A stretch of 64,000 nucleotides of DNA from an uncultured virus (IMG/VR IMGVR_UViG_3300037419_002733) (lineage: Duplodnaviria > Heunggongvirae > Uroviricota > Caudoviricetes): IMG/VR virus record IMGVR_UViG_3300037419_002733; one strand, 5' to 3'. The translations under genes were made by a program, and so were the position numbers. A model generated the notes under the pieces. That model was not told the origin of the DNA. It was given only the letters and a program-made list of their open reading frames with translations, and ran no database searches. How positions within the stretch are numbered: the stretch's first letter is position 1; each line of letters opens with the position of its first letter. This document shows, in pieces, positions 1 through 64,000 of the stretch.

Positions 1-1
1 G

Positions 2-2740
2 AAGCCTGATCTTGATGCCATCGAACCTGAAATTCAGGCGAAATGGCACGGGCTTTATGAGACTCTCCGGGAAATCCGCAAGGACAAGCCGCTCGTAGTC
101 GTCCACGACGGTCCTCCCTACGCCAACGGCGACATCCACTTCGGTCACATGTTCAACAAGGTGTTGAAGGATATCCTTGTCCGTTATCTCACGCTCTCGG
201 GATGCGATGCCCCTTTTGTGCCCGGCTGGGACTGCCACGGATTGCCGATCGAACACCGTGTCATGGAATATTTTGGCACTCAAGAAAATCTACTGACTGT
301 CAGAAAAGCTTGCCGGGTGACGGCTGGGCAGTGTCAGAAATCTCAAGCTAAGCAATTTCAGCGGCTTGGTCTCTTGGCGGATTGGTCCCATCCCTATCTG
401 ACGATGGACGAGAGTTACAAGCGGAAGGTGCTTGAGATACTCTCTCGCTTGGTCGATAAGGACCAGATCAAACGGGAGCTACGCCCCATCGCTTGGTGTC
501 CTCATGATGAGACGGCGTTGGCAGAGGCAGAACTCGAATATAAGGACGTTGAGAGCGATGCGTTCTATGTTGAATTCCCTGCTATCGGGTATCTTTCGGG
601 CGTCTCTTCTCCTTTCTCTTTCGTTGCATGGACCACGACACCATGGACGTTGCCGGGGAATGTGGCGCTTGCAGTTAATCCCGATCTCAAATACGTCTGC
701 GTCAAGATGCTCAAGTGCCAGCGACCAACGCACCGGGACGTATTTGTAGTTGAGGAATCTGCCGTTGCCAACCTGCTGGAACTGATGGATGTTGCCGACC
801 ACGAGATTCTCGGTGAATGCCTTGGGTCTGAGTTGGTCGGGAAGTCCTACTTAGCTCCGATGCCGTTCCGGTTCCTGGTTGATTCCCGAAAAGTGGTCGG
901 TGCCGATTTCGTGACGCAGGGAGTCGGTACTGGCGTGGTCCACATCGCCCCGGCACACGGACTCGACGACTACAAGCTCGCGATCGAACTCGGACTGACG
1001 ATCCTGGACAAGGTCGATGAAGCCGGTAAGTACAACATCCGCTGTTGTCCCGAGATCCACGGACAACATGTCAAGAAGAAGGAGACCCTGAAGGCATTGT
1101 CGTCCATGCTGGGTCGATGTCTCTGGCATCAGGAACGAATCACTCATTCCTATCCTCACTGCTGGCGATGTCACTATCCCACAATCACCCGTGCTACGCC
1201 CCAATGGTTCGTAGATCTGGACAAGAACGCCTTGAGGACAAAAGCCCTCAAGGCGATCTCCGAGACTACGTGGATTCCGGAGAACCTCCAGAACCGCATC
1301 GAGGGTATGGTCGAGTCTCGACCCAACTGGTGCATCAGCCGCCAGCGGCATTGGGGCATCAAGATCCCTGCGTTCCACTGCCACAACTGCAATCAATCCT
1401 TCTTGACCAAAGAGGTGATCCGGGTTGCCATCGAGGAAGGCGACGACTGGTGGCGTGACATCGAGACCAAGAATCACTGCTGGTGTCCGAATTGCGAAAA
1501 GGATGACATCAGCGCCGATGCCGACATCTTGGATGTCTGGTTCGAGTCCGGCTCAAGCTTCGCCTCTGTGGTCCCTTCGGGGGCTGAGAAGGTCATTTAC
1601 ATCGAGGGGAGCGACCAGCATCGAGGCTGGTTCCAGTCGTCCCTGCTCTTGGGAACGGCTCTGAACAACAGGGCACCATTCGATACGGTCATCACGCATG
1701 GCTGGGTCGTGGACGAGTCGGGCAAGAAGTTCAGCAAGTCCAAGGGAGCTCCTCCGGTCATCGAGACCTTGGGCAAATTCGGTGCCGATGTCATTCGGCT
1801 GTTTATCGCATCCCAGGATTACACCGATGACTTGCGGGTCGACGACAAGTTGCTGACGACCGCTCAGGATGTCTATCGGAAGATCCGCAATACCTTCCGC
1901 TTCATCCTCGGGAACATGGATAGGGCGTGGAAGAATACCGATTCCCGTCCGGAGATCACCAGCCAGATCGATTTCCACATGTTGACTCGGCTCAACGACT
2001 TGATTGGTGAGGTCAAGAAAGCGTACGATTCCTATCGTTTCTATCACGTTTATCATCTGGTTTACAATTTTTGCGTGGTAGACCTGAGCAGTGTCTACTT
2101 CGATGTGGTCAAGGACCGTCTGTACGCGGACGACTTGGATTCGCCCTCGGGAAATTCGGTTCGCTGGGTATTGAGGACGATCTACGAGACCCTGGCTCGG
2201 CTCATCTCACCAATCCTTCCGCATACTGCTGAGGAGTTGTGGTCTTACAGGTCCAAAGGATTGGGAGTGGACCACAAGAGTATCTTCCTGGAGACCTTCC
2301 CTCAGCCAATTGCCACCGACGAGCGCCGGGAATTGCCATGGGATACTATCTTTAAGTTGAGGGAGCGGATTTTCGCCGAGATCGAAAAGCTACGATCGGA
2401 GAAGGTGATCCGGACCAATGAAGAAGTCTGGGTCATTTTGGGGACGAAGCAGGAAAATATTTTGACGGCGGTCGAAAATCTGGAGATCATTCGGGACCTG
2501 TGTAAGGTTGCCGATGTTTTCTGGATTCCCGACCCGGTCGTCTCCGATGGGTTCTCGGTGGAGGTCCAGAAAACTAAGTATGCCAAGTGCGAGCGGTGCT
2601 GGCGATATCGGTACGAGGTGGAGAAGAACCCCGAACGCCTCTGTACACGATGCTCCCTCGTCATGGCAGGCAGGAACGGTTCTCGACCAAAGGAAATTAT
2701 TGGTGAGCAAGAACAAAAGCAAGAAGCTAGAAGTGCTTGA
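2..2740 (+). CDS. ileS: Isoleucyl-tRNA synthetase (5'-truncated by window edge)
   Basis: Frame open from base 2. Motifs: HDGPPYANGDIHFGH (HIGH), GWDCHGLPIE, WTTTPWTLP editing domain, GTGVVHIAPAHG, WCISRQRHWG, EGSDQHRGWFQ, KFSKS (KMSKS), C-terminal CERC..CTRC zinc finger. Confidence 0.97.
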   Translation, partial: KPDLDAIEPEIQAKWHGLYETLREIRKDKPLVVVHDGPPYANGDIHFGHMFNKVLKDILVRYLTLSGCDAPFVPGWDCHGLPIEHRVMEYFGTQENLLTVRKACRVTAGQCQKSQAKQFQRLGLLADWSHPYLTMDESYKRKVLEILSRLVDKDQIKRELRPIAWCPHDETALAEAELEYKDVESDAFYVEFPAIGYLSGVSSPFSFVAWTTTPWTLPGNVALAVNPDLKYVCVKMLKCQRPTHRDVFVVEESAVANLLELMDVADHEILGECLGSELVGKSYLAPMPFRFLVDSRKVVGADFVTQGVGTGVVHIAPAHGLDDYKLAIELGLTILDKVDEAGKYNIRCCPEIHGQHVKKKETLKALSSMLGRCLWHQERITHSYPHCWRCHYPTITRATPQWFVDLDKNALRTKALKAISETTWIPENLQNRIEGMVESRPNWCISRQRHWGIKIPAFHCHNCNQSFLTKEVIRVAIEEGDDWWRDIETKNHCWCPNCEKDDISADADILDVWFESGSSFASVVPSGAEKVIYIEGSDQHRGWFQSSLLLGTALNNRAPFDTVITHGWVVDESGKKFSKSKGAPPVIETLGKFGADVIRLFIASQDYTDDLRVDDKLLTTAQDVYRKIRNTFRFILGNMDRAWKNTDSRPEITSQIDFHMLTRLNDLIGEVKKAYDSYRFYHVYHLVYNFCVVDLSSVYFDVVKDRLYADDLDSPSGNSVRWVLRTIYETLARLISPILPHTAEELWSYRSKGLGVDHKSIFLETFPQPIATDERRELPWDTIFKLRERIFAEIEKLRSEKVIRTNEEVWVILGTKQENILTAVENLEIIRDLCKVADVFWIPDPVVSDGFSVEVQKTKYAKCERCWRYRYEVEKNPERLCTRCSLVMAGRNGSRPKEIIGEQEQKQEARSA

Positions 2741-2886
2741 TCTCACGGAATATCATTGTGCTTGCTGCAAGGAGACGTTCTACGCCCAATATGGAGTCGT
2801 AGAACGTTGTCTCCAATGCGGCAGTACAACTGAAGTTGATTCTGTAAGGCATGTAACAGCCAAGGTAGAAAAGGAATGGGGATATC

Positions 2887-3162
2887 ATGGATAAAGGATT
2901 GGTCTTTCGTCGTATTGTTCTAGGACCAGAGCATCAGCCAACTGGTGCGGTTCGGCATATTGTCGGCGGGGAAGAAGCTCCAAGACCATATGAATTGAGA
3001 ATCGAACGGTATAGCTGGGATGATCGCGAGTATTATTTGGTTCACTATGATGAGTCGGGCGATGAGATCACGGATACGCATCATGATTCTCTGGAACAGG
3101 CTCTTGCCCAAGCAGAGCTTGAATTCAATATCAAGCCCGATAGTTGGGAAGTGTTGATATGA
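2887..3162 (+). CDS. Hypothetical protein
   Basis: ATG overlapping upstream small ORF; coding-like 91 aa. Confidence 0.7.
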   Translation: MDKGLVFRRIVLGPEHQPTGAVRHIVGGEEAPRPYELRIERYSWDDREYYLVHYDESGDEITDTHHDSLEQALAQAELEFNIKPDSWEVLI

Positions 3163-3187
3163 TTATAATTTTTAAGGATTGAATTTC

Positions 3188-4255
3188 ATGGACAGTAATA
3201 ATTTCTTAAATCCAAGAGCATGGATAGGATCAGTGGGAATAGGTGGCGTTAGCCCAACAAAAATTTCGACGACCGACTCTGTTTTGCCACTTCTGCCCGG
3301 TCCCGACACATCAGTATGGGACGCTACGTCCACATTCGATGAGCGACTCCATGAGATAGCCCGAATTCGTTGCTATGATCGTTGGCAAGATACAGGCATG
3401 CTTCATGGATTGGACAGGGAAGATGGTCGGACCATGGCGATGGTCTTGGAGAACCAGAGAATTTTCAACGAGGTTGAGACGCAAACAGCAATGGACCCCG
3501 GAATGCGACGTATATCAATCGCAGTTGTACGTCGAGCCATGGCTATGATTTTTGCTGAGAAATGGCTTCCGGTCTATCCATCCACGAGTCCTCTGTCGTT
3601 AATCTACTACTGGCGGCATAGGACCAATGAAGATGGCAAAAGCATTTGGGCCAAAGAATCAGAATCGATCGTGACAAGTTTCACCAAATATGGAGAAACG
3701 TACGAAAACGTAATTGCTGGAGGACCGGATTATGCTGCCGATCTTGCCAAAGACCTGGCTGAATCCGTACTGAGTCGGGCAGCACTCAATATCGCAAGCA
3801 ATGTTGACACGTATGTCGACCGATCTCGCAATGCATCCCCACTCGAAGCCTGTATAATGCTTCGTGAAGCCATTGCCGAGAAGGTCCTTATAAATAAATC
3901 AGAGAAGGGGTTCTTCTGGGCTCTTGTTCCCGAAACTCATCCCGATGACGATTTCGACCGCGATAAATTGGTCCCACAGTTGCAGAATATGGGAATCCAT
4001 GTCCAGCGGCGTGAATTCGAGAAACTCTATAACTTTGAAGATTGGGAGCGATACTACAACCGACCAAGTTTCAAGGTGAATGGGGTCCTTATGGGATTTC
4101 GCGGAGAACACCCCGGTTATAATGGGTATGTTTCGTCGCCCTATATTCCGGTAACAAGGCAAAACGACCGGTTCGTCATGCGATGGGGAGATCGGTTACT
4201 CGGTGAGGGGTCAAAGTTTTACGGTCTCGCTGCGTTGCGAAAGTTGGGAAATTGA
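3188..4255 (+). CDS. Diverged T4 gp23/gp24-like capsid protein homolog
   Basis: WQDTGMLHGL..MAMVLENQ..ISIAVVRRAM..PSTSPLSLIYY and GYVSSPYIP..MRWG..FYG resemble gp23 N- and C-terminal motifs. Confidence 0.7.
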   Translation: MDSNNFLNPRAWIGSVGIGGVSPTKISTTDSVLPLLPGPDTSVWDATSTFDERLHEIARIRCYDRWQDTGMLHGLDREDGRTMAMVLENQRIFNEVETQTAMDPGMRRISIAVVRRAMAMIFAEKWLPVYPSTSPLSLIYYWRHRTNEDGKSIWAKESESIVTSFTKYGETYENVIAGGPDYAADLAKDLAESVLSRAALNIASNVDTYVDRSRNASPLEACIMLREAIAEKVLINKSEKGFFWALVPETHPDDDFDRDKLVPQLQNMGIHVQRREFEKLYNFEDWERYYNRPSFKVNGVLMGFRGEHPGYNGYVSSPYIPVTRQNDRFVMRWGDRLLGEGSKFYGLAALRKLGN

Positions 4256-4262
4256 TCAGTCT

Positions 4263-4302
4263 ATGAGAGGGATTGATTCATCCCTCTCATGTTTTTCTTT
4301 TC
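4263..4302 (+). terminator. Intrinsic terminator-like hairpin
   Basis: ATGAGAGGGAT-6nt-ATCCCTCTCAT (11-bp stem) followed by a T-rich tract. Confidence 0.7.
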
Positions 4303-4313
4303 AGGAGTTGAAA

Positions 4314-4658
4314 ATGTTGTAGATTGAGAATCATGATCCGTACGTTTACGTCTTGGTCCGTAAAGACCAGAGTTATGGACAAATCGTTGTCCAGGCTGGG
4401 CATGCCGCCATCGAGGCTGCACGTCATTTCGTCCCGCCCGACCTCTCCCATCCTTTCCTGATTGCCTGCGGCGTCAAGAACGAAGCCCAACTGCTCCGCG
4501 AGCAGGAACGCCTCGAATCGCTCGGCATCCGCACCAAACTCTTCCGCGAACCCGATATCGGTCACATCGCCACCGCCCTGGCTACAGAGCCAGTCTACGG
4601 CGAGCAACGTCGTCATTTTCGAAAATACCAACTGCTGAGGCTCTCACACGTCGCTTAA
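4314..4658 (+). CDS. Pth2-like peptidyl-tRNA hydrolase with in-frame TAG at codon 3
   Basis: AGGAG 6 nt before ATG TTG TAG, continuing in frame to YVYVLVRKD..QIVVQAGHAA..FREPDIG..TALATEP (phage Pth2-like signature). Confidence 0.85.
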
Positions 4659-4667
4659 TTTTTATCT

Positions 4668-4703
4668 TAATGTGAAACCTAAAATATTTTAGGTTTCACA
4701 TTA
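4668..4703. repeat. 36-bp perfect palindrome
   Basis: TAATGTGAAACCTAAAAT/ATTTTAGGTTTCACATTA between the Pth2-like gene and the groES promoter. Confidence 0.9.
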
Positions 4704-4714
4704 GGATTATTTTA

Positions 4715-4743
4715 TTGACACTATTTTAAAATTATGATATAAC
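4715..4743 (+). promoter_or_regulatory. sigma70-type promoter
   Basis: TTGACA-17nt-TATAAC upstream of groES-like gene. Confidence 0.65.
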
Positions 4744-4797
4744 ACCTTCGCACTAACACCAATTTAAATAAAATAATCTCTAGTAGGAGTTTGGAGA

Positions 4798-5247
4798 ATG
4801 TCGGAAATTATCTTTAATGGTTCGAGTAAGTTGGATTTGAGCATGGTTCCCGCTCCGGTGGTCAAGGCAGCCCCCAAGGTGACGGGCATCCATCCCACCG
4901 GCTCTTTGATTATGGTTGAGTTCTTGACGGCACAGGAGATCCAGGGTGGGTCGATCCTCCTCGGCAACGACACCGAGATCGAAGGACCGCCTCAGGGCTA
5001 CGTCCTGGAAGTCGGACCGAGCCTCCCCGAGTCCAGCGGGATCAAGGTCGGGCAGCGAGTCATCGTCCAGGGTCGTGGCGTTGGTCCTCTCCCTGATTTC
5101 GACGGGAGCAACAAGGAGCGAATGCTGGTCGAGTTCTCGATGATCAAGGCGATCCTCGACGAGGCGAAGCCTTGCTGCCAGGGTAAGAGGGCTGAGACCG
5201 TCGAAGCCGCATCGCATTGTTGCTCGTCTAAGGTTGTGGTGGGCTAA
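4798..5247 (+). CDS. groES: GroES/Cpn10-like co-chaperonin
   Basis: IHPTGSLIMVE..GGSILL..QGYVLEVGP..IKVGQRVI..IKAIL. Confidence 0.8.
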   Translation: MSEIIFNGSSKLDLSMVPAPVVKAAPKVTGIHPTGSLIMVEFLTAQEIQGGSILLGNDTEIEGPPQGYVLEVGPSLPESSGIKVGQRVIVQGRGVGPLPDFDGSNKERMLVEFSMIKAILDEAKPCCQGKRAETVEAASHCCSSKVVVG

Positions 5248-5251
5248 TTAA

Positions 5252-5587
5252 ATGAATGATGAAAATCAAGTATGGGTTGTTCTCTGGAATGACACATTGA
5301 TGTTCGCCGAGGGTCTTTCGGTAGACTCAGCAATTAATGGGGTTTTCCGAACCCTCGACAGCGCCAAAGCTAAGGTAGTCGAATTGCTCAAGGATGACGA
5401 CGATGATGACTCGGATGACGACACCTTCGACGGCGATGATTCCGACTATGACTTCGATGGTGATGACTCGGATGACGACGATGAAAACGAAGATTATACT
5501 TTCGAAACAGAAGATGATGGAACCGTCATGGTGATCTCGCCTCTGGGCGAACTCATTTACTGCATCGTTCCACAAACAATTGACTAA
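5252..5587 (+). CDS. Highly acidic hypothetical protein
   Basis: 111 aa with long poly-Asp tract. Confidence 0.7.
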   Translation: MNDENQVWVVLWNDTLMFAEGLSVDSAINGVFRTLDSAKAKVVELLKDDDDDDSDDDTFDGDDSDYDFDGDDSDDDDENEDYTFETEDDGTVMVISPLGELIYCIVPQTID

Positions 5588-5630
5588 TTGTCTTTTGGTC
5601 TGCTAAGTATTACACTAGTATCTTTCAAAC

Positions 5631-5677
5631 ACAAAATATCCCTAGGTAGACCACGAGTCTACCTAGGGATATTTTGT
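5631..5677. terminator. Bidirectional terminator between convergent genes
   Basis: 21-bp perfect stem, 5-nt loop (ACAAAATATCCCTAGGTAGAC/GTCTACCTAGGGATATTTTGT). Confidence 0.8.
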
Positions 5678-5923
5678 TCACTTAGTGGCGAGCCAGTTCA
5701 ACAGGTCGTTGACATTCAGTTCGCCGAACTCCTTCCGGATCACCTCGATCGCCACCTCGGCGAGGTTGCCGCTCTGGTCCAGCAGGATCGGGAAGGCAAT
5801 CTTCATCCCCTGGCGAGCGAATATGCCGCCAGAACTCTCGATAATCTGGTCTTTGTGAGCGAGTAATGCCTCGCGAATCGCCCCCTCGACCTTGACCGAC
5901 AATGCATCGCTGTTGAAGCTCAT
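5678..5923 (-). CDS. Hypothetical protein
   Basis: GGAGG before ATG (MSFNSDALSVK...). Confidence 0.65.
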   Translation of the reverse strand: MSFNSDALSVKVEGAIREALLAHKDQIIESSGGIFARQGMKIAFPILLDQSGNLAEVAIEVIRKEFGELNVNDLLNWLATK

Positions 5924-5987
5924 CAGAAATCCTCCAGTACGTGACCACCACCCTTTTGAAAGCAAAGTTTCCCGCCATAAATATGGT

Positions 5988-6662
5988 ATGCCACACTACA
6001 AGATAATCGCGACTTCCTCTTGGGAATTCGAAGCCATCGGATCGCTCGAATCGATTACGGAGCAAGCGCGTAAATTGGTAAACAATGTAATCGCCCCAAG
6101 TCCCCAAGGCGAGGATTACAGGAACTTTGGCATTCAAATGGAGTTGGTGCCCCTCAAGGACAAGTCATCTTCGGTCAATCAACTAAAAACATTTACACCC
6201 GAACAGGTTTTCTCATGGATCACCGACAGCCAAGAAAAGACCTTGATTAGGATTGCGGAAAATGTTTATGAGGTTAAAATGAACTCGGATCGCTACCGCC
6301 TCTTTCAGCAGAATCCGACCTGCGTATCTTGTGGTTTGACAGGCAACAAATTTATCCTCGAAAATCCTCCCGGCGAATTCACCGCGCATTTCAACTTCTA
6401 CGCCGAAGAAGATGGTCGAAATGTCCTCATGACCAAGGATCATATCAAGGCAAAGTCTTATGGTGGTGCCGATTCGCTCGATAATTACCAAACGATGTGT
6501 CAACATTGCAATGCCATTAAGGCAAGTTTTCCCTTGAGCAATGATTCTGTGAGAAAACTACGGGAGATACTGAAGAACAAGGAATGTCTCGGAACCAAAG
6601 AGTTGAGGAAGAAGATCAATCAGACCCGATTGTTGCTTCTGGATAGCCTTACAGGTCAATAA
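5988..6662 (+). CDS. HNH endonuclease
   Basis: CVSC..TKDHIKAKSYGGADSLDNYQTMCQHCN. Confidence 0.9.
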   Translation: MPHYKIIATSSWEFEAIGSLESITEQARKLVNNVIAPSPQGEDYRNFGIQMELVPLKDKSSSVNQLKTFTPEQVFSWITDSQEKTLIRIAENVYEVKMNSDRYRLFQQNPTCVSCGLTGNKFILENPPGEFTAHFNFYAEEDGRNVLMTKDHIKAKSYGGADSLDNYQTMCQHCNAIKASFPLSNDSVRKLREILKNKECLGTKELRKKINQTRLLLLDSLTGQ

Positions 6663-6686
6663 TATTTTTTCAAATGGATTGGAACG

Positions 6687-7097
6687 ATGAGATATTTCTC
6701 AAAAGGGACTTTGAGAAAGAGTCCGGTATCGCAGTCGAAGACGCCAACCCCGCAGGCACGATGGTGGTTGGTCGTCGATCTCCAAGACGATCTCGGGAAA
6801 TACTATAGACACATGTACAATTGGCATTTCCGTGCCCATGCCCAACTGATTCGTCCCGCCTGGTCTGAACATATCACAGTTGTCCGCAATGAGGAACCTC
6901 CCAATAAACTCATGTGGGACCTAATCACCTCTGAAATTATCACCTTTGAATACAGCACAGAAATGGAAACCGACGGCAAGCACGTCTGGCTGCCGGTTTG
7001 GTGCGATGCTTTGCTTGGTCTGAGAGGAAGTCTCGGACTGAAACGAGACCCGCTATTTCCATTGCATCTTACGATTGGTGTGGTTCCTGGGGATTAA
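6687..7097 (+). CDS. 2H phosphoesterase family protein (Acb1/gp57B-like fold)
   Basis: Two HxT motifs, HITVV and HLTIG, about 68 aa apart. Confidence 0.75.
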   Translation: MRYFSKGTLRKSPVSQSKTPTPQARWWLVVDLQDDLGKYYRHMYNWHFRAHAQLIRPAWSEHITVVRNEEPPNKLMWDLITSEIITFEYSTEMETDGKHVWLPVWCDALLGLRGSLGLKRDPLFPLHLTIGVVPGD

Positions 7098-7159
7098 TGC
7101 CTCTATATAACTCATAGCTGTGTATATACCTCCTAGAAGGAGTATTTTAGGAGGCACAT

Positions 7160-7618
7160 ATGGGTTTTTGGACATCTGTTCGTCCTTACTTAATTACATT
7201 AATGATTTGTGGGGCAATTCTTGGTCATGGGTGGTTTGCCACTCATCCCAATCCATTCGGTCCCACTCCGCCACAGCCACATCCTGATCCGGTAATCCCG
7301 GTCGCAACGATTGTTTCCGACGAAGAGGCGCATGCTTGGGCAAAGGCATTGCTCAAGTCCTACTCCGACAGCGGTCTCACCTCGGAAACCGAATTGAAAG
7401 CCAAGGTCGGTTTCGGCGACGTTCAGAAGCACCTGGAAGAGAACTTCAAGTCTCGACGCCAGGAAGCGTTCACCGGTCTATTCAATGGTAAGATTACGGC
7501 AAAAATTCCGGCTGGCACGACCAATCCGACCCAAGAGCAGGTGGATTGGATGGCTGGCTTCATGGGTGAACTGAGCAGGAAGGTAGGTGATATTAGCAAT
7601 AAAATGGGGGCTAAGTAA
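7160..7618 (+). CDS. Membrane-anchored/secreted hypothetical protein
   Basis: AGGAGG RBS; N-terminal hydrophobic helix plus Pro-rich linker. Confidence 0.75.
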   Translation: MGFWTSVRPYLITLMICGAILGHGWFATHPNPFGPTPPQPHPDPVIPVATIVSDEEAHAWAKALLKSYSDSGLTSETELKAKVGFGDVQKHLEENFKSRRQEAFTGLFNGKITAKIPAGTTNPTQEQVDWMAGFMGELSRKVGDISNKMGAK

Positions 7619-8544
7619 TGGACATCAATTCTCTTTGTGGATATGTGCCGAATCCTCTCGGCAACGCGCAAATCCTCGCAAGCATGCCTTACCCTCTTTT
7701 CGGTCAGGCTGCTCCTAACTTAATGAACGTCCAGCAGAAGGATGTTTATCTCTACAAGGCATGGAAGGATGCCTTGGGCAGCTACCCTCATTATGTCGCT
7801 CAGCAGATTGGAGACTGTACTTCAATGGGTAGCGGTCACGGAGTTGACCTTCTCCAGGCTGTACAGATGGTGATCGGCAAGCAGAATGAGACCTGGAAAG
7901 AGACCTCTACCGAGGCTCTCTACGGCGTGGGTCGAGAGATCGCCGGGATGTTGGGCAGCAACGGCGACGGTTGCTACGGTGGCGCTCTCGCCAAAGCCGT
8001 CACGACGACCGGCGTAATCCCCCGCGAGGTGGTCGGTGCCTATAGCGGGCAGCGTGCCAAGACCTGGGGCTACCAGGGGACTCCGAGCGACGTCAAGCAG
8101 AAGATGAGGGAACACCTCGTCAAGACTGCCTCTTTGGTCTCGACCTGGACCGAATTGGTTGCCGCTCTCTCTAACGGCTATCCCGTAGTCGTCTGCAGCA
8201 ACCAGGGCTTCCAGCTTCGCCGCAACAATGTCGGGATTGCCGAGGCTCAAGGGTCTTGGAGTCACTGCATGCTGATCGTCGGTATTATGTACACGGGAAG
8301 CCGTGATGAGTGTGCGGTCATCGCCAATAGCTGGGGTGACGACGCCTGCCAGGGTCCTACCCCGAACGACATGCCGCCGTTCTGCTTCGGAGCCAGGAGA
8401 AATGTCGTGGAGAACATGCTTGCGATGCGGGACTCTTGGGCTTATTCGACCTTCGACGGATACCCCGGCAATAACTTGCCGTCGAACTGGACCGTGGGCG
8501 GTTGGGCAGGAATGACCGAAGTTGAAGTTGAAGAGTTCAACTGA
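7618..8544 (+). CDS. Papain-like (C1) cysteine peptidase
   Basis: QQIGDCTSMG (Gln/Cys), WSHCM (His), IANSWG (Asn). Confidence 0.85.
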   Translation: MDINSLCGYVPNPLGNAQILASMPYPLFGQAAPNLMNVQQKDVYLYKAWKDALGSYPHYVAQQIGDCTSMGSGHGVDLLQAVQMVIGKQNETWKETSTEALYGVGREIAGMLGSNGDGCYGGALAKAVTTTGVIPREVVGAYSGQRAKTWGYQGTPSDVKQKMREHLVKTASLVSTWTELVAALSNGYPVVVCSNQGFQLRRNNVGIAEAQGSWSHCMLIVGIMYTGSRDECAVIANSWGDDACQGPTPNDMPPFCFGARRNVVENMLAMRDSWAYSTFDGYPGNNLPSNWTVGGWAGMTEVEVEEFN

Positions 8545-8568
8545 TATCTGAGACGTGAATAGTTAAAC

Positions 8569-8599
8569 AAAAAAAGCCCGGTTTTAACCGGGCTTTTTT
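8569..8599. terminator. Bidirectional intrinsic terminator
   Basis: AAAAAAGCCCGGTT-TT-AACCGGGCTTTTTT between convergent genes. Confidence 0.9.
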
Positions 8600-8882
8600 C
8601 ACTGCTTGATCAATGTTCCCTCGCCTGCCCACCCGAGACCTCCATCGAATTCAATTAAACAATGACGGACTCTGATAATGCCCAAATCTTTGTAGATATC
8701 GTCTAGTTTGCTGTAATCGACATCTAATTCGCGAACGTCGATTACTGTTCCCGTTCCTTGGAATACACATGTCTTTTGTTGTTCTTGCTTCCAGTCGCCA
8801 TTCCAGGGAACGTCAGCTAACCACAATCCTGCAGGACACTTGGGTATGACTTTGTTTCCGATCTTGATTGGCATCTCGGTCC

Positions 8883-9581
8883 TCAAATATTCACTTTGAA
8901 GTAGGAGTAGGTGGGGGGTGGGGCAAGAATTCCATCGGAAGCGAGCAGGTTATTGATTTGGTCACCGAGGTATCGACCGCTAACTTCGGCATCTGCCTTG
9001 GAGTTGCGCACAGCGGTCACGAATTCCAGTTGGAGGGCAGAGACGCGAGGATAGAAAGGTCGCCACATCTGGAGCAGGTTGTTCATGTCCCAACCGGCGA
9101 ATCGGCTCCCGGCATTCGCTATCGCGGGCAGCCAAAGCATGTCCTTCTCGATGAGCCAGGTGAAGAGTTCTCGGGTCGATTTCTTACAAGTGATTCGCTG
9201 AGGCTTGCCGTCCCCGCAGCCCATGACGACACTCAGGTTCTCGCCGGTCTTCTTCCGAATGTCGTTTCCGCAACCATGAACATGAAAGACATATATCTTG
9301 GGATTCTTGGTCGTCAACCGGTTGACCATACCGATGATGGGGTCGTAGAACTCGTCCTTGACCACATTATGCTTGGCATGCTTGATGTTATTACAATTCG
9401 CCTTGTCATTTAGGACATCGACCGTCGCGTCTCGTTCCCAGCCGCGATTGATGACGGCGTTGCCGCCGCACTCCAACGCAGCATACTCGGTCATGATGTC
9501 TGTGTTCGTGTCGTCAAAGCCGTGAGGGGCAATGAGAATGACAGGATTCTTCCCGTGGACCACACTAACTCGTTCTGCCAT
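8883..9581 (-). CDS. Zn-dependent amidohydrolase-like protein (N-formylglutamate amidohydrolase/PghP-like)
   Basis: VILIAPHG..DxNT..FHVHGC..LQLE; GGAG RBS. Confidence 0.6.
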   Translation of the reverse strand: MAERVSVVHGKNPVILIAPHGFDDTNTDIMTEYAALECGGNAVINRGWERDATVDVLNDKANCNNIKHAKHNVVKDEFYDPIIGMVNRLTTKNPKIYVFHVHGCGNDIRKKTGENLSVVMGCGDGKPQRITCKKSTRELFTWLIEKDMLWLPAIANAGSRFAGWDMNNLLQMWRPFYPRVSALQLEFVTAVRNSKADAEVSGRYLGDQINNLLASDGILAPPPTYSYFKVNI

Positions 9582-10208
9582 TGCCGTCTCCTTTTAAGCG
9601 TCGTTCCGGACCCGACCTCCATGATCGAGTTATACTATACCGATAATTTAGACCTATGGCAATAGTTTTCTCTGAATTTTGCCCTTAAAAAGAATTAATA
9701 GTAGGACCACTAATAATGATATTGCGAGGCTGGATGCAGGCGAAACCCGAGAAGAAAAATCATGTCGAACAATTGGATCTGAGCGATCTGACTCCCCAAG
9801 AACGGATTTCGCTACTAAACGCCATTTTCGAGGCGAGGGCGATCTTGCTCACTGAAGGCTACAGTGTTCGCATTGGAACCCGAAGAAGTGATAATGTTTA
9901 TGGACAACTACCTGCGGGTCTTTCTCAGCTTCCACCTTCTTCAGGGGTTTAACCGGTGTGTTGGTCGTGATTTCGGTCTGATCCTATCTCGTTGATCCCT
10001 AATGACTTATGACTTTGACAAAAAATAAGGTTGACGATCGGTTTTTTGGTTTACAATCCCATCTTCCTCCGTCTATAATGGGGTGCGGCGAAGATATTTT
10101 GTGTATTCGTTTTCGAGTCATAAAATGGATGATTCAGCCGAGGTAAGACCAAAATTTCGATGTCGGTTTTTTGCAGAGTTCCCGCTGTCTGGTTCGTAGC
10201 AAGGGAAG

Positions 10209-10233
10209 CGGTTAATCCCGGATTCTCCCTTAG
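10209..10233 (+). promoter_or_regulatory. Phage-specific upstream motif, copy 1 of 6
   Basis: CGGTTAATCCCGGATTCTCCCTTAG; related copies at 11336, 14568, 18510, 20681, 27903. Confidence 0.65.
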
Positions 10234-10242
10234 GATCGACGA

Positions 10243-10278
10243 ACCTTATTCATTCCACGCCCTAGAGGCGTTTAACAC
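10243..10278 (+). CRISPR. Solitary CRISPR repeat unit
   Basis: 10250-10278 (TCATTCCACGCCCTAGAGGCGTTTAACAC) is identical to the last 29 nt of the array repeat at 59755; no second repeat nearby. Confidence 0.9.
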
Positions 10279-10651
10279 ATTCTGAGCGAACTCCGGAAGC
10301 CGCTGAGCCGTGGCGAAGATTGACAAAATTCCGACCTTCTTTCACCCCTGATTAGGATCAATCTTTATGAGATCAATCAAGGTCAAGACAAGAAAGCGAC
10401 AGGCGTATAACGAGCGTCGATTCATCGTGGTTGTAGAACACAATAACAGCGAAGAAGATACCGCCTCTGTGAGCGTCATGATCGTTGCGGGTAAACTGGA
10501 ATTTACCCGCAGTCTGGTCATGCGCAACAACACTGGATTGTCAAACCAATCGCTCATCGACCTCGTCAAATCGGTCTATGACTTAAACATCTTGGTCGAG
10601 GAAGACTGATCCACAATACGAATTCAACATATCAAACCAGGGGAGACGACG

Positions 10652-11338
10652 ATGGCGATAGAAACAATTGCCGAGATGCTGGAACGGTTTGGCGATTATC
10701 CCGGCGCGGTGAGTATCAACAACCCCAAGGCATCGGTCTATCACATCGCCCGATACATGCTGAACGAGTTCCGGGAACGAGACCTACTGCCTTGTACGGT
10801 CGAGCAGGCGATAGACCAGACGTTCAAGGAAGGCTGGTTCATCCGGACATTCTATTACGAGGCAATCGCGAACCTGGTCTATGTCGGAGCAATTCAGTTC
10901 GACGGACAGGAACTCAAGAAGGGCGTTCAGTACGACCAATGGTTGGACTACGTAGATGCGTATCTGGAAGCGGTCGCCCGATCCCGAGAATACGACCAAC
11001 GACAAGCTTCCATGTGGGAGGAAGGGCGACGGCGGGCGATCAAGGAATTGATCCTTGAAGCGTTGTGGGATTCCTTGGGCAGTTACCCCTCGGAAGGCGT
11101 CTTGATCAATCGGAGCAATTTCCGCAAGCGAGTCCAGCCGGGAGCCAAATGTTACGTGGAGTTGGGGAAACGGCATTTCTCCTTCGACTCGGAACATACG
11201 AAGCGGCGCGAGACGGTTAGCGCGAACTACTACGTTTTGGGGGAAATCGTTTCGATCGGACCCAAGACGTTCCGGGTTCGGGTCAAAGGTGTTGAACTCG
11301 ACCTCGACCACTATCGAGCAACCAAGGTGGTCGGTTAA
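10652..11338 (+). CDS. Hypothetical protein
   Basis: GGGGAG RBS, 228 aa. Confidence 0.75.
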   Translation: MAIETIAEMLERFGDYPGAVSINNPKASVYHIARYMLNEFRERDLLPCTVEQAIDQTFKEGWFIRTFYYEAIANLVYVGAIQFDGQELKKGVQYDQWLDYVDAYLEAVARSREYDQRQASMWEEGRRRAIKELILEALWDSLGSYPSEGVLINRSNFRKRVQPGAKCYVELGKRHFSFDSEHTKRRETVSANYYVLGEIVSIGPKTFRVRVKGVELDLDHYRATKVVG

Positions 11339-11394
11339 AACCGGATACATCCTTAGCATCACGCAAGACTTCTCACACTCACAGGACTCGTAAC

Positions 11395-11931
11395 ATGAAA
11401 GCTGATGCGGTAGCAACCCAGGAAGTGACAAAAAAGCCCGTGCGGATTACGATCGAGATCAGCGGCGAGTACGCTGATTCTTTGGTCGAGTGCCAGATGC
11501 GGAAACTCCTCGGGACAACGACTGAGGCTCTAGAACTTGCGGCAAAGCAGTTCAAGTCTCCTGCCGATCGCGCACTGATGTCCTCCTATCGTGATAACTT
11601 GGAGAAGATCGCCCCGGCAATCGAGCATCTTCATGACCAAGTAAAGGCGGCGATCGAGGCGAAGGCATCGGCTCCCGTCGGACAATCCAAGGTCGCAACC
11701 GGTGTTGATCGCGAGTTGCTGGAAACGTGCGTCAAGGACGTCGAGCATAAAGGTCCTTGCGAGAACCAGACCACCATGCTCAAGTCGGTTGCGAATCTTT
11801 ATAACTCCCGCAAGAGCCTCGATCTCAAGGCGATCAGCTACACCATCGTCCGGCTCCGGATCGGGGAGTGGGCAATCCCGCACAAGTCCATGCCGCAGGT
11901 CAAGCCGCTCAACCGGGGGGGCAAGTCTTGA
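11395..11931 (+). CDS. Hypothetical protein
   Basis: AGGA RBS; preceded by upstream motif at 11336-11353. Confidence 0.75.
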   Translation: MKADAVATQEVTKKPVRITIEISGEYADSLVECQMRKLLGTTTEALELAAKQFKSPADRALMSSYRDNLEKIAPAIEHLHDQVKAAIEAKASAPVGQSKVATGVDRELLETCVKDVEHKGPCENQTTMLKSVANLYNSRKSLDLKAISYTIVRLRIGEWAIPHKSMPQVKPLNRGGKS

Positions 11932-12424
11932 AAAAGTCGCATCGATTGATCATCGACCATTTGCGACGAGGAGGGCGAATTTGGTCGCCCTCCACCTCCA
12001 ACATCGGTTACATGGTCGCCGATGGCGTGAACCAATGTCGTAACATCCGCCTATCGACCCTCCAGGAGATGGAGGAAGCCGGATTGCTCGAAACCCGGAG
12101 CAAGGGCGAGCGATATTCCGATACCCATTGGCATCTGAATATCCGGGATGCTACAATGGGATACTTCTTCCGTATGGAATCGCAGGATGAAATCAGGCGA
12201 ACCATCGGTCCCTTCCGCCACCACCTGCGACTCTCAGGCAGCGATCTCCAGACCTATGACGGCAAGTGGGTTGCCTACAAGACTCACAACGGAGGCTGGA
12301 TACTCCACGATGATTTGAGGGAACCATTCGACCTCAACGAACCGGCGCATTCCATCGTGATGTGGGCGGAAAAGGTCCAGCCCGATACCGTATTCGTCGA
12401 AGCCCCCAACGAGATCAACCAATC

Positions 12425-12982
12425 ATGAGCCTTCCGGTCTTAAACGACTCTCCGGTTCCCGACCACAAAAGGATCGAATTCGGTCACGCGAGGACCAAGT
12501 GCGGCTGTAAAGACTGCTTGATGAATTGCCGGTATATGCCGGGCTACCTCATCCCGTCCGACCTCGCGAGGATGATCCCAGCAGGTGCCGACCCCTTGGA
12601 ATGGGCGAGCAAGAACCTGCTGGCGTCTCCCGGTGCCACTGTGGCGGTCTTGAACCAGCAGACCGGGAAAGCGGAGGGGCAACGGCGGATTCCCACGTTG
12701 GTCCTTGCCGAGAAGCCGGACCATTCGTGCATCCATCTTGGCGATGACGGAAAGTGCGGGATTCACGAGACTTCGCCATTCGCCTGCGCATTCTTCGACT
12801 GTCGATCCACCGGCGAACATCTCAGTCTTCAAGGGCTTCGGGCAGTCGACCAAGCATGGGCTGATCCCCAGAGCCTCTACCGATCGATCTGGACGTATCT
12901 TTCGGGGCAAGGACTGGTCAGCGATTCCCCGAATGTCAAGCGGCGACGAATGAAGGAAATGGCGTATTTTGAGAGCCTATAG
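12425..12982 (+). CDS. YkgJ-family cysteine-cluster protein
   Basis: CGCKDC..CR..CIHL..GKCGIHETSPFACAFF. Confidence 0.75.
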   Translation: MSLPVLNDSPVPDHKRIEFGHARTKCGCKDCLMNCRYMPGYLIPSDLARMIPAGADPLEWASKNLLASPGATVAVLNQQTGKAEGQRRIPTLVLAEKPDHSCIHLGDDGKCGIHETSPFACAFFDCRSTGEHLSLQGLRAVDQAWADPQSLYRSIWTYLSGQGLVSDSPNVKRRRMKEMAYFESL

Positions 12983-13524
12983 GAAGGGCGGGCGATGAGT
13001 CGATGTGCGGTATGTAATCCTCGTGCCGGTGACCTCTGGTGCCTGGGCGGTGGCGACATGGTCTATCTTCTGGTAGACTACGCTAATCCGATTCAGATCA
13101 GGGTCACCTCATCCAGCGGGGATCGGTGGCGTTTGACTTCATCTGATATCTTTGCCAGGAGGATCAAGAGCAACAACGCCAAAGCTGAATTGATCTGTCG
13201 CGCGGAAGCCGGTGAGTTTCCCTGGTGCGACCAGAGGAAGTGGAACCTTAGTGAAATTCCTTACCCATCTTTGGAGGATTCTTTGAGCTTCATCAAAGGC
13301 ATCTTGGCGAGAATCACTTACGACCAACTGGACAACGGAATGTCCGATCTGCTGTATAATCGGTTGGCGTGGGCATTCGACTCCATCTTCAACGATTTTT
13401 CCGTCACCCCGTACGAACGTCGGGCGCGTCACGCCAAGTGGCTTCAGACGCTCGAATTACACAATGTCACCGAAGACCAGTTCTTCGAGGCAATGGAGCA
13501 GCGCCTTCCGGCAGCAGGATAATC

Positions 13525-13947
13525 ATGCCGATAACCAAGGCAAAGATGGAGCAGCACGTCCTCGGGCTTTGTCGCCAACATTCGATAGAGGTCCTATCAG
13601 TGAGTCGCGGCGGCAAAGCTTGGAGAAAGTCCAAGAGGATCAAGATTGCTCCGGTCAAAGGTGTTGTGACGTATTACGTCGCTCTCCATGAAATCGCCCA
13701 CGTTATTCATCCTGAGGCAGCCATCGGCAAGGGGTTGCGACTGGAGCAGGAAGCTCACGCCTGGAATTGGGCAATCGCCAATGCCTTGGTCAAGCCGACG
13801 CCCGCCGTCACCCGCCTGATCCATCGCAGCTTGGTCTCGTACCTGAAACGGGTAAATCGCAGGAAGTCCATGAAGTTGCCCAATCCGGGACATTTGTTCT
13901 GGACCTTGTTGAATTCGACGAAAGAAAGGAATACCGACGATGCCTAA
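13525..13947 (+). CDS. Small zincin-like (HEXXH) protein
   Basis: ALHEIAHV followed by EQEAHAWNWA. Confidence 0.7.
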   Translation: MPITKAKMEQHVLGLCRQHSIEVLSVSRGGKAWRKSKRIKIAPVKGVVTYYVALHEIAHVIHPEAAIGKGLRLEQEAHAWNWAIANALVKPTPAVTRLIHRSLVSYLKRVNRRKSMKLPNPGHLFWTLLNSTKERNTDDA

Positions 13948-14587
13948 GACCAAGAAGCTGGACCTCGATTGTTCCCCTGTTGGCAATCACCGCGCCAAAT
14001 GTGCCAGGGAACTGGACTTCGCGATCTATGAATTCCTCTCATCCAATTCTCCTTATTACATGAGTGTGTCCAGCATCGTCAGGCATGTCATCCACATCGA
14101 TTGCGAATACCGCTCCATCGAAGGCTCACTGAAGAGGCTGGCCGAGTGGAAGTGTATCGCGAAGATCCCCACTCAGTTCGTCAACAACCGTGCGGTCTCG
14201 ATGTATTACTGCAAAGAAAGCCAAGCAAAATCGGACTTGGTCGCAAAGATCTATGCCAACAAGATGAAGAAGAAACGGGCAGCCGTTCCGAAGAATGCCA
14301 CGGGCTTGCCGAGTCGTAAAGTGGATCTGACTTTGGTCAAGGTTGCCATCCTGGTTAAGTTGCTCGAACGCGGGCATTCCGTCATCTCACTCGGCATCCG
14401 GGAGTATTCCGAGCAGTTGGTTCGACGGGCATTGGACGAGATGGTTAAAGACAAAATTGTCGAGAAATGCAAGAAACAAATTCGTACGGATTGGGTTGGA
14501 ACGAGTTTGTATTTTACAATTCAAGAAAATCGGCGAGATTATGCTTGCCAGATGATCGAAAATGCGGTAAAACCGGATTCACCCTAA
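13940..14587 (+). CDS. Hypothetical basic protein, possibly tandem winged-helix
   Basis: AAGGA RBS; two Lys/Arg-rich helical segments. Confidence 0.6.
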   Translation: MPKTKKLDLDCSPVGNHRAKCARELDFAIYEFLSSNSPYYMSVSSIVRHVIHIDCEYRSIEGSLKRLAEWKCIAKIPTQFVNNRAVSMYYCKESQAKSDLVAKIYANKMKKKRAAVPKNATGLPSRKVDLTLVKVAILVKLLERGHSVISLGIREYSEQLVRRALDEMVKDKIVEKCKKQIRTDWVGTSLYFTIQENRRDYACQMIENAVKPDSP

Positions 14588-14617
14588 GCGACGGAGCAAC
14601 CTTCAACCCCGTTAAGG

Positions 14618-17056
14618 ATGATCGCTATGGTTAAGGCAGGACTTCCGCCCACTCCTGAAGTCGTCATGGTTTGCGGCGTCCCGATTCGCAATGTCTACGT
14701 GATGCGGTCGAATCGTGACGGTCGGTGCATGTATTCCAACAAGAAGATTCGCGTCGGCGACGTCATCATCTACAAGCCGAACGACAAATTAACCGATCAA
14801 GAGTACCGCGACCTCTTCCCGCCCAAACACTTCCCCGATGGCTACCACGGTCCGCTCGTCGTTCTGCACAAGGAAGTGATCGGCATTCCGGTTAACGAGG
14901 CGAGGGTTCCGGTTTCTGCCTCGGCTTCTCCCGCCCGTGCCAGCGAGGAAGTCCTCAAGCGACGGAAGCCGCTCGGCATGCCCAAGGAGCCGCCGAGCGA
15001 CCACCAGGTCTACATCCTCGACCGGATGCAGAATGGGAAGAAGCACATCGTCATCAAGGCACTCGCGGGGTGCGGCAAGACCAACACCCTCCAGCGGGTC
15101 GCCTGGACGCTCAAGCAGACGCGGATCAAGCTCAAGGACAAGAACGGCAACTGCGTCCTTGACAAGAACGGCAAAATCAAGATGGTTTCGCTCATGGATG
15201 GGCGGAAGGTCCACTATCTCGCCTACAACAAGCGGCTGAAGATCGAAGTCGACCCGAAGATGTTCGGGACCGGCGTGAAGTGCCAGACCACGCATGCCTT
15301 CTTCCTTGGCGTCTTGGGTCTCACTCCGGACAATATCGAAGAGGGGCTGGACAACCACTGGTTCCTCGCGGTTCTGTGCAACCGTCGGGGGCTTCCTTTC
15401 AATGCCGCGTCGATCAAGGCAATCAAGGCTGAGAAGGAGAACAACCTCTATCAGTTCCGGAATGTTGTCCTGGAATTGGTCGAATTCACCAAGCATTGGG
15501 CGATCCTCCCCGACTGGACCGATTCCGGCTGGGTGTTCGGTGGTGCCGCCCGACAAGAAATGAACGGGCTGATCGACAAGTACAAGATGTTGGTCGACGA
15601 CCGAGACCGGGAGTTGGTGATTGGGCTGGCTTGCTCGACCATCGCGTCTGGTCTCCCCGAGCCGGGCGTCAAGCCGAGCCGGATCACGTTTGAGGACATG
15701 CTGTACCTGCCGCTTGTCCTCAACCTTCCGGTCCCCAAGCTCGACATGGTCCTGACCGACGAGATCCAGGACTTCAACAAGTGCCAGAATCTCCTGATGG
15801 GGAAGCTCGCCGAGGCGGGCGCTCGCCTGATCACCGTCGGTGATCCGAGACAGGCAATCTATCGGTTCCGTGGTGCAACCGGCAAGTCGTTCGAGATGCT
15901 CGAATCAATCCTGTCCAAGACCGAGCGGGGCGTCGACCAGGGCTTCTTGCCGATCAACTATCGGAGCAGCCGGGCGATCATCCGGAACGCTCAGCAGTAC
16001 GTCCCCGAACTCCAGGGGTTCAAGGACATCGAGGGCGAGGTCCGGCACGACGTGAGCTTCGCGGGCATGCTCGACTGGCTGGTCGAGAACCCCACCAAGG
16101 AAGTCTGCATCCTGTGCCGCACCAACGACCCGCTCTTCCGGGGCGCGTTGGAAGTCATCAAGGAATTCATCTTCCGCAAGGTCAAGGATCGCAAGGTCTG
16201 CATCCTTGGCAAGAAGGGGGTGGGTGGACCGCTCATCAACCTGATTCGTACGGTCATGGAAGACCCCGACGGCAAGACGCGGGTTTCTCGCCTGTCCAAC
16301 CTGCTGGACAAGGAAGGGGAGATCAAGGAAGTCGGCTTGGTCCGTCGCCTGGAGGATCATCTCGCCAAGCAGATCGTGCTGTGGGGCAAGGAAGAGAAGT
16401 TCGCGACCGAACTGGCGCGACTCCGGAGCAACATCGAGTGTATCCAGGTTGTCTGCTCGATGGTCAAGGATGACAAGGTCGATTCGGTTATCGAGTTGAT
16501 TCTGGACCTCGTCACGGACAAGCCCGAGCCGAACAGCGTCCTCTTCGCGACCGTCCATGCCGCCAAGGGGCTGGAGTGGGAAACGGTGTACGTCATCCGT
16601 CCCGACCTTTCGCCCTTCCCGACCGTTAAGCAGTTCGACGAGAACGGCGAGGTCACGGAAGAGTGGGAAGAGGAAATGAACATCATGTATGTTCGCGACA
16701 CGCGGGGCGTCCTCAACCACTACACGGTCATGGACTGGATCGAGAAGGAGCGGATGGGCGGGGTCATGGATGTTCAGTCTTACGTGACTCATGATATCAT
16801 GACCGAAGATGAAGATAACGATATCTCCAACTTCTGGGATGAAAACCGCGAAGAGAAGGCGGGAATGGCTCTCCCGCCGATGCCCACTCCCCCCGTCGTT
16901 CAAGAGCCGAAACAGGCTGAAATCCAGCCTGTGACGCCCGCTGTAACGGCTCCCAAGCGTCCGGTGACTCCCCTCCCGACGCCGACCCGACCTTCGCCTG
17001 AGGTTGTAAAACCAAAAATGCATCGGAAATGGGTTGACAACGGCGAACCGTTCTGA
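14618..17056 (+). CDS. UvrD/Rep-family SF1 helicase
   Basis: ALAGCGKT, DEIQD, VGDPRQAIYRFRGA, NYRS, ILCRTN, TVHAAKGLEW; Pro-rich C-terminal tail. Confidence 0.93.
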   Translation: MIAMVKAGLPPTPEVVMVCGVPIRNVYVMRSNRDGRCMYSNKKIRVGDVIIYKPNDKLTDQEYRDLFPPKHFPDGYHGPLVVLHKEVIGIPVNEARVPVSASASPARASEEVLKRRKPLGMPKEPPSDHQVYILDRMQNGKKHIVIKALAGCGKTNTLQRVAWTLKQTRIKLKDKNGNCVLDKNGKIKMVSLMDGRKVHYLAYNKRLKIEVDPKMFGTGVKCQTTHAFFLGVLGLTPDNIEEGLDNHWFLAVLCNRRGLPFNAASIKAIKAEKENNLYQFRNVVLELVEFTKHWAILPDWTDSGWVFGGAARQEMNGLIDKYKMLVDDRDRELVIGLACSTIASGLPEPGVKPSRITFEDMLYLPLVLNLPVPKLDMVLTDEIQDFNKCQNLLMGKLAEAGARLITVGDPRQAIYRFRGATGKSFEMLESILSKTERGVDQGFLPINYRSSRAIIRNAQQYVPELQGFKDIEGEVRHDVSFAGMLDWLVENPTKEVCILCRTNDPLFRGALEVIKEFIFRKVKDRKVCILGKKGVGGPLINLIRTVMEDPDGKTRVSRLSNLLDKEGEIKEVGLVRRLEDHLAKQIVLWGKEEKFATELARLRSNIECIQVVCSMVKDDKVDSVIELILDLVTDKPEPNSVLFATVHAAKGLEWETVYVIRPDLSPFPTVKQFDENGEVTEEWEEEMNIMYVRDTRGVLNHYTVMDWIEKERMGGVMDVQSYVTHDIMTEDEDNDISNFWDENREEKAGMALPPMPTPPVVQEPKQAEIQPVTPAVTAPKRPVTPLPTPTRPSPEVVKPKMHRKWVDNGEPF

Positions 17057-17144
17057 GAGAATCACCAATCATCGAGGCTGTGTTACAAAATAACCAGCCT
17101 CGATGATTGGTGATATCGCTTCTATTACCGATAAGGATTTCGGA

Positions 17145-17759
17145 ATGCTTGCCATGATCGAGCACAAGGGATATCACGGATGTATGGAAATCAGCCTTGA
17201 CGATCAGGTCCTTCGCGGTCAAGTCGTCGGGATTCGCGACACCATCACGTTCCAGGGCGATACCGTCCCCCAAGCCGTCCAGGCGTTCCGCGACTCGGTC
17301 GATGACTACCTTGCCCACTGCAAGGAAATCAACAAGGAACCCGAGAAGTCGGAAGGGGATCGTTACTTCGCTCGCTATGTCGAGATCATGAAGGATTTCC
17401 CCCTCCGACCGCTCCAGTCTGACGCCGAACTTGACAATGCGATCAAGATACTCAACGGCTTCCTCGACCGTGGCATTGATAATTTGAACGGCGATGAATA
17501 TGATTATTTCGATATCTTGGGCGATTTGATCCACACCTACGAAGAGACTCACGACCCCCTCCCTCCCATCCTGCCCCACGAATCGCTGCGATATCTCATC
17601 GAGGATGCCAAGCAGGTCTCGATTGCCGAAGTGGCACGACAGACCAAGACCTCTGCTCGCACGATCAGGCGTATTCTTGCTGGCGAGCAGGAAATGAATA
17701 TTCGACACATTAAGGCATTCGCCAAATACTTCAACGTCCTTCCAGATGCATTCCTCTGA
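17145..17759 (+). CDS. HicB-like + HigA-like (HTH) antitoxin fusion, no toxin adjacent
   Basis: N-term HKGYHG..GQVVGIRDTITFQG..AFRDSVDDYL (HicB-like). C-term PLRPLQSDAELD..LGDLIHTYE..AEVAR..RRILAGE..IKAFAKYFNV (HigA/Xre). Confidence 0.8.
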   Translation: MLAMIEHKGYHGCMEISLDDQVLRGQVVGIRDTITFQGDTVPQAVQAFRDSVDDYLAHCKEINKEPEKSEGDRYFARYVEIMKDFPLRPLQSDAELDNAIKILNGFLDRGIDNLNGDEYDYFDILGDLIHTYEETHDPLPPILPHESLRYLIEDAKQVSIAEVARQTKTSARTIRRILAGEQEMNIRHIKAFAKYFNVLPDAFL

Positions 17760-17771
17760 TGCCCGATCGTT

Positions 17772-17807
17772 CGTCCCTTTACCCCACGCCCTAGAGACGT
17801 CCAATAC
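17772..17807 (+). CRISPR. Degenerate solitary CRISPR repeat
   Basis: CCACGCCCTAGAGaCGTccAAtAC: 13-nt exact core and 20/24 identity to the 3' part of the array repeat; intergenic. Confidence 0.6.
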
Positions 17808-18201
17808 AGGATCGTTTCGTGCTTTACACCGAGAATTCAGATTCGGTCATCAGGTTCGTCAAGCTGTATTCGATCTTGAACAAGGAGAAGCAACAGAATC
17901 AAAAATATCCGATGATCGCACGGAACTACAATGACCAGATCCGGGTGACGACCACCCTGTTCGCCGCAGTTATGAACCAATTTCTAGGCATAAAATATCC
18001 AAATCACATGATTGCTCTGGTGGATGAGTTGGACGCTGCGATCCTGCTCGATCTTCTGGACGCGATCCGGTTGAAGAATCTCAAAGAGCATCCGACGATC
18101 GAGACCGCGATCGGGTTGCTCGACATCGAGGTGTATGAAGACGATTCGGTCAAGAAGAAGCCCAAGGTCCATTGGCGTATTAAACATTAGGGGAATCGCT
18201 C

Positions 18202-18495
18202 ATGCCGCGTCTCACCGTAATCAACGCCGAGAAGATTTATAAGAACAACCAACCTCGATATCAGGCTGACCCCGGAGCCTTCCGGAGTCCCGAGGATTTC
18301 TGCCAGACATGCTTTGGTCGCATCGACGTCGATGCCCTCGCCAAACGCGAAAAGATCAGCGTCGATTTCGCTGAAGAACAGGTCAACGGGCTGGCAGACG
18401 AGCAGGGCTTGCTCAACGACGATCACCCGGATTACGGAGATCTCGGCTACGAGTGCGTCCAGTGCGGGAAGACATTGACCGACGACGATAACTAG
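18202..18495 (+). CDS. Small zinc-binding hypothetical protein
   Basis: CQTC..CVQC. Confidence 0.7.
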   Translation: MPRLTVINAEKIYKNNQPRYQADPGAFRSPEDFCQTCFGRIDVDALAKREKISVDFAEEQVNGLADEQGLLNDDHPDYGDLGYECVQCGKTLTDDDN

Positions 18496-18600
18496 TCGGT
18501 TCATTCGGTTAAAACCGGATACGCCCTGTGCAGCAACGGCGACGACGAAGTCGCTTCATTTGAATCATTCAAATTCCCTGCCATCGGAGGGTGTTGGTTC

Positions 18601-19722
18601 ATGTTTCACACAGCGGTTTCCCCGATCATCCATTCCGACCTTTGCAAAGAAGAGGAGGAAGTCCTTTTCGATGTTCTTCGAAAAGGAAACGTGGTCCTCA
18701 AGAAATACAGCGATTCGGTCAAGCTTCTCAACCGAATCGCCAAGTCCTTCCGCTACGCTCCCGAAGAATTCCGGGAACGTTTGTTCTTGCCGGAAAATCA
18801 TCCTCGACGCATTTCTTACCGAGGCGTGATGACGACCGAGGAATACGAGCAGGTCAAGATCCTCGGCAACGCCAAGCCGGACAAGTGGTTCGCCAGAGGT
18901 TCGATTCAAGAGTTGCGAAGGAATGTCAACACGCTGGGGCTGTCGGAGTCGGACCTCGCCAAGGTTAAAGCGGTCGCATCCGTTCAGAATCGGATCATCG
19001 AGGGCTACGTCCGGATGGTCTGCGATCTCGCACAAACGCTGGCGAGACGGTCGCACGATCAAGTCCTAGTGGATGCTGAGGTTTTGATCCAGGTGGGCTT
19101 GATGGGAGTTGTCGCGGCTGTCTGGGGGTATCGCCGCGACAACGTCTTATTCAGCACCTACGTCAGCAACAGCATCTTCCGTCACATGGTGCGGGAACTG
19201 GCTCAGACCAATCCTCAGAACAAGTTGCTCTCCCAGAACTACAAGTTGGTGTCGGCATATTATGCCGCCTCGATTGAGAACATCGAAGACAGGAGGTTCG
19301 AATCGATCGTGTCTCGGGTCAAGATCACGCTCAAGAATGGCGGGTTTCGGCGTCCTACCGACAAGGAAATCAAGCAGCTTAGAGCGGCGTTTGGTCCTGA
19401 AAGCAAGTCGACCATCCGCGATACCGAGATGCAGATCGACGAGGGTGACGGCAAGTTCATCGGCGGCATCAACTCCTGTCCCGCTCCTGTCAAGGTCGAT
19501 GTGACCTCCTTCAATGAGCTTCTCGACCGCTCCGGATTGGACGCGAAAGAACGAGAGTTGATCGAGATGGCGCAGGAAGGCAGCCATGGGTTCCAAACCC
19601 GGTGGGCTGAGAAGCATAATTGCTCGCGCACATGGGCGGGCAAGATGCTCCGGAAGGCGTGGTCCAAGATTGAGAAGGCTCGGGTCAATCAACATCGCAT
19701 TCTCCAGAAAGCGGCTCTTTGA
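18601..19722 (+). CDS. Sigma70-family RNA polymerase sigma factor
   Basis: Region 2: YVRMVCDLA..EVLIQVGLMGVVAAVWGY..FSTYVSNSI. Region 4: LDAKERELIE..AEKHNCSRTWAGKMLRKAWSKI. Confidence 0.85.
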   Translation: MFHTAVSPIIHSDLCKEEEEVLFDVLRKGNVVLKKYSDSVKLLNRIAKSFRYAPEEFRERLFLPENHPRRISYRGVMTTEEYEQVKILGNAKPDKWFARGSIQELRRNVNTLGLSESDLAKVKAVASVQNRIIEGYVRMVCDLAQTLARRSHDQVLVDAEVLIQVGLMGVVAAVWGYRRDNVLFSTYVSNSIFRHMVRELAQTNPQNKLLSQNYKLVSAYYAASIENIEDRRFESIVSRVKITLKNGGFRRPTDKEIKQLRAAFGPESKSTIRDTEMQIDEGDGKFIGGINSCPAPVKVDVTSFNELLDRSGLDAKERELIEMAQEGSHGFQTRWAEKHNCSRTWAGKMLRKAWSKIEKARVNQHRILQKAAL

Positions 19723-19828
19723 GATGATCCCCAAACTCGTCGCTAAGGACTAGCACGCCCTCGCTTGGTATGGTACAATCCAAGACGTGGTTGAGGTAAG
19801 ACGGTTAGCGAACCTAAGGACTAAACAT

Positions 19829-20128
19829 ATGTCCACCGAGATCGTGATCCACAAACCCCCTGGCAGTGTTGCCCTTGAGGACAACGCTCAGTGGGACCAC
19901 AGGTTCCAAATTCGGTCCGAAACGAGTAACCGCCTTTATACCATCGCCCGCAACAAGAAATCGGGCAAATGGGGGTGCTCCTGCCCGGCCTATATCACCC
20001 GGCGATACTGCAAGCACCTTTTGCAGGGGTGCCGTCTTACTTCCGCCCAAATCCACGGAGGACACACCATTGAGGACGAAACCCCCAAGACCAATCCCAA
20101 GAGGCAAATCGGACGTGGCAAAAAGTAA
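19829..20128 (+). CDS. SWIM zinc-finger protein
   Basis: WGCSCPAYITRRYCKHL. Confidence 0.8.
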   Translation: MSTEIVIHKPPGSVALEDNAQWDHRFQIRSETSNRLYTIARNKKSGKWGCSCPAYITRRYCKHLLQGCRLTSAQIHGGHTIEDETPKTNPKRQIGRGKK

Positions 20129-20444
20129 AAGCGAGAAGGCGAAGAGGAAGTTCAACGATCTCTTCGCCAAATATCCCACCTACGACGACTCGCAGGGGAG
20201 GGGCAACGTATCGGAATGGTCGCAGCAATGGGAAGCCATGACTCACGACCAAGCCGTCGAGCTCGTGGGCGATCAAAGCCCCCATTCGATCTTGGGAGTG
20301 GGGAAGACAGCAACTTTCGATGAGATCAAGAAAGCATACCGTCAGAAGTCATTGCTGCTCCACCCCGACAAGAATCCGGGGAAGGACACGACTGCCGAGT
20401 TCAAGAAGGTCGTGGCGGCATACGAGTTGCTGACTGGTAAGTAG
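20115..20444 (+). CDS. J-domain (DnaJ-like) protein
   Basis: ILGV..EIKKAYRQKSLLLHPDKNPG..FKKVVAAYELL. Confidence 0.9.
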   Translation: MAKSKSEKAKRKFNDLFAKYPTYDDSQGRGNVSEWSQQWEAMTHDQAVELVGDQSPHSILGVGKTATFDEIKKAYRQKSLLLHPDKNPGKDTTAEFKKVVAAYELLTGK

Positions 20445-20745
20445 AAAGGGAGTTTATGCCACCGACAAAGCTGGAGGATTATCTCGCCACCTTGCCACAA
20501 GGGGAACGTAAGGCGGTCGAGAAGCGAGCCAGGGAACTCTTGCGGGAGATTCGGTCGCGGCAATGCCCCAAGTGCGGGTCCGAAAAAGTGTGCGGCAACA
20601 CCACCAATCCCGATAACTTCATGTGTCGGGATTGTAAGTGGGAGTGGAGCATCGGCGATCCGCTCCATACCAAGAATCCATAATAGCCGGACGTACCCTC
20701 AACGGCACGGACATTCCATTTTCTAGCGTCGGAGGGATTTAATTA

Positions 20746-21858
20746 ATGATCATATCGCAACCAGAGCGTTTCTTCCCTGAGGCGTTGAAACTCACTCGCG
20801 AGCAGCGACAATGGCTCGCGAGTCGGAAGAACCCCAACAGCCCGTTCTACTCGATCGTCGGCAACCAAGCTGCCGTCGAGCAAGCTGAGTTGGTTGTTTA
20901 CCAGGCGAGTGGACGCCCGAACCACCGGATCAGCGACATCAACATTGCCTGGACGGGTCCGGCTGGCGTCGGCAAGACCATGTTTGCCCGCGCCATCGCC
21001 AAAGCTCTGGAACTCCCGTTCGTCGAGATCGACCCGCAGAGCGTGACTCGCCCCGAAGATATCTTCAGCAAGATTCAAGCCGTGCTCGAAGAGACGATCA
21101 TCGACGACAAGCCGCCGATCAGCCTCGCCATGCGGCAACAGGAGGATGACAGTTGGTTCGCCCCGAGTTGCGTGGTCTTCATCGACGAGGTTCACCAACT
21201 CTCCAGCAAGTTGGTCCAGGCGCTCTTGCGCGCGACCGATGTGAAGACTCACGTCCTGGAAGGCAGGACGATGAAGCTCAACACCCAAGCGATCCAGTGG
21301 CAGTTCGCCACCACCGATCGCGGGCTGCTCTTCGACGCCTTCGACACCCGGTTCATGAAGATCGAACTGAAGCCATACACCAAGAAGGAAATCGCCCAGA
21401 TCGTCCAGATACACAACGACGACCTTCCCATGGATGCGTGTGAGCGGATCGCGAGCTATTACTACCTCGTGACTCGTGAAGCCCTTCAGGCGGCAACCCG
21501 CGTGAAGTGGGAACGGGATATGCGGGGCGTCTCCTGGACCGATGCGGTCGAGGCGGTCCGAATCCGCGATGGCATCGACCAGTTCGGCTTGTCCGAGAAG
21601 CGGCTGAGGGTTTTGAAGGCGCTTGGTCACGGCAAGAAGAGCATCGCCAGTCTGGCGAGTGCGGCGGGCGTCAAGGTGGAAGAGATGGAGAAGTTCATCC
21701 TGCCGCCAATGATGACCTTCAGTAATGATTTCGAGCCGCTCGTCGAAACCGGTGCGGGCGGTCGATATATTACAGCGGCGGGACTTCGCGAATTGGATCG
21801 GCGAGGCATCCCCACAGCCGGACGGTCCGCTCTCCCCAAATTCGCGGTGGTGTCGTAA
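20746..21858 (+). CDS. ruvB: RuvB-like Holliday junction AAA+ ATPase
   Basis: GPAGVGKT, FIDEVHQL, ATT..GLL..RF, C-terminal GIDQFGL..GRYIT winged helix. Confidence 0.85.
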   Translation: MIISQPERFFPEALKLTREQRQWLASRKNPNSPFYSIVGNQAAVEQAELVVYQASGRPNHRISDINIAWTGPAGVGKTMFARAIAKALELPFVEIDPQSVTRPEDIFSKIQAVLEETIIDDKPPISLAMRQQEDDSWFAPSCVVFIDEVHQLSSKLVQALLRATDVKTHVLEGRTMKLNTQAIQWQFATTDRGLLFDAFDTRFMKIELKPYTKKEIAQIVQIHNDDLPMDACERIASYYYLVTREALQAATRVKWERDMRGVSWTDAVEAVRIRDGIDQFGLSEKRLRVLKALGHGKKSIASLASAAGVKVEEMEKFILPPMMTFSNDFEPLVETGAGGRYITAAGLRELDRRGIPTAGRSALPKFAVVS

Positions 21859-22622
21859 TGACGAAGACTAAGACACACTTTTCTGTAAATACGATTAATG
21901 ATGCTCTCAGAAAGGGCATCGTCCCCTGGTCGCGGTCGTTCCGCCTCGGGCAATTCTGCGGCTTGCCGATGAACTGTATCACCGGGGAAGTCTTCACGGG
22001 TATAATGCCGTGGATTCTCGAAACCGTAGCGATTGAACGAGGCTACCAAAGCCGGTGCTGGGGTAAGAAAACCGAGTGGGAATGCCTGGAAGGCAAGGTT
22101 GATCGGGCGTCGGGCGTCCTCATCGTCCAAGGCGGGCGTGAAGTCGCCTGGTTCAACCGTGACGCGGTCGACGTCGCTTACCCGGAGCCTGAGTCGTCTG
22201 CCGCCTACGACACGGCACAGAGGCTTGTAGAGGCTTCTGGGGCATGGGTGAAGGAATCGCCGAATCCCCGCTATCTTCTGGCGAAGAATCGGGTAGACTG
22301 GATCGCGATGCCGCGACAGGAGCATTTCCTGGACGGTGTCAATGCTTACTGGTTTACTTATTTTCATGAGATGATCCATTGGGCGTCCCTGCATCCCGAT
22401 CGCGTGGGGTGGGAGGGGACGGATCGGTCGCAGTGGGAACTCATCGCGGACTTAGGAGCCGCAATATTGATGGATTATTGCGATTTGCCGATCGACACGA
22501 ATGTCGTAGATCAAGACCATCTGCCGAATTGGATTGCTGGCATCGATGCCGATGAGACCTATTTCATCGATGCGTGTTCGGTGTCGCACCAAGCGGCGAA
22601 CTATCTGCTGTCCAAGGTGTGA
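21858..22622 (+). CDS. ardC: ArdC-like antirestriction/ssDNA-binding protein
   Basis: VPWSR..PMNCITGEVFTGI; FHEMIHW..ELIADLGAA zincin-like domain. Confidence 0.8.
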   Translation: MTKTKTHFSVNTINDALRKGIVPWSRSFRLGQFCGLPMNCITGEVFTGIMPWILETVAIERGYQSRCWGKKTEWECLEGKVDRASGVLIVQGGREVAWFNRDAVDVAYPEPESSAAYDTAQRLVEASGAWVKESPNPRYLLAKNRVDWIAMPRQEHFLDGVNAYWFTYFHEMIHWASLHPDRVGWEGTDRSQWELIADLGAAILMDYCDLPIDTNVVDQDHLPNWIAGIDADETYFIDACSVSHQAANYLLSKV

Positions 22623-22677
22623 GAGCGTAGCGAATCATCATTCCGCCCCATTCAACTCAACGCATGAGGTGTTGCTT

Positions 22678-23319
22678 ATGAGCGAGATTGACAAGAGCCA
22701 GTTCGCGGTGGTGATGATCGGCAATCCCAAGTTCTCTCGCTACGCGATCATGGACAAGCGGCAGGACTATTGCGAGACCCGGTTCTGGCGGGGTGACTCG
22801 GAATGCCCCTGGACTTCGGCGCAGCATCTCGCGATGAAGTTCGCTGACTTCGGATCGGCGGATGATGCGATCAGGGACGTGATTGCGCATGAGTACAAGG
22901 ATGCTCCGGTCAAGGAATTCGTCCTGCCCCTGAAGTTCCAGGTGTTCGGTGATACGACTCCGGAGCAGGTCAAGGCATACATCGCCAAAACCTTGAGCTT
23001 CATGCTCGACTACAAGTCGCACGGGATGGGACCGACTCCCGATAGCGTGATGCTGGTTAACACGAATCTGAACGACCTGGAGGATGCTACGTCCCTCTCG
23101 TCACACCCGGAGCAATTGCGACCACACCAGAAGGTCAAGATACTGACTGGTCCATACCGGGGACTGAAGGGGATGGTGACTCGCATCAAGAGTCGTCAGC
23201 CCGTGAAGGTGGTCGCAGTTCGCGTCACCATCTGGGATCAGACCAAGATGGTTGACTTCGAGCCGTGGCAGTTGGGGCTGGACGAAGACGCGACCAAATC
23301 CAAGGAGCCTCTCTCATGA
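22678..23319 (+). CDS. Hypothetical protein with C-terminal NusG-like KOW domain
   Basis: KVKILTGPYRGLKGMVTRI..VRVTIWDQTKMVDFEPWQL. Confidence 0.7.
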   Translation: MSEIDKSQFAVVMIGNPKFSRYAIMDKRQDYCETRFWRGDSECPWTSAQHLAMKFADFGSADDAIRDVIAHEYKDAPVKEFVLPLKFQVFGDTTPEQVKAYIAKTLSFMLDYKSHGMGPTPDSVMLVNTNLNDLEDATSLSSHPEQLRPHQKVKILTGPYRGLKGMVTRIKSRQPVKVVAVRVTIWDQTKMVDFEPWQLGLDEDATKSKEPLS

Positions 23320-23688
23320 ACTGCCAGGGTTGTGGTACTTCTGGGGTGAAACTATACCCCATCGATTGTGAACCTATCGCGACCGACGTTCCCTGGAAGA
23401 AAGTCAAAGTATGCGCGGAGTGTATTGCGAAACTCGATGCGGACATGTGGATCAGTGAGCGGTGTTGGGCAGCCATTGATCCCGTTGTTCCGTTCGAGTC
23501 TCTCCCTGACAACACGACTAAAACCAAGGATGTGAAGTCATAAAAATCGCAGGGGGAAATCATCGGTTTCAATCGCAAGAACAAGGGTAAAGGGCGGGTT
23601 GAGGCTTTGGTTAAGCTTGATTGGGGGTGGACAAAGCAACTTCCCGCTCAATGCGTTGCAAAAACTTTGACTAATCAAGAGTTGCTGC

Positions 23689-24486
23689 TCAGTTAGGCGG
23701 CAACTCTTCAGCGTTTTTTCTCAGTCTTTCCAGGCTTAAATCTACGTATTCTTGATTTAAATCTATGCCTATATATTTTCGTTTCAAATTTTGGGCAGCG
23801 ATTAGCGTTTGTCCTGATCCGCAAAAAGGGTCGAGCACTAAGTCATTGGCTTCGCTATAGACATTAATTAATTGAGATGGTAGACTTGTAGGGTACATTG
23901 CCGGATGCATTACACCTCGGGGTAAGGTCCCTATATGAGCTATGAGAAGGTCGGTAACTCGCGATACGCCAGACTCCACCGACCAAACCTGACCACTGTG
24001 TAGTACATCCAAGCCAAATCTAGGCGAACCGGCAAATCCGATACGCGAAGATGAAGAACCTCCAGCCTTTAGATCACAATATGGTTGTCGCGATAGAGAA
24101 TACCACAATATGCTTTCCCAAACTCGACGAGGACGTTTGATGCTGCCCAAGGGAGGTGCATCCGGCTTGTGCCAGATCAATTCTTCACACTCGATGTAAC
24201 CTAGTTCTCGAATGGCTAAACGTGTTTTTAGCACGTAATCAGACAACTCTCCTCGTCGGAGATGAGGTCGAATATTCATGAAAATTGATCCGTCTGGTTT
24301 CATCTTAGGACGCAAAGCAGAGAAGACTGATGCCATCCATGATGGGTATTCTGATTCGGAAACACCGTCATACAACCCTGACCTTTGTTGGGCATAGGGA
24401 GGGGAGAAGACAGCCAATCTTACCGAAGCATCAAGTAGTGAGTTGATGCCGGTTTCGCAATCTGTACACAGGACACAATTTTCCAT
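23689..24486 (-). CDS. DNA amino-methyltransferase (N4-C/N6-A, beta class)
   Basis: FSPPY near the N-terminus, HPAMYP, VLDPFCGSG near the C-terminus. Confidence 0.92.
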   Translation of the reverse strand: MENCVLCTDCETGINSLLDASVRLAVFSPPYAQQRSGLYDGVSESEYPSWMASVFSALRPKMKPDGSIFMNIRPHLRRGELSDYVLKTRLAIRELGYIECEELIWHKPDAPPLGSIKRPRRVWESILWYSLSRQPYCDLKAGGSSSSRIGFAGSPRFGLDVLHSGQVWSVESGVSRVTDLLIAHIGTLPRGVMHPAMYPTSLPSQLINVYSEANDLVLDPFCGSGQTLIAAQNLKRKYIGIDLNQEYVDLSLERLRKNAEELPPN

Positions 24487-24602
24487 AATGTAAAAGAGTA
24501 ATTTCAGACCAATCCTTTGCTGCTAATCGAAGGATTGGTTTATAAAAATTCTTTCACATTTTACAATCCAAGATTGACTTTAGGTTTCCAGGAATGTGAC
24601 AA

Positions 24603-26954
24603 ATGAACATTTGCTCATCGAGGTTTCAATTTCAGAACGAAAAATCGGTTGACAAAAATGTGGAAACAATCAAGGAATACCTAGCTTGGGTGTGCCAGAC
24701 GCTCAATGCTGTTACTGATAGAATTGGTCTTGATTGCGGATTTGGAGTCGAAGACCCAGATTTTATTGCAAAAAAGGTGTCCGATAGTGATGGGGGAAAT
24801 TTGTTTCTACAAGGGAAAGGTGAACGGCTGTATGAGGAAACATGTCAGACCGTTCTCGAAGTGATTAAATCCATTATCCAAGGGAACAGTGTGGCATTGA
24901 TTGGCGCAGTTCAAAGTGGAAAATCCACGGTGATTTCTGCTTGCTATGATTTTCTCTCTCCCATTTTGTATCTTACAAGCAAAAAGACTCGGCGTTCTTT
25001 TTCCATGATTTGGTTGCCGAATAATCTAGGCATGGAAAAGCAAAGTCAACAGAAGTACAAATTATTTTCCGAACTTCATCGTTACATTACCATTGGAAAT
25101 GGTAATGGATACATCGAAGTCAACCAATACATGCAGGAATCCAGAAGGGAATTCAATGCTGCTTTTCAAAAAATCCATCAACAGGACGTTGGACAACTCA
25201 ATACAAATGTGATGGTCCATACGTCTCCTGCGATGATGCTTCGGCGGACTCACGGGCAGGCGATGCAGAACTATGTTCGTGCCATTCTCACTGTATGTGT
25301 GCGAAATGGTTGGAGCATGCCATTTTTCGTTGATGAATCGCATATTGCTATGAAAAATGGAAGTTCCACCGATAATCTTTGTTCGAGTCCCATCATGGAA
25401 GACAAAGAAGATAAAGAATTGTCCAATATGGTCAATACGGTTTACGATTTGGTCTCGTCTGATGATGTGAAAAAACAATTTCCTTGGATCGCCGTCAGCG
25501 CTACCAATTACACTTTTGGAAAGTGCAGTGGGTTTAAGCAGGTCTACATGAAAATTGGCAAAAACTATGGTGGGAATGGATTTTTACGTGGCAGAGACAT
25601 CGATCCTGACGCTGTAAAAAAAGGATATATCACCCAGCCTAAAGTTAGGTCTGTTTCAGAAATCGCCGACATGTCCGGTGATGCATCATTGATGGATATT
25701 GATAGGCGATCCTACAATGAAGTGGCGAGTTGGCTTTCTAAGATCAACTTTGAACAACTCAAATCGCATATTGGTCGCAGTGCGGCAATTGAAATCGCAA
25801 GTAAACCGACTTTGATCGCGCGACGGCGACTGGCAAAAAAGTACATCGGACGACGCTCGGTCATTAATGCGCACAAAGCGTATCAAGAAGATATGGTGAA
25901 AGCCCTTGCTAGGTTGATCCGCTGGATTCTTATTACAGGAAGACCTCAGCCCGAGAACAAGGGATTGATTCTTCGGTGGGAAAACAACAATGAAAAAATG
26001 AAATTCTTGGTTGATAACTTTTTGCGACCAGAATTCGAAGGCGAATTGGATTTTATCGACTACCATGGGAATATTGCTCAGACACCTGTTGCTTTGATCG
26101 GCAATAGAAATCGTCCGTATGTGGTGGTAGTTACGGGACATGGACGTTACCAAGAATCGTACCCTGCTGATTGCGCTTACGGGATTGATTTTAGTCCTGA
26201 AGTGTACCGCCGATCCACGTTCATTCAAGGGATTCCTGGTCGTATTTCGGGATACAACAAAAAACCTTTCCTCGTGGTTCCGGATGGAGTTGCCGAGTGG
26301 TATCATACACAATTCTTTCCAACCAAAGATGATCCATCTAATACCGAAGCAGATGTAAATACGATTACCGAAAAGAGACGTTCTTGTCGACCTATTTTGG
26401 AACTGAATTGCCAGGATGCCAAAAGCATTCCTCTCTATAGAGAATACCACAAGAACCTCGAAAAATACGTCAATGAGACTTGGTCGCAATCGAAAAACAC
26501 TCGCATTTGCGCTTCTTCCAATATTCCGGTTGATCTTTTAAAGATTTTGCCGGTTGATCTTTGGCGAATGATCGAAGAAGAACCGTTTAGATTTGATTCG
26601 ACTTTCAACCCAGGTACGAAAGTTTGTCTGCTTCTTCCGGGAGAGGAAGATTCGCATCTTGGACGACCATATGGAACATATAGAACCAATGGCTACACTA
26701 AGTATGCCCTAAGAAGACTCACAGAAACTTCCTCAGATACAGCTAACCGTACGGGTACTCGCAAAAAAGAAGAATACCAGGTCGAAAACGGTTACCAACT
26801 TCATTTCCATTACAAATTGGTAAATGGCAAGATCAGTATAGAATGTATTATATTTCGACTTACTGAAATGACTGAGTATGATACGCCCAGAGTCATGACT
26901 CTTAAGTCTGGCTGTGTTCCTGATAGTTTTGACCAAAAGATGAGGAGGGCATGA
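24603..26954 (+). CDS. Large SF2-helicase-like/Z1-type NTPase protein
   Basis: GAVQSGKS Walker A, VDESH Walker B, VSAT motif III, IQG..GR..GY motif VI-like; AT-rich. Confidence 0.6.
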   Translation: MNICSSRFQFQNEKSVDKNVETIKEYLAWVCQTLNAVTDRIGLDCGFGVEDPDFIAKKVSDSDGGNLFLQGKGERLYEETCQTVLEVIKSIIQGNSVALIGAVQSGKSTVISACYDFLSPILYLTSKKTRRSFSMIWLPNNLGMEKQSQQKYKLFSELHRYITIGNGNGYIEVNQYMQESRREFNAAFQKIHQQDVGQLNTNVMVHTSPAMMLRRTHGQAMQNYVRAILTVCVRNGWSMPFFVDESHIAMKNGSSTDNLCSSPIMEDKEDKELSNMVNTVYDLVSSDDVKKQFPWIAVSATNYTFGKCSGFKQVYMKIGKNYGGNGFLRGRDIDPDAVKKGYITQPKVRSVSEIADMSGDASLMDIDRRSYNEVASWLSKINFEQLKSHIGRSAAIEIASKPTLIARRRLAKKYIGRRSVINAHKAYQEDMVKALARLIRWILITGRPQPENKGLILRWENNNEKMKFLVDNFLRPEFEGELDFIDYHGNIAQTPVALIGNRNRPYVVVVTGHGRYQESYPADCAYGIDFSPEVYRRSTFIQGIPGRISGYNKKPFLVVPDGVAEWYHTQFFPTKDDPSNTEADVNTITEKRRSCRPILELNCQDAKSIPLYREYHKNLEKYVNETWSQSKNTRICASSNIPVDLLKILPVDLWRMIEEEPFRFDSTFNPGTKVCLLLPGEEDSHLGRPYGTYRTNGYTKYALRRLTETSSDTANRTGTRKKEEYQVENGYQLHFHYKLVNGKISIECIIFRLTEMTEYDTPRVMTLKSGCVPDSFDQKMRRA

Positions 26955-26955
26955 G

Positions 26956-27888
26956 ATGAGTATCCCATATGACGGGGGAGGCAAAATTAAAGCAGATATC
27001 AGAAAAAAGGCGTCACCTACGGCAAGGAAAAAAAATGTTCTGATGCTGCCAGCAATTAATTGCTGTTGTGTCGAAGAATTCCAAAGACAAGGATTCTTCA
27101 GTAAGGAGACCAATTTCATCATCGTCGAAAGAGATAAAGCGGTCATGCCAAGGATACAAGAAAAATTAAAACATCTTGGAATTCATCAATATTTTCTTTT
27201 TCAAGGTTCTCTCGACCAACTACATATTCCGTGTAGCTTGGATTATGCCTACATAGATCTTATGGGAATGCCTGATCGAAAGATCGCGAATTGGATCAAG
27301 GATCAACTTAGGCATAATTTAGAACCAAATGCCGAACTAGCTTTTACTTTTAATACGGGAATTAGAAATAGTCAGTTTCCAAAGCAACTTCAATCCAAAA
27401 TCAATCAAAATTCTATAATGTATGCCCAATGTTGTGAATATGCCCATCAAATTGGATGTTGTGATATTTGGACTGCCAGATACGCATTTTTACTAAAATG
27501 GCTTCTGCAAGGACTCCAGTACGATTTGGAAATCGGAAAGCCATATATCGATAAAGTTCAGCCTATGACACTTATGGTTTGCCGGAATATCAGACCCGAT
27601 TCTTCGGCAACAGATTACGATCTCACAGAGATTCTGGCGAATCCCAAACCGGACATTTACAACGATTCACGATGGGAGACGATTACAGTCATGACCAATC
27701 AACCAACCGTGGCGAGCAACGTCATTGAGACGATCCTGAACGCTAAAACCCCGGCTCAACGAGCGCGCGCTACTAGGTTGCTCAACAAGTACACACAAGA
27801 GCGTGTTGCCCAAGGCTATTCGGAGAAGGGTGTTCGAGCCGCAATCCAGGCACATGTCACCCGTCGGAAGGAGACTCTTGAAATTTAA
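26956..27888 (+). CDS. Hypothetical protein, possible SAM-methyltransferase-like fold
   Basis: FIIVERD and LDYAYIDLMG resemble Rossmann MTase strands. Confidence 0.5.
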   Translation: MSIPYDGGGKIKADIRKKASPTARKKNVLMLPAINCCCVEEFQRQGFFSKETNFIIVERDKAVMPRIQEKLKHLGIHQYFLFQGSLDQLHIPCSLDYAYIDLMGMPDRKIANWIKDQLRHNLEPNAELAFTFNTGIRNSQFPKQLQSKINQNSIMYAQCCEYAHQIGCCDIWTARYAFLLKWLLQGLQYDLEIGKPYIDKVQPMTLMVCRNIRPDSSATDYDLTEILANPKPDIYNDSRWETITVMTNQPTVASNVIETILNAKTPAQRARATRLLNKYTQERVAQGYSEKGVRAAIQAHVTRRKETLEI

Positions 27889-27958
27889 TTTCCGAATTGC
27901 GATAATAACCGGACGCATCCTTAGTGGCGGGTAACTCGACTATTCGGAGACGCCTCAG

Positions 27959-28513
27959 ATGGCTACCAAACCCGCTGGCAGGTATCACGCGATAACGCGG
28001 AAGGAGATCGAAGCGGTCCTTCTGCCAATGAAGTTCAAGCTGCTCAACAACCCGAACGATTCGTCGCGGTTATCCTGGCCCGACGATCTCCGCAACGCCA
28101 ACGTCACGGAATTGGTCTACGGCTGTCGGGTGGCTCCGCACTCCACGAGGTTCTGCGTCCGCGTCTACTCCGGGATCTGGCTCGCCGGGCATTCCCGTGG
28201 TGTGGGCGAGGATGCCATCCGGGTCCTGATGGTCTGGCTCGACATCGAGCCGTACGAGTCGGGCGAGTCCGAGAAGCCCATCGTTAAGATCGTCGGCACG
28301 ACCAAGCGGGTCCATCGCATCAAGACGTGGGCGACCAACCTCAAGTCGCGGATCTGCCAATGGGAGGAACTCCAAGGTCCCACCTGTCCTAAGTGCGGCA
28401 AACCGACAATTGAGCGCGAACGGAAGCGGGACAAGAAGAAGTTCTGGTCTTGTATCGGCTACCGCGTCGATGGACCCGACCACGGCTGCGACTTCACCGC
28501 AAACATCACATGA
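27959..28513 (+). CDS. Hypothetical protein with topoisomerase-type C4 zinc ribbon
   Basis: CPKCGK..KKFWSCIGY..C. Confidence 0.75.
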   Translation: MATKPAGRYHAITRKEIEAVLLPMKFKLLNNPNDSSRLSWPDDLRNANVTELVYGCRVAPHSTRFCVRVYSGIWLAGHSRGVGEDAIRVLMVWLDIEPYESGESEKPIVKIVGTTKRVHRIKTWATNLKSRICQWEELQGPTCPKCGKPTIERERKRDKKKFWSCIGYRVDGPDHGCDFTANIT

Positions 28514-28829
28514 CCTACGGAGAGACAATGAAGAAGTATAGGACCACGGGGCATGCCTTCCCATTCCAGTGGGAAGATATCATTCCCCAAGATACGAACA
28601 GCGACCTTCCCTCGTTCACGATTATGACCCGGAGCGAGTTCGACGACCAGGTCGACAAGGAAGGGTTCGACGAGGACATCAACTGGCATGACGTCGTGGT
28701 AGATGCTCCCGAGATCACCAAAGCCCTCGCAATTAAAGCCATTGCCGAGCGGCTAAAAGTTCCCATCGAACAGATCAACATCGTCGAATGTTAATCCGGC
28801 GATAACGACTCCAGACCAGGCATCACTGT

Positions 28830-28881
28830 ATCGCGGCTCCGCTGATACTTCAACATCGGCAAAAGAGCCGCGATTCTTCTT
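28830..28881 (+). terminator. Hairpin/terminator
   Basis: ATCGCGGCTC..GAGCCGCGAT 10-bp stem with inner GCTGAT/ATCGGC stem, then TCTTCTT. Confidence 0.55.
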
Positions 28882-28895
28882 AGGAGCGTAGATAG

Positions 28896-29624
28896 ATGAC
28901 ATCGCTTGTTGTGATTGGACTGATGGCAGTTGGCTTATCGGAGACCGTGACGATCAAGGACGTGTTGAACAGCAACACGGTCGTAGTCCAGACCGCTGCC
29001 GAACCCAATCTCTGGGTCTCGTTGCTGGGCGTCGGCACACCCGACACGATCGACCCCCGTAAACCAAAGCATCTTTTCGCCCTGGCAAAGGAAGATCTTG
29101 GCTGGACCAGGGTCTACCTCAAAGAAGGTAGCCAGGCGCGGATGGAACGGATGGGAACTACGAGGACCGGCAGACCGCTAGTGTTACTGTTCCGGTTGTC
29201 GGACGGGTTATGTTGGAACGAATGGCTGATACGGTCGGGAGGAGCGTTCTTCACCACGACCGACAAGGTCAATTACGCCGACCAAGAATCGGCGGCGCGA
29301 GCGGCACGGTTAGGCGTCTGGGCTTCATTGCCGGAACCGTCCATCAAAAAACCGGAAGAATCCGTCACAACCAGACGCCCTCAAATGACATTCACGGGCG
29401 TTCCTGGAGGCAATGCCATTTATCGTCGGAGGCGATACGCCCGCCAGGATTGGTCTCAGTTTGACATGATGATGAACTCAATGATGAGTATGCCAACCTA
29501 CGGGGGTGTCAACCCTAACCAAATATATGTTGGTTCTTACACTAGGAGCGACGGCACTTTTGTGCGAGGGCATATGAGAACCATGCCCAACAGCACAACG
29601 CTCGACAACCTTGGGCGCAGGTGA
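28896..29624 (+). CDS. Thermonuclease (SNase)-like secreted protein, diverged
   Basis: VLNSNTV..LLGVGTP..GRPL..NEWLIRSGGA..ARAARLGVW; C-term YVGSYTRSDGTFVRGHMRT; catalytic Asp positions appear substituted. Confidence 0.65.
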   Translation: MTSLVVIGLMAVGLSETVTIKDVLNSNTVVVQTAAEPNLWVSLLGVGTPDTIDPRKPKHLFALAKEDLGWTRVYLKEGSQARMERMGTTRTGRPLVLLFRLSDGLCWNEWLIRSGGAFFTTTDKVNYADQESAARAARLGVWASLPEPSIKKPEESVTTRRPQMTFTGVPGGNAIYRRRRYARQDWSQFDMMMNSMMSMPTYGGVNPNQIYVGSYTRSDGTFVRGHMRTMPNSTTLDNLGRR

Positions 29625-29876
29625 TCTGATTCCCAAAACAAGGACCATTCCTATGGCACGTCCTCGGAAAACGACTCCCAAGGTCTCTGCAAAGAACTTT
29701 GGGAGTCCTCTGTCAGCCAACGACCAATTCGTCTGGGAAGAGCGTGCCGCGATCCGGGAGTTCTGCGGCAATCAAGACCGAGAGAGTGCCGAGAAAGCTG
29801 CTTGGGTCGATGTCTTCGGCGAGTCGTCCAAGCAGCAAGGTACCTTATTCACATTCAGCCACAGACATTGTTAGAG

Positions 29877-30797
29877 TTACCTACGCCACGATGGAACGAG
29901 CATCGGGTCTTCATCATCTTGCATAACGGAACGGTTGCCCCTCGCAGGTGACAGGTCAAGCGTGGATGAAGCTGAGGTCGGAACCGCTGGAGTGCTGACG
30001 GTCGTGTTGTTGGCATTCGGGAGCGATTGAGCGGTGCCAACGCTATTGGTCGCTTGCGATGGCGTTGGCCACGATCCCTGAGGATATGCCTGGGGATTCT
30101 TGGCATATTGGGCTGAAGTCACGTATGCTGGAGCCGGGGGCGGCATCTGTCCCTTCACCACGGGTTGATTCATCGTCTGATTCATACGGCTTTGTGCGTT
30201 CAACTGCTGAATCCTGGCATCTGCCGCCTTCTTCAGTCCCAACCATCCGCCCAATCCTGCCGGTCCTTGTTGGTCGAGTTGCTTGATCAATCCCGCAACT
30301 GATGACTGCCATTGCTTCTGGTCGAAAGCCGGGGGCTGGGCGGGCTGAGTTGCGGGATTTTCATTTGCACCATCTGTTGCCATGTTCGGATTCTCACCCC
30401 TGCGCAGTCCGAAGAATTGTCCGACCGAGCCGCCCACTGGTTTGCCTGTCTGGGGATTCTGCCCCGCCTGATAGGCTCTGACGGCTCCGGATACTGGAGC
30501 GGCGGCTGCCTGGACAGCACCACCCACGCCACGACCGACGCCCCTCGTGAGGTTTCCGATTCCTCGGGCGGCGGTGTCCCATCCTCCCCCGGTCATCCCC
30601 TTTCCGAGCCCGGCTGCAGTCTGGGCGGCACCGTAGCCGCCTTGGAGTGCGCCGCCTGCAGCATTGACCCCACCACGCACCAGTTGTGATCCGGCGTTCC
30701 CGAGTCCGGCGATGCCGCCTCGGAGACTATCCCACCAGCCTTCCTGGACTTGTTGGTCGCGGTTGGCTGCGTATTCGGAGAATGTATTAAATTTCAT
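29877..30797 (-). CDS. Gly/Ala/Gln-rich putative virion (internal head) protein
   Basis: MKFNTFSEY..VQEGWWD N-terminus typical of T4-superfamily jumbo phage head proteins (inference); TAAATA upstream. Confidence 0.55.
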   Translation of the reverse strand: MKFNTFSEYAANRDQQVQEGWWDSLRGGIAGLGNAGSQLVRGGVNAAGGALQGGYGAAQTAAGLGKGMTGGGWDTAARGIGNLTRGVGRGVGGAVQAAAAPVSGAVRAYQAGQNPQTGKPVGGSVGQFFGLRRGENPNMATDGANENPATQPAQPPAFDQKQWQSSVAGLIKQLDQQGPAGLGGWLGLKKAADARIQQLNAQSRMNQTMNQPVVKGQMPPPAPAYVTSAQYAKNPQAYPQGSWPTPSQATNSVGTAQSLPNANNTTVSTPAVPTSASSTLDLSPARGNRSVMQDDEDPMLVPSWRR

Positions 30798-31765
30798 ATC
30801 ATTATATCCCTTCTATTCTATTTAAGGAAAAACGACCTCTTTTCCAATTTTTTGATCTGAAAACGGGGAGAGAATTCTGGTAAGATGCTTTTACTGATCT
30901 AGGGCTGAGCGCAATTATTCTTGCGACTCAATTTCAGTTGCCAAAAATTGGATTTCAGGTCATGCCTGATTTCCAAGGCAAGCCCTCAGGTGCTAAAATG
31001 CCGAACGACGGCAGAACCGACGCATTATGCAGGAGTTTCTTATGAAAGCAATGAATTTCTTGTATGTGGTTGGTGGCGTGGCGGTTGGGGCTATGGTGAG
31101 CCTGGGTATGAACGGCTTCTTCGATCGTCGGCGTCCGCAACAGAATGTCTTGCCATCTTCGCCTCCCGCGCCCAAGATGTTGGCGGCTCCCAAAACCAAA
31201 TGGATGGTCAGCATCTTCGACAAAGCGACCGGCGATGTTTTGATGGCGAACGTCGAAGTTGTTGCCGAGGAATCCGATGGCAAAGGTCACTATCGGTTCT
31301 TCCGACCCGATGGATTGTTTTACAACCTCAATCTCAGCGACGGTAGCTGGATCATCCAGCGACAACAGGTGCCTCTAAAAAATTCGTTGTCAGCATAACC
31401 GAAGTTGACAATTTGGCGAATCTGGGGTATAAAATAAAACTAGCACTGAGTGACATCTTCGCCCCGGTGGGCGACCTATAAAACACAGGGAAACTCATAG
31501 ATGCGACAATTGCTATTTTCCGTGGAGAAGTGCGGCGACCTGTTCAAATTGAACGCCAATAACACGCTCCTGGAAATGACGAGAAAAGGATTCCAAGACT
31601 CGCTGGATACTGTTCTCCAAACCCCCCTTCCTCTTGAACCGGGTGATCGCGTGGATCTGCTCTTTCGGAGCGACATCCACGAAGGAACGGTCGCAATGTC
31701 CGTTCCGAATCGGTCCATCCCTGAGATCATTCGGTTGATGCAAAATGCCCTAGCGGCTTAGGGAA

Positions 31766-31812
31766 ATGGCTACTCCTGGACTCTCTTAAATCAAGAATCC
31801 AGGAGTAGCCAT
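31766..31812 (+). promoter_or_regulatory. RBS/start-sequestering hairpin
   Basis: ATGGCTACTCCTGGA/TCCAGGAGTAGCCAT 15-bp perfect stem covering AGGAG and the AT of ATG 31811. Confidence 0.8.
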
Positions 31813-32626
31813 GTGCATTTTCACGATCATCCAATACGAACCCGATTTCTTCCCGATCTGGTATAGCCACTACCAAAAGCATTTCGACCCCAAAGAAATC
31901 TACGTCCTCCATCACGTCCTCCCCGATCCCAAGACCGAAGTCCAGGCACAGCGTAAAGCCGACTGGACCTCCTTTATCCAATCCCATCAAGCCGCACACG
32001 GTTATCATCTCGTGGACATCACTCACGACCAAAGTTTCGACCACGAGTGGATGAGGCAAATCGTCTGCCAATTCCAAAGGAATTTACTCCAGTCATATCC
32101 GTGGGTTCTATTCACCGAAGTCGATGAAATCATCGCTCCCCATCCTCGGACCAACTTAGACATTAAAAATTACGCAAATAATCATTTTAAAGAAAACAAC
32201 ATCTGTGTTTGTGATGGTTACGAAATCGTCCAGAAGCTTGGAGAAGAGTCCCCGGTCGACTTCAACTTGCCGCTCCTGCCCCAACGTCGCTGGTGGTACT
32301 GGTCTAAGTTATACAGCAAACCACTGCTTTCCAAGGTGCCTCTGGAATGGTGCTGGGGCTTCCATGCTGCCACCGAGATCCCCGTCCCTTACCATCGCAG
32401 GGACGAGAACTTCCTCTTGCTCCACCTCCATAAGCTAGATTGGGACCTTTGCCTGAAGCGGAATCAAGCGAATGCTGAGCGGCGGTGGAAGGATGGTGTT
32501 TTTGGTTTCCAGAATCGATTGATCAGCGAAAACCGCCTGAGGCAATGGTGGACCATCGATATCGATCAGAATTCCTCGCTGGCAAACTTGACGGAAATTC
32601 CCGCAGAGATCAAGACCTTACTCTAA
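31811..32626 (+). CDS. GT-A glycosyltransferase-like protein (GT2/GT92-like)
   Basis: FFPIWYSHY..WVLFTEVDEII..SKP..GFH..LLHLH. Confidence 0.7.
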   Translation: MCIFTIIQYEPDFFPIWYSHYQKHFDPKEIYVLHHVLPDPKTEVQAQRKADWTSFIQSHQAAHGYHLVDITHDQSFDHEWMRQIVCQFQRNLLQSYPWVLFTEVDEIIAPHPRTNLDIKNYANNHFKENNICVCDGYEIVQKLGEESPVDFNLPLLPQRRWWYWSKLYSKPLLSKVPLEWCWGFHAATEIPVPYHRRDENFLLLHLHKLDWDLCLKRNQANAERRWKDGVFGFQNRLISENRLRQWWTIDIDQNSSLANLTEIPAEIKTLL

Positions 32627-32633
32627 TAAGATC

Positions 32634-34079
32634 ATGTCCAGCACGACGAAATTATTGAGATCCAAATTCGAGAAGAATCCCAGAATTGCCCTGCCCGATG
32701 GTTGCGGTATCATGACCGGAACCGATCAAAAATCGTTCCGAGGCATGCAGCTACTCTATTGGTCCTTGACTCTGTCGCATGATACTTCACCAATCGTGGT
32801 TGATTGCGGGATGGCAGGCGACCAGAGAGATTGGTGTCATCATCGTGGGATCAAGGTTCATGTCCCTCCTCATTCCAGCCGGATCTTTCCAGAGGGAACG
32901 TGGGACAAGCCGGTCTTCATCGGTCAGAGCCCATTCTCCAAGACACTCTGGATCGCCCCGGATGCCGTGGTCACGGGGGACCTGAATGACATCTTTACGC
33001 AAATTAACGACCAACCATTCTTGGTCAACGACTACTACCGTCGCATCTCCAATGACGAGCAACTGTATCGAATCCGTCCCGTGAGCGCCAGATGTCCCAC
33101 CGTCAGCGATGGTGTGATCGGATTCGATCTCGAACGGGACTACCGATTTCTGGAAGTCTGGAAGAAGATCGTGGAAGTGGCTTATGCCGACGACATCACC
33201 AGGGGTTGGCTAGACAACGGCGAACAAGGAGCGTTCATGTGGGCGATCGAGGCGGCGGGATATGGAAGCCGGGCGACCGGCGATGCCCGCTACAGCATGC
33301 CGGTCACGCCGTCGTCACGTCCATTGGTCTGTGATTCAGTGGAAGAGATCATCGACAGTCTTCATCCTCTGATGACCATTCAGAGATTCCAGGGGGAAAC
33401 GAAGCCTTGGTCTCATTGGGAAGTCCATCGCCAATTCGATCTCGAACCGGAAAACCTTTCCGAATGTATGTCTCGCGACATCTGCCTCTTCCTCTTGACC
33501 AATGAGAAAATCCCGTGTTCCTGTGTGCGAGCCGTTGATCTTGAGTCCCTGCCTCTGGGAAACAACCAGGGCGAGCCGTTGGGCGATAACCGGATATTCT
33601 TGTCGAACCTCGCGGAAACTTCGCATACGCCCTATCTGGGATGTTGCCTCAGTTTTGTCGATTTGGGGCAGATCCGCGATCACTTGTCACCGTCCAGGGT
33701 GTTGGTCCGTAGCCGTGTGGGGAATGATGAATCCGGACTTCACTGGAAACATCAACTTGAATTGAAAAATCCTGGTATCATGGTTTATTTGGATGAAATT
33801 GAGCAATTTTCTGGATTGAAGGCGGGCGATGTTTCCTTCGCAGGGAATGAGTTCCTGTGCGATCGGTTTGTTTATCGAGAATTTCTGGCTCATTGGCGGC
33901 ACATTTATCATTATTTGCTTAAAAAATACAATAATAATTTTTCTATACATGACGTCGAGCCGATGAGGGTTCCGTCCCTTGTCTATGATGCGATCACGAT
34001 GCTTTACTTCTCCAGTCGTAACGACTTAAGGATCGTCGAATGTTTTGGAAAAAATATTGCATTCGGGGAATCTTTTTAA
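32634..34079 (+). CDS. Two-domain glycosyltransferase-like protein
   Basis: VVDCGM..WDKP..TLWIAPDAVV..SDGVIGF..GEQGA (GT8/nucleotide-sugar transferase-like). Confidence 0.55.
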   Translation: MSSTTKLLRSKFEKNPRIALPDGCGIMTGTDQKSFRGMQLLYWSLTLSHDTSPIVVDCGMAGDQRDWCHHRGIKVHVPPHSSRIFPEGTWDKPVFIGQSPFSKTLWIAPDAVVTGDLNDIFTQINDQPFLVNDYYRRISNDEQLYRIRPVSARCPTVSDGVIGFDLERDYRFLEVWKKIVEVAYADDITRGWLDNGEQGAFMWAIEAAGYGSRATGDARYSMPVTPSSRPLVCDSVEEIIDSLHPLMTIQRFQGETKPWSHWEVHRQFDLEPENLSECMSRDICLFLLTNEKIPCSCVRAVDLESLPLGNNQGEPLGDNRIFLSNLAETSHTPYLGCCLSFVDLGQIRDHLSPSRVLVRSRVGNDESGLHWKHQLELKNPGIMVYLDEIEQFSGLKAGDVSFAGNEFLCDRFVYREFLAHWRHIYHYLLKKYNNNFSIHDVEPMRVPSLVYDAITMLYFSSRNDLRIVECFGKNIAFGESF

Positions 34080-35591
34080 TTTACATTGCCGATGGGGTTC
34101 GCTAAAGTATTGCGAAGTGGCGATGAACGATATCGATTTTCTTCGGGAGACGCTTCCATGCGACTTCTCTTTGACGCGATCTGTGCGATTGCCCTTCTTA
34201 CAGTCGTTGCCACTCTGAATGAAGAGAGCAAAGGAACAACGCCCCCAAATCCCCCATCTTACGATGCCCCTTCTTTTCCTCCCAAACCTCCTATCTCGCA
34301 AGATCCCAAACGGTTTTCCGCGATTCCGCGAATAGTCGAACCACAAGAGCCGGTCCGAGAAGAATTGGTCACGCCCAATCCCACCACTTCGGTCCCCTAC
34401 CGGCGACCGCCCGAGATTGTCGAGGTCGAACCGGTTTGTACCCCCAGCAAATACGAGATCCTGCAATATTGGCGTCTCGACATCACTCGAATGCGTCACC
34501 TGTATAGGCGTTCGACCGATTCTTGCCTGCGACAGACGTTCGGCAAGACTTACAGACCCTTGATCAATGCGGTGCGACACGGCGCGTCGGCTGCTAATTT
34601 GCCCGAGCCGCCTGAAGCGTATGCCCAAGTGGTGAAACAACGATGTACGAATGGGCGAATCTGCGGGAATGGCGGTATCATCCCGTCTCCTGGAGAATAA
34701 GTCAAGCATGCGACGAGACTCGTTTTTCTGGATCTCTTGCGGCATCCTTCTTCTGAGGCTCATCCTGGAAATCAGGAGTGGCTTGAAGTGGATGATCGGT
34801 CTTCGGGATCGACGAGTCTCGCCGGTCGAGGTGCTTGCCAAGGACTTGGAGCCGCCCGCTCCAAAGCAGAGTCCAATCCGCATCATCCGAAAACTATCCA
34901 CCAGAAAACCGTCCACCAATTACCTCGAAACGCTCGGTCCTGAAGATTTCGAACAGTTTATCAAGTGAGCGATCCATGGTGCGTAAAGTAATTCCCATGA
35001 AATGGTCGCTCGCTCCCGAAAATCAGCACAAGCTGTGGAATTACTGGAAGAATTGTCGTCCAGCTTGGGTCGAGGGTGAATATGACGGGACCTTGTCTTG
35101 GACGTTGATTGCGGTGGAATCAATCGGAGAATCCATCAACGCCCTTCAGGAGTTGTTTTTCGGATTCGGAATCACGGAGAAGAATTATGCGGCGATGATC
35201 CGCTACAAGCTCATCCCTCCCGGCTTGATTCCCGAGATCGATAGGCATGTAGAGAAGAAGAGGCTAGACGAGCAGCAGACAGGGATTAAGATCGTGAAAC
35301 CCTTGGTCCCGTTTTTACCTGTCAAGCCCAAGGTCAAACGAAAGCCAAAGGGGCAAGGACCTAGTTCCAAGCATACATTCTTGATCTTGGCTCTGAGGGG
35401 TTTGTTGGAACTCGGACGAGCGAGCAGGACACCGGAAGGGGCATGGACGGTGATCGAATGGGAGGGAGTTGAAAAGAAGCGACAAGCGAATGTCCCTACC
35501 GTCAAGGAAGCATTGGAATGGCTCCAGACGATTGAAGGTGTGACTAAGATCGTAAGGAAACGCCGACCATCGGTCTAACAGGATAGTCCCT

Positions 35592-35873
35592 ATGACTTTC
35601 AAAAAACGATCGTGTTCGTTGTGGCTCCGGATCACGCAGTACGAACAGGATACCGACTATCGCATCAAGATTGATCGACCCAGCGATTGTAAGATGCGAG
35701 TGGTTCTCTACAAGTACAAGAACAACGTGACCGAAACAAGTTACGTGGTTGAAGAAGGCATCAACGGTCACTGTACTTGTAATTGTCCCGATTGGCTGAA
35801 GAAGCGAGTGGATTGCAAGCACATTGGTGCCTTGAAGGCAAACGGCATAATTGAAGGTGTCCCCTGCCTTTAA
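35592..35873 (+). CDS. SWIM zinc-finger protein
   Basis: CTCNCPDW..CKHI. Confidence 0.8.
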   Translation: MTFKKRSCSLWLRITQYEQDTDYRIKIDRPSDCKMRVVLYKYKNNVTETSYVVEEGINGHCTCNCPDWLKKRVDCKHIGALKANGIIEGVPCL

Positions 35874-35906
35874 TCAAGTAACCTCATTCGGAAGGACGAG
35901 ATCAGC

Positions 35907-36512
35907 ATGCCCAGCACCATCAGCCAGATTCGCAAAACGCAGGTGTTCAATATCCTGGACAAGAACCCCGAGTTGACGACCAGCCAGATCCAGAAGGAAA
36001 TCAGGCGGCAATCGGGCGTGCAGTCTAACTACACCAGCATCGACAACCATCGCAAGGCGTGGATCTCCAGCAAGGATTATTCGTCCGAGAAGAAGCGGAC
36101 CAGGACGCCATCGCAGGATATCAAGAATCAGATCTACAAAGTCCTGGACCAATATCCCGAATTCACCAATAGTGAAATCCGCAAATATATCAAGACGAGT
36201 ACGGGGTCCACGGTATACGACAATTCCATCAAGAAGTACAGGGATGAATGGATGGCTGAAAGAGAACAGCCCCGACCCGTGGCTGAGGACATCCCCGAGG
36301 TCCCGCCGATCTCGCCACAGACAGTCGAACCAGATGTCTCTGCCAACGTGAAATTCCTTCGGCAGATGATCCGGCTCTCGCAGGGCATCACGACCTGTGG
36401 CTCGTCGCAAGTTGTCCTGGATTTGCTGGAGTTGTGCGAAGAACTCGGCGGGATCGAAGCAGCCCGGCTCGCGATCCAATTCCTGACACAACTCCAGCAA
36501 TTGCCAAAGTAA
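35907..36512 (+). CDS. Protein with tandem duplicated HTH-like domain
   Basis: QVFNILDKNPELTTSQIQKEI / QIYKVLDQYPEFTNSEIRKYI internal repeat. Confidence 0.7.
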   Translation: MPSTISQIRKTQVFNILDKNPELTTSQIQKEIRRQSGVQSNYTSIDNHRKAWISSKDYSSEKKRTRTPSQDIKNQIYKVLDQYPEFTNSEIRKYIKTSTGSTVYDNSIKKYRDEWMAEREQPRPVAEDIPEVPPISPQTVEPDVSANVKFLRQMIRLSQGITTCGSSQVVLDLLELCEELGGIEAARLAIQFLTQLQQLPK

Positions 36513-36600
36513 GGTCAATTCGGGTTCACACCATTGGCAGGATTTGGTATACTTGAATACTGAGTCCTGCCAATGGATTTTAGAACAAGGAGGATGAATC

Positions 36601-37095
36601 ATGGCGACGGGCATTCGGAAAATGATGATTCTCAAGTGCAATCCCAAGGTTGTCCAAGCTCGCGACGAAACGGGCGAACCCATCACGCAGGACGGTGTGC
36701 CGGTCTTGGTGCTGGATTATCATCCGATTTATCTCGACATCACCACGGACGAGGATCGCGGTCGTGCCGCCCTCTCGGTCCTCAAGATGCGTTTTTGCGG
36801 CAAAAACGCGACCCATAAACTGGTGCCTCCCGAAAAACCCAAGCCCTGTCCGATCGATCAATCCGCGTTCATGCAGATGAAGTCGTCCGACGAGGGATAC
36901 GAGGAAGCATATCAGCAGGTCCGCAAGTTCGCCGACATTCGCCGCGACTATGACAATGCTGTGAGGAAATACGACGCCCTGGTGCGATGCCTTCAGACTG
37001 ATGATGCCCAACTGGCTGCTGCGATCCTCGAAGAACGGCGCTACTTGAAAGGCGAGGGTTACGACATCGACCTGCTCTATGACGAATGTCCCTGA
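36601..37095 (+). CDS. Hypothetical protein
   Basis: AGGAGG RBS; TTCACA-17-TATACT promoter upstream. Confidence 0.75.
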   Translation: MATGIRKMMILKCNPKVVQARDETGEPITQDGVPVLVLDYHPIYLDITTDEDRGRAALSVLKMRFCGKNATHKLVPPEKPKPCPIDQSAFMQMKSSDEGYEEAYQQVRKFADIRRDYDNAVRKYDALVRCLQTDDAQLAAAILEERRYLKGEGYDIDLLYDECP

Positions 37096-38713
37096 TCTGA
37101 GATGCTTTTACCGGTTTGTGTTCTCATGATATAATGTAATTTGGACGGAGCGACCTGATTTGCCAACTAAACCAAATGCTCCACTCCGAAGTCGGATGCG
37201 GGAAAAAGAAATTCCAAAACCTGAGCAAGTCGCAGTTAAGGAATCTCCACTGCTTAAGGTGGAGGCAGAACGAACCGTTCGGGGGTGGAAGATTCAGGTC
37301 TTGGGGCAAAACAAGGGGGCGATGATCTCGCCAGAGGGCGTCACGCTTCAGGTCTACTACAATCATTTTACCGGGACCTTATTGGTCACAAACACGGCAG
37401 CCGTCTTTAACCAGGAAGCGGTTGAAGGTCTAGAACAGATGCTACGGCATCGACCCCGCTAAGGAATCTTTTCAACAATGCATCTCAAGGAATTGTGGCG
37501 CAACGTGGTCCAAGAGCAGCAGGACGGACCTCCCATGGAAGGATGCCAATACGTGGATCACGTTGCGAGCTCCTACGATGGGATGCATTTAGCCCTCAAG
37601 TTTGGAGAAGATTACACATACGAAGTTCGCACCCGATCCGGACAGGTCGAATTTATCTTCACGGTAGTCGCCGGAAAAATCGTGAATTCGCACATTCCGG
37701 AATGCAAAGATCCGTCGTGAGTGCTATTCGAGGAACTGAAATGTCGAATCGTCCTGAGGGAAGGTGGCAGAGAGTATCCTTCGCCGACCTTCCCGGTCCC
37801 GTGCGAGACCATTATAATGCCCACCATGTCGAAAGTAGCGGTGTGCGTTCTGATCGTCAAGACGTGATCACGATCAAGTTGATACAAAGCCGAGACTTGC
37901 ATCTCTGGCATCAGTCCGCAGACGGGCAATGGAAGTTAGTCCCGGAGATTCCCCCATGGATCGAGCAAACTCCCGAAGCGACCGAAAATGCCTGAGAAGA
38001 GTTCTACTCGACCCTCAGGCATCGGATGCCAGCAAGGACGATGCGTTGATCGAATTGATCATGATCAATGATCCGGAACTTCCGGAGATGTTCACGAAGG
38101 AGATCACCCGAAGCGACATTTCTGATCAGTGGTTCGACATCCTAATACTCGCCACGGGTATGATCCAATTCTCGACCGATTCGCAACGATCTCGGGTTGC
38201 GAATCGGCTGTATACTCGCGCCATGGAATTAATGTGGTCGCATGAAAGTTACCCAACAACCATTCTTTTGACAGCCATACGAAACTACGTTTCTTTAGTT
38301 TCGCCTAAGGAGGTGCCGAAGCTTCTCATGTTCCTGCAGGTAGGTGCCCGGCTCCCGGAGACGATACGGGTAGTGCTGCAGTCGATATGGGAAACCTATG
38401 TAGTGTACCCGCCTGATCCCAAAACAACCTCTGAATTGAAAGAATATGTCGAGGTGCTGTGGAAACACATGTTGTTCATACCTCCAAAAATCCCCTGCAC
38501 ATCTTTAACCCTGAATGCCTTCCTCGCCCTCGCTGTTCTCGGCAGCCCCCTCGCCTCGGTCTACGCTGTCGGGATTGGGATGGGTGGTCCAACGCCTTTA
38601 ACCAGGAGGATCATCGAAGTCTTAAGCGAGATCCGTTTCAATTGGGAATCCCAAGGGGCGTCCGCGTGGATTCTCAGCGAATGCATCCACAACCTCCAAG
38701 AGGGAAAATCATC

Positions 38714-39259
38714 ATGAGCATGCGAAGCAAAGGTCCCCGGCTGGCTGAGTCGCACGTGGCAATCTATTTCCCATGCCTCCAATGCTCAAACGAGGTCGTC
38801 TATCAACTGACATTTGGTCACAAGGGACTTGCCGAGGTTGCCAAGTGTCAAAAATGCCACTATGTACACACGCAACCGGAAATTGATAAGGTGTTCCGGT
38901 TGAAGCTCGCATTTCCCTGCTACACCTACATCTGCCCCTATTGTCACCACCATGGCATGGGCAAGACCAAGTTCACAACGATCAAGGATTCCATGCCCAT
39001 GTTCCTGGTTCCCCCTGGAACATGTCCTTATTGCTTCGACGAGGAAGTCCAACAGGTTCTCGATTATCCACCTGTTGGACGGGTCGACCAGAACGGCTAT
39101 CACATGGAAATGCCCAAGCTGATCGTCTGCAGTTCGTGCGACCGTCCTTCTCGGATTTTGCTCGACAGCGTGCAAGCCTTCCAATTTACCCCCACGATCA
39201 ACGAGAACCCCGACCTGGTTCCGATGGATCGCATCCCCACCCATGCCTGGAACAATTAG
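38714..39259 (+). CDS. Multi-CxxC zinc-ribbon protein
   Basis: Five CxxC motifs. Confidence 0.65.
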   Translation: MSMRSKGPRLAESHVAIYFPCLQCSNEVVYQLTFGHKGLAEVAKCQKCHYVHTQPEIDKVFRLKLAFPCYTYICPYCHHHGMGKTKFTTIKDSMPMFLVPPGTCPYCFDEEVQQVLDYPPVGRVDQNGYHMEMPKLIVCSSCDRPSRILLDSVQAFQFTPTINENPDLVPMDRIPTHAWNN

Positions 39260-39262
39260 GAC

Positions 39263-40135
39263 TTAGGTTTTTATCGGAGCGAGACCATTGCCGAGCAGGA
39301 TTTCCTTGGTCTCGCTCCGACTCGACGCCTTTCCGGTGAAACTCTTGTAGCATACGACCTTTTCATATGGATATCCATGGAAATATTCTAGTATTTCTGG
39401 GCATTCGTGATTACTCATGAGAAATGTCGCCCCAGCCGAATCCAGTTGGTCGCAAAAGACGCGAAGCCGCTGCTCATCTGCATCGACAAATCCCTCCTTG
39501 CTGTAGGTCTTATCATCGATTTTCCTAGTCCCTAGGACATGATAAGGCGGATCAAGATAGATAAAATCTCCGGTCCCGAGTCGCGTCGTCTCGATCTGCG
39601 AGAAATCCCCGCATTGGAATGTGACATCGGCTGAGTTCAGGGCGCGGTGAAGGCGAGCAATGCTGCAGAGGTCGATGGCGACTACCTTACGCTTGCCGAA
39701 GGCACTGTTGAAGTTACCCTTGCCATTATAACGGACCAAGGCGTTGAATGCTGTCCGATTTAGGGTCAGGAAGAGGGCAGCATGTCGGATCGACAACGGA
39801 CAGGCGTTGAATTCATTTCGAAACCAGTAATAGCGTTCTCGCTTGGCTTCCATGTCTTCCAAGGCATCGTAGCCAGATTTGAACTCTTGGATGTGAGCGG
39901 CGAGGTCATCATAGTGGTCCCGAATTACGGTCCACATATTAACGAGATGCGGGTTGATGTCGGCGACAATGTACTTGGCGGCATATTGCCTCGACAGCAC
40001 TTGTAAGAAGATAGAGCCGCCTCCTATGAATGGCTCTATATATGAATTTATTTTATTAGGTATTTTCGCCATGATCTGGTCAGCAAGAGATCGCTTGCCT
40101 CCGACCCAGCGAAGGGGCGGTTCGATAATGTCCAT
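39263..40135 (-). CDS. dam: Dam-family (D12) DNA adenine methyltransferase
   Basis: RWVGGK, EPFIGGGS, LNRTAFNAL, IYLDPPY, SNH. Confidence 0.93.
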   Translation of the reverse strand: MDIIEPPLRWVGGKRSLADQIMAKIPNKINSYIEPFIGGGSIFLQVLSRQYAAKYIVADINPHLVNMWTVIRDHYDDLAAHIQEFKSGYDALEDMEAKRERYYWFRNEFNACPLSIRHAALFLTLNRTAFNALVRYNGKGNFNSAFGKRKVVAIDLCSIARLHRALNSADVTFQCGDFSQIETTRLGTGDFIYLDPPYHVLGTRKIDDKTYSKEGFVDADEQRLRVFCDQLDSAGATFLMSNHECPEILEYFHGYPYEKVVCYKSFTGKASSRSETKEILLGNGLAPIKT

Positions 40136-40288
40136 TCATTAAATAGAGTAAATTCAATAGATTAATCATAAGTGCTGTCCTGAGGAAAATATAGAAAATT
40201 GATGGGTGACTGGTTGACGGAAGGAATTACTCATGCTACAACAAAGGTAGATGAGGGAGCGAGCAAAGCCTTTTGGAAATGAATAGGG

Positions 40289-40591
40289 ATGACGATGTCA
40301 AAGCGGGATGTGAGCGAAAAGATCCCAACGGCGATCGTGACAGCAAGCCAGAATCTCAAGTCGGTGAGTCACTTTCTCCGTCTTCAAATTTTCCTAAGGA
40401 TTCTCGACCTCCAAGAGGGTGTCTCGCAGGCAGTTCTTGCAAAAGAATTCGGAGTTTCGCAACCATCTATAAGTCATCACATGAGAATATTACAAGCATC
40501 GGGTTTTCTGGACATGACGGAAAATAAGGTCACGCCCTTAGGAAAGGCTTTCGGCGATACCATCAATCGTCTGATGGATAAAGCGGAATAG
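40289..40591 (+). CDS. ArsR-like HTH regulator
   Basis: RLQI..LAKEFGVSQPSISHHMRILQASG. Confidence 0.85.
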   Translation: MTMSKRDVSEKIPTAIVTASQNLKSVSHFLRLQIFLRILDLQEGVSQAVLAKEFGVSQPSISHHMRILQASGFLDMTENKVTPLGKAFGDTINRLMDKAE

Positions 40592-41661
40592 CGTCTGGCA
40601 CGCAAGTACCACCACGAGGTGACATTCTCCATGAGGCTTCATTTGGTCCAGAAATCCAATCAAGGAACTGAAGAGGATTGGGAGGCTACGATCCAGGGTT
40701 CTAACTGTAACCACAGAGTTACAGGTCGCACTAGACTTCAAGCCCTGTGGCGGCTGGTACATGCCAACCGTTCCGAACTCACCATTACCGAGATCAAGGT
40801 CACGTGTCTGGTCAGCTAGAGAACTGGTATCCCGGCAACGGAATGCCGGGATGCAACATTGCCGAAAGGTCTTTACCGTGATCAAGCTTTTCAAATCATT
40901 CTTCATGTTTGTGGGCGTTTTCCCGTTCTTGGTAGCGGGTGGCTTACTGGCATGGTTCCAGCCGTCGCTTGCAACCGCCCAGCGAGCCACATGGAAGACG
41001 ATCTCCTACTGCCTCCCATCGACGGTTTCAATTGCTGACCACAACGTGAAGCTCCGCATCCTCGAAGTGAAGCAGGGCGAGGTGGCGACCGGCACGTTCT
41101 ATACGATCACGGGGAATCGGTGTCAATATGTGCGAATGCAAGGCATGGATATCAAGTCGATCCACAAGGTCGGGAATGAAAAAATAGTTGAATTTTCCGA
41201 AGCTGATATTGACACATTGGTAGACATCGCGACAATAATCCCGCCAGCCTCATCAGAGAACGCGAGTCATTGCCTGAGTGTGGGCATTGGCGATAGCAAG
41301 GACTACCTGGCGACAACCGCCAAGGCACCTTCGGCAGCGCTGTTGATACGGACTCTGGAGAGGTTCCTGCATGCGGCTCAAGAGCATGCTCTGGCGTTAG
41401 ACGAATGATTGACCAACTTTCCCCATCCTTCTGAAACCAAGGACGACATCAGATGCCAGCCGATTCGCCCGAGGATCTTATCTTGATGACGGCGAAACAG
41501 ATCATCCAGAAATCGCTGACTGGTCGGGGATCGAACAGAAGGAAGGTGATCCGGACCACCTGCGCCCTCCGAACCATTGGGAAGATTCTCAACCCGCCAA
41601 AAGAAAAACCCGAAGGTCCTCAAACCTTCGGGTCATGTGATCCTGTTACCTAGTAGGTCGC

Positions 41662-42453
41662 TCAGTGCGATCGATTGACTTGACGGGTAACAGTCTTCTG
41701 CTTGACAACAGATCGGCTACGGTTGCCCAAGATGCCGCCGAATAGTCCGCTACCACGGTTGGCATTGCTATTTCGCTGAATGTTGATATTCAGACTGCGG
41801 TTACGACCAACAGCACCGACGTTGTTGTGATGGTTGTTGAAGTTGGCATTCACGTTACGCTGAATGTTGACGCTGTGACTATGACCAACGGCACCAACGT
41901 TGTTGTTGCTGTAGTTGACGCCAACATTGTTAGCACTAACATTATTGCTGTAGTTGGTGCTGACATTGTTGCTCTGATTAACAACATGCTGCTGGGTGAC
42001 GATTCGCTGCGTCCCTTGGAAGGTAACGGCACCGGAGTTGTACTGCTGAACAACAGCCGGGGTGGTCGTCACGATAACCGGTGTCGTCGTGGTCACAATA
42101 TTCGGAGTCGTGGTCACTACGTTCTGAGTCGTCGTGGTGACGGCAGGAACCGTCGTGACTTCCTGCTTGACTACCGAATTGACAACCTCGGGTTGGACCG
42201 TGATCGTTGGCACAACGATGTTGTGCTTGATGATCGCGGTTCCCACAACCTGCTGGTTGTAGCTGTTCTGGGAAACTACGGCATTCGGAGCAGTCTGAAC
42301 CGGCTGAGGCGACACAACCCCAATAGTAGTGGTGGTCTGATTGATGCCACAAGAAGAGTACCCGTTAGCACTCACGGCACAATTACCCGAACCAGCCAAG
42401 GCTGGGGTGGTCATCATTGCCACCAACGTCGTCATTACAAATCCTTTAAACAT
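41662..42453 (-). CDS. Secreted low-complexity (Thr/Val/Asn-rich) protein
   Basis: AAGGAG RBS, signal peptide MFKGFVMTTLVAMMTTPALA, VTTTP and NNVGAVG repeats. Confidence 0.75.
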   Translation of the reverse strand: MFKGFVMTTLVAMMTTPALAGSGNCAVSANGYSSCGINQTTTTIGVVSPQPVQTAPNAVVSQNSYNQQVVGTAIIKHNIVVPTITVQPEVVNSVVKQEVTTVPAVTTTTQNVVTTTPNIVTTTTPVIVTTTPAVVQQYNSGAVTFQGTQRIVTQQHVVNQSNNVSTNYSNNVSANNVGVNYSNNNVGAVGHSHSVNIQRNVNANFNNHHNNVGAVGRNRSLNINIQRNSNANRGSGLFGGILGNRSRSVVKQKTVTRQVNRSH

Positions 42454-42472
42454 ATTCATCTCCTTATCAAAG

Positions 42473-43285
42473 TCAAAGTTTTTCTTGAATCCAGTTGATG
42501 ACGATCCTCTTCTCATCTGCGGTGAGAGGCTGAGAGGGCGGCATTGCCGTCACTCCTTCCTTCCTCAAGACCGAATTCAAAATATCCATCCTCGTACTCA
42601 AGTCGCTGTCAACCAAACTTCCATCCGAGTTGAACAACTTGACGTTATTTTTAATCTCACCGGGCTTGTGACATCCCAGACACTTCTTTTGAAACAGAGA
42701 AAGTATCTGGAACTTGTCGGCAACCTGTTGCTGGATCTGAACCGGATCGACCTGCTGGTTGGGTTGCCCTACAATCGGCATCTGTGCTTGCTGAGGCTGG
42801 GAACCTTGGATGGGCATCTGCTGAATCGGCATCTGACCCGTGGCTGGTCCCGGCTGTTGTTGTGCCTGCTGCTGAGCTTGTTCAACCGGCACGGTCTGCT
42901 GAACGGTCGTGGTTTGCTGCTGGACTTGGACCGGCATCAAAATACCATAGCCATTCTTGTTCATGTTGCTGATAATTTCCTTGGCAACCTGCTCGACGAT
43001 TCGTTCTTCCCGCTTCTGCGGCGTGACCGAAAAGTAATAGTTGATCCCGAGATCACTCAGAGGAACTCCGATGACCACCGGATAATTGATAGTCTGGTGC
43101 TGATAATGGGTGTAGTTCCCATTATAGCCGTTGTTGTAGCCTTGAACGGTATAGCCCTGTTGGATGACATTCTGCTGCGCGACATATTGCCTCGTCGGCG
43201 GGCAATACGGATGTTGCCCCAATGCGGTCACACAACTGATTCCCATTATCAGGGAAAACCACTTTATAACTCTGAAAGGGATCAT
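42473..43285 (-). CDS. Secreted protein with planctomycete-type cytochrome c domain
   Basis: Signal peptide, Gln-rich linker, CLGCH heme motif, MPP..LT..I..WI. Confidence 0.8.
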   Translation of the reverse strand: MIPFRVIKWFSLIMGISCVTALGQHPYCPPTRQYVAQQNVIQQGYTVQGYNNGYNGNYTHYQHQTINYPVVIGVPLSDLGINYYFSVTPQKREERIVEQVAKEIISNMNKNGYGILMPVQVQQQTTTVQQTVPVEQAQQQAQQQPGPATGQMPIQQMPIQGSQPQQAQMPIVGQPNQQVDPVQIQQQVADKFQILSLFQKKCLGCHKPGEIKNNVKLFNSDGSLVDSDLSTRMDILNSVLRKEGVTAMPPSQPLTADEKRIVINWIQEKL

Positions 43286-43314
43286 TTGCCTCCTACAAAA
43301 TTAGCAAGTTAGAA

Positions 43315-45483
43315 TCAGTTGGGAGATCCTATACAATATTCCTTATGGATATACCCCGTTTTACCGTCCTTCTGAACTTGATACCAATCACCGTCCATAC
43401 GTATATATGGAATTGTCTCTCCTTTTTTGACCATTCCAAGGTGGATTTGCCTCCCATCAGCCGCGCTCACCGTAATATAGCAATCCTGGATTGCTGTGAT
43501 TGCCTGGACCTGGACCTCTTTCTTCTCCTCTGCAACCTTTTCCTCCTCTTTCTTGCCTTCCTGGACCACGATGGGTTCCGCCACGACATGTTGCTCTCCA
43601 TAGGCATGATACTTCTGGAGCGCGAGCTTCACCTGTTCGGGGGAATGAAGTCTCATGGTCAGGATCGAATGGGCATAATCGCCAGCCGGGTTCAATCCTT
43701 CCCAATAACGACGAGGGATTGAGAACTTGTCGCTTGCCACGATCCTGCTGACGCGGGCGCTGATACAACCTTTGGTTTTCTCGATATATTCCGACGGAGA
43801 GACTCCGGTCTCAATAGCCGCTTGGTTCAAGTCCAACGGCTTGTCATACCATTCGCAGATGGCTGTGAACAATTGAACGTTTTGGGATGGCAATAGCCCA
43901 TTACATGCCTGAACAGCCTGAATGTAAATCAGGTTATCTGTATCGACCACGGCGTTGACGTTGTTGTTGACGAACTTGCGGTCAAGCTTGATGTACTTGT
44001 CCCTGGCTTCACGGTATGCCTTGTAGTCGTGATATGGGTCGTACTGCGGCTGGACCAAGACGTTGAGTTGCCCGCCCTCTTCGATTGTCTCCACGATGTC
44101 GTTGCCCATGGGGTTGATGCCGTTAACGTGGCAACGGATACAACCCACCGGAGTCATCACTCTGCGATCCACAGCCTTGTTCCGCTTCTTCGCGAGGGAA
44201 TTGTCGTCCACGAGACCGTTGTCAGCGAAATCGACCCGCTTATCATCCTTATCGACTAATAAGTAAACCTGGAGACCATTTTTGTGGGAAGCAATAATCT
44301 CGCCCGCGTCTTTCTTGATCTTGAATGGGTTCTCTTCCAGGTTGTTAAGATAATCTTCATTCTTGGTGTCGAAAGTCTCCCAATAATAACCCTTGGGAGT
44401 CCTCACGCCCTGGATTCGGCGATTACCTCCGGTCTCGATCGACACACCCGACTTGCCCGCCTCCAAGACCACGTTCCGATCGATGTTATCCTTGATCGCG
44501 GCTTCGAGATCAACTCCCAGAATCTTGCGAAAATCGGCGGCTTTCTGGGGGATATTCTGGTTGAAGAGCAGCGTGTAGTAAATCAATTGGGGAATCTTGT
44601 TGTCTACTTGCCGCTGAACGTTGGTCGCATTGACGATGAACCAGTCGCCACGATACAGCATGTTGCCGCCCACCAGCCTCCCGAGATTGTAAGAACTGTG
44701 ATTGACCAACGGCTCGACAACGTATGGGTCGGCTTTCGACACTTCATCCCACTGCTCTGCTGACCAGCCGAAATCCTGAATGTTGATATAACAAAGCGTA
44801 TGACTGCCCGGCACGAGCTTAGGCGTGATGATGCTCCCGGCGCTGTGTTCGATGTCGGCACAGCCATTGAGGACAAAGGAAAGGGTCAGGAACCCAGCCT
44901 GCCTCAGGGAGATCGGCATGTCTTGCCCGTTGATTGTCACGTTGGTGAACGGCTCGGTCGGTAAGGCATAGAACGTGAAGAATCTCAGGAACGGCGCTTC
45001 AGCCGGATTCACTCCGGTCGTGAGGAACCTGGCGACCTCGTTCATTTCGGAATCGATCGACTGCCTTGGTTCCGATGGAATCGCACTGATGACTTTTATG
45101 ATGTCCGGAGACATCGTGAGTTGCGGCGTCGGTAAAGTGACCGGAGCAGCATTCTGAACCGTTCCTAACCACTCGTTCGACTTGAGCGGAAGTTGGGTTG
45201 TGTCTGGGGATTGCTGGGGTACCTCTTGCTTCTCGACTTTTTCGGTCTTTTCTGGCTCTTTTTCCTCGACGGGAAGAGGATCTAGCTTCGGTGGACCGAC
45301 GAGCAATGGCAGCTTTGGTGGACCGACGAATTCCCGAACGATTGGAGCAGGATCGGGACATGCGGCTCCCCAGCCACCTACGGTCCAATCTGCTGAATCT
45401 CCTGATAGAAATATCAACAAATTAATTAAAAGGAATTTGATTGACATTGGTGCGATTCCCTGCCTTTGAAAGAGATACAGCAA
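43315..45483 (-). CDS. Large secreted CxxCH protein with C-terminal SH3b-like domain
   Basis: YYWETFD..AGEII..NGLQVYLL..GCIRCH; C-term GDWYQVQKDGKTGYIHKEY. Confidence 0.75.
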   Translation of the reverse strand: MLYLFQRQGIAPMSIKFLLINLLIFLSGDSADWTVGGWGAACPDPAPIVREFVGPPKLPLLVGPPKLDPLPVEEKEPEKTEKVEKQEVPQQSPDTTQLPLKSNEWLGTVQNAAPVTLPTPQLTMSPDIIKVISAIPSEPRQSIDSEMNEVARFLTTGVNPAEAPFLRFFTFYALPTEPFTNVTINGQDMPISLRQAGFLTLSFVLNGCADIEHSAGSIITPKLVPGSHTLCYINIQDFGWSAEQWDEVSKADPYVVEPLVNHSSYNLGRLVGGNMLYRGDWFIVNATNVQRQVDNKIPQLIYYTLLFNQNIPQKAADFRKILGVDLEAAIKDNIDRNVVLEAGKSGVSIETGGNRRIQGVRTPKGYYWETFDTKNEDYLNNLEENPFKIKKDAGEIIASHKNGLQVYLLVDKDDKRVDFADNGLVDDNSLAKKRNKAVDRRVMTPVGCIRCHVNGINPMGNDIVETIEEGGQLNVLVQPQYDPYHDYKAYREARDKYIKLDRKFVNNNVNAVVDTDNLIYIQAVQACNGLLPSQNVQLFTAICEWYDKPLDLNQAAIETGVSPSEYIEKTKGCISARVSRIVASDKFSIPRRYWEGLNPAGDYAHSILTMRLHSPEQVKLALQKYHAYGEQHVVAEPIVVQEGKKEEEKVAEEKKEVQVQAITAIQDCYITVSAADGRQIHLGMVKKGETIPYIRMDGDWYQVQKDGKTGYIHKEYCIGSPN

Positions 45484-46039
45484 GTATATAGGGGAGTCTG
45501 GGGACCTTTGTAGTGCTAAAATCAGGGATCGTTAGCGCAAGGGCATAGGTTCATGAAATCGCGAGATTTTTTGGTTGATAGAACGCGAGACTGTGTATAA
45601 AATAATAATTGTGTGGCGCGACCCAATTTCCAGTCGTTTTTCAGGTGCGAAAAATGAAGGCTTCGCCTCGTTACGGAAATGTGGTACTTCTGCTTCTTGC
45701 GGTGGTGGGATTCGTGGGAGGGCTAGAGTTTTCGACACGCACCGACTGGCAACAACAAGCCCTGATCTTGATCAAGTCGGCTGATCTCAAGCATTTAGGG
45801 ATGGTGGCTACGTCGCTCGTAATGGGCGGCAATTTCTTAGCGGCAGCGTGTCACGATTCGGCACGTTGGCATGCCGAATTTGGGGAATACGATCACGTGT
45901 GGAGAAGCATGACGGCATTTCTTGGCACGACAATCGGTGCTTGGGGCGTCAACCAACTCGTATCCTGTTTCGTCTGATAATGGGCTGCAAATTCTTTCCC
46001 CCAATTCCAGCGAACCTCTGAGACCAAAGGGACTTTGTC

Positions 46040-48052
46040 ATGTCGAACGCCGAACACGCCATCAACCACCCGCAGTTCTTCGATCACGTCAAGTATTACA
46101 CCACGTACGGTCCCAATGAGTTTTACGGCTTGAGGGTGTTGCCGGGCAACAATGGCGTGCGATTGGCGTTGCCTGATCATCCTGCCCGATATCTCTACAA
46201 CGTCACACAGTTTGACAGGGTCCAATTCATCGCGGTCGACGAGTCCCTGCACGCGGCGATTCAGGACAGGATCGCCAATCCCTTGATCTTCCATGCCGGA
46301 CATTCCCTGCCGCGAGCGCTGCGGTATCCCTATCGATGGATGCGGCGGATTTTCTGGACCAAGCCGACAAAGCCCTCGGAGATCTGGGATCTCGTGAAGG
46401 GGCAGGACATCAGGTGGAAATTCGAAGAGGGGAAGATCAGTTTCTACCTGTCGGATTACCCTATCCACTTTTGGACCATTGACATCATCGCTTCTAAATC
46501 AGACATTGAGGCGAGTTATCTGCAAAAATTCCCTCATTCTGCTTATGCTAAAGCGTTCAGAGAGACCAAAATTAGCATGTGGGATTACCTGCTCAGCAAG
46601 CGGGTCGACCTGCAGGTGATCGCCGACGAGGAATTGAAGAAGTATAACGAAAAGCGAAAAATGTCTCTTGAATGTGACATCGCTCAGCAGGTGAGGGATA
46701 ATATCGCGGCAAAGGAGCAAGTTTCGTCGCCTTCGCCCGATCCCAAACCCACAGAGAAGCCCAAGAAGCCCGTTCCTAAGGGAGGTCCAGATATCAGGGT
46801 CGGAGACACGGTCAGGGTGGTCCGGAATACAGCGGACGCGATGAAGGATCGCAAGTTGGAGTATCTTCAGCCGGGCGATGAGGTGATCGTGTGCGAGGTC
46901 GACAACGATTGGACCCATTTCTCACTGGCTGGAGTGAAGCCAGCGATCGGGTACAAGCGAATCTCGGCACAGGAGGAGGTCGCACACGTCCACTACCTGC
47001 CGATGGAGGACGTGGAACGAGTGCCGGATTACTGGATGATCGTGGCGAAAGACGGAAAACCTTGGCATATCTATAAGAATGGCAACCTCTTCAGCACGAT
47101 CGACAAGACTCAGGTCTACGTTAGAGATATCAATGAACATGTGAGAATTGGAGATCTCGTCGAATATCGGGGACGAGGCAATCGCCCTTTCATCCATTAC
47201 CGAGATCATTGTCATCCTCTCGATCTCGTTCCTCGCGCAGCGTGGGTTCCGCATGGTCACATTGGTTATGAAATCGGGATCAATGTCGATTGCTATCATG
47301 GCAACCTTCGACTTACGGAGATACAGGTCCTCGTTCGTGACCGGGCATTGACCGCGATGGCGTCGGAAAACTCCAAGACCGAGGACCCATCCAGGAAGAC
47401 CATCACTCTGAATCATTGGTTGATTGAACAGATTAGGGAACTGTCGCCGAGCAAGTGGGCGATTTATCACAATGGAGAGTTCATCGCAGCCGCCGACAAT
47501 GACTATGGGATCATCAAAAGTTTGTGGCAGGAAAATGATATCTTGGATTGGTGGTCTAATAATCGGTCTATATACCCGTCATCTCAGATTTATCGGAATG
47601 TGAAGGAATCCTTCGAGTTTCTTTGTCACGCCAACAAGGATTCGACGATCGGATTGGTCGATCCCCAGACAGACGCGGAACGAAGTCACATGTCGTACGC
47701 GAATCCCAAGTATCAGCTTTCTCCTGAGGAATGGGAATTGAGACGTACATCTCTCTTGAAGATCGAAGAGAGCCGGAAGTCTCAAGCCCAAGAGATGATC
47801 AAGGATCTCGCCGAGTCCCTCCCCAAGGTCGAAGAGAAAAAGAAGCCGTACGTCCCCAAGGTCGGCGACCGGGTCCGAGTGGTCAAGAACACTTCTAATG
47901 CCTATCGTCCCGACAATTCCAGCGAGCATCTCGAACCGGGAGACGAGGTGGTGATCAGCCGCTTCTTCGACGACGAGAAAACCCGAGTCTGTTATAAGAT
48001 GTTGGGCGGAGGTATTAACAACATCGACATCTCCGACATCGAACCAGTGTGA
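46040..48052 (+). CDS. Multidomain hypothetical protein with duplicated SH3/KOW-like domain
   Basis: IRVGDTVRVVRNT..LQPGDEVIV and KVGDRVRVVKNT..LEPGDEVVI. Confidence 0.75.
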   Translation: MSNAEHAINHPQFFDHVKYYTTYGPNEFYGLRVLPGNNGVRLALPDHPARYLYNVTQFDRVQFIAVDESLHAAIQDRIANPLIFHAGHSLPRALRYPYRWMRRIFWTKPTKPSEIWDLVKGQDIRWKFEEGKISFYLSDYPIHFWTIDIIASKSDIEASYLQKFPHSAYAKAFRETKISMWDYLLSKRVDLQVIADEELKKYNEKRKMSLECDIAQQVRDNIAAKEQVSSPSPDPKPTEKPKKPVPKGGPDIRVGDTVRVVRNTADAMKDRKLEYLQPGDEVIVCEVDNDWTHFSLAGVKPAIGYKRISAQEEVAHVHYLPMEDVERVPDYWMIVAKDGKPWHIYKNGNLFSTIDKTQVYVRDINEHVRIGDLVEYRGRGNRPFIHYRDHCHPLDLVPRAAWVPHGHIGYEIGINVDCYHGNLRLTEIQVLVRDRALTAMASENSKTEDPSRKTITLNHWLIEQIRELSPSKWAIYHNGEFIAAADNDYGIIKSLWQENDILDWWSNNRSIYPSSQIYRNVKESFEFLCHANKDSTIGLVDPQTDAERSHMSYANPKYQLSPEEWELRRTSLLKIEESRKSQAQEMIKDLAESLPKVEEKKKPYVPKVGDRVRVVKNTSNAYRPDNSSEHLEPGDEVVISRFFDDEKTRVCYKMLGGGINNIDISDIEPV

Positions 48053-48585
48053 GTTGACCTAGCATCATCTTTCGGCAATTCAGGAAGAAGGAGTCCGACC
48101 TATGAAGACCACTCGTCGTCTGGTTCGCAAAGAGGTTCTGAAGTGTGGCTGTCTGAGGTATTGTTACTCAACGCCCACACCCTTCAATGCCGACGGTGTC
48201 GATGATAGAGAGATCCTTTATTGTCGCCATCACGGGTCTCTCTACCTCGATCTCTACCCGCTCATTGGTCTGGGACGCCCCCCCTTCCTTGAAGAATTGC
48301 TCCGAGAAAAGTCTTACCAAAGAACGACTCCGCTTCCGGAATACACGCAAGCGGAGGTCAAGATGAGGACCATGATCAGGCTCGTCCTCCTCACTCTCGT
48401 CGCCTTGTTCATATTGGCTGTTTCGCCGAACATCGGCGAATGGTATAATAGCAAACCCCGAACAATGCTTCCCTCCCCGAGTTCTTCTCCCTTGCTCGAT
48501 GAACGAAGTCTTGCGTCGTCCGCGTTGCGGAATATCGGGAAGGATAAGTTTCCCCCCTTGTTCGGTGTCGATTTGATACAGGAGA

Positions 48586-49350
48586 ATGTCAATGTTTTGG
48601 ATCAAGGTCCTCATATTCACCATCAAGGTCATTTCTTACGATGAGAAAGAGCCCTCTGATCGGGTCGTGACGGCACCAGCAGGCGAAGAGAACACGTGGG
48701 GTCCAAGTGCGGTCAAGGCGAGAGAAGAAGGAGCCATCCCGCCGATCCGATGGACCCCGGAGATGCTGACCTGGCAGGAATGGGGACGGAAGAACCTGGA
48801 AGATGGCGACCTGGTCCATCGGCTGGGGGATGCGAGACTCGCCCGTGGACTCTATCCCTTCAGCCGCGCCCTCGCCAAGGTGACGGATTCAAGGTACAGC
48901 CACACCGCAATCGTCTCGATCGAGCATGGGGAACCATTCCTCTATGACGCCACCAAGGCGGGCATCCGTCGTCAGCCGTTCGCTATCTACATGATCGATG
49001 TCATCGGCAATCAGTGGTGCGTGTCGCGATGTTCCAATCTCGACAAGACCAAGGCAATTGCCTACGCCAAGAAACGATGGGAGGAACAGACACCATTCGA
49101 CTTCGAACTTTCGCCCGATGACCGCAACCTCTATTGTGTCGAGTTGGCGGTCAAATCCTATCGGGCGGGCGGGGTGGGACTAGGATTGCCTCGACCCATC
49201 TTTATGATTCCCGGCATCCGCCGCTGGCCGGTGACCCTTTGGTGCTTCTCCAAGATGGGTCTGAATCTGACCATGCCGGTGTGGTACGTGGGCAATACTC
49301 GGCATGGGATTCTTTCGTCGCCCTTGCTACAGACAGTGCATCAGGAGTGA
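48586..49350 (+). CDS. YiiX/YebB-like permuted papain (NlpC/P60) enzyme
   Basis: LEDGDLV..YSHTAIV..PFDF..LYCVELA (His before Cys). Confidence 0.85.
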   Translation: MSMFWIKVLIFTIKVISYDEKEPSDRVVTAPAGEENTWGPSAVKAREEGAIPPIRWTPEMLTWQEWGRKNLEDGDLVHRLGDARLARGLYPFSRALAKVTDSRYSHTAIVSIEHGEPFLYDATKAGIRRQPFAIYMIDVIGNQWCVSRCSNLDKTKAIAYAKKRWEEQTPFDFELSPDDRNLYCVELAVKSYRAGGVGLGLPRPIFMIPGIRRWPVTLWCFSKMGLNLTMPVWYVGNTRHGILSSPLLQTVHQE

Positions 49351-49408
49351 CCGATTCGGACCGGGCTTTGTTGGGACTTCAGGTATACGCTTCAGGGAGG
49401 GCGGAATC

Positions 49409-50413
49409 ATGAAGCCTTTTGAATGCGAAGACGCCGACGGAACGATCCACATGCATTACGATAACTGGCACGCTTGGGTTCAATCCCAGGCTGCCAGTTA
49501 TCCCCAAGTTATCGGCAAGTACCGATACGATGTCGAACTGGCACATCCTCGGCTCACGCTTGCAGAGGTCCCTGTCGAGCAAAACCCCCATCTGGGGTTC
49601 ACGCCACGCACCTGCTTCTATTCATGCGCCGATTGGTCCACGATCTTCGGCGTCCACGATGCTCACCACCCCAGCGGCAGCGAAAGTTTCAGGATGATCG
49701 TCGAGAACGGACATCCCGACCCGGTCTACGGCGATCGCATCAGGCTCATGAGCACGTCGAGTACCATCGAAGATGAGCCGAATGGGACCAATCCTGCGAA
49801 TAAATTCGCATTCTTTCGGGGAAGATATTGGAAGGTGACGAACTTCGAGGGACTGCAGCCAAGGGTCTCGCCTGCGACCTACCCGATCAGCAGTTTCGCT
49901 GACGCGATGGTTCGTCATCCCAAGGCAATCCCGCCCGAATTGCTCTGTCGCGAGTCCCCGCCCAATGGCAACCCCTACGGGGTCTCTATCGATGTCGTGC
50001 GGGACTTCAACGGGACCGTCGCTTCCTTCCAGCCGGAAGGCGAAGCCATGATGTGGCTCGGTCCGGTGCGACTCGTGATTTGGTCTCACAGGTCAAACCA
50101 AACGGGCGAGACCCGATTTATGTCGATCAGCCCCTACCACGACCACAACTTGCCTGAGCAGTTCTATCGATTCCGCGACCTTCAAAAAGGCGTCCTCAAT
50201 ACGACTGCCATGAACGGCGGAAATTACGAAATCCAGAAGATCGCCAACGGCATGGAGCGAGGGAAGACCGTCCATTTCTACCTCCTCTCCAATTTCGGTG
50301 GGGCTGACATCGCCAACTTGGGCGATAATCTAAATATCCCGCTGTTCAACTTCCAGCACGGGATTCTCAACACCCTGCTGCAAAGAGAGCGAACATTGTT
50401 CTGTACTCACTAA
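49409..50413 (+). CDS. Hypothetical protein
   Basis: GGAGG RBS, 334 aa. Confidence 0.7.
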   Translation: MKPFECEDADGTIHMHYDNWHAWVQSQAASYPQVIGKYRYDVELAHPRLTLAEVPVEQNPHLGFTPRTCFYSCADWSTIFGVHDAHHPSGSESFRMIVENGHPDPVYGDRIRLMSTSSTIEDEPNGTNPANKFAFFRGRYWKVTNFEGLQPRVSPATYPISSFADAMVRHPKAIPPELLCRESPPNGNPYGVSIDVVRDFNGTVASFQPEGEAMMWLGPVRLVIWSHRSNQTGETRFMSISPYHDHNLPEQFYRFRDLQKGVLNTTAMNGGNYEIQKIANGMERGKTVHFYLLSNFGGADIANLGDNLNIPLFNFQHGILNTLLQRERTLFCTH

Positions 50414-50425
50414 TATATACGATAT

Positions 50426-52486
50426 ATGATTTCTGCATCCGACTTCGTTTTCGTATATTCAGGTGGTCCGAACAATGACAATCCCTCCCAATCTCTGGGA
50501 GGGATACCATCTGCTGTTCCTATCCCCTCGACCATCGACAATCTCTTCGATGATCTGGACCCGACACAAGCCGCCAACGGCTTCGTGGACTACCGATGCA
50601 TCTACGTCTTCAACGAAGACACTGACGATGGACTATTCGACGCGAATGTCTTCATCGGGCAGCAGGAAGAAGGCGGGGCATATGTTGAATTGGGATTTGA
50701 CTTCCGCAATGACCGGCAATCGCTGACGGTTCTCGGTCCCGCAGTCAGTGGGCAGTTGCTCCTGGCGTACGACGGCTATCCTCTAACCGTTGATTTTTTA
50801 CCTGATAAAGACCAATTCGCTCACAACCTTCAAAACGCGCTCAATAACTTGCCCCAACTAAGCGGGGTCGTATGCGAAGGAATCGATGATAATGGGGCAA
50901 TCACGGTTTTCATCAACTTCGAAGGCTTCGACAGCAAGCGATACCATCCCAAGCTGATTTTGATCGCCAACAACGTTGATGGAAGCACTGGTATAAATAT
51001 ACTGAAACTGGTTGATGGATCTCCGGTCAACGCGATAGCTCCGTCGGTATCGGCAGCCACCCAAGCTCCCGGAGGCGTGATTTTTGGTTCGCCCACCGAC
51101 ATGTTCAATGTTGGGATCATATTGCCGGGCGATGGGATTCCGGTCTGGGCGAGGCGAACCACGCCTCAGAACGCAACCGGAGTGAGATACGACGGCTTCC
51201 TGCTCCAGTTCCTCGGTTCTCCCAATACGCCGGTCTTCCCGGAACCGCCGCCGATCTGGGCGACCGAGATGACGGGAGGGATAGTTGTGGGAGGAGCCGC
51301 TGACGCGGTGGCTCATAATGCGGGCATCTACGAATCCACGATGACGGGGGGCTTGGTCCTCTCCGGTGAAGCGGCGTACGTGCTGACTTTTGCTACGGGA
51401 GATGGTATCCAGCATTTTGTAACCTCGGGCAATGGCGGGATCAAGACTGGCGGTGTGGCGATTACCAGCCTTGCCAAGAAGTTCGTCGGGAAGCCGTCGG
51501 GCGGGATTGTGGTGCGAGGCACGGCGACGACATCAACGACAGGCATCAGCAATCTGCCGTCGGCAAGTGCCTATGGTTGTCCGCAATTTCCGATCGGTTG
51601 GTCCGTCGGGGTAACTGGAACTTATGGGGCATCATCATCTTCCAACTGCGGATGTAATTTCGTATTCAACGACAGTTTGCTGGATTTCAATCCAACAACG
51701 GGATCTTGGATCGGTCCGCTCAATTCCGGGATGCCAGATGCGGGACCGATCATGGAAATGGTCCTCGATTCCTCCTTGCATGGTTACTATTACGAATTAA
51801 GTTATAATGATTCGACCCAGAAATGGGACCTCAAGGCTCACGCGCCGGTCAATCCATCCGGCGGCAACAACACCGACTGTACCTTGATGCATACCTCATG
51901 GGCGGCAGCAAATTGGAATTGCTGCGGCGTCAACAATCTTTCCACCTCGGAAAGCACGTCCTTTACGTCATCTTGTGCTATTGCTACATATAATTTGACC
52001 TTAACTCCTTACAGGTATTGTGCCCCAACCCCTTTCCAGATTCGTTGTGGCAAGTGCGCCCTCGCGACGAAAGTTCCGAATACGATCACTCTGCATACCC
52101 AATTCGGCGCAGGGAGTACGTGCCAGGCGACCGCGTTGGCTGGGACATTCACGCTCCAAAGATACACGTCGATACATCCATGCCATTGGGTGGGGGACAT
52201 TCCGGCTTTGCCGAATGTGAAATGGGTTATGGGGTATACAGATCACGGGGTATTCGCCGACAGCATGGGATATATATATCCCACCGGGCTTGCCAACAAG
52301 TGGTATATTACTGCATTTGATCCCATGTCAACATATGTGATGTGGTGGACGATTTCTGATCAGGATTTCAATTGCTGTGCGGAGACCTCAGCCTGGGATC
52401 TTAATGAGAGTAATTTGTCCCCGTGTAACCCCGGTGTAGGGAGCATAGCCACTACAACTCCCGTAACCCCTACAGGATGCCATTGA
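50426..52486 (+). CDS. Putative virion structural/tail fibre-like protein
   Basis: YSGG..SLGG..NLFDD..DYRCIYV N-terminus, GGIVVGG repeats, Cys-rich C-terminus. Confidence 0.6.
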   Translation: MISASDFVFVYSGGPNNDNPSQSLGGIPSAVPIPSTIDNLFDDLDPTQAANGFVDYRCIYVFNEDTDDGLFDANVFIGQQEEGGAYVELGFDFRNDRQSLTVLGPAVSGQLLLAYDGYPLTVDFLPDKDQFAHNLQNALNNLPQLSGVVCEGIDDNGAITVFINFEGFDSKRYHPKLILIANNVDGSTGINILKLVDGSPVNAIAPSVSAATQAPGGVIFGSPTDMFNVGIILPGDGIPVWARRTTPQNATGVRYDGFLLQFLGSPNTPVFPEPPPIWATEMTGGIVVGGAADAVAHNAGIYESTMTGGLVLSGEAAYVLTFATGDGIQHFVTSGNGGIKTGGVAITSLAKKFVGKPSGGIVVRGTATTSTTGISNLPSASAYGCPQFPIGWSVGVTGTYGASSSSNCGCNFVFNDSLLDFNPTTGSWIGPLNSGMPDAGPIMEMVLDSSLHGYYYELSYNDSTQKWDLKAHAPVNPSGGNNTDCTLMHTSWAAANWNCCGVNNLSTSESTSFTSSCAIATYNLTLTPYRYCAPTPFQIRCGKCALATKVPNTITLHTQFGAGSTCQATALAGTFTLQRYTSIHPCHWVGDIPALPNVKWVMGYTDHGVFADSMGYIYPTGLANKWYITAFDPMSTYVMWWTISDQDFNCCAETSAWDLNESNLSPCNPGVGSIATTTPVTPTGCH

Positions 52487-52611
52487 GGTCTGGCAATTTT
52501 CTCTGGTTTTTAGTTTACAGGCTAAAAAGAACCGGCTATAGTAAAGGGAGACGATTGGAGTTACGTGTTCATTCAAAGGTGACCACCATGGCACCGAGGG
52601 GCAAAGGAACG

Positions 52612-53838
52612 ATGAACCATGTCGGAGAAGAATCGCCTAATGAATTAGAATCCTTATTCTTGAAGCAAGGCGAGGGTTCAAGCGTCCTTTCGTCCTATAG
52701 CGACGAAGAGAATTTCCTGCGGCAGTTGTTCTGCGAACAGTCGGACAATCAACACCTTGCTCACATGATAAAGCAAGATGTTGCCGAGTGGGACATGAAA
52801 GCACTCGATGCTTTCATGGAATTCTCTGATTTCGCTGCCAAGCAGGAGGAAGGTATACTTGTACCAGAAGTCGGCGAGGAAGTCAAGACCGATCCCAAGA
52901 AGTTTCCGCAAGTGAAGATCGACGAGGTAATCCTCGGTTATGCCGCCAATCCCGAGTACGAGAAGCTGATCAACGACCCGGCGACGAAGACGTTGCGTGA
53001 TCTCAACGCCAAGATCGACGTATCGGCTGATCCGTATCGTCTCGGACAAGATGCGTGGAATCCGGCTCGTTGGCGATATGTCCAAGGAACCGCTCCTTGT
53101 GTCAGATCCGTCCGGACGCTTGAGACCAAGCAAGAGCAGGACGCAGGTACACAGCCTGAGGTTCGCCCGTCAACACCTGAATCTGTATCTCCCGTGAACG
53201 AGGATGAGAGTGGGACCATTGATGAAACGCCAGGGGATGTCCCTGCGGATGGTTTCCACGACGAGTTGGAAGTTGGGAAAGGAAAAGAAATCATGTCGGC
53301 AAGCTTTGGTGAGAAGTCGCCTTCGTGGCACAAAGGCAAGAAATTCAGCATCGGGCTGGCGATGCTGACGGCATTACTGACGCTCGATTCGACCAACATG
53401 GTCAAGAGCGCCTCCTACGTCTGGAACGCGGTCGGCATCAACAAGCAGGTCGGCGACGGCAGCGACGGCTACGTGGCGTATAGTAACTATGTCCTTGCCC
53501 AAGCCGAGTACAACGCGGTCAAAAGCCAGTTCGAGAAGGTCGAGTCGACCTTGAAGGGCGAGGAACTATTCGACGAGGTCGAGAAGCTCCGCGATGCTCG
53601 GCACCACCTGAAGGACGCGAAGGAGAAGTTCCTCAAGCAAGTCGGCGAACGCAACAACCTCAGCGCCGATGCGAAACACGTCGTCATGGCGGCGGCTCAG
53701 AATATGGACATCCCCGAGAAGAAGGTGGCGACTCCTGAAACGAGGGACGGCGACTTCCCCCATGCCGGTCCTGAGACAAAAACCACCGCCGCGCCCCACG
53801 AATTCGATCCTGACGCGAAGGAAAAGAGCAAGAAGTGA
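52612..53838 (+). CDS. Acidic hypothetical protein with one hydrophobic segment
   Basis: AAGGA RBS; long ORF. Confidence 0.7.
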   Translation: MNHVGEESPNELESLFLKQGEGSSVLSSYSDEENFLRQLFCEQSDNQHLAHMIKQDVAEWDMKALDAFMEFSDFAAKQEEGILVPEVGEEVKTDPKKFPQVKIDEVILGYAANPEYEKLINDPATKTLRDLNAKIDVSADPYRLGQDAWNPARWRYVQGTAPCVRSVRTLETKQEQDAGTQPEVRPSTPESVSPVNEDESGTIDETPGDVPADGFHDELEVGKGKEIMSASFGEKSPSWHKGKKFSIGLAMLTALLTLDSTNMVKSASYVWNAVGINKQVGDGSDGYVAYSNYVLAQAEYNAVKSQFEKVESTLKGEELFDEVEKLRDARHHLKDAKEKFLKQVGERNNLSADAKHVVMAAAQNMDIPEKKVATPETRDGDFPHAGPETKTTAAPHEFDPDAKEKSKK

Positions 53839-53893
53839 TCTGACCTTTCCGGATCACCCCTTGCTCGATGTCCGAAGAGTCTGATGCCCTCTC

Positions 53894-53940
53894 AGAAACC
53901 CGTTGAAAACATTTGAAGGTTTTTCAACGGGTTTCTTTTA
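53894..53940 (+). terminator. Intrinsic terminator
   Basis: AGAAACCCGTTGAAAA..TTTTCAACGGGTTTCT followed by TTT. Confidence 0.8.
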
Positions 53941-54014
53941 TTAGTTGTCGTTCTAACTTCTGCTCTGCTTAACTTCGTGCCGCGACGGCACAAAATAGCA
54001 AAAGGACAGCTAGG

Positions 54015-54894
54015 AATGTCTCTCGATCAACTCAACTCCATGTCCAAGTTGGCTCAACTCGTCCGCAAGGCAGAAGCCAAGACCAAGGGCGGCAAGATCG
54101 AACAGGATCTTGCCGATGCCAAGGACCGACGCGCCAGGGCGATTTCAAACCTCCGAAAAGCCAAGACCTGCTTCGACCAAGAGGCGAGCGTCCTCAAGTC
54201 GCAGATCGAGGAGTGCGATAAGGATCGAACCAACCTGGAACGGATGGTCAAGGATTTGGCGAAGTTCCGCAAGGATCTCTCCGCGAAGGAACGGGAGCAA
54301 GCCGAAGCCTTGGTGGTGAGTTCCAAAATGGAAGTGGACGCCAAGGAAGAGGCGACACGGGCGCGGTACGACGAGATCAGCAAGGCGCTGGCTGAGGCGA
54401 GGAAGGAAGACAAGGCTTCGAGGGTCGCCTACGAGGCTCTGGTGGAGCAAGCCAGACGGCTGGACCTCGATTCGGAATTGCTGACCGAGGAGAGCGACCA
54501 GGACGTGGAACTGGCGCTGGGGCTGAGAGGAAGGCTTCGCTACCTGTCGGCTGAGATCGACCGCGTCTTCCCCTGCTACAAGGATATGCCTCGCGAACTC
54601 CAACACCAGCAGTTGGCAGTCTGGATGGGGTCCTTGAGGCACATCCAATACCTGTTCGAGACTTCTTTAGACCCGGAAGACCGTCCCGACCAGACGGACA
54701 TCAATGAGCAGCGAAGGCTGTTCCATCGGCTCAAGGACATTTCGAGCCACTACCAGCCAGGTCACATCCCGTCGTTCCAGCAGGCTTGGGAACCCGAGAC
54801 GGACTGGAACGAGTACATGCGGATCGAAGCCGATCGACTCAAGCGGTGCTACGCGGCAATTGCGACACGCGAGACGGCAGTCCCGGTCCGATGA
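54015..54894 (+). CDS. Coiled-coil hypothetical protein
   Basis: Long heptad-like charged ORF; start approximate. Confidence 0.7.
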
Positions 54895-54917
54895 CCTGAG
54901 TCTGAAATTCCTGCCTT

Positions 54918-54988
54918 GTGAACTAGCCCCGACCCTTTAGGGTCGGGGCTTCCTATCCAACCAATTGCCTGCCTAAACAGGACTTACT
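54918..54988 (-). mobile_element. IS200/IS605-type right end / TnpB omegaRNA 3' scaffold, orphan
   Basis: Minus strand GTAAGTCCTGTTTAGGCAGGCAATTGGTTGGATAGGAAGCCCCGACCCTAAAGGGTCGGGGCTAGTTCAC: subterminal 11-bp hairpin ending TTCAC; no tnpA/tnpB nearby. Confidence 0.7.
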
Positions 54989-55014
54989 ATCACTATAAAA
55001 GACTCAATGTTACC

Positions 55015-55043
55015 TTGACATCAATTGCTTAATATGGTAAATT
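55015..55043 (+). promoter_or_regulatory. sigma70-type promoter
   Basis: TTGACA-17nt-TAAATT with TG extended -10. Confidence 0.7.
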
Positions 55044-55049
55044 CCTCCT

Positions 55050-55400
55050 CAGACTTCTTTATGGAGTTTGTAGGTCTAACTCAGTAAGCGAAAAACGACC
55101 ACCATAAAAATTCTCGTAATAGACAATTAAATAAATTATTGCTGACGCTTTGTCGATGTGGTCTTTAAGCGTGCTTCTGAATAATGCAAGCATATTCTTG
55201 CAGATAGCTGTGCCCACTGGTTTACGTCGGACCAGCATTCTAGATGTGTGATAATTTAAATCCAGGCAACGTGTAACCTCACGACCTGGTGGGTAATACG
55301 AAACACACTGCTAGGACAGCTTAAGACTCTACCTTGATTTGGAAATTCGTGGCGTAGACCTAGAATTACCCATAAAGGCGACGGTCTATACTGAGAAAGG
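55050..55400 (+). ncRNA. Candidate large structured ncRNA / leader RNA
   Basis: About 350 nt with no credible ORF, with many nested complementary segments and a pseudoknot (see findings). Confidence 0.6.
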
Positions 55401-55408
55401 ATTTTCAG

Positions 55409-55513
55409 ATGCTAAAGCCTACCTTGTTAGCTTTCGTTCTTGTCTACTACGCCGGACTCTTCTGTTACTTGGGTTGCGTCGAATTCTTCGCGTGTCGAGG
55501 GCATCAGGAATGA
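55409..55513 (+). CDS. Small hydrophobic membrane peptide (34 aa)
   Basis: AAAGGA RBS; MLKPTLLAFVLVYYAGLFCYLGCVEFF..; ATGA overlap with next gene. Confidence 0.5.
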   Translation: MLKPTLLAFVLVYYAGLFCYLGCVEFFACRGHQE

Positions 55514-55713
55514 TCTCTGTGGTCGTCATCTACCTGCTGATTGGTGTTGCCTGCCACGGCATCTTCGAGGGCGCTAAGTGGCTGGAAGATTGGTCGGTGA
55601 TCTTGGGCGGCTACTTCAACGTCGCGTTGGTCCTGTGGTGGCTGCCCTTGCTCCTCGTCGATGTCCTCATGCGGATGACTTTCGATCGGTATGATGCCGT
55701 TGAAGAAGGATAA
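55510..55713 (+). CDS. Small two-helix membrane protein
   Basis: MISVVVIYLLIG..VALVLWWLPLLLVDV. Confidence 0.6.
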   Translation: MISVVVIYLLIGVACHGIFEGAKWLEDWSVILGGYFNVALVLWWLPLLLVDVLMRMTFDRYDAVEEG

Positions 55714-55718
55714 GTTCA

Positions 55719-56405
55719 ATGACTGATTCCAATCTCAATCGTCGGGAGATGCTGAAGGCGACTATCGCGGGCGGTGCAGTCGCGACCACTCCGGTTGTGG
55801 CGATTGCTGGTGCCTCGGTGGTTCCCATGGCTCCCTTGCTCTCAACGCCATTGATGACTCTCAAGGGAGTCGGCGAGATCCAGGTCATCGATATGATCCA
55901 ACAGATCATCTACATCAAGACCCTCAAGGGCAAGATGAAGTGGCTGAAGGATGGTGAGCTTCACCGTGACGATGGACCGGCAATCATCGAGCCAGATGGT
56001 ACGAGGAGATGGTATCAAAACGGCAAGCTCCACCGAGAAGACGGTCCAGCCATCGAACGGGCTGATGGTATCAAAGAATGGTATCAAGCTGATGAGTTTC
56101 ATCGAGCAGACGGACCCGCCATCGAATGTCCCAGCGGAGCCAAATATTGGTATCAGGATGGCAAAAAGCATCGCGAAGATGGACCTGCCATTGAGCATGC
56201 CGATGGCAGCAAAGAATGGTGGTTGAATGGCAGGCGTCATCGCGAAGATGGACCAGCCGTCGTACACGCCGACGGCTATAAAGCGTGGAGCCTAAATGAC
56301 AGATACCATCGAGTAGATGGTCCAGCCATAGAACGCGAAAACGGCACCAAAGAATGGTGGCTGAATGGCGATCTCGTTCAGGTTGAACTTGCTCCTAAAC
56401 AATAA
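55719..56405 (+). CDS. Tat-signal protein with six HREDGPA (MORN-like) repeats
   Basis: LNRREMLK twin-arginine motif plus hydrophobic stretch; 22-aa repeats. Confidence 0.85.
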   Translation: MTDSNLNRREMLKATIAGGAVATTPVVAIAGASVVPMAPLLSTPLMTLKGVGEIQVIDMIQQIIYIKTLKGKMKWLKDGELHRDDGPAIIEPDGTRRWYQNGKLHREDGPAIERADGIKEWYQADEFHRADGPAIECPSGAKYWYQDGKKHREDGPAIEHADGSKEWWLNGRRHREDGPAVVHADGYKAWSLNDRYHRVDGPAIERENGTKEWWLNGDLVQVELAPKQ

Positions 56406-56492
56406 CATCACCACCATCTGTTCGACTGTTGATTAGAACTGACATTCCACGAAATACAGGTCGTTCTTGCGACCAGAACAAGGAACATTGCC

Positions 56493-58492
56493 ATGGCTTC
56501 GTCGAAGCAGATCAAGGTTGGCGACAAGGTCCAAGTTCGACCCGATGTCGCCTGGAAAGAGCATTCGTATGCCAAACCCGGTTCACACCCGAGCACATTG
56601 TTCACTTTGCGAGCCGGGGATGTCGTCAAGGTGGACACCATTTCCGCCTGGAACTTCATTAGTTTCAAGGTGTTTGGGTTTGAGGATAAGTTTGGTTTAT
56701 ATGTTTCCGATGTGATTCCTTACGAGGGCGACAAGGAATCGGTCGATGTCGACCCCTCGTTGATCAAGAAGATCGCAACGACGAAGGAGGATATCCCGTT
56801 CCAGTTCGCCCTGCTCGCTATGGAACACGGGGCATCCTCGCCGCAGGTCCACGAGTTCTACGACTTACACAAGTCGGATGCAGAGTTGGTCAAGAAATTC
56901 TTCGAGTTCACGCAACTCATGAATGTGTTTCAGACCAACGTTTACCGCGACCAGATTAAGAATCTGACGGAAGCGAAGCCAGAGAACAAGGTCCAGAAAT
57001 CGGTCTCTCGGGAAGCGGTGCGAATCGCCCTGGAGAACATGACCGCTCAGGACGAGACCACGATCGGGACCTCGTCAGCGGCTCGGCTCTCGATCCTGAT
57101 GAAACATTTGAAATCGCTCAAGGAGGTATCGCAGGTCATCGATTTCATTTTCGATGAGATGAAAGAATCAGTCGAAAAAGTGATGAGCGAGGATGATTTG
57201 AATGGGTTTATGATCCCCTCGCTTCATCTGAATATGGATATGTGGCAGAAGATTGCGACCAAGTATCAGAAGTACCTGAAGGTTGCTCCATCATCTCCCA
57301 CGGAACAGCCGGTCTGCGAAACAGATGCCATTGGCACCAAGAGGTGGTATCTGAATGGACAACTTCATAGAGAAGATGGTCCAGCCATCGAATGTGCCAA
57401 TGGTCGCAAGGAATGGCATCAGAACGGACAACTCCATCGCGAGGATGGTCCAGCCATCGAACATGTCAATGGCGATAAATGCTGGTATCTGAACGGACAA
57501 CGCCATAGAGAAGATGGTCCTGCCGTTGAATGGGTTGGTGGTCACAAGAAATGGTATCGGAACGGACAACTCCATCGCGAGGATGGTCCCGCTATCGAAT
57601 GGGCTGGTGGTCACAAGGAATGGCGGTTGAACGGCAAGCAAGTCACAGAAGCCGATGTCATCAAGCCCAAGTCGCCCGAGAAGGAGCAGCCCGTCTGCGA
57701 AACAGATGCCGATGGCACCAAGAGGTGGTATCTGAATGGACAACGTCATCGCGAGGATGGTCCCGCCATCGAGCATTACGATGGAGGCAAGGAATGGTAT
57801 CTGAACGGACAACTCCATCGCGAAGATGGTCCTGCCATCGAATATGCCCATGGTTTCAAGCAATGGTATCTGAACGGACAACTCCATCGCGAAGATGGTC
57901 CCGCTGTGGAAGACCGTAACGGAGACCAAGAATGGTGGGTGAATGGAGAACGTCATCGCACCGATGGACCTGCCATCGAGAAGGTTTATGGCGGGAAATA
58001 TTGGTATCAGAATGGCAAACGCCACCGGACTGATGGACCTGCCATCGAATGTGCCGATGGCACCAAGAGGTGGTATATAGATGGTAAGCTTCACCGCGAG
58101 GATGGTCCTGCTGTTGAATATGCTAATGGTTACAAAGCTTGGTATCTGAACGGACAATTCCATCGCGAGGATGGTCCCGCCATCGAATATGTCAATGGTC
58201 GCAAGGAATGGTGGCTGAACAACAAGCAAGTCACAGAAGCCGATGTCATCAAGCCCAAGTCGCCCGAGAAGGAGCAGCCGGTTTGCCTACAGATGCCAAT
58301 GGCACCAAGAGGTGGTGGCTGAATAGGCAACTCCATCGCGAGGATGGTCCCGCCATCGAATGTGCCGATGGAACTAAGTTTTGGTATATAGATGGTAAGC
58401 TTCACCGCGAGGATGGTCCTGCTGTTGAATATGCCGATGGAACTAAGTTTTGGTATATTCAAGGTTCTCTTCTTCCTATGTACAGCAGCTAG
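56493..58492 (+). CDS. HREDGPA repeat protein (13 repeats) with frameshift near 58286
   Basis: 11 repeats in the 56493 frame and 2 more in the shifted frame ending 58492; 1-nt deletion relative to the duplicated linker at ~57690. Confidence 0.85.
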
Positions 58493-58895
58493 TTCCATCT
58501 TCGCCCGCATGGTCGACCAAAAGGGACTCCGAATCGTTCTCAGTAGCGATTCGGAGTCCCTTTGAAACAAGGACGTCGCGATGAATCAGACCGAAGTGAG
58601 AAGGAATCGCCGACTAGCCAAATTCGCGTACTCACTCAACGATTATTGGTCCTATTTAACCATAATCACGCTTCTCCTGGGTACGTTCTCTCGATTTGGC
58701 TTCGTCCTGCTGGGGACCATCTTCAATACCACCTACCTAACCCGAATCATCTGGCAAGGTTGCCTCCAGAAAACCGAACCTTCGTCAAACCATGACAAGC
58801 CATCCAAAACCGATGGGGACCAAGAAACTGTCCTTACTGACCACAAACAAATGTTATATTATCGCTGGGAAGAATGATTAATTAAGGAAATTGGA

Positions 58896-59459
58896 ATGTT
58901 TGTAATCCCATTAAGAAACATACACGAGACAAAAAGCTATGATTTTAATCTCTTGGAGATGGTTGATACATTCTCCTCCGAGGACCAAGAGTGGTATGAT
59001 GTCCACGGATGGGACCAATTCCGTCCCGAGTTCCACCAGAAACGCCTATTGCCCGAGATCGCCCTACCTCGGCACTACAATACACGCAACAGTGGCGAAA
59101 TCGTAATCCCATTGGGGGACAAACGATATCGACTCACCATCAAAGAAGACGCCTGGAGCGAAAATTGGGAAGCAGGGGATAAGGAAGCTGTCTTTGTCGA
59201 GACCGATGATCCCGAGACCAAATATTTCGCTGGCACCAAGGGGACTCGGAGATATCGGGATTACGGAGTCACCCAATTCTTCGGTCAACCTCGGTGGATT
59301 CAGGGCGAATACTTCCCCGCTGATAGCGAAGGTAATCCCTGCAAACACTTGGTTACATATAATAATATCTGGGGAGATGCGGGAAACTGGAACATCCTAG
59401 CAGGCAAATTCGTGGACGGACTTCCGACGGAACTATATTTCGAGGCAAGCTGTTGTTGA
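58896..59459 (+). CDS. YwqG/DUF1963-like protein
   Basis: FGQPRWIQGE..P..WGDAG..C-terminal SCC. Confidence 0.55.
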   Translation: MFVIPLRNIHETKSYDFNLLEMVDTFSSEDQEWYDVHGWDQFRPEFHQKRLLPEIALPRHYNTRNSGEIVIPLGDKRYRLTIKEDAWSENWEAGDKEAVFVETDDPETKYFAGTKGTRRYRDYGVTQFFGQPRWIQGEYFPADSEGNPCKHLVTYNNIWGDAGNWNILAGKFVDGLPTELYFEASCC

Positions 59460-59464
59460 TTTAG

Positions 59465-59754
59465 TTGGCAAAAGTCGTTCGACTTGGTATACTAAATGCT
59501 GGGAAATCAAGTACCTTTCCAGGATCAGAGAGTAAGATTGCCAAATTGTCTTAAATCTCTTTCAAAATAAGGACTTAAGGCTGAAAGTCCGAATCCCAGG
59601 TGCATGATTCTTCGTAAGTTGTTCTTTGACAAGACGTTCTGGCTATGATGGCTCACGCCAATGCTTCATCTTATTGCCTTGTTGATGCCGATGAGCAAGA
59701 TGCTTGAAAACCAAGTGTCTAAGTGGTTGGACATCAAGAGCTTAAGATGAGGCA
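59465..59754 (+). promoter_or_regulatory. CRISPR leader with promoter
   Basis: TTGGCA-17nt-TATACT at 59465-59493; non-coding; next to the best-conserved repeats. Confidence 0.7.
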
Positions 59755-60631
59755 GTGATCCTCATTCCACGCCCTAGAGGCGTTTAACACGACCCTAATA
59801 CAGCTTGGCTGTGGGAGCGTATCTGGTGATCCTCATTCCACGCCCTAGAGGCGTTTAACACACGAGGTGCGGCGGATGTATGGCATCACGCACGAGGTGA
59901 TCCTCATTCCACGCCCTAGAGGCGTTTAACACGCCCGGTGGCGCAGATCAGGGAGGTGGTCCTTGGATGGTGATCCTCATTCCACGCCCTAGAGGCGTTT
60001 AACACCGAGAACATACCTTCGACGTGTACGCTCAATCACGGTGATCCTCATTCCACGCCCTAGAGGCGTTTAACACATGCATCTTCGAGTAGATGCCCTT
60101 GAAATAGTGGAGTGATCCTCATTCCACGCCCTAGAGGTGTTTAACACATACCAAATTATTAGGATATTGCTAGACGAAGAAGTGATCCTCATTCCACGCC
60201 CTAGAGGTGTTTAACACTCATCCGGTCCGCGCGACACGACATCGGACGCGCCGTGGTGATCTTCACTCCACGTCTCAGAGGCGTTTAACACAAGCGGTCA
60301 GTTGAGGACGTCAACCAATAAGTTAACCTGATCCTCACTCCACGCCCTAGAGGCGTTCGACACAGGACGAAAACCAGGACGTCCGGCGAATTATGCACGC
60401 ATGACTTTCATTCCACGGTCTAAAGGCGTTTAACACTGTTGAGTTCGATTTCAAATGAAAGTAACCCTCACTCCACGCCTTAGAGGCGTTTAGCACACCA
60501 AGCCGGGAGGAATCGTGTGTTGGCAAGAGGGTGATCCTCACTCCACGCCCTAGAGGCGTTTAACACGGACCGCCATCGGAGTTGAAAAGCCTCTGGTGAT
60601 CCTCATTCCACGCTCTAGAGGCGTTTAACAC
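59755..60631 (+). CRISPR. CRISPR array, 13 repeats / 12 spacers, type I-B-like repeat, no cas genes in window
   Basis: 36-nt repeat GTGATCCTCATTCCACGCCCTAGAGGCGTTTAACAC at 59755, 59826, 59897, 59970, 60041, 60112, 60182, 60256, 60328, 60401, 60461, 60531, 60596. Spacers are 34-38 nt except one of 24 and one of 29 nt. Degeneracy is concentrated in the right half. Confidence 0.98.
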
Positions 60632-60666
60632 TTTGCGCCGCGTCCCTCTCCATCTAAGACTATCTC

Positions 60667-61374
60667 TCATTCCACACTCGAAGAGTGTTCAAACAACTGC
60701 TCAACCCGCCTCGACTTCTCCCCCGTCCTATCCTTGATATCGGTCTTGGTCTCAATCTCCCATACACAAGTGAAATCCTCAGGAGCACTATACTCCGAGA
60801 CCAAGACCGTATTCTCAACCGACCTCTTCCGCACCCATTCCCAGAACCGATCATGGTCGAACCGACCCACCGAATACCCCACCGTCCCCCGATAAGGAGG
60901 ATCGCAGTAGATCAATGACCCGCTCGGCACCTCGACCTCATTGTAACCCCCGCACTCGAACCGCACATCCCCTAAGCCCATCATCTTCTTCTTCAACGAA
61001 TTCCTGGCGTTCGATGCGTAATTACGACCAGTCTTGTTCCTAGCGTATCCGCCAAACCATTTACCACTGTTACTACAGCCGAAACCCACGAAGCCACGCA
61101 ATGCCATGTCCGTCCCCGCCCGTATCAATTGATACTCCGACTCTGTGACCACAGCAGGCGGCTCCCAGCCCGTCTGTAACGCCCGCCACATCGCAATCAA
61201 CTCCGGATGCAGGTCGCTCGCGATACGCATCGACCCACATACATTGCTCATGACCCAGCACGCACCGCAGAATGGCTCCCAATACGCCTGACCATCCCCA
61301 AGCCGCGAATTGATGTAACCAGCCAATTCCCGACAGACCTTTCCCTTGCCCCCGAAATACTGAATAGCGATCAC
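60667..61374 (-). CDS. D12-class DNA adenine methyltransferase
   Basis: QYFGGK, EPFCG, IYCDPPY, LVSEY. Confidence 0.92.
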   Translation of the reverse strand: MIAIQYFGGKGKVCRELAGYINSRLGDGQAYWEPFCGACWVMSNVCGSMRIASDLHPELIAMWRALQTGWEPPAVVTESEYQLIRAGTDMALRGFVGFGCSNSGKWFGGYARNKTGRNYASNARNSLKKKMMGLGDVRFECGGYNEVEVPSGSLIYCDPPYRGTVGYSVGRFDHDRFWEWVRKRSVENTVLVSEYSAPEDFTCVWEIETKTDIKDRTGEKSRRVEQLFEHSSSVE

Positions 61375-61494
61375 CTAGAATAAATTAAACTTCGATTACT
61401 TATTAATGACCTATTGACCTAAATTTAGACCTGTGCTACAATAGGTAATTGACATCCAATCAGTTTTTAGCCGATCAAAAAAGGCGAAGAAGCA

Positions 61495-62097
61495 ATGCCG
61501 GAACAAAAGGACCTGAATCTCACATGGAAAGCACATCATCCAGTGGATGACTTCTCCACATGGACCTCTCAAAGTAAAAGAAACGAATCTACAAATTTCA
61601 AAATTAAATATCTTGGCATGGCTCAAAATTATCAGCTTACGACATTCCTCAAAGCCTCCGGAGAACAGGCGACATTCCATGCCGACTGGAACGAAGCCGT
61701 AAGATATGCCAATCGGTGGGACTTGTCATATTTCAATACAATGCGACGTGACCAAAAGAAGGAGCCGGACAACATGCCTTTCGAAGAATGCTATATCACG
61801 ACGGATGTCGCCGAAGAAACACCCCTCCAGGAAGCCGCCCGACTCGCACAAACCATCAAAGACCTCGCTGCCGAATTGAAGAAAGTAGGCGGATCGCCAA
61901 AGAAGAACGAACAACTAGCCAAAAATATGCTCCGAACCAATGACCCAAATGCCCCGTGCGATATCTTGGAGGAAATCATCGTCCTCGACGATATCCTCTA
62001 TAACCTTTCTCTGACATTCCACAAAATCAATCAGCAGCCCTCGCCGCCACCGGAAATCGCCGAAGAAGAAGCGATCATCATCACAGACAATTGGTAA
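61495..62097 (+). CDS. Hypothetical protein
   Basis: TTGACC-17-TACAAT promoter upstream; 200 aa. Confidence 0.7.
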   Translation: MPEQKDLNLTWKAHHPVDDFSTWTSQSKRNESTNFKIKYLGMAQNYQLTTFLKASGEQATFHADWNEAVRYANRWDLSYFNTMRRDQKKEPDNMPFEECYITTDVAEETPLQEAARLAQTIKDLAAELKKVGGSPKKNEQLAKNMLRTNDPNAPCDILEEIIVLDDILYNLSLTFHKINQQPSPPPEIAEEEAIIITDNW

Positions 62098-62148
62098 CGC
62101 CGACCGACACCCTAATCCGCATTAATAACATGAAGTTTTGCGTTATTA

Positions 62149-63129
62149 ATGCCCCAAAGGATGCGAACCATGCCAGACGCAGATACAGCCCTCGACTGGA
62201 AGCCAGCACGCATCGCCCAGGATGCGACCAACTATTATGTCAAGGCGGTCGCGGATGGCGAAGAAACCACCCATAATTACCGGATTCTCGCGGTCATCCC
62301 CAAGGCATACTCGAAGCCGGTCGTCACCATTCATCAGAATCAACTTGGAGCGACCATCCACGCCCTCTCGACCGCCAAAGTCATCTCTCTCAATTGGGTA
62401 TCGGGATCATATGCCAAAACGGTCAAGGAAGACGCCGACGACAAAGAAGCGTTCGATTGTTTCGTGATCACAGCCAACGACCACCTGTGGAAGCTCGTCC
62501 ACCTCAACGCCAATTACGATTCGCCCCGAGACCGAGGAGAATACACTAGTCTGCCCAAAGCAAGGACCGCAGCCAACAACTTCAAATCCCTCAAGCCTCT
62601 CCCCAAATCGAAAACGACCACTTCACCCAAGTGGTTCGAAGGCATCTACACATCGTCATACGTCCATAACGAAAACCAACTCGCTTATGCCGCCCTCATC
62701 CCCAGCAACAACATCAGTCTTCTCTACATTTTCCGCGATGGAAAGTCCAAGGTCAGTGTCACGCCCTATGTCACGGAAGAAGGTGCCAAGAAAGCATTCG
62801 AGAAGTTCGTTGGTCATGATTATTTGTCCTGGCGACCACTTCACATGATGATCAACGCAATCTCTGTCACTCCGATGAAGACCCATTTCTGGCTCATCTA
62901 TCCTTTCCTGGACAAATACCGGCAAACGATGTTCGCCAACGACAGCGCGAAGCCGGTCGTCAGTCATTTTAAGTCGGTCCACGAAGCCAAGGAAGACGCC
63001 CAAGCCAAAGAAAATCTAAAGCATCTCCCGACCGAGGAACGACGCCCAGAGCCGGTCTCCCAGGAATTACTCAATCGAAACAAACAATCGACCCTCAAAG
63101 CCATCGCTGCCTTCCGGGAATCCTTCTAG
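62149..63129 (+). CDS. Hypothetical protein
   Basis: Long ORF; start uncertain. Confidence 0.7.
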   Translation: MPQRMRTMPDADTALDWKPARIAQDATNYYVKAVADGEETTHNYRILAVIPKAYSKPVVTIHQNQLGATIHALSTAKVISLNWVSGSYAKTVKEDADDKEAFDCFVITANDHLWKLVHLNANYDSPRDRGEYTSLPKARTAANNFKSLKPLPKSKTTTSPKWFEGIYTSSYVHNENQLAYAALIPSNNISLLYIFRDGKSKVSVTPYVTEEGAKKAFEKFVGHDYLSWRPLHMMINAISVTPMKTHFWLIYPFLDKYRQTMFANDSAKPVVSHFKSVHEAKEDAQAKENLKHLPTEERRPEPVSQELLNRNKQSTLKAIAAFRESF

Positions 63130-63259
63130 AATGCCCCCAGAACCAGCGACCCGAAGAAAACGTCCTGTTCCACCATCCCGACCCAAGAGACGCTCCTGGC
63201 TTGACCTGGAGCGTGTTTTTTGATATGATGTTTTGAAACCAAAACGAAAGGATGACCTC

Positions 63260-63994
63260 ATGTTTTTAGTCGCATTCGAATGGAAGGTTTCTCAAGGCGG
63301 GAAATATACCACGCATTACGGCACCAGCACGGTCACCGAGAAGGAATACACTGTCGAGGTCAGTTCCGGTCCTAACAATCTGATCACCCGACTTGTATAC
63401 ACCGGAGACGACGGGGTAGGGCGGGTCCGTCTTTGCGAAAACCCAAAAGAAGCACGCCTTTTAGCTGAGAAAATAGACCAAGAACACATCAAGTCGGTGG
63501 GCAAACTAGAATGGAACGCGATTACAAACCTTCGGTCGGAAGCCCAGAACCAGGCAGGATATTTCTTCATAGTCCATACTTATGTAACAGACAATAAGGC
63601 AACGCTCGTAATTTATAAGCCGGAAGGGGGATATTGGAAATTGCCGTTGACTTATGATTCCATGGCGGATGTCAAGATCATGGCTGATAAGTGCAACTAT
63701 CAGATTCTCACCAAACCCAAACCTAAGAAGACCAAGGAAACCAAGGAATACGGGGAATGCTACATCGCCAACTACGAAGAAGAAGCTGGAACTGAAGTCG
63801 CCAAGGGAGACGAATCCCCGCTCGAACGATTCATCCGATGCCAGCGAGACCTCATCGAGCAAATCAAGTCGCTCAGAGCCGATCGCGATAGTTACGAACA
63901 AGTGGCACTCGATCTTAAGGAGATCGAGCCGAACCTCATGACCGAATTTTACGAACTCAGCAATTATCTTTCGGTAATCCAAGGCTACATGTGA
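63260..63994 (+). CDS. Hypothetical protein
   Basis: TTGACC-17-TATGAT promoter and AAGGA RBS. Confidence 0.7.
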   Translation: MFLVAFEWKVSQGGKYTTHYGTSTVTEKEYTVEVSSGPNNLITRLVYTGDDGVGRVRLCENPKEARLLAEKIDQEHIKSVGKLEWNAITNLRSEAQNQAGYFFIVHTYVTDNKATLVIYKPEGGYWKLPLTYDSMADVKIMADKCNYQILTKPKPKKTKETKEYGECYIANYEEEAGTEVAKGDESPLERFIRCQRDLIEQIKSLRADRDSYEQVALDLKEIEPNLMTEFYELSNYLSVIQGYM

Positions 63995-64000
63995 CCAACA

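Follow-up and report, generated by a model that had tools for sequence, protein, structure and literature searches.

Stop-recoded phages that carry their own suppressor tRNAs have been described among crAss-like, Lak and other phages, with TAG read as Gln ('code 15') or TGA read as Trp ('code 4') (PMC9523058, PMC10879173, PMC11210395, PMC13037316). Moreover, orphan suppressor tRNAs with CUA, UCA or UUA anticodons have been reported in jumbo phages that use the standard code, namely XacN1 (PMC5852040), Atu_ph07 (PMC6102473) and phiKp24 (PMC8386662), and the available text of these reports names no target for them. For XacN1, the same text states that 18 annotated amber stops were read through without a target for the phage's two CUA tRNAs coming to light (PMC5852040).

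Here we describe an in-frame TAG at the third codon of a Pth2-fold gene, located in a 64,000-nt stretch of DNA (the window) within a giant soil phage record (G000; 253,022 bp, GC 0.50, estimated to be 43% complete). Going by the available text of the papers on recoded phages, the likeness is that a phage tRNA reads a stop within phage genes and that an in-frame stop delays or conditions translation; in our case, likewise, the phage encodes a tRNA whose anticodon matches the in-frame stop, and the stop lies inside a conserved coding frame. However, recoding as described there involves many genes and many recoded stops, and code 11 gene calling fails, whereas the present gate, as we call the early stop, is found in a standard-code genome and concerns one small gene family and one stop, always within the first few codons and with an identity that changes with the tRNA.

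Two further systems are close in form. In prfB, which encodes RF2, an early in-frame UGA is escaped by a +1 frameshift, and the product is the very factor being sensed. The phage gene is similar in that an early in-frame stop ties output to how well the stop is recognised, but its body continues in the zero frame from the ATG and needs no frameshift; a tRNA is the proposed reader, and the encoded protein has a Pth2 fold and is not a release factor. Minigenes of the lambda bar type, on the other hand, are stand-alone toxic elements, expected to release or drop very short peptidyl-tRNA. The phage sequence AGGAG-N6-ATG TTG TAG has the same form, that is, an RBS, AUG, one sense codon and a stop, but here the minigene forms codons 1-3 of a conserved protein gene; among relatives, the unit preceding the stop measures 1-8 codons, most often 2. 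No published description of such a gate was found in the literature searched, which covered few subscription journals; the gate is apparently undescribed, phage stop recoding with own suppressor tRNAs being the nearest known system.

Organization of the gated gene

The features of the locus, in window coordinates, are the following:

1..2740, plus strand: class I aminoacyl-tRNA synthetase gene, IleRS-like; it starts upstream of the window and lies between tRNA(CUA) and the gated gene
4262..4301, plus strand: terminator-like hairpin and T-run; 12-pair stem (4262-4291), 6-nt loop, then TTTTTCTTTT
4303..4307, plus strand: Shine-Dalgarno sequence AGGAG, 6 nt before ATG 4314
4314..4319, plus strand: start codon ATG, then TTG as codon 2; these two sense codons stand ahead of the gate
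4320..4322, plus strand: the gate, an in-frame TAG at codon 3; the next base is A
4323..4655, plus strand: Pth2-fold body, 111 aa; beta-1 corresponds to residues 7-13 (4341-4361)
4656..4658, plus strand: true stop codon (TAA) of the gated gene
4664..4717, plus strand: terminator-like palindrome and T-rich tail; 20-pair stem, hairpin 4664-4707

The arrangement is as the initial annotation had described it from the letters alone: AGGAG leads to ATG TTG TAG A in frame with the Pth2-like reading frame, and a terminator-like hairpin directly precedes the RBS. This hairpin terminates the upstream gene (3179-4255) and is separated from the RBS by 1 nt; between this terminator and the RBS no promoter-like site was found. 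The body opens with ATT GAG AAT CAT GAT CCG TAC GTT TAC GTC TTG, in the zero frame of ATG 4314. The only canonical in-frame start past the TAG is TTG 4353, which had been said to lack an RBS and to cut the first Pth2 strand. Both statements hold, as there is no Shine-Dalgarno-like sequence ahead of it, and it corresponds to residue 11 of the reading from 4323, inside beta-1 of an AF2 model of the body (pLDDT 93.4, pTM 0.86). The body (4323-4658) is without a usable start of its own, and a real N-terminus upstream of TTG 4353 is supported.

Regarding the surroundings, an Rfam search over 1-8000 returned only two microRNA-family matches, far below threshold. Past the downstream hairpin, at 4717-4746, an AT-rich, near-consensus promoter-like sequence (TTGACA ... 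TATGAT/TATAAC) stands ahead of a GroES-like gene (4798-5247), and the 111-aa protein encoded at 5252-5587 carries an extended tract of Asp and further acidic residues and has no family match.

Conservation of the early stop among homologs

Homologous DNA was collected from IMG/VR, JGI and ENA metagenomes, GenBank phages and genome bins. IMG/VR, metagenomes and GenBank phages together provided 65 distinct loci, and genome bins were counted apart. The IMG/VR and metagenome scans used a peptide pattern, derived from a 12-sequence alignment, that demanded an intact YVYV strand; a GenBank tblastn search without the YVYV requirement gave the same picture. We scored as gated any locus in which an in-frame stop followed an in-frame start after 1-8 codons and preceded the YVYV strand by 1-20 codons; 57 of the 65 loci, with homolog identities of 33-61%, had this structure. 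Such loci start mostly with ATG, usually with a good RBS, and most are without a canonical start between the stop and the YVYV strand. The stop is TAG in 53 (including ME3 and three fused forms), TGA in three and TAA in one. The remaining eight rows (L042 and L043, which are one gene, L051, L052, L057, L058, L059 and RaK2) have ordinary ATG or GTG starts. Among genome-bin loci, five of six are gated, one of them being the same as L048. As these loci are related, the counts are not independent. Nevertheless, the test proposed with the initial annotation, namely whether homologs keep an in-frame stop 1-5 codons past the RBS-linked ATG, came out positive, with conservation at 1-8 codons, which supports the early TAG as a probable conserved functional feature.

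The base following the stop is a purine in all 51 distinct contexts (A in 26, G in 25), compared with 30 of the 47 ordinary TAG stops of G000; two bin loci added later (L130 and L131) have C after the TAG. Classical studies of amber suppressors in E. coli showed that a purine 3' of the stop shifts the balance from termination to suppression. An alternative source of the bias would be a preference for Ile or Val codons at this position. A second in-frame TAG occurs inside the gene in L025 and L029.

An ATG immediately follows the gate in L026, L045 and L050, and lies four codons further on in XacN1 and Xoo-sp13, so that in these five loci the gate could be bypassed. This bears on the possibility that the two-codon unit is a leader, after which ribosomes terminate and restart at the next codon (here ATT, a near-cognate start) with no suppressor involved. 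The TAG ATG arrangement of the first three loci would suit such reinitiation, as would the codon that follows the stop, which is ATT in 14, ATC in 2, GTG in 2 and ATG in 3 of the 51 contexts. However, many of the next codons are non-initiators (GTT, GTA, GGC, GAA, AAC, AAT, GAC, ACT), leader and body share one frame in every case, and reinitiation leaves unexplained why stop identity tracks the anticodon of a suppressor tRNA in 31 of 31 loci, with at least three joint switches (see below). We therefore consider this explanation unlikely.

Authenticity of the TAG

The TAG was confirmed in further assemblies: TAG 4320 occurs without differences in contigs of two other soil/rhizosphere metagenome runs, neither flagged as a possible source (X4 record 2, covering 4158-4697, and X6 record 9, covering 4140-4361), and an IMG/VR contig (L001) holds an identical copy of the gated stretch. 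Moreover, when the 253-kb record was scanned for an RBS and ATG followed within eight codons by TAG and then by a long ORF with a strong coding score, the gated gene (score 14.4) was the single case. As the sole strong-scoring TAG case in the record, and with its recurrence in 57 of 65 homologous loci, the gate is beyond chance.

A broken gene or an assembly error would be in line with the GenBank annotation of GAP32, Arash, Serratia BF, fHe-Yen9-04 and RsoM2USA, in which the gene is omitted or truncated. Against it stand the identity of the TAG in the contigs of two other runs, the retention of the stop across about 60 loci, and a body that is open and has a high-confidence fold. A broken gene is excluded by this conservation, as far as sequence can show, and we regard this explanation as having next to no chance of being right.

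A divergent family with a Pth2 fold

The initial annotation had called the gene Pth2-like, and this stands as to fold. The match of the protein to PF01981 (Pth2) reaches 28.6 bits, above the curated cut-off of 23 (E 1.8e-6), and aligns residues 9-93 with profile positions 4-102; a family profile matched the PDB entries 24bt_A (E 3.4e-7) and 2zv3 (E 3.8e-5). In a Foldseek search with the AF2 model, the first 14 matches were all Pth2 structures (TM 0.52-0.76), the best being 2zv3, 1wn2, 3erj, 1q7s and 1xty (TM 0.65-0.76). By contrast with the fold, orthology to archaeal Pth2 is not supported, since the scores with the NCBIfam equivalog models lie far below their cut-offs (TIGR00283, 18.4 bits against a cut-off of 82; NF003314, 16.6 against 126).

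Catalysis in Pth2 reportedly depends on the Lys of a GK motif and the Asp of a DAG motif, according to work on the S. solfataricus and P. horikoshii enzymes. In the HMM alignment, the GK-motif Lys aligns with Gln20, a position occupied by Q, Y, T or other residues, and never by K, in 31 members of the phage family, and the DAG-motif Asp aligns with Glu76, which is invariant in the same members. The phage family therefore shares with archaeal and eukaryotic Pth2/PTRH2 the fold, a Q..HA motif and, where those enzymes have the DAG Asp, an acidic residue, but differs in the absence of the GK Lys. As this reportedly catalytic Lys is missing, we treat the protein as a candidate peptidyl-tRNA hydrolase: the Pth2 fold is established, and hydrolase activity is putative.

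This Pth2-like phage family is large, since a profile search of 1.84 billion cluster representatives retrieved 1,531 proteins at E <=1e-10. In many database gene calls of the family the start falls within beta-1, as in 'MYVLVRKD', which begins at an internal GTG, while others read 'M-x-Q-V/I...', as code-15 calling would give. Judged from the protein sequences alone, both kinds of call are compatible with gene callers having run into the same early stop.

The phage tRNA(CUA) and its relation to the gate codon

Of the 34 tRNAs that ARAGORN detects in G000, one has a CUA anticodon. It is located at 118149-118222 of contig C1, on the complement strand, which corresponds to positions -579 to -506 relative to the window, on the window's plus strand. 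The tRNA is therefore encoded about 500 nt outside the window and about 4.8 kb upstream of ATG 4314, on the gene's own strand. The genome-wide search for such a tRNA, suggested from the window, was thus successful, and the earlier assumption that no suppressor is present has to be abandoned. The tRNA directly precedes the IleRS-like class I synthetase gene, whose HFGH motif lies upstream of the window.

The G000 tRNA(CUA) folds as a normal cloverleaf with G1-U72 and A73. What is atypical is the anticodon arm: C31 and A39 are mismatched, and the loop reads UUCUAGU, CUCUAAA being the loop of most relatives. For this reason the tRNA may be a weak suppressor. Its best similarity is 69% to a tRNA-Arg, which is too little to infer its amino acid.

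Overall, gate codon and suppressor anticodon matched in all 31 loci in which ARAGORN detected a suppressor-type tRNA together with a gate, with no mismatch: 27 pair TAG with CUA, three pair TGA with UCA (L007, L012 and L032) and one pairs TAA with UUA (L049). Each of these tRNAs is encoded on the same strand as the gated gene, in many cases no more than 100-200 nt away. Further matches were found in ME3, in four bin contigs and in L014, where two CUA tRNAs (L138 739-811 and 878-980) directly follow the gated gene; both were detected by Infernal only, having been missed by ARAGORN. One of these two has C33 in its anticodon loop, and the other carries a hairpin insert of roughly 30 nt in the variable region. 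In addition, all seven TAG-gated whole or large genomes (G000, ME3, Arash, GAP32, Serratia BF, RsoM2USA and LR756511) encode a tRNA(CUA), which in GAP32, Serratia BF, RsoM2USA, LR756511, the contig of L002 and G000 is present though not adjacent to the gene. In Salmonella phage Arash, the CUA-anticodon tRNA (L069 3801-3875) is annotated as tRNA-Phe.

A maximum-likelihood tree was built from 58 proteins; duplicates, four short sequences and two that lacked the motif had been removed beforehand. The TGA-gated genes fall in three places on this protein tree, indicating three separate changes. L007 (TGA) is sister to L019 (TAG) with support of 100/98, and L012 (TGA) to L011 (TAG) with 96/96; the tRNAs of L007 (UCA) and L019 (CUA) look homologous. 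Such co-variation of gate codon and anticodon resembles the evidence normally used to establish base pairs in RNA, and from it we argue that the tRNA probably reads the gate codon in nature. The link between gate and suppressor is not obligatory, as L043 and L057 are ungated and have a suppressor tRNA nearby (UUA and CUA, respectively). In the contig of L009, which is 44% complete, the tRNA regions (24 kb bearing tRNAs) yielded no CUA tRNA.

The initial annotation had proposed that the protein is made only when RF1 fails or a suppressor tRNA is present. The suppressor branch of this proposal fits, as gate codon and anticodon co-vary. The other branch amounts to a sensor that needs no phage tRNA, in which near-cognate host tRNAs would read UAG when RF1 is scarce or blocked, in a prfB-like feedback. 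The early stop, the short peptide and the purine after UAG, which suits a context prone to read-through, would all be in line with such a sensor. Nevertheless, a cognate tRNA would be unnecessary if near-cognate host tRNAs did the reading, and one is encoded in seven of seven whole or large genomes, its anticodon switching with the gate. Moreover, no direct RF1 feedback loop is evident, since the protein is not a release factor. Taken together, this makes a tRNA-free RF1 sensor quite improbable. The other suggestions of the initial annotation, a drop-off loop of the lambda bar type and a role in countering translation-targeting defence, are speculative.

Gated genes in cultured jumbo phages and neighbouring genes

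The beginnings of the gated genes in cultured phages, all read in frame with the Pth2-like body, are the following:

GAP32: ATG GCA CAA TAG
Serratia BF: ATG ACG CAC TAG
fHe-Yen9-04: ATG TCT CAC TAG
ME3: ATG ACT TAG
Arash: ATG CTG TAG
Ralstonia phage RsoM2USA: ATG TTG TAG ATT, identical to the window
XacN1, fused gene, upstream of the annotated start: ATG AAG TAG
Xoo-sp13, fused gene, upstream of the annotated start: ATG AAG AAG TAG
RAS14, fused gene, upstream of the annotated start: ATG AAG TAG
Loci of the fused genes: L063 1958-2812 (XacN1 243735-244595); L066; L067 1953-2812

In the records of the first six phages the gene is absent or annotated as a truncated piece; standard annotation truncates or omits it, as a stop occurs at one of its codons 3 to 9. 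In Arash, only the last 50 codons of the gated gene are annotated, as 'peptidyl-tRNA hydrolase'.

In XacN1, Xoo-sp13 and RAS14, the Pth2-like domain forms the C-terminal half of a 280-residue protein, whose N-terminal domain of roughly 170 aa carries an HD-like motif (HD..GKP..HFPNHA). In the 43% of the genome that the G000 record is estimated to represent, a search for the N-terminal domain of XacN1 gave no homolog. XacN1, whose CUA tRNAs were left without a target, thus itself carries a member of the gated family: its gate is at 243735, in frame, just upstream of the annotated ORF364, and in our scan of this genome the fused gene was the sole TAG-gated coding ORF. Being a two-codon ORF upstream of an annotated start, this candidate target would have escaped an examination of annotated amber stops.

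Directly downstream of the gated gene, 19 loci encode a conserved 130-285-aa protein of no known family (e.g., L004 3406-3903, L005 3309-3791, L007 3323-3790 and L049 3318-3755, with 15 more loci). In L009, L011, L012 and Arash, the downstream gene encodes an HD-like phrog_14850 protein, the same domain as in the fusions. GAP32 contains a second candidate gate (L076 1451-1861; 311451-311861), in which ATG CTA TAG leads into an open frame of 134 codons; this frame scores highly as coding sequence, matches no Pfam family and contains an ATG 26 codons from its beginning.

Proposed mode of action

Based on the conservation of the early stop and on its co-variation with the anticodon, we infer that the Pth2-fold gene is probably gated at translation by the phage's own suppressor tRNA, in competition with RF1. 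Ribosomes would load at the AGGAG-linked AUG, make fMet-Leu and meet UAG after one elongation step. There, host RF1 would release fMet-Leu, or the peptidyl-tRNA would drop off; alternatively, tRNA(CUA) would insert an amino acid at the UAG, yielding the full protein of about 113 residues. The output of the hydrolase-like protein would in this way follow the ratio of suppressor activity to RF1.

As for the function of the product, the Pth2 fold, the adjoining tRNA arrays, the fusion to an HD-like domain and the downstream phrog_14850 gene suggest tRNA 3'-end chemistry. The protein may act on tRNA-linked esters; it might remove peptidyl- or aminoacyl-tRNA that arises as a by-product of suppression, or it might return the suppressor tRNA to its uncharged state. 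A wider reading, which we put forward tentatively and which is more doubtful than the gating itself, is a circuit with two parts. In it, the main role of orphan suppressor tRNAs in standard-code jumbo phages would be to unlock a Pth2-fold hydrolase, in some cases fused to or followed by an HD-like domain, and this hydrolase would act on suppression products or on the charged suppressor, so that during infection the pair would work as a homeostat that itself gauges stop-codon read-through; at least four co-switches (TAG to TGA three times and TAG to TAA once) would belong to this picture.

The gated family offers a conserved and testable target for the orphan suppressor tRNAs of standard-code jumbo phages, as these are presented in the available text on XacN1 (PMC5852040) and phiKp24 (PMC8386662). 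If confirmed, the gate would represent a compact, natural 'suppressor-dependent switch', with a bearing on phage gene timing and on how a phage lives with read-through in a host that keeps RF1, and could also provide a natural part for genetic-code engineering. It would also show that recoding confined to single, sparse codons is missed by screens that rely on coding density.

Code usage in the rest of the genome

That the genome as a whole is not recoded, as had been concluded from the window, agrees with the larger record. Greedy ORF coverage of G000 is 0.836 under code 11, and becomes 0.855 with TAG as sense, 0.863 with TAA as sense and 0.888 with TGA as sense, so the gain with TAG is below that with either of the other stops. 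TAG closes 47 of the 313 ORFs of the record, being its rarest stop, and in the window it also closes the ORFs ending at 12980, 20442 and 39257. A codon-usage screen for in-frame stops with coding sequence on both sides gave 11 TAG against 12 TAA and 10 TGA, that is, no enrichment, and no Pfam or PHROG domain spans the TAG in the five best other candidate read-through pairs of the window. Code 11 calling of G000 is not fragmented, and one gated gene was found.

These observations bear on the possibility of ordinary sparse recoding, in which TAG would be sense in many genes and the gated gene would be just one of them. The second in-frame TAG in L025 and L029 and the rarity of TAG in G000 would agree with it, and other TAG-bearing genes could lie off the record, given its 43% completeness. 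Nonetheless, a gain in coverage with TAG as sense that is no larger than with TAA or TGA, the lack of a domain across the five best other TAGs, and a stop that is N-terminal in nearly all homologs rather than scattered all speak against it, and we hold sparse recoding to be rather improbable. Returning to gating by the phage's own suppressor, the gated gene is the one clear cis-target found for tRNA(CUA), the rest of the 253-kb record following the standard code.

Two further observations concern decoding in this genome. At 18202-19722 of the window, two ORFs, one of 97 codons and one of 408 codons whose C-terminus is sigma-factor-like, are parted only by an in-frame TAG at 18493, and the next in-frame start with an RBS comes 35 codons later; the pair may be one read-through gene or two, and is ambiguous in this respect. 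Finally, ARAGORN predicted tRNAs with four-base anticodons, namely gcaa and aaag in G000 (C1 194433-194509 and 195476-195558) and tttt in L002 (375-448).

Follow-up and report, generated by a model that had tools for sequence, protein, structure and literature searches.

Solitary CRISPR repeat units carried by viruses have been catalogued as candidate RNA anti-CRISPRs (Racrs), with 2,103 viral candidates listed (Camara-Wilpert et al. 2023, PMC10651486). For RacrIF1, inhibition was traced to the 70–76 nt that precede the Cas6 cut, with no need for the handle (PMC10651486). The Racr table of the same article lists many type I-B units and one plasmid unit with a MYXAN-type 3′ end, and non-targeting crRNAs were reported to reduce interference through competition (PMC10651486). 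A further class, the Cracrs, numbers 219 predicted candidates, I-B among them, with candidate hosts in Pseudomonadota, Bacillota, and Actinomycetota. Cracrs are defined by at least nine PAM-proximal matches to the spacer of a host CreA/CreR, or by a target in a cas promoter. The crlRNAs and the Cracrs are both competitors for Cas proteins, and both repress a promoter that has a flanking PAM.

Here we analyzed a lone repeat within a stretch of 64,000 nt of jumbo-phage DNA (hereafter the window, meaning that whole stretch). A reading of this DNA made from the sequence only had proposed a Racr or a regulatory crRNA, and these proved to be the right known classes for a solitary unit of I-B (MYXAN-like) type. 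We give roughly an even chance to the unit being a small RNA gene that mimics the crRNA of the host type I-B (MYXAN-type) CRISPR system.

The solitary repeat unit and its genomic setting

The window corresponds to C1:53,643–117,642 (minus strand) of a virus record of 253,022 nt, which IMG/VR classifies as a provirus and for which CheckV estimated a completeness of 43%. The gene content of this record includes 34 tRNA calls, tRNA synthetases, IF3, and many small genes without assignment. A tRNA with a CUA anticodon at C1 118,149–118,222 is possibly an amber suppressor, and the TAG stop is used by 11 of the 167 called genes of at least 150 aa. An RNA repair set was also observed, namely a Ro60-like gene, two RNA ligases, Thg1, and a large tRNA cluster (L062:12979–14598; L059:5265–6356 and 9410–10027; tRNAs upstream in the L064:5683 region).

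Of the 36 nt of the array repeat, the unit contains the 29 at the 3′ end (29/36 nt, 81% coverage at 100% identity), and it lies at a distance of 49,512 nt from the first array repeat. In the full 36-nt register there are six mismatches, every one of them inside the first 7 nt and 5′ of the hairpin. The identity stops exactly at the 3′ end of the repeat and spans just its functional part, while hairpin and handle are identical to those of the leader-proximal array repeats. Comparison with the array repeats by blastn gave E values of 4e-11 to 7e-10, which excludes a chance origin of the identity. The features of the locus are listed in Table 1.

Table 1. Features of the unit, its surroundings, and the related repeats (window positions unless preceded by C1)
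Feature	Position	Strand	Remarks
Sigma70-like promoter TTTACA-18-TATAAT, 11/12	10050–10079	+	Consensus match only
Weak hairpin and U-run	10136–10172	+	z −0.86, no better than chance; not called by terminator scan
Phage-specific promoter-like motif copy	10208–10238	+	Weight matrix score 23.0
Solitary repeat unit	10243–10278	+	10250–10278 identical to array repeat, first 7 nt replaced
5-bp repeat hairpin ACGCC/GGCGT, presumed Cas6 site	10257–10271	+	Fold prediction
8-nt 5′ handle, intact	10271–10278	+	Sequence; 8-nt length taken from type I systems in general
20-nt spacer-like guide (tail)	10279–10298	+	Matches no array spacer
GCCGC/GTGGC 3′ hairpin without U-run	10299–10314	+	Not called by terminator scan
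80-aa ORF, first gene behind the unit	10367–10609	+	No family match
228-aa ORF	10652–11338	+	No family match
Degenerate lone copy	17772–17807	+	13/36 mismatches, broken pair in the stem; begins 12 nt past HicB-like/HTH gene
Leader of cognate array	59460–59754	+	13-nt word common with Cas12-array leader, similar register
Cognate array	59755–60695	+	13 repeats and degenerate 14th, 13 spacers, no adjacent cas gene
Degenerate lone copy	C1 120,120	−	11 mismatches
Degenerate lone copy	C1 143,574	+	10 mismatches

The ACGCC/GGCGT stem folds as in the array repeat (−6.7 kcal/mol, with 1 of 200 shuffles equally good), and its pair probabilities were 0.64–0.99 in 11 of 12 transcript models and 0.24–0.28 in the remaining one. 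From this stem we infer that Cas6 cuts between 10270 and 10271. In type I systems, the crRNA 5′ handle is generally 8 nt long. For the second hairpin, the pair probability was 0.8–0.99 if the RNA starts at 10238 or 10243 and 0.11–0.95 if it starts farther upstream, and in these fold models a processed RNA of ~44 nt would probably end there. A search of Rfam returned one match (E 3.1), far under the family cut-off, and an inverted repeat between guide and motif was discarded after it gave no strong fold (z −0.30).

The unit is intergenic, between an ORF at 8883–9581 (−) and the 80-aa ORF, and a 78-aa ORF at 9716–9952 stops 290 nt before it. A second repeat was sought within the 150-nt flanks, where the best ungapped matches were 17/36 and 15/36, and random 150-mers mostly gave 15–16. 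In terms of the SRUFinder rules, no other full or partial repeat lies within 100 bp (by an ungapped test, not the SRUFinder code), and with thresholds of 90% for both identity to a known repeat and coverage of it, the unit would count as a "partial" match. Array spacers reached a best 20-nt identity of 7 in the downstream flank and 11 in the upstream flank, and the 13-nt leader word had at best six mismatches within 200 nt upstream.

The sequence-only reading was thus accurate on the anatomy: the 29 nt identical to an array repeat some 49.5 kb away, the hairpin, the handle, the 20-nt tail, the GCCGC/GTGGC hairpin, and the intergenic location were all recovered. It had listed a decayed array among the findings that would refute it; of the leader and further repeats expected in such an array, no trace was found in the 200 nt upstream and the 150-nt flanks, respectively. 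Its description of the repeat as solitary stands for the flanks and has to be amended for the record, where three further degenerate lone copies were detected.

Only 0.015 such copies per genome were expected from shuffled cores, and the three lone copies are therefore not attributable to chance. Each of the four lone copies, the unit included, occupies a gap between called genes and has the orientation of the gene that follows, with about 20% of 36-mers falling outside called genes. Two of them start 4 and 12 nt past a stop codon and another ends 28 nt before a start codon. The motif occurs at the 10243–10278 unit and is absent from the three degenerate copies, two of which have a broken stem pair. 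Stem pair probability in these three was at most 0.19, and three of five array repeats tested were also poor in context. The same block as two of the lone repeats holds a HicB-like and HTH fusion (17103–17759), a sigma-factor-like ORF (18601–19722), and an ArdC-like antirestriction gene (21858–22622), and this block has the appearance of an early region devoted to anti-defence. A CsrA-like gene (L060:8201–8401, C1 ~143,200–143,400) runs divergently from the fourth lone repeat.

Misassembly of the unit is unlikely. Near-identical DNA was found in nine soil and rhizosphere metagenome runs, four of which are possible sources of the record. A 729-nt contig from run X5, which is not flagged as a possible source, matches 10251–10979 with zero differences and reaches 28 letters to the left of the joint between repeat and tail, short of the 31 letters required for joint support. 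The left joint of the unit is spanned by no contig among the 32 matches listed. Contigs from four DNA runs, at low depth, show one differing letter among those listed (17275) and none within the unit. Another IMG/VR record has the same sequence (100% identity) for 10,023 nt on and about the unit, but it may share the same source data. This second record was also the sole match when relatives were sought via the neighbouring 232-aa gene. An alignment of IF3 retrieved 37 loci, 36 of them with at most 52% identity, and IF3 relatives of 61–73% identity were present on unlinked contigs; no relatives were found via the phage Cas12; and the motif gave four single matches in unrelated contigs that had no tblastx link to the phage.

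The promoter-like motif and transcription of the unit

The motif had been described as present in six copies, one of them 10 nt before the repeat. The count of six is correct for the window, and in the whole 253-kb record the weight matrix identified 63 copies on the strand of the unit and one on the other. Likewise, the motif is indeed directly upstream, at a distance of 11 nt from the identical stretch or 4 nt from the 36-nt register. At the threshold used, five shuffled genomes together gave one match, and genome positions within 15 nt behind any motif copy make up about 0.2% of the total. Most copies (57/63) are located in a block of small genes 12–47 kb beyond the window end (mostly C1 7,000–41,100), and 59 of the 63 are followed by a start codon with a ribosome-binding word at a median distance of 34 nt (range 19–128). 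Position 30 of the motif is a pyrimidine in 50/63 copies and position 31 a purine in 57/63. In five bacterial genomes no enrichment of the motif was detected (four matches with one mismatch versus four for the control). Taken from these sequence patterns, the motif can be inferred to be a phage promoter that starts transcription at motif position 31, here ~10238.

With regard to score, the copy at 10208 belongs to the weaker group (23.0 within a range of 19.5–38.7; 7/63 copies score at most 23.1). Its distance to the start codon is 128 nt, the longest of the 59 copies as opposed to the median of 34 nt, and the unit therefore fills the place of a first cistron. Another motif copy precedes the sigma-factor-like ORF at 18601–19722 (PHROG E 2e-7). 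The 3′ half of the motif resembles the repeat hairpin minus one base (19.5 bits vs 11.4 ± 2.0, 0/150 shuffles), a post hoc observation. A hairpin role for the motif itself was dropped, the pairing within copies being 2.73 vs 2.61 in shuffles (p 0.036).

Three sigma70-like sites were found within 9560–10700, where shuffles gave 1.4 ± 1.1, and the consensus match listed in Table 1 possibly provides a second start, by host polymerase, at ~10086. According to the fold model, the weak hairpin and U-run that follow could end this transcript ahead of the repeat. The scan called no terminator in the stretch from the unit to the ORF that starts at 10367, and the 80-aa ORF is probably co-transcribed with the unit. 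The neighbours of the unit are small ORFs to which Pfam, PHROG, and PADLOC assigned no family, and none of them was recognized as a known acr gene by these searches.

CRISPR arrays, host search, and guide targets

The later repeats of the cognate array carry 1–7 mismatches each. A loose tandem pattern yielded 44 loci, nine of which had real arrays; these came from five genomes and have the same 5-nt-loop hairpin and 3′ pattern as the phage repeat. A gene scan of two of these genomes revealed that the arrays adjoin Cmx6, Cas3, Cas8, Cas7, Cas5, and Cas4-Cas1, that is, type I-B MYXAN (12/12 proteins). By resemblance, the phage repeat is probably of type I-B MYXAN as well. Their repeats differ from that of the phage at 13–18 of 36 positions, so none of the five genomes is the host; the nearest bacterial repeats overall differ at 13–20 of 36. 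One Planctomycetota MYXAN repeat (L124/L125) likewise starts with GTGATC. Lone MYXAN repeats were also observed outside the array in two bacterial I-B loci, L006 at ~451 (+) and L119 (minus, offset 9533), the former upstream of cas6. Both are candidate CreR elements by sequence, and CreR-like control may exist in the MYXAN family.

An exact-type pattern for a cognate host array had 0 matches in GTDB contigs, and the 23-nt core at up to three mismatches had 0 in 401 Planctomycetota genomes. Cmx6 scored above the cut-off in 8 of these 401 genomes and in 0/15 of one order. A metagenome scan for the repeat gave five single, array-free matches without similarity to the phage, which were treated as chance. 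As for borrowed genes, ClpX-like, FolD, and GluRS obtained their top scores in a Planctomycetota genome (among five genomes from four phyla) by small margins, a weak hint that Planctomycetota might be the host.

No type I cas genes were found in 285 scanned ORFs of the record (341 were called; those below 70 aa were mostly left out), and 10 MYXAN Cas proteins searched by tblastn gave one match (E 0.43). Their lack in an incomplete record (43%) is not proof of absence. Since none was found, the host Cascade is the likely partner. The spacers of the cognate array had no convincing match among phages and plasmids, the one hit being at E 0.9.

The earlier proposal that the phage borrows the Cascade of its host is incomplete, because the phage has its own Cas12 and a second array. 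Specifically, a 924-aa ORF whose RuvC region is of Cas12 type is located at C1 43,330–46,101 (minus; L058:5330–8101), ~11 kb past the window array, and matches Pfam at E 5.5e-15 and the PADLOC models of Cas12b (E 2e-34) and Cas12h (E 1e-21). Its closest full-length relatives among 1.84 billion representatives share 26–31% identity, and a search of 5.8 billion returned nothing except itself. The best solved structures were the entries Cas12X2, Cas12X, and Cas12j19/CasJ19 (E 4e-44 to 5e-27), and a literature search on these names found nothing relevant. Next to cas12, at C1 ~42,575–43,189, are nine repeats of another 36-nt sequence that is identical to the window repeat at 17/36 positions. With an array of its own and a different repeat, the phage Cas12 is therefore an unlikely partner of the unit.

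The leaders of the two arrays have a 13-nt word in common, at window 59698–59710 and C1 ~43,234–43,246, 45–57 nt ahead of the first repeat, which suggests that one host adaptation machine may serve both arrays. Spacer 7 of the Cas12 array matches C1 ~46,280–46,307 at 24/29 nt, ~200 nt upstream of the cas12 start and just upstream of a promoter-like site. The score of 19, the best of 25 queries, compares with at most 17 in 120 shuffled spacers, and self-repression of cas12 through this spacer is possible. A degenerate lone Cas12 repeat with nine mismatches was noticed at C1 42,312–42,347, ~230 nt beyond the end of the Cas12 array.

As a stand-in for the PAM in the guide search we used 5′-AYG-3′, which is favoured by the related Synechocystis I-B system (PMC11096372). 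A search for guide targets had been suggested by the sequence-only reading, and it yielded none that was convincing in the phage or in non-cognate bacterial loci. In the phage genome there was no target with an AYG PAM, the best self match being 15 with a shuffled range of 11–17. Two matches in coding DNA were set aside for lacking this PAM, a 12-nt exact one at C1 118,833 and one of 11/12 at window 38670. Against 16 loci (246,351 nt) from MYXAN-bearing, non-cognate bacterial genomes no convincing target was found, and one SRU1 match with an ATG PAM was rejected for a mismatch in the seed. Matching of the guide to the motif copies (11/15) was no better than that of shuffles (84/150 as good). 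We consider the existence and the absence of a real target about equally probable.

Readings of the unit and comparison with described systems

As a crRNA mimic, the unit would be transcribed from ~10238, with the motif acting as a phage promoter, and host Cas6 would cut its RNA at 10270/10271. The resulting product of ~44 nt, consisting of the 8-nt handle, the 20-nt guide, and the 3′ hairpin, would load host Cas5, Cas8, and Cas7 into a short complex that does not cut and that competes with the immune crRNAs of the host. Should the guide pair with a host promoter that has a flanking PAM, cas genes or a CRISPR-guarded toxin would also be repressed, as by Cracr RNAs. The intact hairpin and handle argue for a mimic, as do the solitary and intergenic placement right behind a motif that precedes ~60 phage genes and the confinement of all six mismatches to the side 5′ of the hairpin, in a genome whose later array repeats themselves carry 1–7. 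Counting against it are the weak motif copy, the cognate host array and the guide target that our searches did not find, and the fact that blocking Cascade would hamper the phage's own array, for which the same Cascade would be needed. Moreover, the broken stems in two of the three other lone copies resemble decay.

As a neutral scar, the unit would be a piece of repeat acquired by recombination with the array of the phage or the host (e.g., between spacer and protospacer) that persists between genes, the degenerate copies being older scars. The four copies, with 6, 10, 11, and 13 mismatches, do resemble an age series, the motif is found at just one of them, and stems are broken in two. In addition, the likeness between the repeat core and the 3′ half of the motif (19.5 bits vs 11.4 ± 2.0) could favour recombination at that place, and Shmakov et al. 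remark in a preprint that spurious duplication may account for many of the lone repeats within CRISPR-cas loci. However, none of the present spacers or leader words matches the flanks of the unit, the identical stretch covers just the functional part and stops precisely where the repeat does on its 3′ side, and the unit is placed in sense at the inferred transcription start and is followed 20 nt later by a 3′ hairpin; we regard a scar as unlikely. As no terminator was called after the unit, its RNA may instead be a mere mRNA leader. The Cas6 site would then belong to the leader of the early genes from 10367, where cutting or Cascade loading would alter stability or translation and would sense an active host I-B system. 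All four lone copies are intergenic and in sense to the next gene, two just after stop codons and one before a start, but intergenic placement is also expected from selection against broken genes, and genes in these regions are mostly on one strand. Folding of the stem is poor in the other three copies (at most 0.19), although this is also true of three of the five array repeats tested in context, and the downstream genes are without known function, which leaves this explanation with a rather small probability. A combined version, to which we assign a similarly slight likelihood, holds that host Cas6 would process early transcripts at lone repeats in messenger leaders, free a crRNA mimic, and switch the downstream genes by host CRISPR state, the phage time-sharing or sensing Cascade. 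The genome would feed Cascade via its 13-spacer array, and the separate Cas12 system would be untouched by a type I decoy.

The position of the cut bears on which piece of the RNA might be active. In a decoy of RacrIF1 type it would be the upstream piece, capped by Cas6 and bound by a Cas7 filament without Cas5 and Cas8. The stem is intact, the sigma70-like promoter would give ~185 nt of upstream RNA, and inhibition by RacrIF1 is due to the upstream product (PMC10651486). Yet from the motif start there are ~33 nt before the cut as opposed to 70–76 nt in RacrIF1, the weak hairpin and U-run at 10136–10172 may halt the sigma70 transcript, and the handle is perfectly kept although it is dispensable in RacrIF1; such a decoy appears quite doubtful to us. 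With only ~33 nt from motif start to cut, the downstream piece is therefore the likely product, and in our analysis the crRNA mimic (Cracr-like) seems a better fit than the RacrIF1 mechanism. Highly improbable, finally, is a role of the unit and the window array in serving the phage Cas12, or of the unit as an attachment site at which the phage would integrate into an array of its host. The 924-aa Cas12-type ORF 11 kb past the array and the IMG/VR provirus class point in this direction, but the Cas12 has an adjacent array of its own with a repeat just 17/36 identical, and no tyrosine integrase was found in the record (43% complete).

In the literature searched, with most subscription papers outside its coverage, neither the element itself nor a tested MYXAN-type Racr was found; among RNA anti-CRISPR units of the MYXAN branch, that literature contains one that is predicted and none that is tested. 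The core of the phage repeat was not found in the accessible portions of the Racr supplementary files (PMC10651486). If functional, the unit would bring the MYXAN branch of type I-B into the range of RNA anti-CRISPRs, and it would show an RNA of this kind under a phage-specific promoter in a genome that also has a cognate array and a Cas12 of its own. This would raise the question of how one phage both uses and blunts a single Cascade. The principle (Racr, Cracr) is already published, and what the unit would add is one well-constructed example of it.

On the one hand, the unit is like Racrs and viral solitary units in being an intergenic lone phage repeat downstream of a putative promoter, with no type-matched cas genes found nearby and an intact predicted Cas6 stem. 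On the other hand, a transcript from the adjacent promoter would have little RNA ahead of the cut, and the unit covers 29 of 36 nt, has no recognized acr neighbour, and belongs to a genome that also has a full cognate array and three further lone copies. Viral mini-arrays and jumbo-phage arrays that borrow host Cas (review PMC11656645) are comparable to the cognate 13-spacer array without cas genes, whereas they have at least two repeats and full-length spacers against other viruses, and the unit has one repeat. The degenerate repeat, short guide, and 3′ hairpin are shared with CreA/CreR and crlRNAs (bioRxiv 10.1101/2023.03.10.532045, 10.1101/2024.12.27.630466, 10.1101/2023.03.03.530964), but those are located in or beside cas loci with a nearby PAM-flanked target, and the unit is in a phage with no local target. 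Compared with Cracrs, the unit differs in that no PAM-proximal target of at least 9 nt was found for it in the phage or in the 246,351 nt of non-cognate MYXAN loci, and its 3′ hairpin is without a U-run. It is like them in being a phage-encoded single repeat-like part that retains the portion needed for processing, followed by a spacer-like part of ~20 nt and a 3′ hairpin. CracrVA1 and the I-C crlRNAs, whose 3′ ends lie in the hairpin loop, have the same build as the unit, which by its sequence can be placed as a candidate within the published class of viral solitary repeat units (Racr/Cracr).
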